Source of the DNA: Rhina ancylostomus
Lineage: Eukaryota
Direction of reading: 5' to 3'
Assembly: GCA_030265395.1 (NCBI GenBank)
Contig: JARFYF010000094.1
Span: forward strand, 29,138,919 to 29,202,918
Length of the DNA stretch: 64,000 nucleotides
In this document: piece after piece, positions 1-64,000 of the stretch
Layout of the letters: every line of letters begins with the position of its first letter
Position numbering within the stretch: position 1 is the stretch's first letter
Translations under genes and position numbers: made by a program
Notes under the pieces: model-generated
Told to the model about the DNA's origin: nothing
The model's database searches: none
The model's input: only the letters and a program-made list of their open reading frames with translations

Positions 1-74
1 ATGGAATCCATGTGCTGGACAACAAGGCATTAATGGAGCCAAATTGAGGGCCAGAACTCAGAACCATGACAAAG

Positions 75-268
75 AGATGCCAGAGGAAGTGGTTGAGGCA
101 GGTACAATACAACATGTAAAAGACACTTGGACAGATACATGGATAGGAAAGGTTTCGAGGGGTATGGACCAAATGTGGGCAAATGGGATTAGCTTAAATG
201 GGTACCTTGGTCGGAATGGACGAGTTAGGCTGAAGGGCCTGTTTCTGTGCTGCATAATTCTATAACTT
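75..268 (+). mobile_element. CR1/HER1-type LINE 3' end
   Basis: Contains gaggaagtggttgaggcaggtacaat...ttggacagatacatggataggaaagg...gaagggcctgtttctgtgctg with a ctata tail. A related copy lies at 24640-24805. Confidence 0.8.
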
Positions 269-3200
269 AATGATTGCTTTATCTGGTCATATGCCCTAAT
301 ATCTCCTTACATAATAGAGCCAACAACTTTTATTTGATAACCTATTTATGGGGCCTTTTGGGTTGTTTTATCAAGTTGAATGTACTATTTAAATGGAGAT
401 TGTTGCTGGCTCACTTTTTCTTCATCTGAAAACCTTTGGGCTGTTTATATCTCATTGATGAATCTAGAAGAGGCAATTAAGGATATCCATTGGCTAAGTT
501 GGATCATGACTAACGTCATTGAGCTTTCAGATAAATTGTGAAAAAAATTGGCAGCCTAGGTTGAAGGCATATATTTCCAAAAAAAATATAGCTCAGTGGC
601 TTAAAAGCATTTTGCAATTCAATGTGTGGGGATGAATAAAGCATCCAATATTATTTCTTTATGCTGAAGCATCTAATCAGAAGAACAACAGATAGAAACA
701 AATAGTGTTAGCATAAATTGTAATGAAATTAGACTTGCTATGATTAAAGTGGGATATCATGTTGAAGTCAAGAAAAGGCAGAATTTTCAAAAGGCATTCC
801 AAAGAGGCATATTTTGATTTTTTTCATAGTTGTGCCTGCAGAGATTATTTTAATTGTTGTCTTGAGTACACTGATTCAAGNNNNNNNNNNGAAACCTTTG
901 AAATTCAAGGTATCAGTTTCAATGGCAGGACAACATATCATTTAATACAGGATTCCATGTAGCAAATGATGGAAGAGAAACAACTGTACAAATCTCAAAT
1001 TCTCATTGATTTCTGTTATGCACATATAAAAGTAGCTTTGTTAAAAAAACTAGCTCATAGACTGGAGTCCAAGGTTAAATAGGTCAATGATAAGTTCTAA
1101 CATAACACGTTATTCCTTGTGGGGAGTACCATAAATAAATCATGTATGGTCACATAAGTAGGTCAGATGTCCTCGCTCATATTAAAGATCAAAATATTAA
1201 GATAAAGTGTGGATGCTGAACTTGCTGGAATATATCATCAGTTGCCTGTTGATCTGCTAGCGTTTCTAGGAGTAAGTTCCACCAGGTATTGGATCCTGCA
1301 TGATCGTGGAAGTCCAGAGCTGTTGAAAGTTCTTTAACAAAGTTTTGCCATCCAAGTTTCTTTGTTGGATTCATGAGGAAGTCCAGTGGCAGAATATGAA
1401 CTAACTGATTCCTCAGCACTTATGCTGGAGAACATTACCACTGATCCAGTGCCACACTCGACCTGCCACAACCATTCATTTCCATGGAGAGAAACGGTGG
1501 CAAGGAACCTATAGTATATGTAATAAAAATGGTAGTGGAGATAATTTAAATTCAATTTATTTCAATGTTTTAATTGCTTGAAAGATTTTAAGTGTATTTT
1601 TGAATGTATTTAATATTGGCAAAGATTAAAGTAAGCCAGTGAGGGCAGGTAAATCACACTGGTTTGAAATTGGCTGATGCAATCTTTATTGGTGGGTTAA
1701 ATTGGCAATGTTAGCAATACAACCATACCAATAAGAAATTTCAGTTACTTTCACCCCTGAATATTAGGGATATTTAGAAGCATTAAAAGTACTTGACAGA
1801 TTTGATAGTTGGCCAGCAGTTAAGATTTTGCAAAGATTTCATGGGTGGGGCTTATTCTTGTTCGCTCATGTAATGGCATTATATAATCATTTCTGTTGCA
1901 TTAAATATTACAGTTGAATGGTATTTAGTAAAAGTAGAATCTGAATCCATTTTTCTTTGGTTTCATTGTGGAAATGTGCTGAAATGAATTTGAGAATTTG
2001 GTTCATTTGGTTGTGACTCACTCTGCAGTTTGTTAATCATGATGTGACTTCAATGTGCACTGGGGAATCACAACTTCTTTGATTTTTAAATTGAAGACAT
2101 GTTGCATTTTATAGATTTCTTGCACTAAATTAAAAGGGATATCATGGACTGAGCCCCTCTAGCAACATCAAGTAGGAGAGAGGAGTGAGAATGCCTGCTG
2201 TGGAATTTCAATTAAAATGTGACTAAGAATCTTTTACACAATGATGATAAACAACTTCGGAGAAAATTATTGTCAAAAAGAAAATGTTCAGCATCAAGGA
2301 AGTCTGGCATATAGTGTCATGAACTGAAAAAGAAAATCAAATCATTTGAAGTTTTGAAGTTATATACAGTGTGTATATGTAAATAAAATAAAATATATAT
2401 GACTTACTCTCTATGTGTCCATACTTTGCACTTGGAATTATCCATTTAAATACTATTCTAATAAATTGCTTGTATTTCTATTCCTTCCAAGTACACTCTC
2501 TCTCTCATTTACAGAGTTGCCTTTTGTAAGTGGTAACAGGCATTCACACCAGAATATTTTTACAATCTTTTTGATAGAAAATGTCATCAGAGATTGTGAA
2601 AAACAGAGTGGGATGTGCTATTCCTTTATTTTATTCTTGTCACCTACAGGTTATTTTGGCATGTGCCCCCCCCCACCCAACTGTTTTACCTATTCCCCCA
2701 CTTCCTCTCCAATGCTAGATGCTATTTTTCACTCCTGCCCACTCTACCACTGCTTTTTGCTTACTTATCCATTCGTGCTTCTACTATTCTCAGCTTCCTA
2801 CTTATATCCTCTGCAATCATCTTCAAATCCATTGCCCTTGCCCAGTTTATCCCTTTTGGTTCCTATCTAAGGCCACTGATTCTGTCCTAAGGGATGAAAC
2901 CCTTATGTCATAGGAGGAAGGGGAAATGCATTTCTTACAATGATCTGAAAAACGTTTACCCCTCACCTCGTTGAATGACCAAAATCCCACCTCCTGTAGC
3001 AACATTAAGTGGAAGTGTATGTGACAGTGTGGTGTGAGATGGGAATGGAGTTGGAAACCATGGCAGTCAGGAAAAGAGCATTGTGCTTTTTATTAGCTGG
3101 GTGGCACCTTTATTATGAATTCATTATGAAATGCAGCTGCAATTTCCCACAATCAAACATCTTTCTGTAATAGATATTTCAGCTTTTCTGAAGAGTCTCA

Positions 3201-6200
3201 GCAAAGTGATCATCTCATCCAAATGCAAACAACAGTGTCCTACTCACATCTCAGAAGCTCCTGACCTGGTCCTTCTCACAACCATACTTACCACGCCTTG
3301 AACTAGAGGCCAATCTTGTTGGCTCAAAGCATCTTGGACTCCAACAACAGGGCCTCCAGTGGTGGTGCCAGCTTCCAAAGGCCCTTGCAAACTTTGACAG
3401 CCAGCCCTCAGTTTTCCCAGCTATTACGTTTGTGAGGATAATTTAATGTTTTTTTGAGTAATGCAATTATTTTTAAGAAGGTAAAACATACAAAGTAAAA
3501 ACAATTATAACAAATTTTAGAAATAATAATGGACCTAAAATAATTAATAGATGCTTCCTTTCCCAATTGCCTCCTTATCCCAGGGCTTTGAAATCAATGA
3601 GGTCTTACTTGGTGGAGCATCTGAAAGGGGATTTCCTAGCATAATGCTGGGGAATCCCAGCAAGACTGGCATCTGGTGCTGTACTGCTTGGAGGATTTGG
3701 CGTCAGAGCCAAGTGCTGGAGTTCACATTCCGAATCTGCAAATAAAATCAGGACATCTGGATTTGACAGTGGATGTATAGAAGTCTCAGACTTCTGTTGT
3801 TTGAATGGCTATTCATTTGAAACCTCCAGGATTGTCCAGCAAGACTGGCCAATTAATGGTTCTGTCANNNNNNNNNNNNNNNNNNNNNNNNNNNNNNNNN
3901 NNNNNNNNNNNNNNNNNNNNNNNNNNNNNNNNNNNNNNNNNNNNNNNNNNNNNNNNNNNNNNNNNNNGTCAATTTGCTTAATGCATAAACAAATCAGGCA
4001 AGGCAAAGGAGAATACAGGTGGAACAGTGAATGTTTTAGCATTTGTATTAAATAAACTGAAGGCTCTACATGTCCAGATATACTATAATTTTGTATAATT
4101 AGCCTCAGTGCATTCTTCCATTATCAATTGAAATGTGCATTGTTTCAATGCAAAATGTTGAGAGCTGCTAGGCAATATAATCCAGGACACTACCACATTT
4201 TAAAATGATGAACTGCTCACCCATGCAATGCCAGACTTGATCTTTGATTTCTGTTCGGGGAACTGATAAGAGGGATGGTGGGAGAGTCGACTTAGAATGT
4301 TGGGAGGGGAAGAAAAAAACCTAGCCAGGGTCTCTATTCCTGACCATTTTCCATTGGTGGCTGTTACTACCCTTAAAGTTCATCCATAAACTTCCTCCAA
4401 ATATGACTAACCTCCACCTAAGTCCATGTTAACCAGTGCATTAGCCACTAGTTACATGCAACTGCCTGGAAATCAAGAAGAAGCTAATTGCATTTCTGAA
4501 GCTTTTGTGTGTCTGTTTGTAAAATGGTAAAATAATGAACAGTGTGTCAGCACCTTTCGACTATATTGTGTCTTTTGATACAGCTGACTGATTATTTACT
4601 GATATTGTTGTACGATGGGGGAAATCATCACAAAACTGAAGTAGTAGTGATATGGGGAGTAGAACTGCCATTGTAGTCAGTTCAGCTAGTCAAAATAACC
4701 ATGCCAAATCAGAAAAAGAAAGCAAGCCCACCTTTAGGATACAACCCCACAAGAGCACATCAAGGCAAAGAGCAAGCAACATCCAAACTGGGTTTGAAGA
4801 AAACCCAGTATGGATCAAGCACATCTCGTTTTGCAAATCAACATCCTCAGCAATCATTCTATAGGTGCGAAGTTACAACTGCTGGACAAAAGACCAGTGA
4901 CTATTTTGACATGTACCATGCCTGATCAATTCATACTGGAAGTCCAAGCAGTGCTGAAAGGGGAGAACTGCCAAATTTTCACTGAATAGTGGTAAATTAA
5001 ATAGATGTACACATTATATTCTGTTGTGTGGGATGAGTTTCTGACTAATATTAATACATGTGGCTTAACTTTTAATAAATTCTCTTGATCTAAATAAAGC
5101 TGTGTTTACCATTTTCCAATTATACTGGATATTGTATGTGGCCTTCTTTAAAAAAAAGATTAGGTACTACAATGGCAAACTACCTAGATTCTCCCACACA
5201 CAGGCTGTTATTTATAATTCACTGCAGGCAGTCACAGCATCTGAGGGAAGCACAGAGCAGAGCAGAGGTTGAAGCAATTAGAAGCAAATCAGAATCTAGG
5301 ACATGGAATTCACTGATAGGTAGGAGTGAATAATCATGTCAAGACTCATCCTCCATTGTCCCCTACAGCTAATTACAGAGCAATATTGCAGNNNNNNNNN
5401 NNNNNNNNNNNNNNNNNNNNNNNNNNNNNNNNNNNNNNNNNNNNNNNNNNNNNNNNNNNNNNTACTTAAGAAATTCATATTATAAGAATATTCTAATGAA
5501 AACTTAACGTTTTGTACCATCAGACTGATTGTATTTTGCAACCATTTCATCTCAGGGATAACATAATTGTAAACACTCTAAATTATTCTCTTCCAGAATT
5601 ATATGCAATGCCAATTTAAGGCAGAGAACTTTCTCATGCAAGTCTGAAGATCTGAAGTGAATTGTCCCAGAATTTGGGGTGAATGGTCAGTGCACGCTGT
5701 CATCACTCTATAAAACAAATAACACTCTCTTTCATCTGTAAATGTGCAAGAAAATGCAGCACAGTTGCTGGAGATACCCTCCTCCTCCTCCTCCACAAAG
5801 TCACCACTATAATTTTAGCAGATGCAATCAACACAAAACTAAAGGTTTGATATGACCATTGAAAATATTAGGAATTGTTTAACGTGGTGTAACTGAGGAT
5901 TTATACTGAGTCACATATATATATTGGTGAACATCCTCTCTGACCCTGAAAACTAATTTTACATGAAAGAAGTACCCTTTCCTCATTATTGCATAACATA
6001 ATTATATAAGGTTTAAAATAATAAACATTCTTTTTATTTTGTTATTTTTACAAATGTGTTTACATGATTCCATTGTACACCTTAGCTTTATGTGTATATC
6101 CCAGTCTTCATTTTAAAGTAGTTAAAAAAATTATATTGTAAGTTATACCTTTGCTCCTTAGTCTACTTTCTGTAATGTTCTGCAGCCTGATTGGCTGATT

Positions 6201-7610
6201 AACCTGCCTGATGGCTTCACTATTGCCTGGTACCACAGATTTCCTGTGGATATCACAATAATCAAAGTCATATTGGAATCAGGAAAATCAATTCTGGAGC
6301 CCACTAAATCCTTGTGACCAATATTATCTCTTTGCTACTGATGACAAAATCCATAGCATTATTCCTTGACAAATGTAATAGAGACCACATGGAAGAGAAT
6401 GATATAAAACAAGCGCATATAGTTAATTCAATGTTCAAAGTAAATTCCAATTACTTCAAGGCAGATAACATTATTGTTGTAACTGAATGCTTCTTCCAAG
6501 ATCAGTCTCATGTATCTTACTGAAATAACATATAACCCAGATCTAACACAAGGCAGAATCCAATACTCCAATCTTCAGTGCAAGGCTGTAGCTCAGGCTC
6601 ATTAATCATAACATATCACAAGCTGGTGCAAGATTACTCAAGTAGCTTTAAAGTGTGTAGAAGCTTTTATAATTAAGATTGAAAGACATTTTTCTGAGTA
6701 GATGGAAGGCAGGCTGCCAACTCCATTTTTCTGGTGTCTTCCAAAATTATATTGCAAGCAGATGTAAATGCTGCTTACTGGACTGTGTTTATAATTATGC
6801 TATGAAATGATTGTTTTTATAAATGAAGTCTGATTATGAGGAAAAGCAAAAGGGCCCCAGAACTGCACTGCTCTCTGCCAAGTCTACCAATCTAAGATAT
6901 GCTAAGTTCTGTGAACTTCCCTAGTTGGTCAATTAACATGAAGGAACAGTGTAACTGAATTTATAAGATTTCTCTTCTCCCACCATCAAAACATGTACAT
7001 AGTCTGGTTATACTTCCATAAAGATATGTGAAGATGTTAAAGTAGTTTGCCTGTGTCACACATCCACTTACAACATGTGTCTCCACACAATGCTGACAAC
7101 CAGCTGGTGAATTGAAATGACCCCTAAGAGCCTTTGTTAATCACAAAATGGTTACAGTGTGGAAGGAAGCATTTGTTCTGTCATGTCCATACTGGTTCTA
7201 ATCTCTCCTGCCTTTCTCGCCAACACAGACCTCGCTTTTTTGTTTTCACTCCCTCACACTCTATGCCTTCCAAGTCCATTTCTCTGCCAACTGGAACTTT
7301 TTTTAAAATCTCTGACTTTTTCTCATTTCTGATGTTATGCCATTGACCTGAAACATTGGTCTGGAACTTGCAGACAGCCCGATGGTCAGTCCTTAGCCAG
7401 TCAATGGTGAGCTGCATAGCATGAGGTGGTGTGTTTCAGACATCTCAACTCTTGCTGTGTCCATGAACTCACTATTGAGCTGAGGACAGTCAGTCATTCA
7501 AAGCTGGTGGGTCTAATGCAACACAAATCACATTGATAAAGTGACTGACCTTCATTTAAGAAGTGTTTAAATAAGCTTTTTGTTTATTTTCTTTATTTCA
7601 CTGTCTATCA

Positions 7611-8000
7611 ACGAAGGTTGGGGGTGTCGTGGAGAGTTTGGAGGGACATCAGAGGTTACAGAGGGATATAGAGAGGGTGCAGAGTTGGGCTGAGAAGTGG
7701 CAGATGCAGTTCAACCCAGATAAGTGTGAAGTGGTTCATTTTGGTAGGTCNNNNNNNNNNNNNNNNNNNNNNNNNNNNNNNNNNNNNNNNNNNNNNNNNN
7801 NNNNNNNNNNNNNNNNNNNNNNNNNNNNNNNNNNNNNNNNNNNNNNNNNNTTAGATAGGTACATGGAGCTAAGTAAAATAGAGGGCTATGTAATTCCTAG
7901 GGTAAGCAGAGTAATTTCTAGGGTAGGGACATGTTCAGCACAGCTTTGTGGGCCGAAGGGCCTGATTTGTGCCGTAGTTTTTCTATGTTCTATGTTCTAT
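7611..8000 (+). mobile_element. 5'-truncated CR1 LINE (RT C-terminus, gap, 3' UTR)
   Basis: Translates TKVGGVVESLEGHQRLQRDIERVQSWAEKWQMQFNPDKCEVVHFGR, typical of CR1 ORF2, and ends in a (TTCTATG)n tail. Confidence 0.9.
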
Positions 8001-8329
8001 TTAAGTTTTTAATTAGTTAAAAGAATTTACAATGTTCTCAAATCAATTTTATTTTATTTTATAATTCTTTTAATATATTTTTATTGTTTTGTTTTTGTCC
8101 AGTTGTTTTCAATCAGATGATCAGAGAATTTAGGAAACAGAGAAAAGACCTTCTGACAGTGCATGCTAATGGAAGGAGTCTTGGTCCCCATATCTGCTAC
8201 TTAGTCATTGTCCAAGGATGGGCCACAGCAGTGATGTTGAGAAAGGGTTGCCAATGGGATTAGTGAATTGACGGGTTATCAAGAGGGGTGATCGTGAGGC
8301 AGAGGTCCATTAACCATGCTTCTCTCTTG

Positions 8330-8680
8330 GCAATTGATGATTGACCTAATGGAATGGCTGAAATTGGAGACAGCAAAGGTATGGATCAGGCTTCCAGTAG
8401 CAGATGGACTTAGGCAGAGCAGGAGGTGATATTGGATCACAGGCAGACAGTTTTAGAGATGGACTGGGTCTGGACTGAAAGCCTAAAACTGATGCTGAGG
8501 TTGCAAAGCAGCTCAGCTGATCCTGTCACTGGGCGGGAAAAGGAAATGGATCGGTGGCAAACCTGTGGAATTTGTGATGACAGCTAAGATCTTCGAAGTG
8601 TTCTTTCCACATTTAATTGGAAGAAGTCCCAGTTCTACCAGGACTATATGTCTAAGGTCACCGGGACAGTTTAACTTCAA
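8330..8680 (-). mobile_element. Decayed L2-like LINE fragment
   Basis: Similar by eye to 32330-32690 and 53090-53400. Confidence 0.5.
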
Positions 8681-8924
8681 TGTTGACATTCAGACTTATT
8701 TCTCTGAATTCCTGGAACATACTGCACATGTTCTAGAATGTAGTATATCCTGTTCTGACTTGATCTCCTGNNNNNNNNNNCTGCATTTCCATCACTGTCA
8801 GTGTTTTCATCCAGTATCCTGTTCCCAGAACCTCTTTTAAAATCTCTCCACTTTTTCAGAATTTCCATCACAATCTAATGGATTTAAATGGCATTTAATG
8901 AGTTGCATAGTGACCTGTTTGCAC

Positions 8925-9110
8925 TGGAAGGAGAATTGATAGCTAATGAACACCGATTTAAGATGCTTGGCAAGAAAACTAAAGGGGGAAGTGCAGAGAG
9001 ATTTTTACACTGCAGTTATTATGATCTGCTCTGCATTGCCTGACAGAATGGTGAAAACAGTTGCATGCAATTGAACTTGAGGTAATATTTGAAAGGGAGA
9101 CATTTGTTGC
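8925..9110 (+). mobile_element. CR1 LINE 3' fragment
   Basis: Contains gatttaagatgcttggcaagaaaact...gatttttacactgcagttattatgatctg...tgcctgacagaatggtg. Confidence 0.6.
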
Positions 9111-11171
9111 TTNNNNNNNNNNGGCCCAAGCATCACGGATTCATCTGGTAAAGTGAGGGAAGACTTTTAGCAGTACAGGGCCCATTGATGGAAATGAGCT
9201 GCCATATTGGTTCAGTCAGAGACATGGGTAGAGAGGATCCACTCATGGTTTATTGCAATGTTCTTGATGACACTGTCATTCTTTCAATTCTCCAACTACA
9301 TTCAATTCCAGACCACCAAACAAAACCTCTGGTAATATGGTTGCTCTGAGATACACCTGGGTGTCCTTCATACAACTATTTCAGAATAACTTCTTCTTTG
9401 GGATGCAACAATTTTAGTTCCTGAAAGAACATACCATGCATTGTCTTCATATTGGACTTCCCATCCATGCTGGGTGTATTTGCACACTTGTGATCTGGTG
9501 GTGTCACATCTCATTGTGGGAGCAAACTGCTGAGTTGTGATTGGAGTGTTCTCCAATATATTCCTGCAATGAAACAATCTCATCAGCTGTTGGTGTCTCA
9601 TATGGAGGCACATGAATTGGCAGTCTACTCAATGCATTTTCCTTATGATCCTTCTACCCATTCTTATATTTTAGAATGTAGCTGTATTAAGACAATGCGA
9701 ATGCTCATCTTTGTACGCTGGCTGAGACTGACAGGTACCTCATTAGAGTCACCAAAGTGATCCTGTTCAGGCTTGTAATCTGTGAAAATCATAATATTCC
9801 AGCCATAAAGGTATGTTTGGAAATTTGGTACTCAGTCAATGATAGCTAAATCTTTTCTTTGTTGTGCGTGTTATTGCTCTTCCTTTCTATGAAGACCCTG
9901 ACATGAAACCAATCTATCGTTCAACTCCATTCTCCACATAGTGTGACACAACCACACCAACACGATAGTGATGTCTCATAGGACATTAGCAACAGCTTTG
10001 CTGGGTCACAATGATCAAGCACTTGTGAACTCAGCAGCAATTGCTTCCACTCTTGGCAGCTTCTTGTTTCTTCATCCAATTCCATGTTATCCCATGACTC
10101 AGCAACTCATGTAGAGATCCAAATACTTGGCGTTATAATTGAGGAAACAGGTGTGGTGGTTGAGAAGTCCTACATAGGCGTTCAACACTGTCAGGTTGGT
10201 TGGACTTGGTGTACAAAAATCTGCTTTGGCCTTGTTCTTGACTGTACAATGCCCTTCAGCATCTGTCTTATAACCAAGATGGAGGCAGCACAGAATAATT
10301 TGTCTATCCTTGACTGTACTCCAGCTTCTCAGAATCATCAAAGTACACTTTTTAGGTGATCCTGCTCTCTTTCCAATCAACATCATTTAAATAGCCCTCA
10401 GTACCTGGCAGAACTTGGATCAAACAATCCACTGGAAAATGACCAGAGCTGATGCTACCCCAAAAGGAAGTCCATTGTATTGGAATGTTCCTAGAAGAGT
10501 ATTTATTCTTGAGTACTCTTTGAATCTTTATCTAACTTGATTTCCTGGAAACATGTGACATGTCAAGGATTGTGAAGATATGCCCTTCTACCAGCACAAC
10601 AGACAATTCATTAGAGGTCAGGGCATCTGTATACTGTTGATTTTTATCTTATGACATCCACAGATCCTAATGGTGTTGTCTTTCTTCACCACAATAACGG
10701 TTGGAGCAGGTCATTCAGGAAACTCAGCTGATTCAATGTTACATGGTATCTGTTGTTTCTCCAGCATATCCCAGAACTTTTCCTGTGTAGAGAAAGGATT
10801 GGTTCTGGTTTGAAGATCGGAAATGCAGATATGCCTTCAGGTAGTTTTGAATGCTACAAAATTCATCACAAATCACCTCAAGGCACTTGTTAAGTACACT
10901 GATGCAGAAAGCTGCTTCATGCATTTGATCTCCACACATCCTCACCTCCCAAACTAGCTTTATCTTGTTTAACAAGTTCCAGCCCATTGAGTTGGATCTT
11001 TGCCCTGGAGCTTTGCTTCATTTTTCCCTACTTCTCATTCTAACATCACACTTCCCTAACAACTTGATACTTTTCTTATTGGAGTTTTGAAGAAAGGCAG
11101 ATATTTTCTTCAAGTTTCACTGTACTATCTGGCCACTGTCCCTTAGATACTTTCATCACCAATACCAATAT

Positions 11172-11443
11172 GGCAGGTATGGGAGTGTAGCAGTTAGTGT
11201 AACACTTTATAGTGGCAGCAATTTGGGTTCAATTCTGACTACTATCTGCAAGGAGCTTATACGTTCTCCCTATGTCTTCGTGAGTTTCCTCCGGGTGCTC
11301 TGGTTTCCTCCTACATTCCAGAGATGTATGGGTTAGGAAGTTATGGGCATGCTATATTGGCACCCCCAGAAGGCTACACAAAAAGATGTATTTCACTCTG
11401 TGTTTCAATGTATATGTGACTAATAAAGATACCTTATCTTATC
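11172..11443 (+). mobile_element. tRNA-derived V-SINE with a Rex1-like tail, inserted in the Gypsy relic
   Basis: tRNA-like head (gtagcagttagt...gggttcaattc), V-domain cgttctccctatgtcttcgtgagtttcctccgggtgctctggtttcctcc, and tail gtatatgtgactaataaagat(cttat)n. Confidence 0.8.
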
Positions 11444-11444
11444 A

Positions 11445-11533
11445 GCGTCCTGATGCAGGGTCTGAACCTGAAACATAGACTCTCTCTCTGCGTCCCACTG
11501 AGTTCCTTCAGCAGTTTCCTTTTTGCTCCAGAG
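11445..11533 (+). mobile_element. Penelope pseudo-LTR fragment
   Basis: Contains ctgatgcagggtctgaacctgaaacatagac...ctgagttccttcagcag...tgctccaga; same family as 17820-17920 and 25594-25720. Confidence 0.65.
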
Positions 11534-13469
11534 TCAATTTCCATTGACTCTTTCTTTCCTTGAATATATACTGACATACAGAAAGGTCCAATAAATTTCT
11601 AACAGTGTGAGATTCTGTAAAGGTCACTCTCTTTTTCACCTAGTTCATGTGTATGATGTCCTTTAACGTTCTTCCCAATAGGCTGCATACTTCTTGGTTA
11701 CTTGAGTTTAGTCTTGCTTTGTTTTCAAGCAACTTTTAATAGACATCCTCTGATACCTCAAGTACGGCAAACAGTGCAAATTATGGACTCATTTGCTCAA
11801 TGTCATGTGCTGTCTCCATGATAAGATCTTCCCTTCAGATAGTTCTTCCCTTACAAATCCTATGCTTGCTTGGTTGCTATCTCTATTGCCTGAGCAACAT
11901 CAAATGGCTGTTTGAAATTCTGTTTCATTGCACTGAGCAGCTTCCTTTGAGTTCACACATTTTGGATTCCATAATAGCTGGGCTACCTTATAACTAAGAT
12001 AGACTACTTTGGAGTCAGCACAGATTAACTTGTCTGTCCTTGACTGCATTCCAGCTTCTCAGAATTATCAAAGTACACTTTCTAGATGTTCCTTCTCCCT
12101 TTCCAGTCAATATCATTTAAATAGCTTTCAATACCTGGCAGAGCTTGGATCAAATAATTACTTGGAAATAGCGTCAATGATCAGATGGCCAGCTACCTCA
12201 CAGCTCCAGTGACATGGGATCAATTCTAACCTTNNNNNNNNNNNNNNNNNNNNNNNNNNNNNNNNNNNNNNNNNNNNNNNNNNNNNNNNNNNNNNNNNNN
12301 NNNNNNNNNNNNNNNNNNNNNNNNNNNNNNNNNNNNNNNNNNNNNNNNNNNNNNNNNNNNNNNNNNNNNNNNNNNNNNNNNNNNNNNNNNNNNNNNNNNN
12401 NNNNNNNNNNNNNNNNNNNNNNNNNNNNNNNNNNNNNNNNNNNNNNNNNNNNNNNNNNNNNNNNNNNNNNNNNNNNNNNNNNNNNNNNNNNNNNNNNNNN
12501 NNNNNNNNNNNNNNNNNNNNNNNNNNNNNNNNNNNNNNNNNNNNNNNNNNNNNNNNNNNNNNNNNNNNNNNNNNNNNNNNNNNNNNNNNNNNNNNAAAGT
12601 GGACTTCTTTCCATCTGCAATGTCATTTGGAGTGAAACAGTGTCCCATCCTTTGTACAGATCTAATCCTGGATCAATTGAGCTATAAAAAGGAATCTAAG
12701 AACTAACTGTGGTCATTTGACTTGACTGTGTCATTGTGCAACTCAGAAGGTTATAAGTCAATGAGATTCAACATAGTCGTGATAATTCATGGTCTGGGGC
12801 TCCAAACCCCTGAGAAAGAAAACAAGATCTCACAAAAAGGACACAATATTTACTCCTGAAAACACCCTAATGAATCTTCATGTAACCAATTACCATAAAT
12901 TCATCATTTAATGGATCTGAATATTGAATAAATATTAATTAATACATCATCATTGAGAGGTCAACAACTTTCTCTGAGCCTTGAGGTGGAATCATCTTTA
13001 TTTTCTGTTCATCCACTAGATGGCGGTGATATCAACAGATTTACAGCACAGATAATTTGCAGGATGCCAATGGCCTCAGATTATCAGAGAACAAATATTC
13101 TAATTTCTCAGTCTGAATTTAACTCAATATATCAGTTATACTTCAAAAGAACTTATTTCAACTCACACTGGTCTGCTAATCAGAGTATTTTGAGTCTTGT
13201 TACTTCTGTTTTCTGTTGTTTCCTTAAAGAGCAGCAATACACGCAAAAAGTAGCTACTGTTGCTCTTTATGCTGGAACAAAAATAATGCTAATTCAATAT
13301 ATCTCAAAATATCAACAAGTGTGTTCCTTTTCTAAAAAAAGACTCATTTTCCAGTCGAGACAAAAGACAAATTGGCAGTTTACTCCTTCTGCCTGCACCA
13401 CAGCCTTTAAGTGTCTCTCGAGAACTCGTGGACTTGATCTCCAGTCATTTCTCCTATTTCCTTAAAACA

Positions 13470-13790
13470 GAGAGTGACAACTCGACCCATCAAGTCTGGG
13501 CAGGCTCTCAGAGAAATCCCATCAATTCCATTGCCCCACTTATTTCCCTGTAATCAATTCTCTCTCATGTGCCCATTGACACCCNNNNNNNNNNNNNNNN
13601 NNNNNNNNNNNNNNNNNNNNNNNNNNNNNNNNNNNNNNNNNNNNNNNNNNNNNNNNNNNNNNNNNNNNNNNNNNNNNNNNNNNNNNNNNNNNNNNNNNNN
13701 NNNNNNNNNNNNNNNNNNNNNNNNNNNNNNNNNNNNNNNNNNNNNNNNNNNNNNNNNNNNNNCAGCATTACCTACTGCACTACTCTGCTG
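13470..13790 (-). mobile_element. HE1-like SINE spanning an N gap
   Basis: CR1-type tail (gacccatcaagtctgggcaggctctcagagaaatccc) on the left and a reverse tRNA head (tacctactgcactactctgctg) on the right. Confidence 0.6.
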
Positions 13791-14004
13791 GTCCACTTGT
13801 GTATATCCTTCACAAGATAGAATTTACTCACTCCTTTTGACGAAGGTGCCTATTTTAATGTTGCATCCATTGCCCAATTCCCCACACCCTTAAGCAATGG
13901 CAGCATGTTTCTACCTTATTTGATTGGACCAGATTGTACTGACCTAAAGCCCATGGTGTTGCAGAGAACTGCTTGCTAGTTGCAGAATTATGAAGGATTC
14001 CCAT

Positions 14005-14222
14005 GAGAGTGGGGTTGTGAACATCAGGAACTCTCTACCTCAGAGGATGTGGAGTCACCGAGTGCATTCCAGACTGAGATCAGTGGATTCAGGGACTCAA
14101 AAGGAATTAGAGAATATGGTGATCAGTTCAGAAATTGGACTTGAGGCTTCGGATCAGCCAAGTTATTCCTGAATAGAGAAACACTCAACGGGTTATACTG
14201 ACTACTTTTCCTTATGTTCTTA
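14005..14222 (+). mobile_element. CR1 LINE 3' end
   Basis: Contains gggttgtgaacatcaggaactctctacctcagagg...gatcagcca...ttcctgaat...ttccttatgttctt. Confidence 0.7.
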
Positions 14223-16962
14223 GATCAAATACTAGAGTTTACCTGCCAAGTTATCTTTTTCAAAAAAACTGCCAGAATTTTCAACACCCAATGAAATTTA
14301 AAAGTGCATTTGGGGACAGCTCCTAGGCACAAGCTTTAAAGCAGCGGCACAAAGGAACTTATGGGCAGTTGTTACCAAGGGAACATTGCTTTCATTCTGT
14401 CTGCATTCCTCATTCTCTCTTGTTTTCCATTTCTGTCATGGATAAAAATTTATATTCTAATATTGAATGAATTTGTCAGATCTACTGGATGCAGCAAAGG
14501 GCAGTTTGGTGCTAGATTTTGTTATGTGGTAGACTGAAGCAATATAAATTGTAATTATGAGTAGCACAGCCAGAAATAGAATTGGACTGATCTCTAAAGA
14601 CTGCAGAAAATTAAATTATTATGTGGAATAGCAGCGTAAGCAGCATTTTTATGGAGACTTTACAGAAGTGATTGCTTGCCCAAGCAAAGCTTTCCTAGTG
14701 TTGCTGATTGCTTCTATTTTCCTGTGACTGTTAGACAGAGAATAAACATTGACTGGGAATATTGTACATGACAGCAGCAAATTTGACTGCTTTGGAGGAC
14801 ATTCCCATGAGAGTAAATTTGAGCAATTTACAAATGCCACTTGGACACTTGAGATGGCCTTGACTATAGAATTCAAAATAATTCACACTGCTGCCATTGG
14901 CATTTTATGCCAAAGTTTTTTTTTCATTCATTACTGCAATTAATCACCAGCCATCACCAACACATCCAGGGCATATATTAAAAGAGCTTGTGTCTCACAA
15001 AAGCCTAGCGTAAAAAAACTCCATTTTGTTAATGATCCGATGATGTGTTATTGGGAAGAGCAGTTTGACTTACTCATCATCCAAAGACTTAATACAACTT
15101 CTATATTTAAACAAAAGCATACATCACTGGAAAGATAAAATATTGCCCATTAAAAGCACTGGGTAGAAGTGAGATCTGAGTGAGGTTAGCTTTCAGCAGC
15201 ACATCCCTGTAAAACTCCTACCCAAGTATTTACATCCCCATTTGCAACTAGCTCTTTCCTTTCTTTCTACCTTACCTAGTCTTCAGAGTCCAGTTTTTAA
15301 TATAAGAGCCAATACCCATCTTTCCTAATCCAATTGATACTCTTCTTGGTTTCCCTTAGCAACAGGCATTTGACCAATGCCCTTGTTTTTTGCTCTTTGA
15401 CTGTCTAATCCATTCCTTGCTAAAACATGCTGACACTACACAATTGAGCAAAGTTCTATGGTCAGTGGATGTGATTTTTGTGTTTACTTTGTTCCCTTGT
15501 CCATACATATTGACAGCTTTTTTTGACAGCTAAAGGAAAGTAATACTGAGATCAGGTGAGAAAAAATATTAACAAGGTATTACTCACTTTTTTAAGAAGC
15601 AGATTTTCAATCGCCTCTTGAATTTAGTCTAATTTCATCAGTGCTTTCATGATTCATAATCATTTAGAATGCCTCTAGCCTTTGTTCTTGTTTGGCTATT
15701 TTATATTATCAAATTTATTGTTTATATTAACCAAGCAAAGTGGTCGGCCACGATTGGAAATTTGCAAGATGACAAAATAATTCAATCAGGAAGCATGAAA
15801 GAATGGAGCTTCATGAAATACGATAGAAATTCAACAATCAAATCTCAGTTTCTACTGTTGAAATAGTCAACAAGTTGAGCAGCACTTATGAAGAAAGAAA
15901 TAGGTCTGATGTTTCAGTTTGACCTTTCATTCAGTTCTACCTTCTTTCAAATTCTCATCTTCCTCAAATTCTATGTGGCAGCTCGTTAAATTTCTTTCTT
16001 CATAATGTTAGACATCTTTAAAACAGAATCCTCCAACATTCCTTTCTTCATAATGTTTTAGGATGTAAAGTAAGGAGTATTAGATCTGGTAATTCATTCT
16101 TCTCCCGCAGCTCACTGACTGTGTCTCAAGGCTATAACAAGTGTGGATTGTATGGTAATTCAGTATATGGCAGGTTCAACTTACTTTTGTCCACGTACCC
16201 AACTTTCTTTTGTAATTCTACAGCAAGCATGTGTATAAAGCAAAGAACAGAACAAGTTCCATTACTTAAGATCTTAAGGTGACATGCAAGGGGATGTCAC
16301 TTCCAGATCTTAAGAAATAGAAAGGAAAGTGAAGGCGAAGTTGTGGATTGCCATTTTCAAAGGAGGCATTTCCTGCAGGTGAGAGTTTGCCACTGATACA
16401 GGGTCCTAGAAAATTAATCTTGTAACATCATAGAAATATTGTGTACAACATCAGGCCTAGACAAATGTAAGAACTGAAGGAATGACAAGTAAAACAGATA
16501 CTTTACATTCTTTACACGATTAGATTGAGTGCCCATAAGCAGAGAATCATCTTTCTAAGCTGCAAAAGCCTTTTGGACATATTCAGGTATACATGATCAA
16601 CATCTTCAACTTATTTCTGTTTAAGAGCTGAACATTGTATTATTGCTATAATAATTGAGGATCATATCCAGACGTATGGTGTTTCTGTGGATCCTCTCCG
16701 GAATTAACAGGGGAACCACCACAGATAATGCATCTTGAAGTTTAAACTTATAATAGTAGAAGTGATTCTGAATGTACTGTAATAATTTAAGAATTTATAC
16801 TGGATTTATCAGAGGGCTAGGAGATCAACATCTGAAAGTATCAGTGGGATGGGAGCTGCGTTAATTTATTCATTTGCCAACAGATGAAATATCTCTGCAG
16901 AGATTTCCTATGGGGTGTCTTAGAAAAAATGAAATCCAGGTGTCAGGTAATCTAAGTGAAAA

Positions 16963-17922
16963 TCAAATAAAATGTAGATGCTGGAAATCTAAAATAAGAA
17001 CCAAAGAATGCGGGAAATACTCAGCAGGCCAGGCTGTATTTGTGGGAATATAATTGGATGGAAGACTCTTTGCCAGAACTGGAAGGAGACAAAAGAAGCT
17101 TGTAGGCTGTAGGGACGGTAAGGGAAGGGGAGGTGTCTCTAACAGGGTAAAACCAGGATGATCATAGGGAAGCTATAAACAAAGTTACCTGGTCACCAAG
17201 TGAATGGGAGCAGTTAGAGAGCGAGAGCGAGAACAAAGACAAAAGAGTGTAGGAGTTGTGAAATGCAGAGCAGGAAGACTGGCCAGGTCAGGTTGGGCAT
17301 GCCCTCAACACCCAGAGGAAACAAAAAGAGGAACAAAAGGAAAATAAAACAATCAACCTGAGCCAATATCAGAGACAGATGAGTGATGCAGAGAGAGAAA
17401 TCAAGTTACCTGAAGTTGTAGAAGTTCAGCACCTCATTCAGAATACAGCACCTCGTTTTCCATCTCGGCATGTTGCTGTCTTCTGGACTCCATAATGAAA
17501 TCTACAAATTCAGGTAATTTGATTTCTCTGTATGAGCTTGTTTGTCTCCTTCCCCTCACCTTTTTTTCCTCCGGGAATGGAGGACATGCTCAGTCTGACC
17601 AACAAGGCACGTCTTCCTGCTCTGCATTTTGCACCTCCTACAGTCTTATATCTATGTTCTATTGCTTAACTTCTCACACTCGGACTACACCCCTTCACCC
17701 ACTGACCTAATAGCTTTGTTAACAGCTTATCTCCATGGTCACTCCAGTTTTACCCTGTCAAAGACATCTCCCTTTCCACCCTCCCTGCAGCTTAACAAGC
17801 TTCTTTTTGCTCATTCCCTGTTCCGATGAAGGGTCTTCAAACTGAAACATTAACTCTGCTTCTCTTCCCACAGATGTGGCCCGACCTGCTGAGTACTTCC
17901 AGCATTTTCTGTTTTTATTTTA
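16963..17922 (+). mobile_element. Penelope-like element 3' end with an inverted pseudo-LTR (foldback)
   Basis: 17443-17517 reads IQHLVFHLGMLLSSGLHNEIYKFR*, like the Penelope GIY-YIG ORF end (EQHLIFRLGTLQPxGLNIEF). 16963-17430 is an inverted copy of 17500-17922. Confidence 0.85.
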
Positions 17923-20579
17923 GGTAAAGTTACACATGGTTGGAAATGCAATTAAACTGCTGGATTAGGCACACAGTGCAGTTAGACAATGAAGGGATCC
18001 TCTACTCCTATGTTGTTGACTGGTACTCCTTTCATTCTACACAGCTCTGTGAATGTGCTTCTTATCCAATTTGCAGAGCAGCCTTGCCTCCTGTGTGCAT
18101 CACCACTAAACCATTATAATGAAGACAGAATACAAATATGGAATCAAGGTTCACAACAATAAATCATGCCTCCATCAATTCCATGAGCTTAGTGTGGCAG
18201 GCTAGCATCCAACTAACATCACCATTCAGGATATACAATAATAGCCTCTTTCATGGAGTCCATCTGTGAAATGTGAAATTGCAGCAATTCCCTAGCACTT
18301 ACCATGGAGAATCTGGTCGCACCTGCATCCGATCAGGTGAGACAAAGGAACAGCAGCTCCATCATTTAAATAAAAAGAAACAGCTCAAACAAAGAGGTAA
18401 CATTAAGTTCACTTACAGATTTTCTGAATTGTTTATACTTAATTTTACTGGTTTCTTTCTCATGTTTTAGAAACAGTAAATAGTTTTGTGGATTAAAGCA
18501 CTTTTTAAATGATTAGAATGACATTTAAATAGTTTTGCATGTTTGTGAATGTCCTTGAATGTTAGAAAAACTCAAACCTATTCATAGTTTGTGACAGATT
18601 TGACAGCTGACTAAACTAAGGGTTGTCAGAGTTTTCTCACCATTGTTATGAGTGGCATTTGTCCTGACTGCCCTAACAAGCCAGAGTTCATGTACAGGGT
18701 GCCATTCCACAGTGTGGGTGCTCACCACTGAGGGCAGGGCCATTTGAGATCCATGCAAGTGATCTTTTATTATAGGTTATCAGAGAGCACATCTTGGTTG
18801 CTGCTGACTTCAAGTTCTGGGCCAGTAAAACTCCTCCACCCTTCTTAAAGAAAGCAAGACCAATAGCAACATAAATTGTCAGGTGTAGCTATAACAGCCG
18901 ACAATTACAAAATGCCTGTTTATAACTTCATCGTGTGAAAAGGATTCCATCGTATGTTATGAACTGTATTATCGTGCATTAACTATAAAACATTGTAATG
19001 GAAATATAAAAACACCACAAAAAAAGTGGTCAAACCGGCACAGAATCTTACCTTCCTACATGGTCTACTTTGTTCCATCACACTGATGATGATATTAAGC
19101 TTTTGAAACATTGTTTACCAAGTTACAAAGCAAAATCTGAAGCCTTATCATTATTTGTCACATCTTGTCAATGAATAAAATGTCACAATGTATGTAATGC
19201 CAAAAACTATCACTCTATTATGATTCAATGTGCTGTTCTCATCATTACGTATGCAATATAGAATCATTCAGCTGATAATCTACATTGGCATAAATACCAT
19301 GACATTTTCATTAATTTTCACAGGGAGAAACAAATGTGCAAATTCTATTGTTGTGTATATTGGAATAATTTCTTTGTATTTCCTTTAAACTCATCTGCAT
19401 ACCATATCATTAAATGAGAATTGTGAATTATTTCCCATACCAACCAGAGGAAAGGTGTTGGCTTGCGATAAAAAATTACACTTGTATATAATGTACAGTA
19501 TTTATTACAAGAAATTATCATTAACATATGTTCCCTTTGCAGTACAATTCTACCTGAAGTGACATTCACTTATATCACAAAGCAATTAGGATATCAGACT
19601 TCAAACTCTCAAATCAAAGGCTGTTAAATTTTCAGTCAGTTTCATTGCAAAGCATCTGGTAATTAATGTAAGTACCATGGGCCAGATTTGCATTTGCTTT
19701 TATTTCTCTGTATAACTGACAGAAACTTTTGAAGCCTTAACATATGCAGTTAACATGACAATTCAAAGTTGGTATCAGTGATGTACTGACCTCCTGCAGG
19801 CTGCACTGCTGATCTCCTCACAAATGGAAATCTTTTTTCGAAATAATTGAATTGAGGATAATTTCAACATTTTGTGCATTAATCTATCTTAAAAAACTTT
19901 TGAAAAGGTTAAGCCTTCTTGAATAAGATGTTACTGAGCTTTTAATGGTGCATTGAGACAAATTCCTAAGCTCTGAAAAGTTTTACATTTGGAATATAAT
20001 TCCTTTAAAATAATTATTCAAAAAGTGTGCTTTAAAAACTTTGAAGTTTGATTATGATATTTCAATTTGTACCTCAATCTCACATATTATTTCAAATGTT
20101 TAACTCTCTGTAAAATGTTTTTAATGTAATTTAAAATTGATGCTTTTTACTTGCCAGCTTGCTGCCTGCAAGTATTTTTCAATGCCTTTTAGAACTCATC
20201 TTGCTTGAAGTGATCACAATTACTGGATTTCAGACATCACCTTTATCTGACAACAACATGAAATGAACGTTGGAAAAGAGGGAAATCTATATCAGAGAGA
20301 ATACCTGTCCATTATGGCCTGCTGTCTTCAAGTGCAGTGGTAAGCTCTGTCATATTGAGTTGACTGAAAAGTTTCAGGCCATGGGATTCACCCACTTTAA
20401 GCTTTCAGTAAAGTAAATAAAAATATCTGTTGTTAATCAAATTCCTAAATAGTCTGTAACTAGTAAAGGTAAGGATAAAGCAAACAGACAGGGCGAATGC
20501 ATCTCCTATGTAATAGTGAGCATCACAAGAATAATGTGGAAGAGAACAATTCAATGGGAATGAGAAAGTGAGGTGATGA

Positions 20580-20945
20580 CATTTGATAGCACAATAGTTA
20601 AGTTACTGAACAACCAGTCAGAGATATAGACCATTGATCTAGGGAAATATTCTTGAATCCCACTGAGAGAGGTGGGTAACTCCGCAAGTCTGATTTTTTT
20701 TTATTATTCTAAAAAGCCAGAGTTAGTTAGGTAACCTGAAACAACTAAATTGTCACAAAAATACATCCTGTACTCTAATGTTTTCAAGGAAGTAAGTCTA
20801 TCATCCTTACCTGCTCTGGGATTTATGTAACTCCAGACCCATCAATGCAGTTGGCTCTAAACTGCCTCCTCAATTTGACGGCAATTAGGAATGGAGAATA
20901 AATACTGTCATTGGAAGCAATGACATCGTCGTGTAATTGAATAAC
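20580..20945 (+). mobile_element. Old tRNA-derived SINE with a CR1-type 3' tail
   Basis: Contains ...ctaatgttttcaaggaag...ccttacctgctctggg...gtaactccagaccc...ggcaattaggaatggagaataaat. The tail is shared with the LINE end at 34870-35185. Confidence 0.6.
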
Positions 20946-22766
20946 TTAACAAAAAAGCACTAATTCCAAGATGGTGCGCTTTTTACACATAGATTGGAGA
21001 AGACATACTTGCGCTGCAATATTATTCAGGGTAACTTCTGGACATCAATTCACTGTGTTACAGGTCACAGGAGAACTGAGATTCATTCAATATGAGAAGA
21101 CAGGAAGCCAGAGTTATGATAGGGCCTTTTAATTTTATAGTGTTAAAATCTCAAAGTTTGATTTTGCACTGAAGGCTGCTATTCAAAGACTATGGATAGA
21201 AAGGGGTATCAAGTGTGCAAATAATCCATGAACAACTTCGAAGAATTCTGCGTATCAGTGTCAAGTTTGCAAACAGTTATCTCAAAACTTCAAGTATCTT
21301 AGCCCTCCAATCTATACCATGGATGAGATAAAACTGGCTTTTAGAAACTAAGGCAAATCCAATTTTTTCTGATGATTGATATTTTTGCAAGCAATAGGAG
21401 CAAAAGCCCAACCAGCAATCTCACTGTCTGCATTATAGCCCAAGCACATCCCCAAATGTGCTGTGATGTGAAATGGATGCTAAGAGTCCAACTATACTTG
21501 CCATATTGGCCTCTTGTGGCTAAATCTATCCTGAAAATTAATTGGGCTGTGAGTAGATTTTGAACCCAACATATAGGGGCCAGGTTTTTAGGCTTTAATT
21601 GGACCCTAAGAACCCAATATTGTAGAACAACTTAAGGAGACTAAGATGCATTTCCTCAGTTACAATGGTTAATCCAAGATGTGGTTTCATGGTAATTTTA
21701 GAGAACGTTAGAGATTCAGTGATATTACTTGGAAAAGGACAGGGGAGTTCTTCTGGTTTCATGACCAGGATGATGGATTGGCCATTGCTCTAATCTCATT
21801 TTCATTTCTTGTCCATGAAAAACGCTATGCTTTCTCAATCAGTGTACTTGAATAAGATAAGCTGAAAATGTGTTGTATTAATAAAAATCTTCTTCCATTC
21901 CAATTTCTACATTTCCTATCTCAATCATTGATGTAAACTGTTTTCATATACTCCTTGGAACAAAAGACTTGAAGCTTTTTAATTAAACCAATAATGCCAT
22001 CACGCAGTAAATTCCATGTAGTCATTTTTGTCTAGCTAAATGTCTTGCTCTTTGTTGTTGAGCAACTCACTCAGCCTCTACATTATTGCAGCGATGCAAG
22101 CATTAATTTCTGATCTGAAAATGTGTGCAGAAGGTTAGTTTATCCAGCCCAACAAAACTGTATTTCTGAATGTTTAAACCTTTCTGGGTTGAATTTATGA
22201 TCTATCAATGGATATAGTAAACTTCATTTAATAAAATTGAAAATTACTGTTCCCATTCATAACTCTGTCAACTTTTCTTACTGCAGCTTTCAATGAGGCC
22301 ACAAAGTCTGTATTTATGTGACTTTTTAAAAATCTAATTAAGAATTGAGCAGGAAAAATATGATTTATTCTTGTAAGTGAAGAAATAGTGTATCCACATA
22401 ACACTGAAGAGTTTAATCAAATGCAACTCAGAATGATGTTCCAGCTCGACTTCTAAATGGATCCCCTAGATGGTGATATAAATCAGCAGTCAAGTAGAAT
22501 ATTCTAACTGGAACTGTGAAGATCAAAACAAATTCTACTTGCCCACACATTATAAATTAATCAAAATATGAAACCAGAAAATAAAGAATCTGTGTAAAGT
22601 AAATGTCTTGATATAATAAATCATAAAGACCTGGAGATAATACAACTAAGCATTGTACTTGGTGTCTGAAAATAATAGAACTAAGCTTGAATGGTTTATA
22701 TCTGTTGTTCAAACTATGTGATAATATTGGCTTGAAGTCGCTTCATTTCTTTTCACATTATAAATA

Positions 22767-23335
22767 GGTAAATAACTTGGTAAATTGGTTTATTATTGTC
22801 ACATGTACTAAGGTACAGTGAGAAACTTCTCTCTTTTTCCATCTTTTTATTAAATATCAAATTAATATATATAACAATAGTAATTATACACATGGTGTGA
22901 AGAGATTGGGATTATAATAGTAACAGTTGACATATACAAACACGGGGAGTAAAATATATAATCTGAACCTCCCAATTTCTTACTAAATGAACATGATACA
23001 AAAGAATTTGAAAAGAAATTTNNNNNNNNNNNNNNNNNNNNNNNNNNNNNNNNNNNNNNNNNNNNNNNNNNNNNNNNNNNNNNNNNNNNNNNNNNNNNNN
23101 NNNNNNNNNNNNNNNNNNNNNTGTGGGTCTTCAGGCTCCTGTACCTCCTAGTTGATGGCAGCATCGAGAAGATGGCATGGCCTGGATGGTGGGGGTCCCT
23201 GATGATGGATGTTGTCTTCCTGAGACATTGCCTCTTGCAGATGTTCTCAATGGTGGGGAGAGCTATACCCGTGATGGAACTGGCTGAGTCCACCACTCTC
23301 TGTAGCCGCTTGCATTCTTATGCATTGGAGTTCCT
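22767..23335 (-). mobile_element. Rex1/Babar LINE 3' end interrupted by an L1-type 3' end
   Basis: Translates RLQRVVDSASSITGIALPTIENICKRQCLRKTTSIIRDPHHPGHAIFSMLPSTRRYRSLKTH (23122-23310). The terminus cactgtaccttagtacatgtgacaataataaacc lies at 22788-22820. Confidence 0.85.
22829..23021 (-). mobile_element. L1/Tx1-type LINE 3' UTR with A-rich tail (runs into a gap)
   Basis: Close match to 27612-27805, with AATAAA and a purine-rich tail on the minus strand. Confidence 0.75.
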
Positions 23336-24028
23336 CTGCATTGGAGGTTGATTGAAATGCTGATGCTGATTTAGTGCCTTTTAAATTTCAATATGTTCCA
23401 TCAGAGAATGAAAAATATAAATTTACAGCAATTTGTCTTTGCATTTTATCTTTTCCTTCTGCCAGCTGTATTGTTTTAATGTAAGGACAAAATTATTTTT
23501 AATGTGATACAATCTACTGTATGTAGTCACATATGAGGAATGGCCCCATTCCCCACTCATTCCACTTCCAATCTACTGAGTCTGTATTCTTTAATTACAG
23601 AAGTAACACCCAAAAGGAGGGCTGCAGGGAGAGAGAAGGAAAATTAAGATTTTGAGGTTACAAATTCGTTAGTATAGATAGTATTTGATGATGACATGGA
23701 CATAGTGGGCCAAAGGGCCTGATTCTGGGATGATCTTGATGATACATTATGTTTCAGGGAGAGAACTGAGCTTGGGATTGAATAAGATGTCAAAATCGAT
23801 GTACTTAACATCATTTTCTTTCCTGGTTCCTTACTCTGACCTGGGTGATGCTTAGCTGTACGATCTGATTCAAAACTAATCTTTGAAATTCCACAAACTA
23901 TTTTACAACATCTTTACAACATATTTCTCTAACTCTCCTGCTACGACCCATTGACATACTTTTTCTTCTCGAAACTCAACCTGTCCAATGCTTACACAGC
24001 TGATATTGTGAATACAAATCTCTGCATT

Positions 24029-24575
24029 CATAGAACACACCTTCAGCCCATCATGTCTATGCCAACCATGATGCCAAATTAAACTGCACCTATCTGCCTA
24101 CACATGATCCATAGCACTCCATTCCCTGCATGTTCATGTGCCTGTTTAAATGCCTCTTAAACATCGCAACGTGTCTGCTTCCACCACCGCCCCAGCAGCC
24201 CCTTCCAGGCACCAACCATGCTCTGTGTAAAAAAAACTACTCTGCATATCTCATTTAAATGTTCCCCTTCTCATCTTAAAGCTATGCCCTCTCGTATTTC
24301 TACCCTGGGAAAAGACTCTGACTATCGACCCTGTCTGGGTCTCTCATAATTTTATAAACCTCTATCAAGACTCCCATCAGCCATCGGCACTCCAGTGAAA
24401 AACAACCCAACTTTGTCCAACCTCTCCATACAGTTAATACTCTCTAATCCAGGCAACATCCTGGTGAAGCTCTGCTGCACACTCTACAAAGCATCGACAT
24501 CCTTCCTGTCATGGGGTGACCATAACTGCACATAATGCTCCAAATACAGCCTGACCATTTTATTTACAGCTGCAA
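24029..24575 (-). mobile_element. CR1 LINE 3' ~550 bp
   Basis: Reverse of the typical CR1 ORF2 end and UTR (tctaatccaggcaacatcctggtgaagctctgctgcac; cagcccatcatgtctatgcc). Confidence 0.85.
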
Positions 24576-24639
24576 ATTCTCCTGTTTAGAACTCTGTTCT
24601 TGATATTTTCTCCTTTTTATCTTGTTTAAAATCTATTCA

Positions 24640-24805
24640 ACCATTACAATATTTAAAAATATATTTGGACATGGACAGGGATAGGAAAGGTTCAGAGGGA
24701 TATGGACCAATCGCAGCCAAATGGGATTAGATCAGGAAGGCACCTTGGTCAGCATGGACGAGATGGACTGAAGGCCCTACTTTTGTGCTGTATGATTCTA
24801 TGAAT
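24640..24805 (+). mobile_element. CR1 LINE 3' tail
   Basis: Matches 100-268 and ends tgtgctgtatgattctatga. Confidence 0.8.
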
Positions 24806-24909
24806 TTCTCCCAGCTTCTGCTGCTTAATTTCAATCCTCTCCTATGAGAAGAGTTGGGACCTTCTACATTCAACATGCCATGAAATTAAGGTTATCTTTG
24901 CTCTGCAAC

Positions 24910-25135
24910 TTTGGACTTAGCTTTGCGTGACAGATTGGAGGCAGTCAAATGTTGTCATCAAGACGGTAGCTGTATTTAGCTGGAAGAAACTAGGCCTCAT
25001 CCAAGCCTTCATGTCTGATGGATGGCTGGGAAGAATGGCTGCAGCCTTTGGATCAGTGGGGGAGACAGAGGAAAGACTCTGTGTCATCAACATGATTGTG
25101 AGGATTGGCAATACGATAATGTACAGTTCTCTCTG
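24910..25135 (-). mobile_element. L2-type RT fragment
   Basis: Minus-strand translation resembles HxADDT...PTDPKAAAIL...SDMKAWMRPSFFQLN, the L2 RT DIKxWMxxNFLQLN motif. Confidence 0.65.
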
Positions 25136-25499
25136 TGAGTAAGGTTACGAGAGAGTCGCATTAGATCAGTTGTAGTTGAGGTGCACCTCTTGATTCTGAA
25201 TATCAAATAGCATCCAGCAAATTGATGTGGATTAGAAAATGGTTTTAGTTTCTGCTTTAAATGTTTCTTTCATATCGTACTCCCTATGTGAGTACATACA
25301 ATAGAACAGTAGAACTTAATAGCAGGTTGCAGACTTGTGTACTCCAACCATGGTGGTATGAATGTCATCAACTGACTAAATAATCAATTATTTTTAAATA
25401 AAGTTTTAAAGAGACATATTTTTCTTTTTCTTCTGTGGTCAGTAATGGAATACGAATACACACACGCATTAAATGCTGGGAGATGCATTCCTGATGTAT

Positions 25500-25720
25500 C
25501 AGACAAAATGCTGGAGGAACTCAATGGGTCTGGCAGCAACTGTGGAGGAAAATGGATAGTCAACAGTTTGGGTCAAGTCCCTTCATCCGGAGAGATGAAG
25601 GGTCTCGATTGGGAATGTCGACTGTCCATTTCCCTCCGCAGATGCTGCCTGACCTGCTGAGTTCTTCCAACATTTTGTTTGTTGCTCCAGATTCCAGCAT
25701 CTGCAGTCTCTTATGTCTCC
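25500..25720. mobile_element. Short Penelope-derived foldback element
   Basis: acaaaatgctggaggaactca...cccttcatc (25503-25588) is the inverse of gatgaaggg...ctgagttcttccaacattttgt (25594-25678). Confidence 0.8.
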
Positions 25721-27609
25721 ATTCCTGATATATATCAGGTTCAAAGGTTCCAGTACATTCCTCATGATAATAAACTGAATAAAAGATTTACCACATAGCT
25801 TAAAATAGTCAGTCAGTGCACTGAAGGTGCATTCTGCAAAATTAAAAGGACCCCAACAACATGACTGATTGTTAGGACATGTCACAAATGAAGAATTTTG
25901 TGATGCACAGATTATGTTTGCCTACTCTGTTATTTACCTTCATATCACAATGAGACGTTATCTTCTTCACAGATGTAATGAATAAATTTTACTAATATTG
26001 TCTCAGTTTTAAATTGAAATGAGACTTCATCCCCTGATTACCAACTCCTTAACAGTAATAATGTGAAGCCAAATGTCAGCAGATTAGCTTGAATCAAATT
26101 CCCAGAGTAATGCCTTTCCAGCACATTAGATATGAAGTACAATTCCAGCAATTCACTTGCTTGATAGTTCCCCTTTGAATAATACTGACAAGCTTTTGCC
26201 TAATGTGACTATTGTTTTTTTTAAACTGTTAGCTTGTGGTCTTATCAAATATACAGTTGTTCCAATTGAAATATATACGTTTCATTCTAATTAGCATACA
26301 ACCTCAATTCCCTGTAGTGAGTCAATAGGGAAATTATTTAAATAAAATGCATTTGGGCAGTCACAATCCAATTCATTTTGGACAAGTATGTTTGGGATCC
26401 TCCAAAAATTTGCCTCTTTGTTAATTTCACTTTTTGGAAGAGGCTGCTTCAGAAAAATGAGCTTCATTTTCCTCAGAAAACTGTTTCAACAGCATGAAAG
26501 CTCATTGACCTCAATGCCTGCCTCTCTATTCAATGACCATGTTGTGGTGTAAAAGGCAATTTCCATCAGCATGAAGTAAGAGAGATTAGGTTGGAACCTT
26601 AACTTTTCAGTGAGGGGGGTTAGCACAATGTGAAGACTTTAGCTGACCATGACTGTGATAAAGAGTACTGGGGACTGTAATGTTGAAGTAACCCAGCAGC
26701 CTATTTTTCAGCAATAGGTAGTTAACTCAGACACATCAGCAGCAAGAAGACTGAGAATAAATTTTCTAAAAGAAACAGAAATCTATAAACAGAGAGCTAC
26801 ATTTGGCGGAGGTACAAATCTGAGGTATGGTTTTCCCACACACACAAATTTGGAGCAGGAATAGGGCACTCAGTCCTCTGTGCCTGCTGTCATCGATAGC
26901 TGATCTGATTGTAAGCACATGATCATCTGCTTCCATCTAACATTTCACCACTTTCTGATCAAGAAGCTATCGACCTCTACCTGAAAAATAAAGGCTTTGT
27001 TGCATTATTAATTGAACTTTCTTTTGAGGTGATGTTTATTAAATTTCTCACAATTCAAATGAAAAAGTAACTTTCTTAACTTTTCAGTTTTCACAATGGG
27101 TTGGAATCTGTTAAAAACCTGCATCATCTGTGCCATCCAGCTTTATTTTTGCACAACAGTTGCAGCTTGTTTTAGTGTGAGTGATGTACCCCATTACATG
27201 TACCACATTGTCGCTTGCTAATATTTTTGCATAAAGGCTCTCAGCAAAAGTGTTCAATCAGTACATAAAAGTCCCAATCGATTTGCTGAATCACTGTTCT
27301 CACCTACAACCAATATGGAATGGCATGGGGAGATGCGGATTCATTACTCATTTGCTTAGTAGGCTGCTCATCTCAAAAATCATGCATTTCAGTGGTGTGA
27401 TCATATTCTCAAGCTGGTATTCATATCAACTCCATCTCATCTGAGGAATGACAACATTTTAGTCTAAATGTACAATGTCCTTTCAACCTTAACTCTTTAG
27501 GGTATCCTTATAATCAATTTATTCAAGGAATTTAATCTTAAAACTCAATAAACTTCTGAGCGTTTCAAAGACCAAATCTCCCCAGTCAATAATATCTTTC
27601 CACTAATAT

Positions 27610-28050
27610 TTTCTTTCTCTTTCAATCTTTTTATTAAATTTCAAATTAGTACACACAGCAATAGTAATTATACACATGGTGTGAAGAGATTGGGATTACA
27701 ATAGTAGCAGTTGACATGTACAAACACAGTGAGTAAAATATATAATCTGAGCCTCCCAAATGCTTACTAAATGAACATGATACAAAAGAATTTGAAAAGA
27801 AATTTGATTATATGAAAAGAGAACCCCAAAAATAAAACAAATAACATAGTAAAACAACAAAGAAAAAAATAATAAACAAAAGTAAACCAAAAACTTCAAA
27901 AACAATTGCTGGACAGTTATTTCTTCAGTTATGTCATTAGCTCCGCTCCTCTATATTCAAATAAAAGGTTATTGAAAGGGATTCAAAAAAGGTCTGCTTA
28001 CATCATATGGAAATGCTGAATAAATGGGCCCCAAATTTCCTCAAATTTCA
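27610..28050 (-). mobile_element. L1/Tx1-type LINE 3' end
   Basis: ORF2 terminus KFEEIWGPFIQHFHMM* (28048-27998), T-rich 3' UTR, AATAAA and an A-rich tail. Confidence 0.8.
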
Positions 28051-28141
28051 GCATGAAAAACTTATCTTGCATACTGTTCCTACAGATTCATTCATTACAA
28101 CAGTGAATTGAGGTAGTACAAGGTAAAACAATAACAGAATG
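28051..28141 (-). mobile_element. Rex1/Babar 3' UTR fragment abutting the L1 end
   Basis: tgaaaaacttatcttgcatactg...cattcattacaacagtg...gaggtagtacaaggta matches 42532-42627. Confidence 0.7.
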
Positions 28142-29389
28142 ACCTTCAATTACCTTCAGGTAACTGCTCTCAATTGATGACCTCATCTATATTAACCCAG
28201 GACAATATTCAAACATTTCTAGCTGGGCTTATTGAAATGTTTAAAATGGAAACCATAGCCAATTATTCTCTCTTGCATGCTAAAGCCACTTACAGCTTGA
28301 TATTCTCTTTTCGGCTGAGATTATTTATCACAAGACAGAGCAAGAAACAAACCAGGGCCCATTCTGATCAGCATAGCTTAGTATCATACCAGGCAGGGAA
28401 TACTAATAGAACAAACATACTGTTTGTGCTGAGCTCTATTACTGTAATCTTGGCTCTAAATTCAAATGGGATCTCCCACTTAAAGAATCTAACATGGCTC
28501 CTGCTGGTACCACATGCCATTCATCAGTTCATCTTACCTCCTACGACTACTGCCTCATTCATCTCAGCCAAACTGAAAATAGCAGCTTAATTAGAATGTA
28601 TTTTATTGGTGCCTGGGGATATACAAGGTGCAGATGGATAGTTAATGTTTTAAAAATTTGAACATACAGGTACATGACAGCACAAAATGAAACTAATGGA
28701 CAAAAGGAGTTGTTGGCATTAGAAGGGAGTGAAATATTAGAATGTGGGTGATGATTTCAATTGTTCTGAAGAAGTGTTGTTGTCCCACAAGTTACCCTGA
28801 AGTCAGGCCTTGCTGTCAGGTAGGCCTCATGGGACTTCTGCATTGAAGTGTTGATAGCAGAGAATATTCTTTCTTAATGGTAAGGTGAGAGGTTTTAGCT
28901 CTCAGCTAATTACGCTTTGCTAGTCTGCTTAAATTATTAGGTACATATTTATAATTTTTTTTCTGTTTAGTGCAATTGGTTTTATGAATTGCCTGCAAAG
29001 GGCAAAGTAGAACTGGGGGAAGAAGTGGAGAAACATTGACTTCAGTTACTGGAATAACAATAACTCCTCCAGCTCACTTTGGGCTTTTATTTTATCTTAC
29101 TTAAAACAATGGATTCCCTACAGAATCATGTCAGGATTCAATCTCATAAAAGAATTATAAATGAGGGAAGCAATTTGGGCCTAACATGCCCATGGATTAG
29201 TACCTGCAACATCACCCACCAATGCTCCCACCCACTATCCAGAACTTCCTTTAAATGATTCCAAAGGTTTCCCTTTGACTCTTGATTTCTTTGCAATTTT
29301 CTTTCTAGCAAGAGAATCTGGGTTTTGATATCATGAAAAATGATGATATGAAGGACAATGACCATTGACAACAGACTCTTTAATGACTA

Positions 29390-29711
29390 CAGGCCATCCT
29401 CGGGTTAGGGATGTCTGACTTTCTTATGGACACCTCTACATACGACCGAGTTCCCATGATTTTATTAAATTCAGAAGTCCAACTTGCGTACATACGTAGT
29501 TTCCTATGAATGGCAGAACTAGCTTCCTCTCTCTCCACTATTAATAATAGTTCTTTCTTAAGAACAATGTGCTTTTGATGCCATTCATTACAATAATGTA
29601 GAGGTATGGTTACTACATTGAGGTATTTTTGTGTTTTTTCTGACTTATGGACAAAATTGCCTTAAGAACATCTGTAAAAACGGAATCTGTTTGTTACCCG
29701 CGGGTGGTCGG
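29390..29711. mobile_element. Tigger/pogo-like MITE (~320 bp)
   Basis: TA|caggccatcctcgggtta ... ttacccgcgggtggtcgg|TA: imperfect terminal inverted repeats with a TA duplication on both sides. Confidence 0.7.
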
Positions 29712-29944
29712 TAGTGAAGGGACTTGCTCAGTTCAGGAAGTTTTGATGGTCTAAGCAGCAACTGCCAACTAAAATCAATTTTCTTTTATGAGCAATTCAA
29801 AACAAAAAGTCACTGCTGCAGGGCCTGTACAAGAATGGGTGTTCACATATATGGCCCCTTCCTTACCTCCCTCCCCATTCCTCCTGATGCAGTGTTGTGG
29901 TATAAAGGAATCAATGGCTCTAGTGCATGAACACCAAAATTCGA

Positions 29945-30570
29945 CGATCCTGTAGGCTGATGCAATGCTGGGTTTTATTACAAGGCGCGTGGAGTGTAAA
30001 AGAAGCGGAGATTTGTAGCATACAGATGCCAGTGAGACTGTACATGGAGTACTGTGAATTGATTTGGTCTCCATATTTAAGGAAAGATAAACTTGCGTTG
30101 AAGACAGTGCAGAGCAGGCTCAGTAGTTTGATTCCTAGGTTGAAGGCATTGATTTATGAAGAGAGGTTTAGCAGGTTGGGCTTATGTTCATTGGAGAATA
30201 AGAGATAATCTTATTGAAACTTAAAAGATTATAAGAGAGATTGACAGGGTGGATGGCGAGAGGATATTTTGCCTTGTGGGGTCTCCAGAACTAAAGAGGA
30301 TAGTTCCAGAATAAGGGATCAATCATTTAAGACAGAAATCTTTACCCATTGAAATCTCTACCCCAGTGAGCTCTGGAGATGGAATATTAAATATATTTAA
30401 GGCAGAGATTGAGAGACATCTGAACTACAAAGAAGTCATTGGCGGTGAGGAGAGAGTGGGAAAGTGATTTTCAGAACAAGATTAGATCAGACATCATGTT
30501 ATTGAATGGGGAAGAAGGCTTGAAGGTTGGACTAGGCTACTCTTGGTTCTATTTTTTTGTGTTACATGCT
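29945..30570 (+). mobile_element. CR1 LINE 3' end
   Basis: Translates VRLYMEYCELIWSPYLRKDKLALKTVQSRLSSLIPRLKALIYEERFSRLGLCSLE, followed by a CR1 UTR. Confidence 0.88.
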
Positions 30571-31839
30571 TTAAGGCTGATCATTTGTTTGAAAGAGTGA
30601 ACTCCCTGTGGAGGCCCAACAGGCACCAATAGTTCACTGAAAGCAGAGGAGAAATTTCAGCTGGCCTTGAAATACTTGGCTGGTGTCCACACAGAAAGCA
30701 TATGATGGTAATATGTAAATATGTGCCTTACCTACTTTCTTACCTGACTTGGTTTCGAAGGACCAGTTTAGTCTCCCATGAATTGAAATCATTTGCGAAT
30801 CCGAGGCATCCAGGTCAGGCCATTAATACCAAGCTTTCCAATTACTTTGATTTCAGTAAAGCATTCCCTTTGTGGTGTAAATATAGCATTCAGGGAACAG
30901 TGCCTTTGCAACCCAAAGTAACTGTACTGTTAACACCTAGCTGCTGATGCAGAATTTATTTCGGTTCCCATGACAACCAACAAATGTGAACCAAGGTCAT
31001 TCTGTCAATGGCCATAGCCTATAGCTGTGCAATTACGAACCTTATTAAATGAACTCTATGTGAACAAAGAAATTAGCTTTGATATTTTTATTTCAGAGCC
31101 TCATTACTTATATTAGTGAATCTTCACATAGGCTCCACAGCAATGTAATGCTTTCTTCTTCAGAGTTAAAACAGTTGTTATAAATTTATTTTACTGCAAC
31201 AAGCATATAAACAAAGCACATTAATTCAACTGCTGCACTTTCCAGAAGCCCAACTGAATATATTTATAACCAAATGGACAATATCAAGCAGGTGTTAGGT
31301 GTGGCAAGTCATAACATACCAATGCTCTCTGGCTGGTCATTCATTTATTTCATAACTAGGTGTATCATCCCCACTGGAACCCCATCTGTTCAACCCTCCA
31401 TTTCTCAGTCTGGGAGATTTCTGGTGGTGCATCTGAAGGAAAGCATGATGGATCATTGCACCAGACTCCACATTGCAGACCATGTTAAATAATCATAAGG
31501 ATTAAACAAACAGAGATATGATTTAATTTCAGCCTTGGACCTTACATATGTTACCTAAATTGATGATTTCTATCATGCCTTCAATGTGCAGCTCATCCAT
31601 TTTAAGACACTAAATAACTTTCTTTTTTCTGATCAGAACCGTAAATTCCTTTAAAATTCTTACAGCAATCTCTCAACACATTTTGATGCTTCTTTTCTCC
31701 TTCATTGTAAGAAAAAAAAGACATCTAATTCAGTATTGCTTCCAACTTTATAAACCTAAACATTAAATTCCTAACTCTATAGTAATATTATTTCTACAAA
31801 TAAAATAGCTCCACCATTAACTACTTTTATTTAAACAGA

Positions 31840-32700
31840 AGCTTTACTGTAATGTATCATATAGCATTTCACAAGAGCATTTTCAAACATATTTTGACAC
31901 TAATTCCCATGAATTTTTAAGAAATATGACCAATAGTTCAGATGTGAAGGTAGGTTTTGAGATTATCTTAAAGAAGGGTGACAGGTGGAGAGGTTAGGGG
32001 AATGAATTGTAGAGATTGTGAAATTAAAGACACAGCCACCAGTGCTGGAGCAATTACATTCAGAAATGTCCAAGAGGTCAGAAATTGAAGAACATTCTGA
32101 ACTCACAGGATTAGAGGATTGGATTAGATATAGAGCTGAGGATGGATGAAACCAGGCTGTAGATATCAGTAATATATGTGATATACTGTATATGTAGCTG
32201 CTTTCCCAGGTGCCAATGTTAGTCAGTGAGCAAATGGCCAGTGGGTAAGGGAGACTAAATATAATTCAGGATATAGGCAGTGAGCTCAAAGAATTCTTGG
32301 AGGGAAGATTGAGGCTAATCTGGAGCACAATTTCAAGACTTGAGGTTAAAAGAATGCATGGATGATGATTTCAGCACCAGATGAGCTGAAGTGTGGGTGG
32401 AAGGAAGTGGCTGTGATTGTGGTGCTGATACGTAATTAGAGCTCATTCTCAAGTCAAATATGGAACTGCGTGGAATCTGTTTTGACTTCAGATTCTTGCC
32501 AGGAGAGGGATGGAGTTGATAGAAAGGGAATGGTAAGGGTCACAGGACTGATGCATTGGTCTTTCCAGGACTTAGTTGGAGCAAATTTCTATTCATTCAT
32601 TGCTGAATGTCAAACAGTCTGAGAAGTCTGAAACTGAGGATCAGTAGAGAGAGGTGGTGTTGGAGTTGGGAGTCATTTGCGCACATACGATGTTACAGGA
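31840..32700 (-). mobile_element. Decayed L2-like LINE
   Basis: Collinear by eye with 52590-53400 (gagaggttaggggaatgaattg; gcatggatgatgatttcagca). Confidence 0.65.
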
Positions 32701-34869
32701 GGGGTTCAGGAAAAATCTAATGTAACTATTTATGATTCTTCACTAATAATTCAAACTCTACAGTAGTGTTAGAATGGAACAAAGCAACTTGAGGATATCT
32801 ACATGCAGACATACAGAAGTTGCTAGTAATCATATATACTCTTCTACAGGATGCTTTTATTGATGTACTTTGTAACCCCAACAGCAACAAAGAGAATGGA
32901 ACATCGTGACACTAATGATATAAAAAGGGAGGGGGGGTGGCACATTCAAGACTGAGTGAGTTTTTATGGTGTAATAAGTGTTAACTGCTGCTGAAGATCT
33001 CAATAACCCTTGAAAATTAATTCATGGAATCGTGGAGTCTTGTTTTCGCAGAAAAAAACATTGCAATTTTAATGGAGTGATTTTCATTTTGTGTCCTTTA
33101 TGTTACTACCTGATCCCCATTTGGGTTTACAATATTTATTTGGCTTTCTGCACGTCATTTAAACCAATTTTTTGTGTGCTTTTATAATTCCTGGATTGGA
33201 CTCTGCATGGCTTATTGAAAATTCTTCTGATTAGTTTGAGATTTCGATTTATAGATGCCACAGATCTTTGTAAAATGTATTAGCCAAGGTGAATCATTGA
33301 TGGCACAGGAGGTGACTATCAGGCCTTTCATAACTCCATGCCTGCTGAAAGTTTAACCCTGTTTTCCAGCTCTCAGTACACTGCCTTGTTGACTGACTTC
33401 TCAAATTTTCAGCCAGTTTCTGAAATGTTCTGAGCATTCCTGCCTTATCTGTCCTTTCCAGTGCAAGTTGTACACCCTCACCATTCGCAATGTTTCTTCA
33501 ATTCCCCTCCTCTCCTTCCATCAATTACCTCAAATCAATGTGCTTTAATTTTTGTTTAATTGATCAGTAGGAGTAATATCAAAAGGTTTTCATGTATTAT
33601 AGCAATTACAATATGCAGCAAAATATAGAAATAATAAGTGAAATCAAATTCCAATCTCTAACTCCCATCACCTACCTCTAAAACCCAGCTTCATGGAGGT
33701 GAGGGTCAATCTTCAAGGAGGATCAATAAAACTCCCATCCCCAGAACAAAACACCATATAAAACTCCACACATCAGGAAAAAAATCTCCATCCTTCCCGT
33801 TGTGAATTGTTATCTCCTGACCTCTTCTCAGTTCGTGTTCCTCTCTCCTACACACTTTGTTGCTTTCTAATGTTCTCCCTGAGTTAGGATTATGCTCTCT
33901 TTCCCTCATTAGTTTGTGTCTCCCCTGCCCAATCCCCCTGTTTTTTTTAAATCTCTCCCATTCCTAATCTCAGAACCTTTCAAGCCAATTTTTCTTGCCC
34001 AGATACTAACATCTTTGCAACTCACACTGAATTTTTTTCAAATAACTGGGAGGACACGAGAATCCAGAGTACCACACAGAAACCGCACCTCTCAATTTTT
34101 GCTCAGTCAGGTGCAGCAGAATACAGCTGAGCAATTGTCCATAGTCAAGGTGGGTAGGTTGGAGAGGACCTATAATTATCAATAAATACATTTAAGAGGA
34201 AACTAGATGAGTGCAGGAAAGGAATTTGTTGCTATGGTGATAAGAAGGTAGAAGGTTAAGTGAAGCACAAACACCAGTAATGTCCTGCTTTAGTGCTGTA
34301 ACGTCCTATGGATTGATTCTACAACTCTGCAAGCAATTGTCTATGTAATTAGCCTAATTATAAGAAATATAGATACAACAGTTAAATGAACAACTAGTTT
34401 CAGTTAATCACGGAATATGCTGGGTAGCAATACACATTAGAGAATTATAATTGCATTATGAGTAAATTGTTGGTTAATGAAATAATTCCAGCCACATTTG
34501 CTTTTTCATTTGTGGGAATGTAGTTCCGATAGAATCTGAAATTTTATGAATATTAAGCATCATGGACAGATTTCATTCCAATTGTGTAGTTGCTAATTAG
34601 TATAAATATCAATCCTTCTGGTAATACCAGACGTTCAACAGGTTTCAAAATAGATTTTTAAAAATTTCCTTTTCATCTATTGTTATGCACTGGAATTTCC
34701 ACAAGGGAAAAGCAAATCAATGTCATGTATTTAAGTCACTTAGATTGTCTTGTGGTAGTACAAGTTGACCAGTTTGGAAGAGGTAGCTCACTGTCATTGA
34801 ATATCCTCACCAATAGGGATTGTGGTCCATCCATAATATTAAATGTTGACCATTGGTGCATCATTCCTG

Positions 34870-35185
34870 CAACATGCCCCATCTGAAGAGAGCAGGCCCC
34901 AACACACAAAGACTTTGTCAACAGCATTTTCCAATCTAATAATCTCTACCATTATGAGGGATACCACCACCTGCAAGTTCCTCTCCTAGTCCTACACATT
35001 CATGACTTATAAATGTGATCACCATTCTGTTATCATTGTATTACCATCCTACAACTCCTTATTCAACTTCACTATGGGAGAATCTTCATCAGGACTGCAA
35101 TGGTTTAAGGAAGAAACTCCTCTCCACCTTTTTATAGGCAATTAGAGGCGACTATAAACCCTAACCATGTCAGCAATGCTCATTT
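34870..35185 (+). mobile_element. Old CR1-clade LINE 3' end
   Basis: Contains accaccacctgcaagttcctctcc...ggactgcaatggtttaaggaag...ggcaattagagg. Confidence 0.6.
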
Positions 35186-36509
35186 TGAATGAACAAAATA
35201 AAATAAAGGGGGATGAAGCAGAAAAGTGGACTCAAGACGCTAAATGAGAGAGCGTGCTTGAAATGCCTTACAATATATACCTGCTACTATTTCTTATTCT
35301 TTAATGACTACTGCTGCATGTGAATATTCTTCCAAACAATACAGAAATGTAATAATGGAACATGAAATCATGCAATCTATTTAAGTGAATACCTCCGGCA
35401 CATGGAGCATTTCCTCTTGCTGTCAATGTACTGTTAAAAATCAAATCTAGCACTCACAGTTTCAGAATCAGGTTACCGATTGTTATCTTTTTGTTACCAT
35501 ATTATGTTGCTCTGATTTAACATTTCAGAGGTCAACCTCAGAAACTGTGGTTTACATTTGCCATTAAGTTACTGTATATAGAATATAGAATTTCTACAAG
35601 ATTGCATTATAAAAATGCCAGTGGTTATTCTCACATATTGACATCAAATTTGATAGAATGCCATTTAAATTTCAGGTATCTTTCTGCACCTCTGTCTATC
35701 TGATTCATGTATTGCAGTCTTTCAACAAGAGAAAAGCATGGAACAATATTTATATTAATAATTCATCCTCTGCTGGGCATGTACCATTTTGAAACAATTG
35801 GTACATTTATTCACATATCAAGAAAACAATTCAAAACTCCTGAACTAGTTTATTTCTTCTCAATTTTTTTTTATTATACTCCAAGATTGTTGACTTGTGT
35901 TCAATTTGTAATCATTAGTCCCTTGTAAATTTGTTAACAATACTCCCACACTGTCATTGAAAATTACCAACATTGTGAAAGAGAATTCAAACCATGATAA
36001 CAGGACAACAGTAGAATTCTATTCCTTCATGGGAAAAAGATCTGCTTTAGACTAGGAAACCATGCACTGTATACCAACTGAGATCAATAATTACAATACT
36101 GCCACTGTAAGCATTCATATTTATATCAATAGGAGCTGGCATCAAATCTACATCATGCAAGAAATGGTTTACTTCTTCTGTGAAAGCTACTTTAAAAACT
36201 TGCTGATGGAAACCTGCCGCACATTTGCCACTTCCCTCTCGTAAGTTAACAATTATTGAGCCTTTAAATAGGGAAAGACTGTTGTCAGGCCTAATTTTAA
36301 AGATACATTAAATTTTAATTTTCTTTTATGACTATAACCCTTCAACCAAATAATCAGATGTACATACTCAAACAATATAGACTGAGGTAACAGAGAAAGG
36401 CAAAGCATCAATAAGTCTGTTTTTCAGCACCTTACAAAAATATAGCTTGGAAGACAGTCAAACAGTAGAAAACAGGACAGACCCATTATTACACTCACTA
36501 ACACTAAAC

Positions 36510-38150
36510 TGTTGAATTTGCATGGAAAATTTTATTTGATAATAAAAATAGCATTCACAGACTTTTTTTGTAGCTACATATACATTGTGATCTTTCTTGG
36601 GCGTGGGGTTATGAGGGTGGAAGCTATACGGGTATATTAACATCTACTGCTACACCTTACTACACTTATGCTATGTATATAGCCACATGGGTCAAGCTAT
36701 GAACAATGTAATATTTATATATGCATAGTAGTTTATAAAAAGAGTTGCCCATATATTGCTTTCAATCTACACAGCAGANNNNNNNNNNNNNNNNNNNNNN
36801 NNNNNNNNNNNNNNNNNNNNNNNNNNNNNNNNNNNNNNNNNNNNNNNNNNNNNNNNNNNNNNNNNNNNNNNNNNNNNNGCAGAACATTAGGTCTAAAGCA
36901 CATTGCAAGAATTAATGCTTAAAGAACACAGACTGCATACAAGTGTTTTATAATACACAGGCAAGGTCACCATCAAGAAATAGAATTTAAAAACAAACAA
37001 AACTTAATAATTACTGATATAGTATTCCTTTTGAAAAGAGTTTTATATACCTGAATCATTTTACTTTAAAATATGTCCCATAAATCAGTTTGTTCCATTT
37101 CTGAAATATAAACACTATCACATTCCTCACGATTAGTTTTGCCATTGTTTTACTCTTTTTACAGGAAAGGCATCATTTTGCAACAGGCTCTATTAATTAC
37201 AATTTAAACTTTGTACACAAGATGGTCAGTCATACATTTGTACAGTATCATGGCAACATCAGTGATAAAACTTGCAATGCTTACTTTGTGTCGTAATGGA
37301 AATGTGAACAGTATACATGTACACACTGAAGCACTGAAAGCAGTTCACTTAGTGGTTCAACAATAATGAAGAGCATCTTCATGGCTCAGCTAGGCAGTTT
37401 CTTTCATTTTTCATTCAGTGCCACAGCAGACCTTCACCACACAGTCTCCTTTTGCAATGGGCATAGAAATTATCAAATGAACCTACATTACAATTCTATG
37501 TCTAAATTTTGATACACCACCTGTTTATAATTAATGCTGAAGTCTGCACAATCTTTTTAGTCACTTTTTTGAATGATCTAAACATACTCTTTCCTTGATA
37601 TCAGCATTGTGAGTCATATTACTCCAGTTTAGAAGCTTGCTCTTCTGATGTGTTATCTGCTCAGTTACTCACCAGTTTAAACAATGCCATACCCACCAAT
37701 TGTTAGATGTTTTGGAAAGCTTCCAAACTCTTTGAATGATATAGAAAAATATTCAGTATTAAAACAGCATAGTGTTTCAACAAAGTGCAATAATTTTGTG
37801 CTAATGTTGTCTTATTTCATTACAATGTTGGAGACACCCCAAGAACTAACAAAATATCTGGCAAGTTATCTAAAATCAATAATACAATTAAGGCTTACAT
37901 TTGACATGTAATTTCAATACTATTTTCCTTTGAGCAATCCCTAGCTTGTGTTGGGTCAGGCACATTTCACTGTTAACATTTTCCTGACATATGTACAGTT
38001 ACGTCTGTCTGTGTTCAACTTTTTTTTATACATCAGTAGGCCTCAAGTTTTTTTCAAGCTGATGATCTCTGATCACCTTTGGGATCGTTTCAGAGAACCT
38101 ATGTTGTCCTTTTAGGTGGGATTTGATTTATCCAGTGCATAATCCTTTAT
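36510..38150 (-). other. MAGI1: Probable MAGI1 3' UTR (b/c isoforms)
   Basis: AU-rich sequence after the stop, with no recognisable interspersed repeats and one N gap. Contains a Pumilio-type TGTACATA (37997-37990) and ends at an AATAAA followed by a GT-rich tract. Confidence 0.6.
36531..36536 (-). terminator. Candidate distal polyadenylation signal
   Basis: Plus-strand tttatt reads AATAAA on the minus strand, followed about 20 nt later by GT-rich gtttagtgttagtgagtgt. Confidence 0.55.
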
Positions 38151-38917
38151 TCAGATGCTAAGATCAGTGCTGCATTCTCTAAATGCCTTTCTTCTTGGCT
38201 GTGGGGACTGTCTGGAACTTCGGGAAGAGTCATTTTTCTCCATGTTGTGTTCATCTGTGCGCCTGGATCTTTCTTCAGCTTTACTTCTCTTTTCAGGTGA
38301 TCTGTCTCTTTTTGGGTCAAGAGACTTGTGTCTCCTTCTCTCAGGTGACCGCTCCCTCCTTCTCTCAGCTGCATTTTCTTTCTTCCTGTGTGGTGATCTT
38401 TCCCTTGTTCTATCGGATGATTTCTCATTTCTCTTGCTAGGTGACTTTTCTCTTCTCCTATCAGGTAAATCTTCCCATCTCCTTTCTGGTGACCTTTTTC
38501 TCCTGTCAAGTGGTGTTTCCTTATGTCTGCCAAGTGATCTTCCATTCTGTTCCATATTTTGATCTGTCATCTTCGATACATCCCTACCTCTATCAGGAGA
38601 TCTTTGGTGGTATCCATTCTCTGCCTTTCTTTCTTTCCTCTCAAGTGATCTATCCTTCCTCCTTCCAGGTACATTTTCTTTTTTTTTGTAAGTATCATTC
38701 CAGGTCTTATTGTAGTGTTCATTGGTTGGTCTGCTGTGTTCCTTTCTTCCTATTGGCTGTTGTTCATTAACCCTCCTTTCTCTGTGCTGTGATGATTTGT
38801 GAATTTCTGGTGGATAACTGGATTCCAGTAATGGATGAGGTCGTCTTTCTGATAAGTGTTTCACTTCCGGTACATTTTGTGAGCCTGTTGTGGAACTGCC
38901 CCTGTCATTGTTTGGGT
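38151..38917 (-). CDS. MAGI1: MAGI1 terminal coding exon (MAGI1c Arg/Ser/Glu-rich tail; b-isoform frame stops at 38861)
   Basis: Acceptor tttattttattttcAG (38919-38918). The phase-1 join gives VPEY-DPNNDRG...HPLLESSYPPEIHKSS...RSPERRRERSPERRR...ECSTDLSI-TGA (255 aa), matching recalled human MAGI-1c (DPSSDRH...HPSLESSYPPDLHKSS...ECSTDLSI). Confidence 0.95.
38265..38530 (-). repeat. Degenerate 24-nt (8-aa) coding tandem repeat in the MAGI1c tail
   Basis: About 10 units: RRKRSPER / RWEDLPDR / RREKSPSK / RNEKSSDR / TRERSPHR / KKENAAER / RRERSPER / RRHKSLDP / KRDRSPEK. Confidence 0.75.
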
Positions 38918-39485
38918 CTGAAAATAAAATAAAGATAATTCGATTCAATTATTGGTCCCTCACTGGTTTTTGTACCACTAACACCAATTCACCTTTGAGG
39001 CCGTTCTCCCAGGAGACCTCGCATTGCAAATTATCATTTGTGATTTGTTATTAAATAGCCTTAAAATATACTTCAATTTAATATTTACTAGAACAAATGT
39101 AATATAATTAGCATTTCAGTGCATTATGTTCTCATTGTGAAGAATATGGCTTGTAAAAGAACATTTTATAAAGAACTTTTCTTTTTCACTCAGACTAGGT
39201 CCACATTAACAATGTGGATCATAGATTAAACTCGCCCCATTTCAACCAGAAATTACATGCTACTAATCCGTTGATGTTGTATATTCAACTTAAGTTCCAA
39301 TTTTTCATTATTCCTGTAATGGTGTCACACTACTTATTTAAGTTGTAAAGAGGGAACTGTAAGGCAAAGGTATATCCCAAAATGTCTTAATGATTACCCT
39401 GAGAGACGATAATATATCACTTAACCATGATATTTCAAGCATATGATAATCTAGGCTTTACATAATCTAGGCTTTTCATTCCTCA

Positions 39486-39557
39486 TATTTTGAGGCAGCC
39501 AATAAACCATGTACAAAACCCTGATTTTGTATAGGGTTTATTGGCTGCTTCAAAATA
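39486..39557. repeat. 33-bp near-perfect inverted repeat with a 6-nt loop
   Basis: TATTTTGAGGCAGCCAATAAACCATGTACAAAA-ccctga-TTTTGTATAGGGTTTATTGGCTGCTTCAAAATA; 30 of 33 pairs are Watson-Crick. Confidence 0.92.
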
Positions 39558-41929
39558 AAATGAATTAATGAACATCATGGTCACTTTCAAAGTTTAACAA
39601 GACATGATATGAGGAATATTAAATATTTGCAAGGATATACGTGGAATTCCTTCACTATTCTCATGGATGGTCATGTACATATGGTGACCTGTTTGAGTAG
39701 CCGACACTTAAGGACTAACCTTGCCTTCTAATTTACACTCAGAATTTAAAAATGTAGCAACTCCTGAATTCTCATGAAGATCCTCAACCTCAAAGAACTC
39801 AGTGGAAGGCAACACCCAGATCCCATCAACATTGGGCTAGACCATGTAGAGAACCAGTCAGCAATCAGTAGAGAACCGCCAGCTAGCTGCAGCACCCATG
39901 GCAGCATGTTCTGGACTTCAGCCTCCTGCAGTACAGAGTACAGAATGCACTGCAGGTCAGTTGAGGGTACACCTGACCGCGCACACTGCTCCAGGACTTA
40001 CCAGGTCCAGTAACTTGCAATATGCACTTCGTATCTTGTCCCTCAGCTTTTGACCATTGCTGCCTTGTTTAGCATATTGATTTGAATGGAGTCATCAACC
40101 ATGATTAAAATGGTAAGTTTGTTTTTTTTTACTTTGTTCTAAATAATGTTAATGTTTTTAATTTAAGTTCAATAAGTTAAATATGTTTTAGTGATTTTCT
40201 TCAGGCACATTTGGAAATAACAAATAGGCCTTTGATTGCTGAAGCTTACAGAAGGCCATGAGGGCAGTCAGTGGGCATGACCTTGCTCTCCAAGACCTAC
40301 AGTCAAGTATGTTGGATGACCATTGGCAGTGTGTCAGGAGCTAAGTGGACACAAATGGTCTGTGTGACTGCAGGGACAGGAAGAGGGTGACATTGAAGTG
40401 TGACTAAATCACACGCGATCTGGTGCTAATTCTCAAAAGCACAAATGCCATAATTATGGTTACTGCGCCAGTGAATTTGCTAAAATACTCAATCTGCTGA
40501 GACAACATGATGTCCGTAGCACTTACCTCAGAAGTAAATTCTCAAATGTCATAGATATTTGCTGCAGCAAAGTGAATCAACTTTTGATAAGTAACCTTTT
40601 TATACCAGAAACAGATAACAATGAAGCTGAGTTTGCAGCATCTGCTTGTCTGTCTTTATTGGTCAATGGAATTGAACAGTTGATTAATTTTCAATGTATT
40701 TAGTCAGAATGTCAAATGGGAATAAGGTGGTATCGTCACAGGAGCTTGTCATCGAAAAACTTGACAATCAATTCCAACAGCAATTTCTGTCAAGCACTAA
40801 TCTTTCATGTAAATGTTCTCAGGTTAGTAATAAATTATGACATTTGATCTTGTAATATATAATGCAATTAGAATCTTGTGTTTGTCGTAAGTTAGCAATT
40901 ATAAATCTCCTGTATAATTTATAACCCCTGGTGAATTTTCAGGCAATCTGTAAAATGGGGTATGGCAGTAAAGTTCATATCATATCAGTCATTATACTTT
41001 GAGATCCTATGTAATAAAATTAATGTTTTTGACTCATGTCATTGAGGGACTATTTTCATCTTCAAACATCATTATCAACAGTAAGAAGAAACAACTTCAA
41101 ATCACAAAATTACAGCTTACTGTGATTATAAGAAGACAAAAATAAAACTGAACATGCCCAGATTTAACTTTCATTACATCTGAAGTTCTTGATAGGACAA
41201 AGGTCACAATTCACCTGCAAATATCCACTCTCTTCCTCAATATATATTTTTCAAAAAGAACTCAATATAATCATGTACACAATTCTTTTCTGGAACAGTA
41301 GAGTAAACTGAAACAAGTTAATGGTTCTGTTAACAACTACGTCNNNNNNNNNNNNNNNNNNNNNNNNNNNNNNNNNNNNNNNNNNNNNCCAATCAGAAAA
41401 ACAAACCAGAGTACATTTAAAATCACATTCTGAAATTAGGCTCTCTCCCATCTATCGTCTAGACAATGGGTTCAATAGATGTCTAAAAACTTCAATCTCA
41501 TGTTGCCTAGTCTTTTTGAATAGGTCACAGCTTTACAACTGCTGCCTATTGGGTTTCTGTCTATAAGAATAGCATCGGACAATTGAACATTTCCTTCAGA
41601 CTTCAGGATTATTTTTTAACTCAGTCAATGGCAACACATTATGGAAACCACTGCTGTTCCGTTACCAAACAAGAAATTAATTTAGGAAAATATCAGTAAT
41701 CATTTATCTGCTTTATACAAATGCCAGACACAGAATGCATGTTTATTCCACACAATAATATCTATAATTTAAAACAAACCTCGTAACATAACCACTAAAT
41801 GAGAAGTTATGGCTGTTGCTTTACAAATAGAATATCAGTTATTCTTACAAATAGAGTGACATACAAATGTCATTCACTTGTATTTTTCAGTACAAGTGAA
41901 CAACAGGGAATTCTAAGTGATATACAATG

Positions 41930-43800
41930 GGCCAAGATCTGCAGCCGATGATCATTTCCCCATTCTTCCCACTGGCCTGCACAGTATATACTTAATTCCA
42001 GCAATTCCCTAATTACGTCAGCACATGTGGAATCTTCAGAGCTGTCAAAATCATCTGCAGCCCATACACCCAAAAGCCCACCCTACTAAGATCCAATAAA
42101 CAACGGACAGCTCATCAAAGGCATTTAGTGCCCACTGGGAGGAGCTGTTTGAGAAACTTTTCAGTCCTTGATGCATGCAATCCACAACACACAATATGGT
42201 TCTGTCTCTAGGCTACTCCAGACTGACCAGAATTTGAGAAGGCCAAATACTAACAGGCAAATATACATGCCTGATGAAGTTCTAAAACGTGGTGGAAAGG
42301 ACCTTCAGGCAAAAATTCACAGTCACCATTTACCTCTGGAAGAGGAGGACAAGCTAGGGAACCTCAGGCACCTGATAATCGTGACCATCTTCAAGAAAAG
42401 AGTCAAATCTGACTGCGATAACTATGCTCTCCAAATCACGGTGAGGATTTCATCCACCTGGAGGTTCGGTGGGCATGACCTTCATCATGTATTGGTACTG
42501 GTTTATTATTGTCACTTGTACCGAGGTACAGTGAAAAGCTTATCTTACAAACCGATTGTACAGGTCAATTCATTACACAGTGCAGTTAAATTGAGCTAGT
42601 ACAGAGTGCATTGATGTAGTACAGGTATGCAGATAGCTGTATCAACCACTATGCCTGCCTTTTTTGGCCTCACAAAAGCCTCTAATTTGTTAACTGAGAG
42701 GAGAATCTTTTTGAGACTTGGCTGCTGTCAGAAATTGGTATCCTTTCTATAACTACTTGCATGCAAATGGTGATTCTAACTAATGGCTCTACCACAGATC
42801 GATTCCCAATGTTGACTGGGTCCAAGCCAGGCTATGTCATGGCTCCACCATTTTTCTCCATCTATTCTTGCCACAATATTCTGCCTCGCTTTGGAATGAA
42901 GTTAAATTACATTAAAAATGTCACTCTATTCTCAGCCACCAAGAAACAGTGAGTACAATGCTTGTGCGTACACATATTCGAAGGCTGATTTCTGAGGTGT
43001 CATCAACTATTTCATTGAATGGTATGTGATAATGGGCCTTAGATTAAACACTTGTGAAATAAAGGTCATCTGCTAACCTGCCCATTGCATAACACCACTC
43101 CCTGACCACATCAAGGAGCGTGAACTACTTTCAGAAGCTGGCGAGCTGCTTGTCAGCAAACGGAGATATTAATGATGAAATTCGCTACCACCTCCAGTGC
43201 CCTAACATAGACTTTGACCATCTGAGGAAAAGAGTGTTTGCAGAACAAGACTGAAGTCATAGTGCACTGGCAGCACTGATGCCTGCCCTCCTGTGTCCCT
43301 CTGAGACACCACAAAACACTGGAAAAGGACCACCATTTCTGGATCTGCAAATTCTCACGTCTCCTGGCAGAATAAATGAACCAATGTTAATATCCTTTCC
43401 CAGGCCAATACTCAGCATTATGCTCATTTGCCTCTATTGGGGAGGCCATTTGGTTCCATGTCCAATGGCAGACTCCTGAATCAGGCACTCTATTCCAAGA
43501 GGTTACAAGAACAAAGTAAATCATTAAGGATGTCCTCATCAATATGTAGGAATTCATAGCCTTTGACCCCTCAAAATGGAGAAAGAGCAAGCAAGGATTG
43601 TATTGAGGTCCTTCTTCACTGGGAACATAACAAGACCTAGCAAACAGGGTGGAAGAAGCAGGTTGCTTCCCATACTGCCCATCTATGCACTATGGCAAGC
43701 ACCTCTTGTCCCAGCTGTGGCAGAATCTGGGGATTCCACATCAGCCTCATAACCCGTAAAATTGGAGTGGAAGCAAGGTGGATCAAGGTGAAGAGGAAGA
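41930..43800 (+). mobile_element. Decayed RTE-clade LINE in the last MAGI1 intron
   Basis: Frameshifted RTE RT motifs: MPDEVLKRGG...LRHLIIVTIFKKRVKSDCDNY and MQMVILTNGSTTDRFPMLTGSKPGYVMAPPFFSI. Confidence 0.85.
42489..42627 (-). mobile_element. Rex1/Babar-type 3' terminus nested in the RTE
   Basis: ggtttattattgtcacttgtaccgaggtacagtgaaaagcttatcttac matches 22787-22828 joined to 28054-28125. Confidence 0.75.
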
Positions 43801-46800
43801 GGGTGAGTAGCACTTGCCTTTTGTGGAGCTGAGGGTTGTTGACTTGTTGGTAAGTACCATCATGATCCCAAAAGGTTAGGACCTTTCATGGTGGCACTAG
43901 TTTACACCACATGATGTCATCATGTGGGTGCTCAGAATAAGACCCAACCATAAAACAGCTGGAAAAACATTTTGCAGCTGGATTAATCATGACACCCGCC
44001 TTTCCACTTGTCAAAACTGCCAGGGTTTTTATGTCACTTATGCGATCAAATTTAAAATATAAAATAAACATTAAACAATAAATACTTTTAAACAAGTGAA
44101 AACATAATGCATACAAAAATTTGAAAGCTGATTATTTTCTCTTCACTTTGGTTCCTGCTGTTGAAATTAGTGGGCATTGTTTGTGTGCAGAGGCAGATTG
44201 CCCAATGTTAAATGCTGTCATTGGCAGCAAGTTCTGCCATGATCTCCATCAGGAGTCCAGTGCCAGCACATTTGGAAAAACGCAGTGGAGCAGCCAGCAA
44301 GTGGGATTGCTGAACCTGTTTGCTCTTGTGGAGAAATACCCGCAACTCATCGTGATATCGCATCATTTCCCAATAATTTCTAGGCCATGGTTTTCTTAAA
44401 ATTTATTTCCATTTATTTTAATTGCCTCACAGATTGCTTTCTACTGTACATCCTCCGCAATTAGGAGAGTGGACTACAGGGGAAAACAAATGTGTGGCAT
44501 GTGTAAGATAAAATGCTTTCCCCATGAAGGTCATTTAATGAGACAAACTGGGCAAACAGACTGAAAACCTGCTGGACTTAACAGAATAGCTGAATTTATG
44601 GAAAGTCACAAGCAAGAACACGTGAGGAAAAAGGGAATCCCGTTGAGTCAGTGAGCAACAGAGGACCTGCAAGTCTCAGACTACTACTGGAAGAGACATA
44701 ATTAAAGTGACAGAAATATCTGTGTGGATTGCAATATCTTATCCATGCTCCATCTATTAGTATGATTGAGATTAGTTACAGCATGTAGGAATACTATCAT
44801 AGTTAGACAATAACCTGAGCATTTTAATTAGTTCATATTGGATCAGTTGGAATGATACAGGTCCGTGAGGTAACGGTAGTTTGTTTGTGTGTGTATACAC
44901 ACATACAATATAAATGTAACAGCAATATAGTGTCTTCATTATTGATAAGACCTACAGAATTGACTTTATTTTTAAAATATCTGAAAATCCTGAACTAACC
45001 CATTGCCCACTTTTGTTGTACAACATTCAGCAGCAATACATCATCTCACAGGATGGAGAAGAGATTAGTGTGGTATGGGCTTAAAAGATATGAGAGGAGG
45101 AATCTCTTTGAATGACTGAGGCTCAAAGAATCTATATTTCTTTCAGACAATTGTCATTAGCATTTTGCATTTAACTGGAGTGAGTTACAATGTAAGTGCC
45201 AGAAATAGGTTGGGAATTCTGTACACATTTCAAATAAATTGTTTGCCCCTTAACTCAGCACAAATGTGTAATATTGGTAAGAACATGAATAAATTGTTAA
45301 ATATTCCATACTACTCCAGTCACATATATCTTATCTTTATCAGCACATTCGATGTAAGCACTGGAAAGTAAGAGATGCCACTGTTGTGAGGTTTGGTGAG
45401 AGGATGATTGTCTGGCAGAGGTTTTATGACAACTGACTATAGACGTCAAGTTGGGTAAACAGAAACAAATGTATCTGACCTCAATTCCTTTGAGGAAATT
45501 TAGAAATTGGCATTTGAAATTGATTAAGTGAGACAGTCACTGTGGGGATTTCATATTGCCAGTTGACACATTAGGTCTTGGGTTATTTAGTCATCACTTA
45601 TATAAACTTACTGTGGCTAAATTGATTATTCTGGTATTTATCATCATTTATTAATTGGTCCGTACAATTTATCATCTCCAGGAAAAGATCAGTTTTAGAG
45701 CCAGTCCAATATTTATTTCCATTAAAGTCATGAATTAAATATAGTTTTCTGCGTGTAATGGGCTACCAGCGTTGTGCTACTCCCCAACACAAATCTTGAT
45801 TACAGTGAGTGCAATCCAGATATTTCTTCAAATGGAAAGGAGGTATATCTGACAGAGATTCATTCCTCAGTCCTGCACTACTCTCATGAAAATCTAAGTT
45901 ACTATTATAGATTTAGATGGACATCAAGCCAAACTTGGCCCAAAAGGTAAAATAATTAATGCAATTATTAATTACCAAAATTCTCGCTGGAAGGAAAACA
46001 TGCCTAAACTTCACCATTTTCAAAAGGCTGGATGTGTGATCGCACTGCCCCCTACTCCAGCCATTCACCCACATTTCAGTTACTATTCCTGCTGAAAGAA
46101 TTGGTACAGAACTGATAAGAATCATGAGACCACAATTGAAAATTTAAGAATCCGGCATTTGAGATTTAAAGCTATGACCCTCCTTTTGGGCATAAAGAAT
46201 CAATTGTCATCTGCTATCAGACAACATATCTTCAGCTTTCAGAGAAGCCCACCATCCTATCCTGCTGTCCTGTAACTAGTCCTACATATATGATCAGGTC
46301 ATTGAGGAGATGTCAATAAAGAAGAGATGTTTTTCTGCATGTGCACAGTTGTGTTAGGACATCCTGTTGCTCGGCAATAAAAGTTCCAGATTACCAGAAT
46401 ATTGCTGGCAGTGTGAGGATGACAATGGCCCTATACGAGGATTAAACATCACCAGATTTCAGTTAAAATCAAATCGTTTCCATGAAATGTTTAGCTCTAA
46501 AAATATTTTTCTCAGAAAAGTAAAAATAATTAATGATTTTTCATTTAAATCAAACTATTTTTAACTTTTGCCCTCAAATATTCAAATTACTTCATACTAA
46601 TTAAGATTTTTTTTCTAATTTAAGGATTAACTCAGGCTTTTAGCATTCAATTACTTTATTTCTTTGCCTCTTTTGGTAGGATGGTGTGGATAAAAGCAGA
46701 TAGCAATTCCAAATGGCCAATCAAGCTCCGATTTCTTCCCCCACAAATGTTCTGTATGAATAATGTTAAATAACAGAGAAAACCAAAGTGCCACACACAG

Positions 46801-46839
46801 CAATGGCTTACTGGTTAGAGGAACACCGGCTTATTAATG

Positions 46840-47250
46840 CAGAGACTTCAGCACAAAACTAGCACTCCAGTGCAACATTGCTCTGCAGTGCTCATCCTTT
46901 GGGAGTGCTGTCTCATGGGTGAGATGTTAAACCTGACCAAGGGATAAACAGCATGAATAACTCCCTTGGCCTAGTGCTGTCTGTTCTCTAAGGTGGACTT
47001 TAAACAGCTGATGGCACTATCTTGAAGAGCAAGGGAGTTATTCACAGTGATTTTCCCTGAGCCAACATCATTAGAAACAGATCATCTGGGGATTACCACA
47101 TTGCTGGCTATGGGTCCTTGCTTTCTCCAAACAGGCTCTCACGTTACCAAGAGCACACAAGTAATTCACAAATACGTTGTTGGCTATAAAATGCTTTGGC
47201 TGCCCAAAGATTGTGAAAAGTGCTCCAGAAATGCAAAGCCTACTTTTCCT
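46840..47250 (+). mobile_element. Deu-domain SINE (SacSINE1/AmnSINE1-related)
   Basis: Contains atggcactatcttgaagagcaagggagtt...ccaacatcattagaaacagatcatctgg...cacattgctg...ttggctataaaatgctttgg...gtgaaaagtgct...aaatgcaa. Confidence 0.75.
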
Positions 47251-47583
47251 TCTCATGGTTGCCAACACATGGATATAGTTCTGCTTCTTATTTCCCTCCA
47301 CTAGGAGCAGGCAGAAAGATGTTGCTTACATTCAGGCTTTCACTATAGAGATCCATACATTTTTGTAGATCTGCAGTAGTTTTTTTTTGTTGATGGCATA
47401 GGAAAGCTTTTAACTAACTGAATGTTGCAAGAGAGACAGAATGAGAGAGAGAAAAACAAGAGGGAGGGAGAGAGGGGGAGAGGGNNNNNNNNNNNNNNNN
47501 NNNNNNNNNNNNNNNNNNNNNNNNNNNNNNNNNNNNNNNNNNNNNNNNNNNNNNNNNNNNNNNNNNNNNNNNNNNNNNNNNNN

Positions 47584-47700
47584 NCTCCCACATTCCAAAG
47601 ACGTACAGGGCGGTTAATATGGGTTTAAAATGGGCAGTGTGGACTCGTTGGGCTGGAATGGCCTGTTACCACACTGTAAGTAAAAAAAAATTTAAAAAAG
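47584..47700 (+). mobile_element. V-SINE 3' half (after a gap)
   Basis: Contains ctcccacattccaaagacgt...ttgggctggaatggcctgttacc and an A tail. Confidence 0.7.
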
Positions 47701-49359
47701 AGAATGAAAGAGAGTGGGGAGATGGATGGAGCAGCACTGAAGGTTCACACTTGCAACAGCAAATAGAAGAGCAGGAGTGCAACAAAGGAAAAGACAATTG
47801 TCCATAAAAGAGGGCACAAAGACAACATGTGCAATAGTGTGTGGGATTTGGCAAATTGGCCCGTTATTATGTTCAAATTCCACCCACTTACTAACCCACA
47901 TTCTTTGCTGAAAGCCAAATGTAGTTCTGCTCTCGTCAGAGTCTAACTGTTCATTACTGGCCTCTCTCTAATTGGGCCTATGTAACAGCAGAACTATTTC
48001 TCCAGGGATTGTCTTGATCTTCCATGGAAGCTGCAGCTCAGAGTCAGGTAAACACATGCAGAAATAACTACCATCTATGCAAACAATTTTCATTGCCTCC
48101 CCAAAGCAATGGATCATTTTAGTCCTCCCTCCTTGAGGCCACATTACTTGATATCATTTTCCAATGCTCATTTGGNNNNNNNNNNNNNNNNNNNNNNNNN
48201 NNNNNNNNNNNNNNNNNNNNNNNNNNNNNNNNNNNNNNNNNNNNNNNNNNNNNNNNNNNNNNNNNNNNGCTCTCCATATAATAATTTTCTTCCAATATAC
48301 TTACATTTGATCAGAACAGAAATAAAATAAAGATGAACAGAGCATCAGGAATGGAGGTTGGAGCACTGTGTTTGGGTGATAGCATTAAATATGCGCAAAT
48401 TATCAGCTGTACTACCTCCAAACATTTAGTGTAATTGAAGTCAATGAAACAGAATATGGTGAGGTTAATACATCCAGAGACTAATACTACTGTCTTTGGA
48501 AGATGAATTTCTCTCATAAATACCCAATATTAGAAGGGGTAAATGTATGTTTTCAAAATATAGGTGATATGTGGCTAACAAAATGTCATAGAGTAATATA
48601 AAAAGTTGTTAGAAGAAGAATGACTATCGTATTATCTTGCTATATGCTTGCACAATCACATTAGTTGTGGAGGAAGAGAGTGTTCTCAGGATTTTATTAA
48701 TTCATATCCCATCTTTGTTTTTTGCATAACAAGTTCCACCATTTTATGCTCAGAATTGATATTTGAAACAATTTAAAACGTAACATACTGAAACAGACAC
48801 AGGCTAGACAGAATGATAAATTATTCATAAAAACCTGTGCAAAGCAAATTGAATCAAACCGATTGTTGAACAGAAAAATGTCAAATAAATTGACATTGTT
48901 CCATTCAGTCAGCACAGGATGCAGGCAAGGGAAAGCTTCAAGGCCTCAAAGCATCAGACAGTTGCTTTCACAGAAGTACGTGCATTTTAATTGGTCTGGT
49001 TGATGTATTTAACCAGCAAGTGGGATTTAAAATAAAACAGGTTAATCATTTATGTTCCAACTACTTCCAACCTTGGCTATGCTTTAACTATTGTGCTGAT
49101 AATTGAACAGTAGAAACTCAGTTAATATTCACTGAGCTGTGTGCTGTTTATTGCTTTCATCACAACATCAGAGAGCAAGCTGAACAGACAGATTCAGTCA
49201 TGAGTCTTCAAGATTATGACAGAGATGAACCACACTACCAATTATTGTTATGTTCCTGTCATAGATTTGAAGTTAGCTAGTTTTATCACAGCTCAAATAG
49301 TTCATGATATCCTGCTGTCCCTTATCAATTACACTATGAACTAAACAGAAGAACAATCT

Positions 49360-49570
49360 CAGCAGCAAAAAACTGCAGATGTTGGAAATCTGAAATTAAA
49401 ACAGTAAATGCTGGAATCACTAAATCAGCCAGGATCTGTGGTGAGAGAATCAGATCTAATGTTTTAGCACCAGGACCTAATGAAATTTCGGACAAAGGGT
49501 CTTTGACCTGAAACATGAACTTTGCTTTTCCTTCCACAGATTATCCCAGAATTTTCTGTTTTTATTTCAA
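49360..49570. mobile_element. Penelope-derived foldback element
   Basis: ctgcagatgttggaaatctgaaattaaaacagtaaatgctgg faces aagggtctttgacctgaaac...ccacagat...agaattttctgtttttatttc as inverted arms. Confidence 0.7.
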
Positions 49571-49699
49571 TTCTGATTTGAACTTTTAGGCAGTTATTTA
49601 CGTTAAAATATTATAATAGTTTTTAAAAAACTTGTGTCTGAACTTTTGTGCTACTTAGCAGGCTTAACAGAAGTCAGAGGTCAAAACATGTGGATTTGG

Positions 49700-50885
49700 G
49701 GGTCAAACAGGAAAATGAATAATAAATTGGCTACAAAACTGAAAATAGAATAGGAATAATCATTCAGACTGACAATCACTGGAAATTGATGTTCCACTGG
49801 TATTAATGCAGGGACTGCTTTTCTTCATTATTTACATAAATGATTAGAGTCAGGAAATGGATGAACGATGACAAACTTAGAGGTACATTTAATACTGAAG
49901 AACACTGTAGCAAATACCAAGGAGATAACAATTACAGAAAGGTTGAGTACATGACAAATCAATTCAAACAGAGATAACTGGTGTATTTTTGAAGGAGAAA
50001 ACAAAGGGACAGTGTTCCTTGGGATACGAGTCTAAATGGGGTAGAGCTGCAAAGGGATATAGGGTTATCAGTTCACAAAATATTAAAAGTGTAAATGCTC
50101 ATAACAAGGAGAAAAGTAAGCAAAATACTTGGGTTCATTCTTAGATGAGCACAATGTATATTTATGTTAAACTTAAGCAGAACCTGGATGAAACTACTAT
50201 TTGGATCCTCTGCATAATTAGTCTCCAGGTTACAGAAAAAAATAGAAACAATGTGGAAAATATGAGAAAAAGAATGTAAGAAATAGGAGCAGGAGTAGGT
50301 CATGCAAATTATGGGTGTGTTCCATTGCTCAGTAACGTCAGGGCCAATTCAACTCCACTTTCCCACACTATCTCCTGAACACGTAACAAGGATAATACTA
50401 AAAGCTTGGGGCAGGGGCACAACTTTCTGGAAACATTAAACAGCTGTGGGATGCTTTTATTTGGTAAAGAGAAGACTGAATGGAGCCTGATGATGGTGCT
50501 ATGATGGGTGATTTATTGAAAAATTGTCAGGGGGCTTGGGTAGTAGAAGAATAACTGTTTCTACTTTGGGAAGAACTAAACCAAGGACTATCAATACAAG
50601 ATAGCTGTGAATACACTAAATAGGGACTTTTAAGGAAACTTTCTGGTGGAAGCATGTTAGGGGATACCATGGTAAGAAGATGTGAAGAACAGCACAGAAG
50701 TATAGAGGTAAATTTTATTAAATTTTGGAGTGGGCCTGTGGCCCTGCTCCAACCTTAACCTCCTATCTTCTTCTGAACATGAAAGATATGGAAAGGCATA
50801 TAGATACTGAGATAATGGATAGAGATTGCAAGACATGTGGAGTGTAAACCTGGGCAAATAGCTGTTTCCATACTTTGAATTTTAT
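49700..50885 (+). mobile_element. Highly decayed CR1 LINE with a nested inverted CR1 tail (~50275-50390)
   Basis: RT-region remnants (gttccactggtattaatgcagggactg...tacataaatgattaga...gatgacaaact) continue through to a 3' UTR. Confidence 0.6.
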
Positions 50886-51744
50886 GTGGTTCCATCTAAA
50901 ATTTAAGCACACAGTGCTCTGTGTTTGAGGAATGTAATGTATTATTGCATATTAAGCCTTGCTATCATTCCCAGTTAATAACTTTAATTGATTAAAATTA
51001 ATTTTGGCTATTAGCATCTTCTCCCTGATTCTTTCCTGAAATAGTCACCAGCAAAGAAGACAAGCAAATTACAATTACAGTATCTATTAGTCCAACTTGT
51101 AGAAGGGATTCTAGGTTTATTTCTGTTGGTTGGGTGTCTTACTGACTTGTTGCATCAGTAATTGATGAGGAAGGCTGTGATCAAAGAGGGAGGCTGTGGT
51201 GTTTGGGGGTCAAGAGGCAATGGGAAGGAAGGAAATCATTTTGTTTTGCACTGCAAGCTGATCAAATGAAATGAGTACCCAGTTCATACAGACCCAAGAT
51301 ATATTTTGAGGTTTGTTCATCTAAGCTGCATCAACTCCTAAAGCATCACAATCAGGCTCAGTAATTGTAGATTATGGAAGGGAAGATGGGGAACTTTTTA
51401 TTAAACTTATGTCAATGCTGAACTGAAATGAGATCAGGCTTGGTTATGTTCTCTTCCCTCCACCATGCTTGTCCATCTGAACCTGTCTTCATCATTCGCT
51501 GCTCTGAAGAGTACAAACTAGATTCCCCCTGTCTCTCCATATGACTGAGATCCTTGGTTCCTGGCATCATTCTGGTAAAAAAAACGACACCATCTTCAAG
51601 ATGTTTACATCCTTCCTATAGAGTGGTGCCTAGAATTTGGATGCATTTCGTAGTTACAGAGCTCTCTAATACTGACTGCTTGGACTCAAGACACTTGGAC
51701 GTACTTGAAGCTTGTCAAACTCACCTAGAAAGGAATCAATACTG

Positions 51745-52385
51745 AGAAACACAGAGTGGTAGATTTTTAAAAACACACAGGATCATTGGTTTTATAAATT
51801 GAGGTATAAACCACAAATCGGTTGTGCTAAATCTTTATAAATCTCTAGTCAGCATGCTGGACAGTTGTGCTCACATCTGAGCACCACTTTTTGGAAAGAA
51901 TAAAAACAACCTGAAGGGGGTGCAGAAGTGATTTACCAGAATGGTGCCATAAATCATGGATTTTAGTTAGGTGAACACTATGAAAAAGCTGGGCTTGCTT
52001 TTCTTACAGCAAGAATAACAGGGATAGATTTGACAGTGTTCAAAATTATGAGAGGTTTTGATGGACGGGGAGAATTGCTTTCCTCTGGAAAAGTAGTAAA
52101 CATCTGGAATAGATTTAAGATACCTGACAAAAAAAGCAGAAGAGTTGAGGAACATTTTTATTTTACTCAGCCATTTTCTAGGATCTAGAATACACTGCCC
52201 CAAAAGAGTGACAGAAGCAAATTCAACATACCTTTCAAAAGAGAAAAGTCAACTAATACTTAAAAAAGATGAAAAGGATCATAGGAAAGGAGCAAAGAAT
52301 TAAACCAAATGGCTGTTCTTTCCCAAAATAGAGAAGGTACGATGATATCAGTGGTTCTTCCTATGCTAAAAAATTCTATGATTAT
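51745..52385 (+). mobile_element. CR1 LINE 3' end
   Basis: Contains gggtgcagaagtgatttaccagaatggtgcca...gatctagaatacactgcc...ttcctatgct...ttctatgatt. Confidence 0.7.
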
Positions 52386-52589
52386 ATTAGTAAGTTGTAT
52401 GTTAGTTAGTCCGGGCTTCAATGTTCTTGTCTATTTACAGAAACAGAATGCAACCATGAGTTGGAATCAAATTATCATCAAGTGTTCATCATAATGCTGA
52501 AACAAACCCATGACTTGGACCCCTGAATAGGATATATCCCGAGTATTTGCTTTCTATTTTCTTAGAAAGTGTGCTGATACTGAACCAAC

Positions 52590-54560
52590 TGCAGCAGCAT
52601 TAGAATGGATAACAAAAAGCTTGGTTGAATAGATGGTTTTAAGGATCAAATTAAAAGGACAGAGAAGGGTAAAGGTGGAAAGCTTTAGGGAGTGAATTCC
52701 AGAGCATGAGAATTAGTAGAAGACATGACTAGCAATGGTGGCACAAGGAAGGTTGGGGTAGGATAGGGTGTGGGGTTTGATGATAACCCCAGAATTGGAG
52801 GAATGTGAAAATTTCAGTGGGATGCATTTCAGGAGGTTGATGGTGATTAGAGATATGGGGTGGGTGGGGGAGGCCATGGCAAGATTTGACCAGAAAGAGG
52901 ACCTCACAATGGAGTCCTTTATAAAATAAGAGAAATCATAGATCAGCAAAGGAAGAAGTGATAAATAAATGGGATTATGAATCAAGATCCAGATAATCAA
53001 GCTTTGGATAAGTTTGAATTAATGAATATTGAAATTAAAAGGCTCCACCAAGAGAACATTGGAATTAAGTCTAGATAGAACATAAGCATGGATGATTTTC
53101 AGCAGCTAATGAGCTGGGAGGACAGTGTCAATAGAAATCTACTTAAAGTTTTGGCCTGGGTAACAGAATAATGTGAATTTAAAAGCTCACCTCAAGGTCA
53201 ATTACAATGCAGAGGTTGAGATTAGTTTGGTTCAACCCAAGTCAGTGGCTGAGAAAAGGCAATGGAGTTTGTAGTCAGATGGGAAGATAATGCTTTGAAT
53301 TTTCCCCCATGTTCCCACTGGACTCAATGCTGAAGCGTTGGGCAACAAAGGCAGAGGAGGGGTCAGGACAGTTGTGGTGAGGTAGAGCCAACTGCTCTCG
53401 GAGTGTGTAAATTTACACTGTGGCTTTGGGATGATGGTGCGAAAGGGTAACGTGCATTTGGGAAATAAGGTGGACCAGAGGCAGCAGTGCAGGGTTAGGA
53501 AGTGAAGCCATTGCAGGATGTTATCTGTCCATGACTGAATACGCAAGAATGGAACAAGGCAAGNNNNNNNNNNNNNNNNNNNNNNNNNNNNNNNNNNNNN
53601 NNNNNNNNNNNNNNNNNNNNNNNNNNNNNNNNNNNNNNNNNNNNNNNNNNNNNNNNNNNNNNNNNNNNNNNNNNNNNNNNNNNNNNNNNNNNNNNNNNNN
53701 NNNNNNNNNNNNNNNAGTGCTGTGTTAGTTTGGAATCCTAGGAGTCAATCATGGAATTATGGGAAAAACAGGCACGGCTTTGCTGGTGTTGAAAAAGCAT
53801 GAGTAGCAACCAAGGAACTGGGTGATTACAAATTTGAAAGAGAAGCTGCTACTTTCATGGATTTTACAGCATCAGTGTGTGTGGAAGTGAAGCCGGGTGG
53901 TAGTTTAAGTGAAATAGGGCCAAGAGAGCATATATGACATGGAAAAAATTGAGCTCAATACACAAGGGATGAAAGGGAATAAGGTTAAGAAAATTATCTG
54001 GTTAGCTAGCAAAAGGGACAGGATAGAAATGAGGAGATACACAAACTCTCTGCAGGGTTTCAGAAAATGTAGAATCATCTCTACATTTCAAGTTAATCCA
54101 GGAATAGTGAATTGTTTGTGCAGAAGAGAGCAAAACCCCAATATCATTTGATGTATCCAAGCTGATTACGCAATGAGTAGCTCAACATGCTGTGCACGAC
54201 AAGTGTTCGAGCTGTCACCCTTGGATTTAAGGGACTGAAATCGGGGCTTGCACCGAGATGAATAATGAACCTATGAGAGTTCAAGTTTTTTACGTGGACA
54301 ATGTCATTCATGACGTGATAGCTTGACAGAGCTGACTGGAAGCTGTAGAAGTTTTGTAGTAATGCAGGCTCAAAGGCTCAACAATTAGAAATTTTGAAAA
54401 GTTGTTTTATTGATTTTGGTGAGAGTTTTTCCAGGAGCAAACAGAACCAGGAAGTGGGGTTAGGAAAGGGAAGTGAGTGAGGTGGAATGAAAAGTGGTAA
54501 AGTTGTGAATGAAACTACAGGAAAAAGGGGTTGGAAAGTATCAAAAGAATGGTTATGAAT
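52590..54560 (-). mobile_element. Decayed L2-clade LINE
   Basis: Minus-strand translation TLPFRTIIPK...KFTHSESSWLYLTTTVLTP resembles L2 RT (LPLGDIIRKH...FHMYADDTQLYL). Collinear with 31840-32700. Confidence 0.7.
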
Positions 54561-57388
54561 ATGGGAAGTTTACATGGAGGGAAAGGTCGAGGGTTGTGGG
54601 ATGGTGAGGGAAGGGAAAAGGGTGAGGGAAGTGGGATGGACGGTTCACTCAGAATGACAAGGATGAGGTTCCATCTACTGCGAAACAGCTTCTGTTTTTG
54701 GAAAAGAAGCTTTCGTGCAAGTCTTTAATACACCATTCTTTCAATTGAATCTCTATGCTTCTGACATGTGAATTATCCTAATCCTGTGTAGTCCACACAT
54801 GTGCGGAATGGACTGGATTAGGTCTAAGAGCCAAACTTAGTAAATTGAATTTTGAAGCTCTGGTATTTTGTTTTAGCAATTAGTCATCTGCAGATTCTTT
54901 ATTTATGCATAATGCATTCAGAATTATAATAGTGACCTTGGCTAAAACATTGGACTACTGCATTTGGAATGCACATTGAAACTCTCTAGCCTGGCTGCCT
55001 TGGGACTCAATACTTGCCTGACCACAGCAAATCCAAACCACAGAAATTGTCCCTGATCATCTTCCTCTGAGCAGGACCACTGTTCTTTCTAAGTATAGGC
55101 ACTCCCTGGGTCACATAAAGGTTCTAAGAATTGTCAGCAACCCAAAGTTTCCCTAATTCAGAAACGCTGTTGGCTGGGATCGGCAAAGTTGCACTGGTAC
55201 ATTAACTAGCTACACGCGAGTACAAATCTTAGTTAATTTTAGATCTTACTCATAATTTGTTAATTAGTACAGATCTGTACTACAGATTCAAAGTACGCCA
55301 GACTAGGGCAGTTGGCGGACCACAGAATGCTGGACCAGTGTTTCAACCTGTAATGTATACGGACAAAAAGGGTAATCAGATTCACTAATGTATTCTGAAA
55401 GAAGTTATAATGATGATGATCAGATTCTTTGACCATTCCCATATAGTATAACCTGGGATCATAGCAAACAGCAAAGGCAAATCCCAAGGTCATCCACAAA
55501 TTAATGCCAGATAATACATTCCCAATCAGATTTTACAATCTGAAGGCTAGCATTAAAGTCAGTGGAATTATTAATGTTAATTACCTAAATCCTTGTTGCA
55601 GTGTTTGGATCATCTTCTTGTATCTTGTGATACACTGATTTAAGATGGGAACAGATACATCCAGAGGCTTTTTACTCCTCCTCTCTCAATACCAAACCCA
55701 CTTTGGCTGACAGACCAGATACAATTTTTAGTCCTCGCCACAGTTGCAAGATTACAAATGACCTTTTGTAGGCATTTCCTAAAGCATTCCTTTAAAGCGA
55801 CAGCTTGACACTACTGATTTCAAACCAAACCTCAGGCCAGTTTGAGCTCCTTCTGGCCACTAATTGTATTTGAAATGATTTTATATTCCAACATAATAAC
55901 AGGGTTAACCATATGACCACTGGGTGCACTATTCTTCATTAACTGGACCTTAATAACTCACATGCACTCTGTATGGTGCCTATTTTTCCCTCAGTCATTA
56001 AATGCTAACAGTTGGTGTGATAACAGTTTTGTGATCCAGTCTCTTCCTTCTGTGTGTTTGCAGAATCCAGTCCCAATTTTCATGATGTTTGTCAATCATC
56101 CATTCTTACCATCCCAGCTCCCAATGTATAAAATATCATTGGTCACCCCTAACTGTAGGGAAAAAACCTTTATTGTTATTAGGTTTAGCTAAAGACTAAT
56201 TGCATTAAAGCAGCATAAAATAAAAATCTCAAATTTGGTAGGATTAAACACAGATGTGCTGTCAAAATGATCAGCATATAGGGCCTAGCTAAATAGTGTT
56301 GATGGTGTGTTGCAATAAATGACTGTTAAGGTATTTAGCAACACAAGGTCAAACACAGGATTAGGGCTTCAGGAACTTAAATCAGGTGAACTGCATCAGA
56401 AATCAATGAAGCTATCAAATTTTAGTCTAAAGGCTTGCAACTCAATATGTCAAGGCACGAACACAGTNNNNNNNNNNNNNNNNNNNNNNNNNNNNNNNCT
56501 GTAACAAACTGAACTTCATATTTTGTGTAATAATGGCAAAAGTTGAGTTCTGCAAATCTTAAATCATTGGACAGGGCAATATAAAACATATTACACCATG
56601 CATTAAATATTTGTGACAAGTTCCTTGCTATTCTATCCAAATTATGGGAATGAAAGGCATGATATACAAATGTGACACTTCACCATGATTTTAGATTAAT
56701 AATCATTTTGTAAAACTTTCAATTTTGACAAAAGCGTATAATGAGCTTTACCAGATTGAGAATCTGCTCAATTTCCTATCCATTGACTTCAAATGGAAGA
56801 GTCACGAGATCAGGCAAGGCACATAACAGCTGACTCATCTGATATTGCCTGTTATACACCCCCGCCATTATTGAAAGTTCCAGTGATAATCTAAAACATA
56901 ATCGAGTAGTGTGAATTATGGATGTGTTTTTAAGTTTCATAAGGAAGCAAAATTTGAAATTTAAAAAGACATTTTCAATGTTATGTCTCCTTTTCCTTCA
57001 TTGTTTTATTTCAGAAATTTGCCTTTTAAAATAAAATCTCTAGGACAAATGCTTCATTTGTCAAAAAATAAACAGCATTAATTTAAGCTCGTGGAACCAA
57101 TGACTTTGATGGATAAGGTGGACATATCCATTTCTAATGGAATGTTGCATCTCAGCAAGTAAACAACTACAATGACTATGAAAACATCAGGGTGATCCCT
57201 GTCAAAGAGCTTGTGCCCCACAAATGTAGGCAAATGAGTTCTGCCAGCATGATCAGTTTGAAACCTGCACTGATGAACGCAAGCATACTCATGGATATAT
57301 GGCTGAATGGACATAAATGGAACATAGTATGAGCCTTTATAAATAAGGCAGCAAGATGGAAGCAGCAAATATTGATTTATCTACCAAC

Positions 57389-57477
57389 CGTATTTTGATT
57401 AGGGCCCATTAAGTAGAAGCAAGACTCCCCGTGCTTGTCGCTTCTCATGCATGAGGAGAGATTAGGAGGTATCATCG
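57389..57477 (-). CDS. MAGI1: MAGI1b-type 89-nt cassette exon
   Basis: Acceptor ttctgccctcAG (57479-57478). Reads (G)CG ATG ATA...: AMIPPNLSSCMRSDKHGESCFYLMGPNQNT. Donor GTTGGT at 57388-57383. Resembles recalled human MAGI-1b AMIPPNIAACMRNEKLGEACFYLMGHNQT. Confidence 0.9.
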
Positions 57478-58726
57478 CTGAGGGCAGAACGAAGAGCCCA
57501 GCACCCATGAAAGACGAGAAAGAAAAAGAGCAGAAGATAGATTTAGATTCCCTATTAGTAAGCAGCAACAGGATTGATCACTCTGTTGATCATGGAAAGA
57601 TGTTTATTATTGTTCCAGTCAGATTGTCCAGGCAAAAAAACAATTAGACTGCAAAGACAGCAGTGGCAGGACCAAAAGATACAGCAAAATGAGCACCAGA
57701 AATCACTAATGGGAAATTCACTCCATTTTTATCACAATACAATAAGTCAAAATAGTATGTAAACAATGATTCATTGAAATATTTACAAACTCTACATTTA
57801 AATCCATGGAAGTTATGAATTGTATTAAAAGTAATTACAGAACTTGTTACAAAAATATATACCCTTACAGAGAGATCGTTTCAATGGAGATTTTAAAAAA
57901 ATCATAAGTTCAGGAAGTTCAGAATTCTATTTTTGGTAATTATGTATTATTTTAAAATAATATATAATCCCCTTCATTTGGTCTCTAGAGGGATGTTAGT
58001 AGCTGTAGCTGTTCTCATGTTTTTCTGTAAAACTTCACATACCTTTCAAGGAAGCAGCAGATCATTATACAAATCATTAAAGGGGCTTGAAATTATTTAT
58101 TTTGGATAAATCATCTTGTTAAAGAGACACCNNNNNNNNNNNNNNNNNNNNNNNNNNNNNNNNNNNNNNNNNNNNNNNNNNNNNNNNNNNNNNNNNNNNN
58201 NNNNNNNNNNNNNNNNNNNNNNNNNNNNNNNCCTTCTCATAGAAAAGGCCTGGAGTATGAGTACTGCTGATGTGTACTTTTGCAAATTTTCCACACGTAA
58301 CTGGAATTGCTCTGTGCTGTCAGTTAATAGCTAAATGTTCACAACTAAAAGGATATAAAATGCAGTGTTTTAAAATGCTTTAAATAAACATGATAATTTA
58401 AATTAATAAATATTAGAACACTTCTATTCAAGATTTGGCCACAGGGTGTAAACTTAATGGCAGTTTCATTCCTGTTTAACTATGACAAGAAGCTTTATAA
58501 TTGTATGCTCAGTAGGCATTTGAACTGCAGAGAATTTAATACAGTTAAAATACTATTGCAAAATATGCTGTCCTGACTAATTGCTTGTATACTCCAGCCC
58601 ATTCCAAATCAAAATGGTGAATACACAAAATTAGTACCAGCTGTTTAGAACCAAAATCTGTACATTTTTGAAAGAAGAAAAAATTCCTAGATTTTAACTG
58701 AAAAGAGAGAAGGAAAAAAAAATCAC

Positions 58727-58906
<180 letters not shown>

Positions 58907-61900
58907 CTAGAAGTGAGAAAGTCATAAATATAAATAAGATTTTAGAAAAGCAGCACAAGAGGACTTCTGAGAATAATCAGGTCAGATTGACCATGCTGGT
59001 TAAAGGCTTCTTGATTCGATTCTTTACCCCCTCCTTTTGAAGCTGCTGATTTGTATTGGATTATGATTTCTCAAGCATCAAATTCTCTGTGGAAGTCTTC
59101 CTGCCTGGCATTTTTTTTTTACAGCTGCATGTATCATCAGACTGAGGGTAAAGAGTAAAGTTCAGAGGTCTATCTATTACTCCTAAAATCTAAGACATTT
59201 GACACACATTTTCCATCATGGACTTCTGGATCTTTTTTGTAAAAAGAACCCTGGCTGATTTTCTTTCTCATCTCCACAGTTCAGCAGTATTGAGGTTAAA
59301 TAGAGTTACCCCATTAATTGCTTAGAGCAGGAATTGAACCAGGAGCTTCCTAATGACACAGGGTGCTTTAAATTATAAGTGAGAGATTTTTAGACAAAAG
59401 AAAACACAAACAAGTGCATAAATAACATCAACAGAAGCAAAGATGTACATTTAAGATTTGGAACGGATATGCCATTGTGCTCTTAAGTATAGTTGAAAAA
59501 TAACATGTGCTTTGCTGAAATGCAATAACATGGAAAGATATTAAAATCTNNNNNNNNNNNNNNNACCACATCACCAGCTGGAAAAGCGACAGGGGGATAA
59601 TTGAAATAATCTGCATCTATCTGCCTGACTGTCACATGAACCCCCTAGAAAATACAATCACAACTTGATGAAGCTTGTAATTTTATTAGATGCCAAAAAT
59701 TACATTCAGTGAAGCACAGTTGATCATTTCAAGACACCATGAGATTAAATAGTGCTAAATTGGATTAAGTCAGACTCTCACATCTGAAGAGCCCTTTGTT
59801 GAGTTTCAGATTCAAATTTAGTCTCACCAAAACTAAGACCGTGATGAGTAAACATGTTGAGAACTGGTGAATTTTTTTTTGAAATTATGGGAGAGGAATA
59901 TCAGGACAGTACATGGACCTGTGTCATTTCATAAATGCAGCATTAGTGGAAACGAACACAATTTTTCTAAGTGATTCTAAAACCAACATATATACATGAT
60001 GAAAAACACATTGAACTTGGTTGTGATCAGCTGTGATCAGACTGGGGATGTGCTGTGGTGGGAGAGGGAAGGGGGCACATTTTCACCCCATGCTACAGGT
60101 GGCCAGCATTTTTAATACAACAAAACTTAGAGGGAATAGTGAGAGAGATTTATAAAACATACAAATGTCTGAGTAATGTCACTTCAATTGCAGGACTGAC
60201 TACCTTCAGCATGATGTACATATTGTTAAACTGATAATAACAAAGGTTCTAAGTTGCAGTTTTTTTGATCCATTTTCTGTCAGCAGTTATTGAGTGAATG
60301 AACATAGGTAACATCTCCCCTTTCCTTCTGAAGCTGCATACTTGTACTGGATTAAGATTCCCCAGGCATCAAGTACTCATTGGAAAATTCAGCTGGTTAT
60401 GTTTCTTTTCGCAGCAAGTGGCACCATGCTGATGATGTCATTGTATGCCAAATACGATGGGCAAATGACATCAGCATTGCCCAGTCCAATTTCCCAATGA
60501 GCAAGACTTCAACAGGAAATGGGTGAAAACTTCAAAGTATGCTTAAGTCACTTGGAATGTGCTATTTATGAACGTAAACAAAAAAAAAGTGGATTTTGTC
60601 TCATTCACATTGCAGGCAATCAAGTGGAGAAGTCTGGAACAGACCTAAAATATCTGATATTTTGGAGTGCACTGTTAAGATATTATTCAATTCTTGATGA
60701 GTGAAAGACAATATTTTCTCTATTAATATATCTATAAATCTATTATAAAAAGATAGCAATACATTATAGCATGGGCAAGGGCAGCACTCTGTTAACTAAC
60801 CTTCAATGGAATGTAAAATTGTACAGTGTGTAAAACAGGTGTCTTGATCCAAACATATCATTTTCTCCACAAAAAATACCCCATGAAGATCTCTGAAAGG
60901 ACCAACTGAACCTATTTTTTTTTTAAAGTTTTCTGAAGCAGAAATAAACACTGGCAACATAAACTGAAGCAGTGCTGCCTCAAAATAATCTCTGTGTGCT
61001 TTGTGTATTTGTTAAACCATGGAAATCTTATAAGAACCAAAACATATTTGAAAATGACTGCTAAATAGGACAGAGGCTACAACAGGGACATCAATCTCAA
61101 CATTATTTAACTGAAACAGTTGCTAATCTACATGCAATTATTTCAGGAGATTAATGGAACCACGCGCTGCTCTTCTGCACTGATGTCCTTTATTGTTCAA
61201 GTTTAAACTATTAATGTTTTTTGTATTAATATTTATGAATGGCCTTTTCAATTGAGGCAAATTAAATAGTGAGGAACTATCTTATTATATATTACCTTTT
61301 AGGAATCTAATTGCCATGAACAGGATTCAAGGTGTATTTGATGTTCAAACCACTATTATCGTTAATAGATATCAACATCATGCAAGGGAAAGATTCAAAA
61401 ATAACTCAATGTCTTCCTATTCACCATTAGAATATTATGCATGCACTAATAATCTTTATAAAATGCAAATTATAGTGACAGACTACTTCTAGTAGAGTAG
61501 AAAAGGTCAGCTGTAGTATCAATGCGAGGAAAGGCAGATGTTGTTATTTCAAAATATTTTCACCTGAAAACTTGAGCATCATCATTTTAACCTGGCAGAT
61601 AATTATACTGCCAACCAGGCTGCCCGACTATACACTCACTAATAGTCACTGAAGATTATTCATCTTATGTGACTAATGCATTGATGCCTTCTCCATGAAA
61701 CAGAAATATCAGAATGCAATAAGCATCTCAGTTTTGCTTAAAATAATGCAGCACAGTCATGGTTCCCAGTCTTCTTCAGTCTTTGAATTTCTCTAATATT
61801 TGAATTTGTAAACACATCTGCAAATTATAACATCTTCTACAACATTAGATGACTCTATTCCATGATTTTCAGTTTTAAGCTAAAGAACAGTTCTTTGATT

Positions 61901-62036
61901 TAAATAATCACATAATGACATAATGTTTCATTCCTCACTTGCAGTTGCATTTTTTGATTTTATATTTGATGGATCAAACATTTCAAAGCTTGAGAGTGTA
62001 ATCCTGTCTTCTGGTATCTCATAATAAATAAATCTA

Positions 62037-62402
<366 letters not shown>

Positions 62403-63454
62403 TCAGGGACAGAGGAGACAACATATCACAGTCTCTTCAGTTTGCTTGGGTGTTTCCCTATTTCCTGCCTTTGCAGAATCTCCAAGGAATTTTTTAACTA
62501 GTAATTAATTCAGCCCTTGGTCTCAGATCTCCATCGGCTTTTTAGACCAGCTATCTTCCTACTCCAAACACGAATCGAAACAAAAGAGCAGAGATCCTAT
62601 TAGCATAGGACAAATTTTAAATACTACTTATATCGACAGACATGAACCTCATTGGCATCTTGAAAATCTGCCAATAATTATTCATTCTTACAGAAACAGG
62701 TTTGTCTATTTAAACACCATACCAACACCCTTGTCTTTGCATAATACATGATGTATTAAACATTTTATTCAATGCAGTTTTTAAGTCAGGTTTTTCCTTC
62801 ATAAATTGCTACATTCGTATTTGCAGTAAAAATGCCTTTACAGACTTGACACACTGGGCATTCACCCTCCTGCTTATGCTAGCACAGTTGTGCCTCAATT
62901 TTATAATTTCTGGCAATGTACCTGGCAAAAAACTATTCCAATTGACTGAACCTTCCACATTTGTGTTATTAAAGATTTTTTTTTACAAGGAGCAGAAAGT
63001 ATGAATTTAAAATGGAAGCTCAATTGCCCTAGTCCAATCTTGGACACCCTGAAGATTATAAATGTACAAGAACTTGTTGCCAGCAGCATGCCATCTCGCT
63101 CATTGCTGACCAACTTATTAAAATCTGCTGAACATGCGCAGATATGCTGGCATTAATTTCTTTGGAAATTTTACCCTGATCTTCAATGGGGAAGGCAGCC
63201 TTGTGCAACATAATGTTGTCAGGTGGGAACGTCTGAGCAAAGCTGACCCACAGCCCAGCTGAAATAAACAATGGCAGACACTGGAACCACACCCCATCTT
63301 AGCTTTGAATGGCCGAGAACCAGAAACATTCAGGAACTATATAAAACAAGATTAAAAGCAAAAAATGATTAAAGCAATTGAAAATTGAAAGCTAAAATCA
63401 CATCTACATATCTCAGTATTTTTTTTTAATATATTTTCCTCACATTCCATCTGT

Positions 63455-63667
63455 TCTCACCAGATTTTCCCCACTCACCTACACACTGGGGACAATTTTC
63501 AATGGCAAATTAACATACCAACCCACAAGTCTTTGGGATGTGGGAAAAAAACAGAATGCCGAGGAAGAACATGCAAACACCACATAGATAGCACCCAAGG
63601 TCAGGATTAAATCAAGTGTCTGGTGCTTTTAGGTAGTAGCTTTATTTGCTGTGCCACTGTGCTGCCT
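63455..63667 (-). mobile_element. HE1-like V-SINE
   Basis: Minus strand starts ggcagcacagtggcacagc...gatttaatcctgacc...tgtggtgtttgcatgttct...tcccacatcccaaagac. Confidence 0.8.
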
Positions 63668-64000
63668 TAAGTCAGGACTGTTCCCCTCCATGGGCCAGAT
63701 TCAACAGGCAGATTCCAGAGGGAAAGCAATGGGGAACTGCTGCCAGTTCACACTCACCACTATACTTTGAGCACAGGTGACAATATCTCAGCCAAAGGGC
63801 CAACAAATTTATGACTTTTGCATTCTTGCTGAAATCTCAAACTTGGTGGCACTTAAAGAATGGTTGACAATTTGGCATTCCCTAGCAAATTCCCACCCTA
63901 ATGCATGGCATAACGCAATGCAATCAATTAAAATGAATTAATTTAAAAATATTTATCTAGCTCAACGCAATTCAGATTTCTTGGCCTTTATCCAAACGTC

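What the first reader, a model, noticed from the sequence alone, without database searches (positions are those of the whole stretch)
38861..38917. Dual-coding start of the MAGI1 last exon appears conserved in both reading frames
Seen: skipping the 89-nt cassette gives DPNNDRGSSTTGSQNVPEV... (c tail). Including it shifts the frame, so the same 57 nt read TQTMTGAVPQQAHKMYRK-TGA. Known (recalled): human MAGI-1b ends TPAATATAPPPVHKVFRK* from the equivalent bases. Inference: an 18-aa alternative frame with the same length and HKxxRK* end has persisted since the shark/bony-fish split. The stop lies in the last exon, so it should escape NMD.
Basis: partly seen in the sequence, partly recalled or inferred. 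Interest (0 to 1): 0.7.

Follow-up and report, generated by a model that had tools for sequence, protein, structure and literature searches.

The report
MAGI1's ancient two-frame last exon
In this ray's MAGI1 scaffold gene the first 57 bases of the last exon are read in one frame when a small upstream exon is skipped and would be read in another when it is kept, likely giving a long or a short protein tail; the arrangement is shared with mammals and with the sister gene MAGI2 and is already described in print.

Summary
Real, and already known. The window holds the 3' end of MAGI1 of a ray. Skipping the 89-nt cassette gives the long c tail; including it gives a 48-aa b tail whose last 18 residues come from 38917-38864. 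The skip junction stands in 4 of 4 contig sets laid; the b junction was not seen in RNA here. Annotated b tails from rays to placentals keep length and RK-stop (102 of 104 spliced records end RK). Variation is highest at b-frame wobble sites, and a c-only null fails at dS>=1. The stop position alone is weak evidence. The MAGI2-like paralogue has the same 89-nt cassette and 18-codon b frame. Reviews describe MAGI1a/b/c; a 2026 preprint lists MAGI1 as preserved across jawed vertebrates and MAGI1 and MAGI2 as selected in both frames. Possible small additions: cassette homologues at two further paralogous loci, and synonymous constraint in the cassette. The scan had no MAGI note, only like arrangements in other genes.

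The parts
62046..62189 (-). MAGI1 exon encoding the first half of the last PDZ domain (PDZ5)
   Evidence: ORF; boundaries; paralogue hits
58768..58906 (-). exon encoding the second half of PDZ5; phase-1 donor after 58768 shared by b and c forms
   Evidence: Pfam PDZ; junction
58727..58767 (-). read-through of the donor: a-type tail (13 aa) and stop
   Evidence: same tail in annotated record P0164
57586..58726 (-). likely 3' UTR of the a form, ending near AATAAA at 57608
   Evidence: contigs of X3 and X5 run across the donor and end at 57586/57590 (X3 flagged probably DNA); hexamer
57389..57477 (-). 89-nt frameshifting cassette exon (junction Ala + 29 aa of the b tail)
   Evidence: annotated b proteins; homologue in MAGI2-like locus 57/89 nt identical
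38861..38917 (-). dual-coded start of last exon: b frame 18 aa + TGA; c frame offset by two bases
38151..38860 (-). remainder of the c-frame coding region (basic, Arg/Ser-Pro rich); 3' UTR in the b form
   Evidence: 73 of 254 residues K or R, one bipartite NLS-like stretch at residues 140-157; no Pfam family

Best explanation
This is the MAGI1 a/b/c tail switch: skipping the 89-nt cassette joins PDZ5 to the long basic c tail, while including it would shift the last exon into a second frame that stops after 18 codons, likely swapping the NLS-bearing tail for a short conserved peptide in a tissue-regulated way, with both frames probably under selection. Shown here: splice sites, frames, the skip junction in relatives' contigs, conservation of annotated b tails, the same architecture in the MAGI2-like paralogue. 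Inferred: inclusion in this ray; escape from junction-dependent NMD (stop in the last exon); brain/heart bias (from mammals); origin before the MAGI1/MAGI2 duplication. What the b peptide binds is not known; most likely it acts as a short disordered tail with a basic RK end, besides removing the c tail.
For: Frames and sites. Skip junction 58768>38917 in 4 of 4 contig sets, 3 coded organisms, 3 studies. Records picked on the cassette only (120 listed of 189): 104 splice to the last exon; 94 have 18 aa ending RK, 7 have 19, 1 has 22 (all RK), 1 has 18 ending QK, 1 deviates; 15 read through the cassette donor, 1 other (records, not species). Variable positions of 19 across 16 pairs: 12 at b-wobble (c first), 8 at c-wobble (b second), 3 at the remaining position: the order expected if b is coding, reversed from c-only coding. 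c-only null: P<=0.04 at dS 1 for all 6 pairs simulated, <=0.011 at dS 2. b-only null also fails for 4 of 6 at dS 1 (P<=0.021). The fourfold CpG-bearing c codon that supplies the b Arg is kept in 32 of 33 distinct tails. MAGI2-like locus: 89-nt cassette, 18-aa frame, RK-TAA; three teleost MAGI2-type records agree. Literature.
Against: At dS 0.5 the c-only null is not rejected for 3 of 6 pairs (P 0.05-0.19), and I had no measured ray-tetrapod dS. b-only null not rejected at dS 1 for 2 of 6. RNA-level constraint near a splice site could add to the signal; between MAGI1 and MAGI2 the cassette shows no codon-position bias (11/9/10 differences) and 6 of 6 fourfold sites identical against 10 of 31 in PDZ5 exons. 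One rodent record (P0459) loses the RK end. Positions 2-11 of the b peptide drift.
Confidence: 0.88

Rival explanations
1. The cassette is a regulated truncation switch: what matters is removing the c tail; the b residues are kept mainly because the bases carry splicing signals.
For: Synonymous constraint in the cassette between paralogues: 6 of 6 fourfold sites identical vs 10 of 31 (one-sided Fisher about 0.003, hand calculation, small n, post hoc). TGCATG at cassette position 27 in both paralogues (RBFOX label recalled). b tail has low pLDDT and no packing on PDZ5 in the model.
Against: Variation in the overlap peaks at b-wobble positions; in-frame codon insertions are tolerated while the RK end stays (8 records); preprint reports dN/dS below 1 in both frames. 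Both roles can coexist.
Confidence: 0.25
2. The b frame and its stop are a by-product of selection on the c-frame PEV-type motif.
For: c peptide alone yields the stop at codon 19 with probability 0.17-1.0; c frame is conserved in and after the overlap (9-13 of 18, then 16-21 of 26).
Against: The c motif itself varies (P/S, V/M, V/I) by first-position changes that are silent in b; MAGI2 shares only 5 of 18 c residues but 9 of 19 b codons incl. stop; the cassette is conserved as coding in all groups.
Confidence: 0.07
3. In this ray the cassette is a silent relic and only a and c forms are made.
For: No b joint listed in 4 contig sets.
Against: Splice sites and frame intact; predicted b tail is identical to annotated ray records P0128/P0136; tissues of the runs unknown; tables were cut and human-like contigs are filtered; in X5 the last-exon contig breaks at the acceptor, a weak hint of a second upstream partner.
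Confidence: 0.05

Closest known systems
Mouse/human MAGI-1a, -1b, -1c (Dobrosotskaya 1997 and Laura 2002, not read; as described in reviews PMC8428372 and PMC8231924, passages seen)
   Same: Three C termini after PDZ5 made by splicing with frameshift; review lengths 1139/1171/1374 with a 251-aa c tail imply tails of 16 and 48 aa (my arithmetic); b is 48 aa here too; c tail basic with NLS-like stretches.
   Different: a tail 13 aa and c tail 255 aa here; only one bipartite-like NLS matched my simple pattern; tissue pattern untested in rays.
MAGI1 dual-coding region DCR 1450 (Goubert et al. 2026, PMC13160074; passages and supplementary rows seen)
   Same: Same two junctions into the last exon in mouse; Q96QZ7-5 in the alternative frame, flagged no_NMD; frame-by-tissue effect, best contrast frontal cortex vs testis.
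   Different: Human and mouse only; no MAGI2 row in its supplements.
Tress et al. 2026, bioRxiv 10.64898/2026.05.28.727796 (abstract, passages, sections 16, 21, 25 seen; supplements closed)
   Same: MAGI1 region preserved across all jawed vertebrates; MAGI1 and MAGI2 with dN/dS below 1 in both frames.
   Different: Main text does not show the MAGI alignment, does not name MAGI among the families that gained the region before duplication (only some of 13 are named), and says nothing of MAGI3 or a fourth paralogue; supplements may.
MAGI2-like paralogue in the same genome (G000:C51)
   Same: 89-nt cassette, phase-1 entry, 18-codon b frame, RK-stop, long c frame in the same register.
   Different: Tandem AG acceptor adds one residue; no HK; stop TAA; c frame only 5 of 18 identical.

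Membership tests
MAGI1 orthologue | best matches are MAGI1 proteins; PDZ0-GK-WW-WW-PDZ1-5 layout | tested here: met
   top hits cartilaginous-fish MAGI1, 77-89%; domain set on P0128, whose tail equals the window's b tail; only PDZ5 exons lie in the window; no tree or synteny test
MAGI-1b isoform | 48-aa tail after PDZ5 from a frameshifting cassette plus last exon | tested here: met
   (at genome and annotation level)
MAGI-1b isoform | cassette-to-last-exon junction present in RNA | tested here: inconclusive
   not listed in 4 contig sets of unknown tissue
MAGI-1b isoform | brain/heart-biased expression | not testable with these tools
   run tissues not given; mammalian data
MAGI-1c isoform | skip junction and long basic tail | tested here: met
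Dual-coding exon under selection in both frames | both frames preserved across distant species | tested here: met
   teleosts
Dual-coding exon under selection in both frames | substitution pattern shows constraint in each frame | tested here: met
   indirect (bases inferred from protein pairs, assumed dS); published dN/dS
Dual-coding exon under selection in both frames | both proteins detected | not testable with these tools
   needs proteomics; PMC2174332 (abstract and methods seen) reports a MAGI-1c-type protein in Torpedo electric organ, nothing seen on b

The most novel reading that the evidence does not exclude
The cassette exon after PDZ5 is older than both vertebrate genome duplications and survives at four paralogous loci with different fates: two-frame switch in MAGI1 and MAGI2, self-terminating exon in the MAGI3-like locus, and a longer exon with another exit phase in a fourth (MAGIX-like, label recalled) locus; its synonymous sites are frozen between MAGI1 and MAGI2, pointing to a shared, over 450-million-year-old splicing code laid over the peptide.
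Probability: 0.55. Interest if true: 0.35.

Novelty: already known. Interest (0 to 1): 0.22.

Why it matters
It confirms in a cartilaginous fish that the MAGI-1b tail, usually treated as a mere splice variant, is a deeply conserved peptide sharing bases with the c tail, and ties it to the same switch in MAGI2. Practical point: variants in these 57 bases must be read in both frames, and an RK-ending tail kept so long invites a search for its partner. The core claim is already in 2026 preprints, so the gain is corroboration plus small evolutionary detail.

Tried and rejected
The look-up of sequencing runs listed no holder on record as RNA; four guessed-RNA contig sets were laid: cassette bin without cover in all four, which shows nothing about absence. 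A second look at the cassette region in RNA was not obtained, so the b junction stays open. Fold-back of the b tail on PDZ5: AlphaFold model of a teleost MAGI2-type b protein (P0308, 31 rows) has PDZ5 at pLDDT 80-90 but the tail at 42-45: no support; best PDB matches end at PDZ5. No Pfam family for cassette or c tail. Intron flanks of the cassette do not align between MAGI1 and MAGI2 beyond 16-17 nt. First PDZ5 control was out of frame and was redone. Stop position as proof of selection: rejected as weak. No jawless-fish or invertebrate record was recognised among 51 hits (most unnamed, 5 look like chance). Paper searches: (MAGIX, MAGI2, MAGI1, ohnolog, lamprey; 4 of 5 terms) found none. No last-exon homologue with an 18-codon frame was found in 40 kb at the MAGI3-like locus; the fourth locus lies on a 2568-base contig.

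Full report
Observation. On the minus strand the window carries two PDZ5 exons (62189-62046 and 58906-58768), an 89-nt exon (57477-57389) and a last exon starting at 38917, all with GT/AG ends. Joining them in a script gives three tails after PDZ5: 13 aa by reading through the donor, 48 aa with the cassette (the last 18 from 38917-38864, TGA 38863-38861), and 255 aa without it. The c tail finds MAGI1 of rays at 88-89%, sharks 79%, chimaera 52%, tetrapods about 42% (120 listed of 764), so this is a batoid MAGI1. Genus names used below are completed from truncated labels; two (Mobula, Chiloscyllium) are recalled from accession blocks.

RNA. No run was on record as RNA. In four guessed-RNA contig sets from three coded organisms the skip joint 58768>38917 is present in 4 of 4. 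Contigs of X3 and X5 also run across the donor to 57586/57590, near AATAAA at 57608, as an a-form 3' UTR would (X3 is flagged probably DNA). No cassette joint was listed and the cassette bin had no cover; tables were cut and conserved contigs can be filtered, so this is not absence. The b junction remains unobserved here.

Conservation. Cluster members and searches returned annotated b proteins from rays, skates, sharks, chimaera, caecilians, squamates, birds, monotremes, marsupials and placentals. The search scored the cassette only, so tail length is not preselected: of 120 records listed (of 189), 104 splice to the last exon; 94 have 18 aa ending RK, 8 have in-frame insertions and still end RK, one ends QK and one deviates; 15 read through the cassette donor and one has another end. 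These are records, several per species, mostly gene models. Teleost MAGI1 records P0311, P0350 and P0328 also have 18 aa ending RK (found with a profile that included the tail).

Two-frame test. For 16 same-species b/c pairs (paired by assembly size, accession block or name) and one mixed placental pair, both peptides fit one DNA sequence, 17 of 17. Variable positions were 12 of 19 at b third/c first positions, 8 at b second/c third and 3 at b first/c second: c-only coding would put the maximum at c third positions. Redrawing synonymous c codons reproduces the observed b identity with open frame and stop with P 0.0003-0.039 at dS 1 (6 pairs simulated of 17), but only 0.009-0.19 at dS 0.5; dS was assumed, codon use uniform, and the pairs are not independent. 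The converse b-only null gives P 0.007-0.15 at dS 1. The stop alone is weak: 0.17-1.0 under the c-only null, because Met followed by Lys forces it.

Paralogues. The PDZ5 exon has two further matches in the genome. The MAGI2-like locus has an 89-nt cassette, 57 of 89 bases identical, and a last exon 8.4 kb on whose b frame is 18 aa ending RK-TAA and whose c frame runs 265 codons. Three teleost MAGI2-type records agree. The switch is therefore older than the MAGI1/MAGI2 duplication (inference). The MAGI3-like locus has a cassette homologue with its own stop, and a fourth homologue sits on a short contig. MAGI2/MAGI3 labels rest on similarity to named records and recall, not on a tree. Between MAGI1 and MAGI2 the cassette has 6 of 6 fourfold sites identical against 10 of 31 in the two PDZ5 exons, suggesting constraint on the RNA as well; numbers are small.

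Mechanism. Most likely regulated cassette splicing chooses between a long basic tail (73 of 254 K/R, one bipartite NLS-like stretch) and a short tail with a fixed RK end; the b stop lies in the last exon, so junction-dependent NMD should not apply (inferred; human isoforms are flagged no_NMD). A structure model gave no sign that the b tail folds on PDZ5, so a disordered motif is the better guess; its partner is unknown.

Literature. PMC8428372 (passages, figure legend) says MAGI1A, B and C arise by splicing after PDZ5 with frameshifts. PMC8231924 (passages) gives lengths and reports b mainly in brain and heart, c in epithelia. [quoted passage not shown] PMC2174332 (first quarter) reports MAGI-1c in Torpedo. 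I found no paper on the four-locus cassette history in searches, but closed supplements and subscription papers were not seen. Earlier scan notes hold nothing on MAGI, only like arrangements in CDC14, REEP1 and NELL (unchecked).

Verdict. Observation confirmed, interpretation supported, already known; interest 0.22. The most novel reading left is the pre-duplication origin at four loci with an RNA-level code in the cassette (probability 0.55, interest 0.35).

Noticed in passing
G000:C51:20245425-20245337 and 20236899/20236896 onward (L002, L004), minus: MAGI2-like paralogue with homologous 89-nt cassette and dual-frame last exon; tandem CAGCAG acceptor adds one residue in either frame; trout record P0305 has the extra residue.
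   Followed up: yes
G000:C53:13988052 onward (L003, L014), plus: MAGI3-like paralogue: cassette homologue ends in its own stop after 16 codons; a 257-codon ORF from 13989807 ends in a PGPWK motif also seen in the MAGI2 c tail.
   Followed up: partly
G000:C5218:28-121 (L020, L023), plus: Fourth cassette homologue, 46% identical in protein, 94 nt or 91 from the second AG, so a different exit phase; resembles unnamed records P0351-P0355, one of which (P0353) has a PDZ domain before it and a long tail after. Candidate fourth MAGI paralogue; short GC-rich contig; its PDZ exons were not found.
   Followed up: partly
window 57388-57250, minus: Bases after the cassette donor resemble those read through in skate, frog and mammal gene models (15 of 120 records read through). 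Mammal and frog models end in a CaaX-like Cys-Ala-Val-Ala; birds, turtles and this ray stop after three residues, so it is more likely a conserved intronic element than coding.
   Followed up: partly
window 58767-57586, minus: a-type read-through tail and likely 3' UTR; contigs end about 100 bases before the cassette, so polyadenylation at 57608 and cassette splicing would compete.
   Followed up: partly
protein P0313 (chimpanzee MAGI2 isoform 9): Cassette plus a further short exon returns to the c frame, consistent with the phases found here.
   Followed up: no
window 42490-42630, 47500-47690, 49360-49570: High-copy repeats transcribed or present at high depth in relatives; 17 N gaps in the window.
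   Followed up: no
window 38186-38151, minus: The last 12 residues of the c tail are conserved (8-10 of 12) and end in a hydrophobic residue, possibly a PDZ-binding end that the b form lacks (inference).
   Followed up: no
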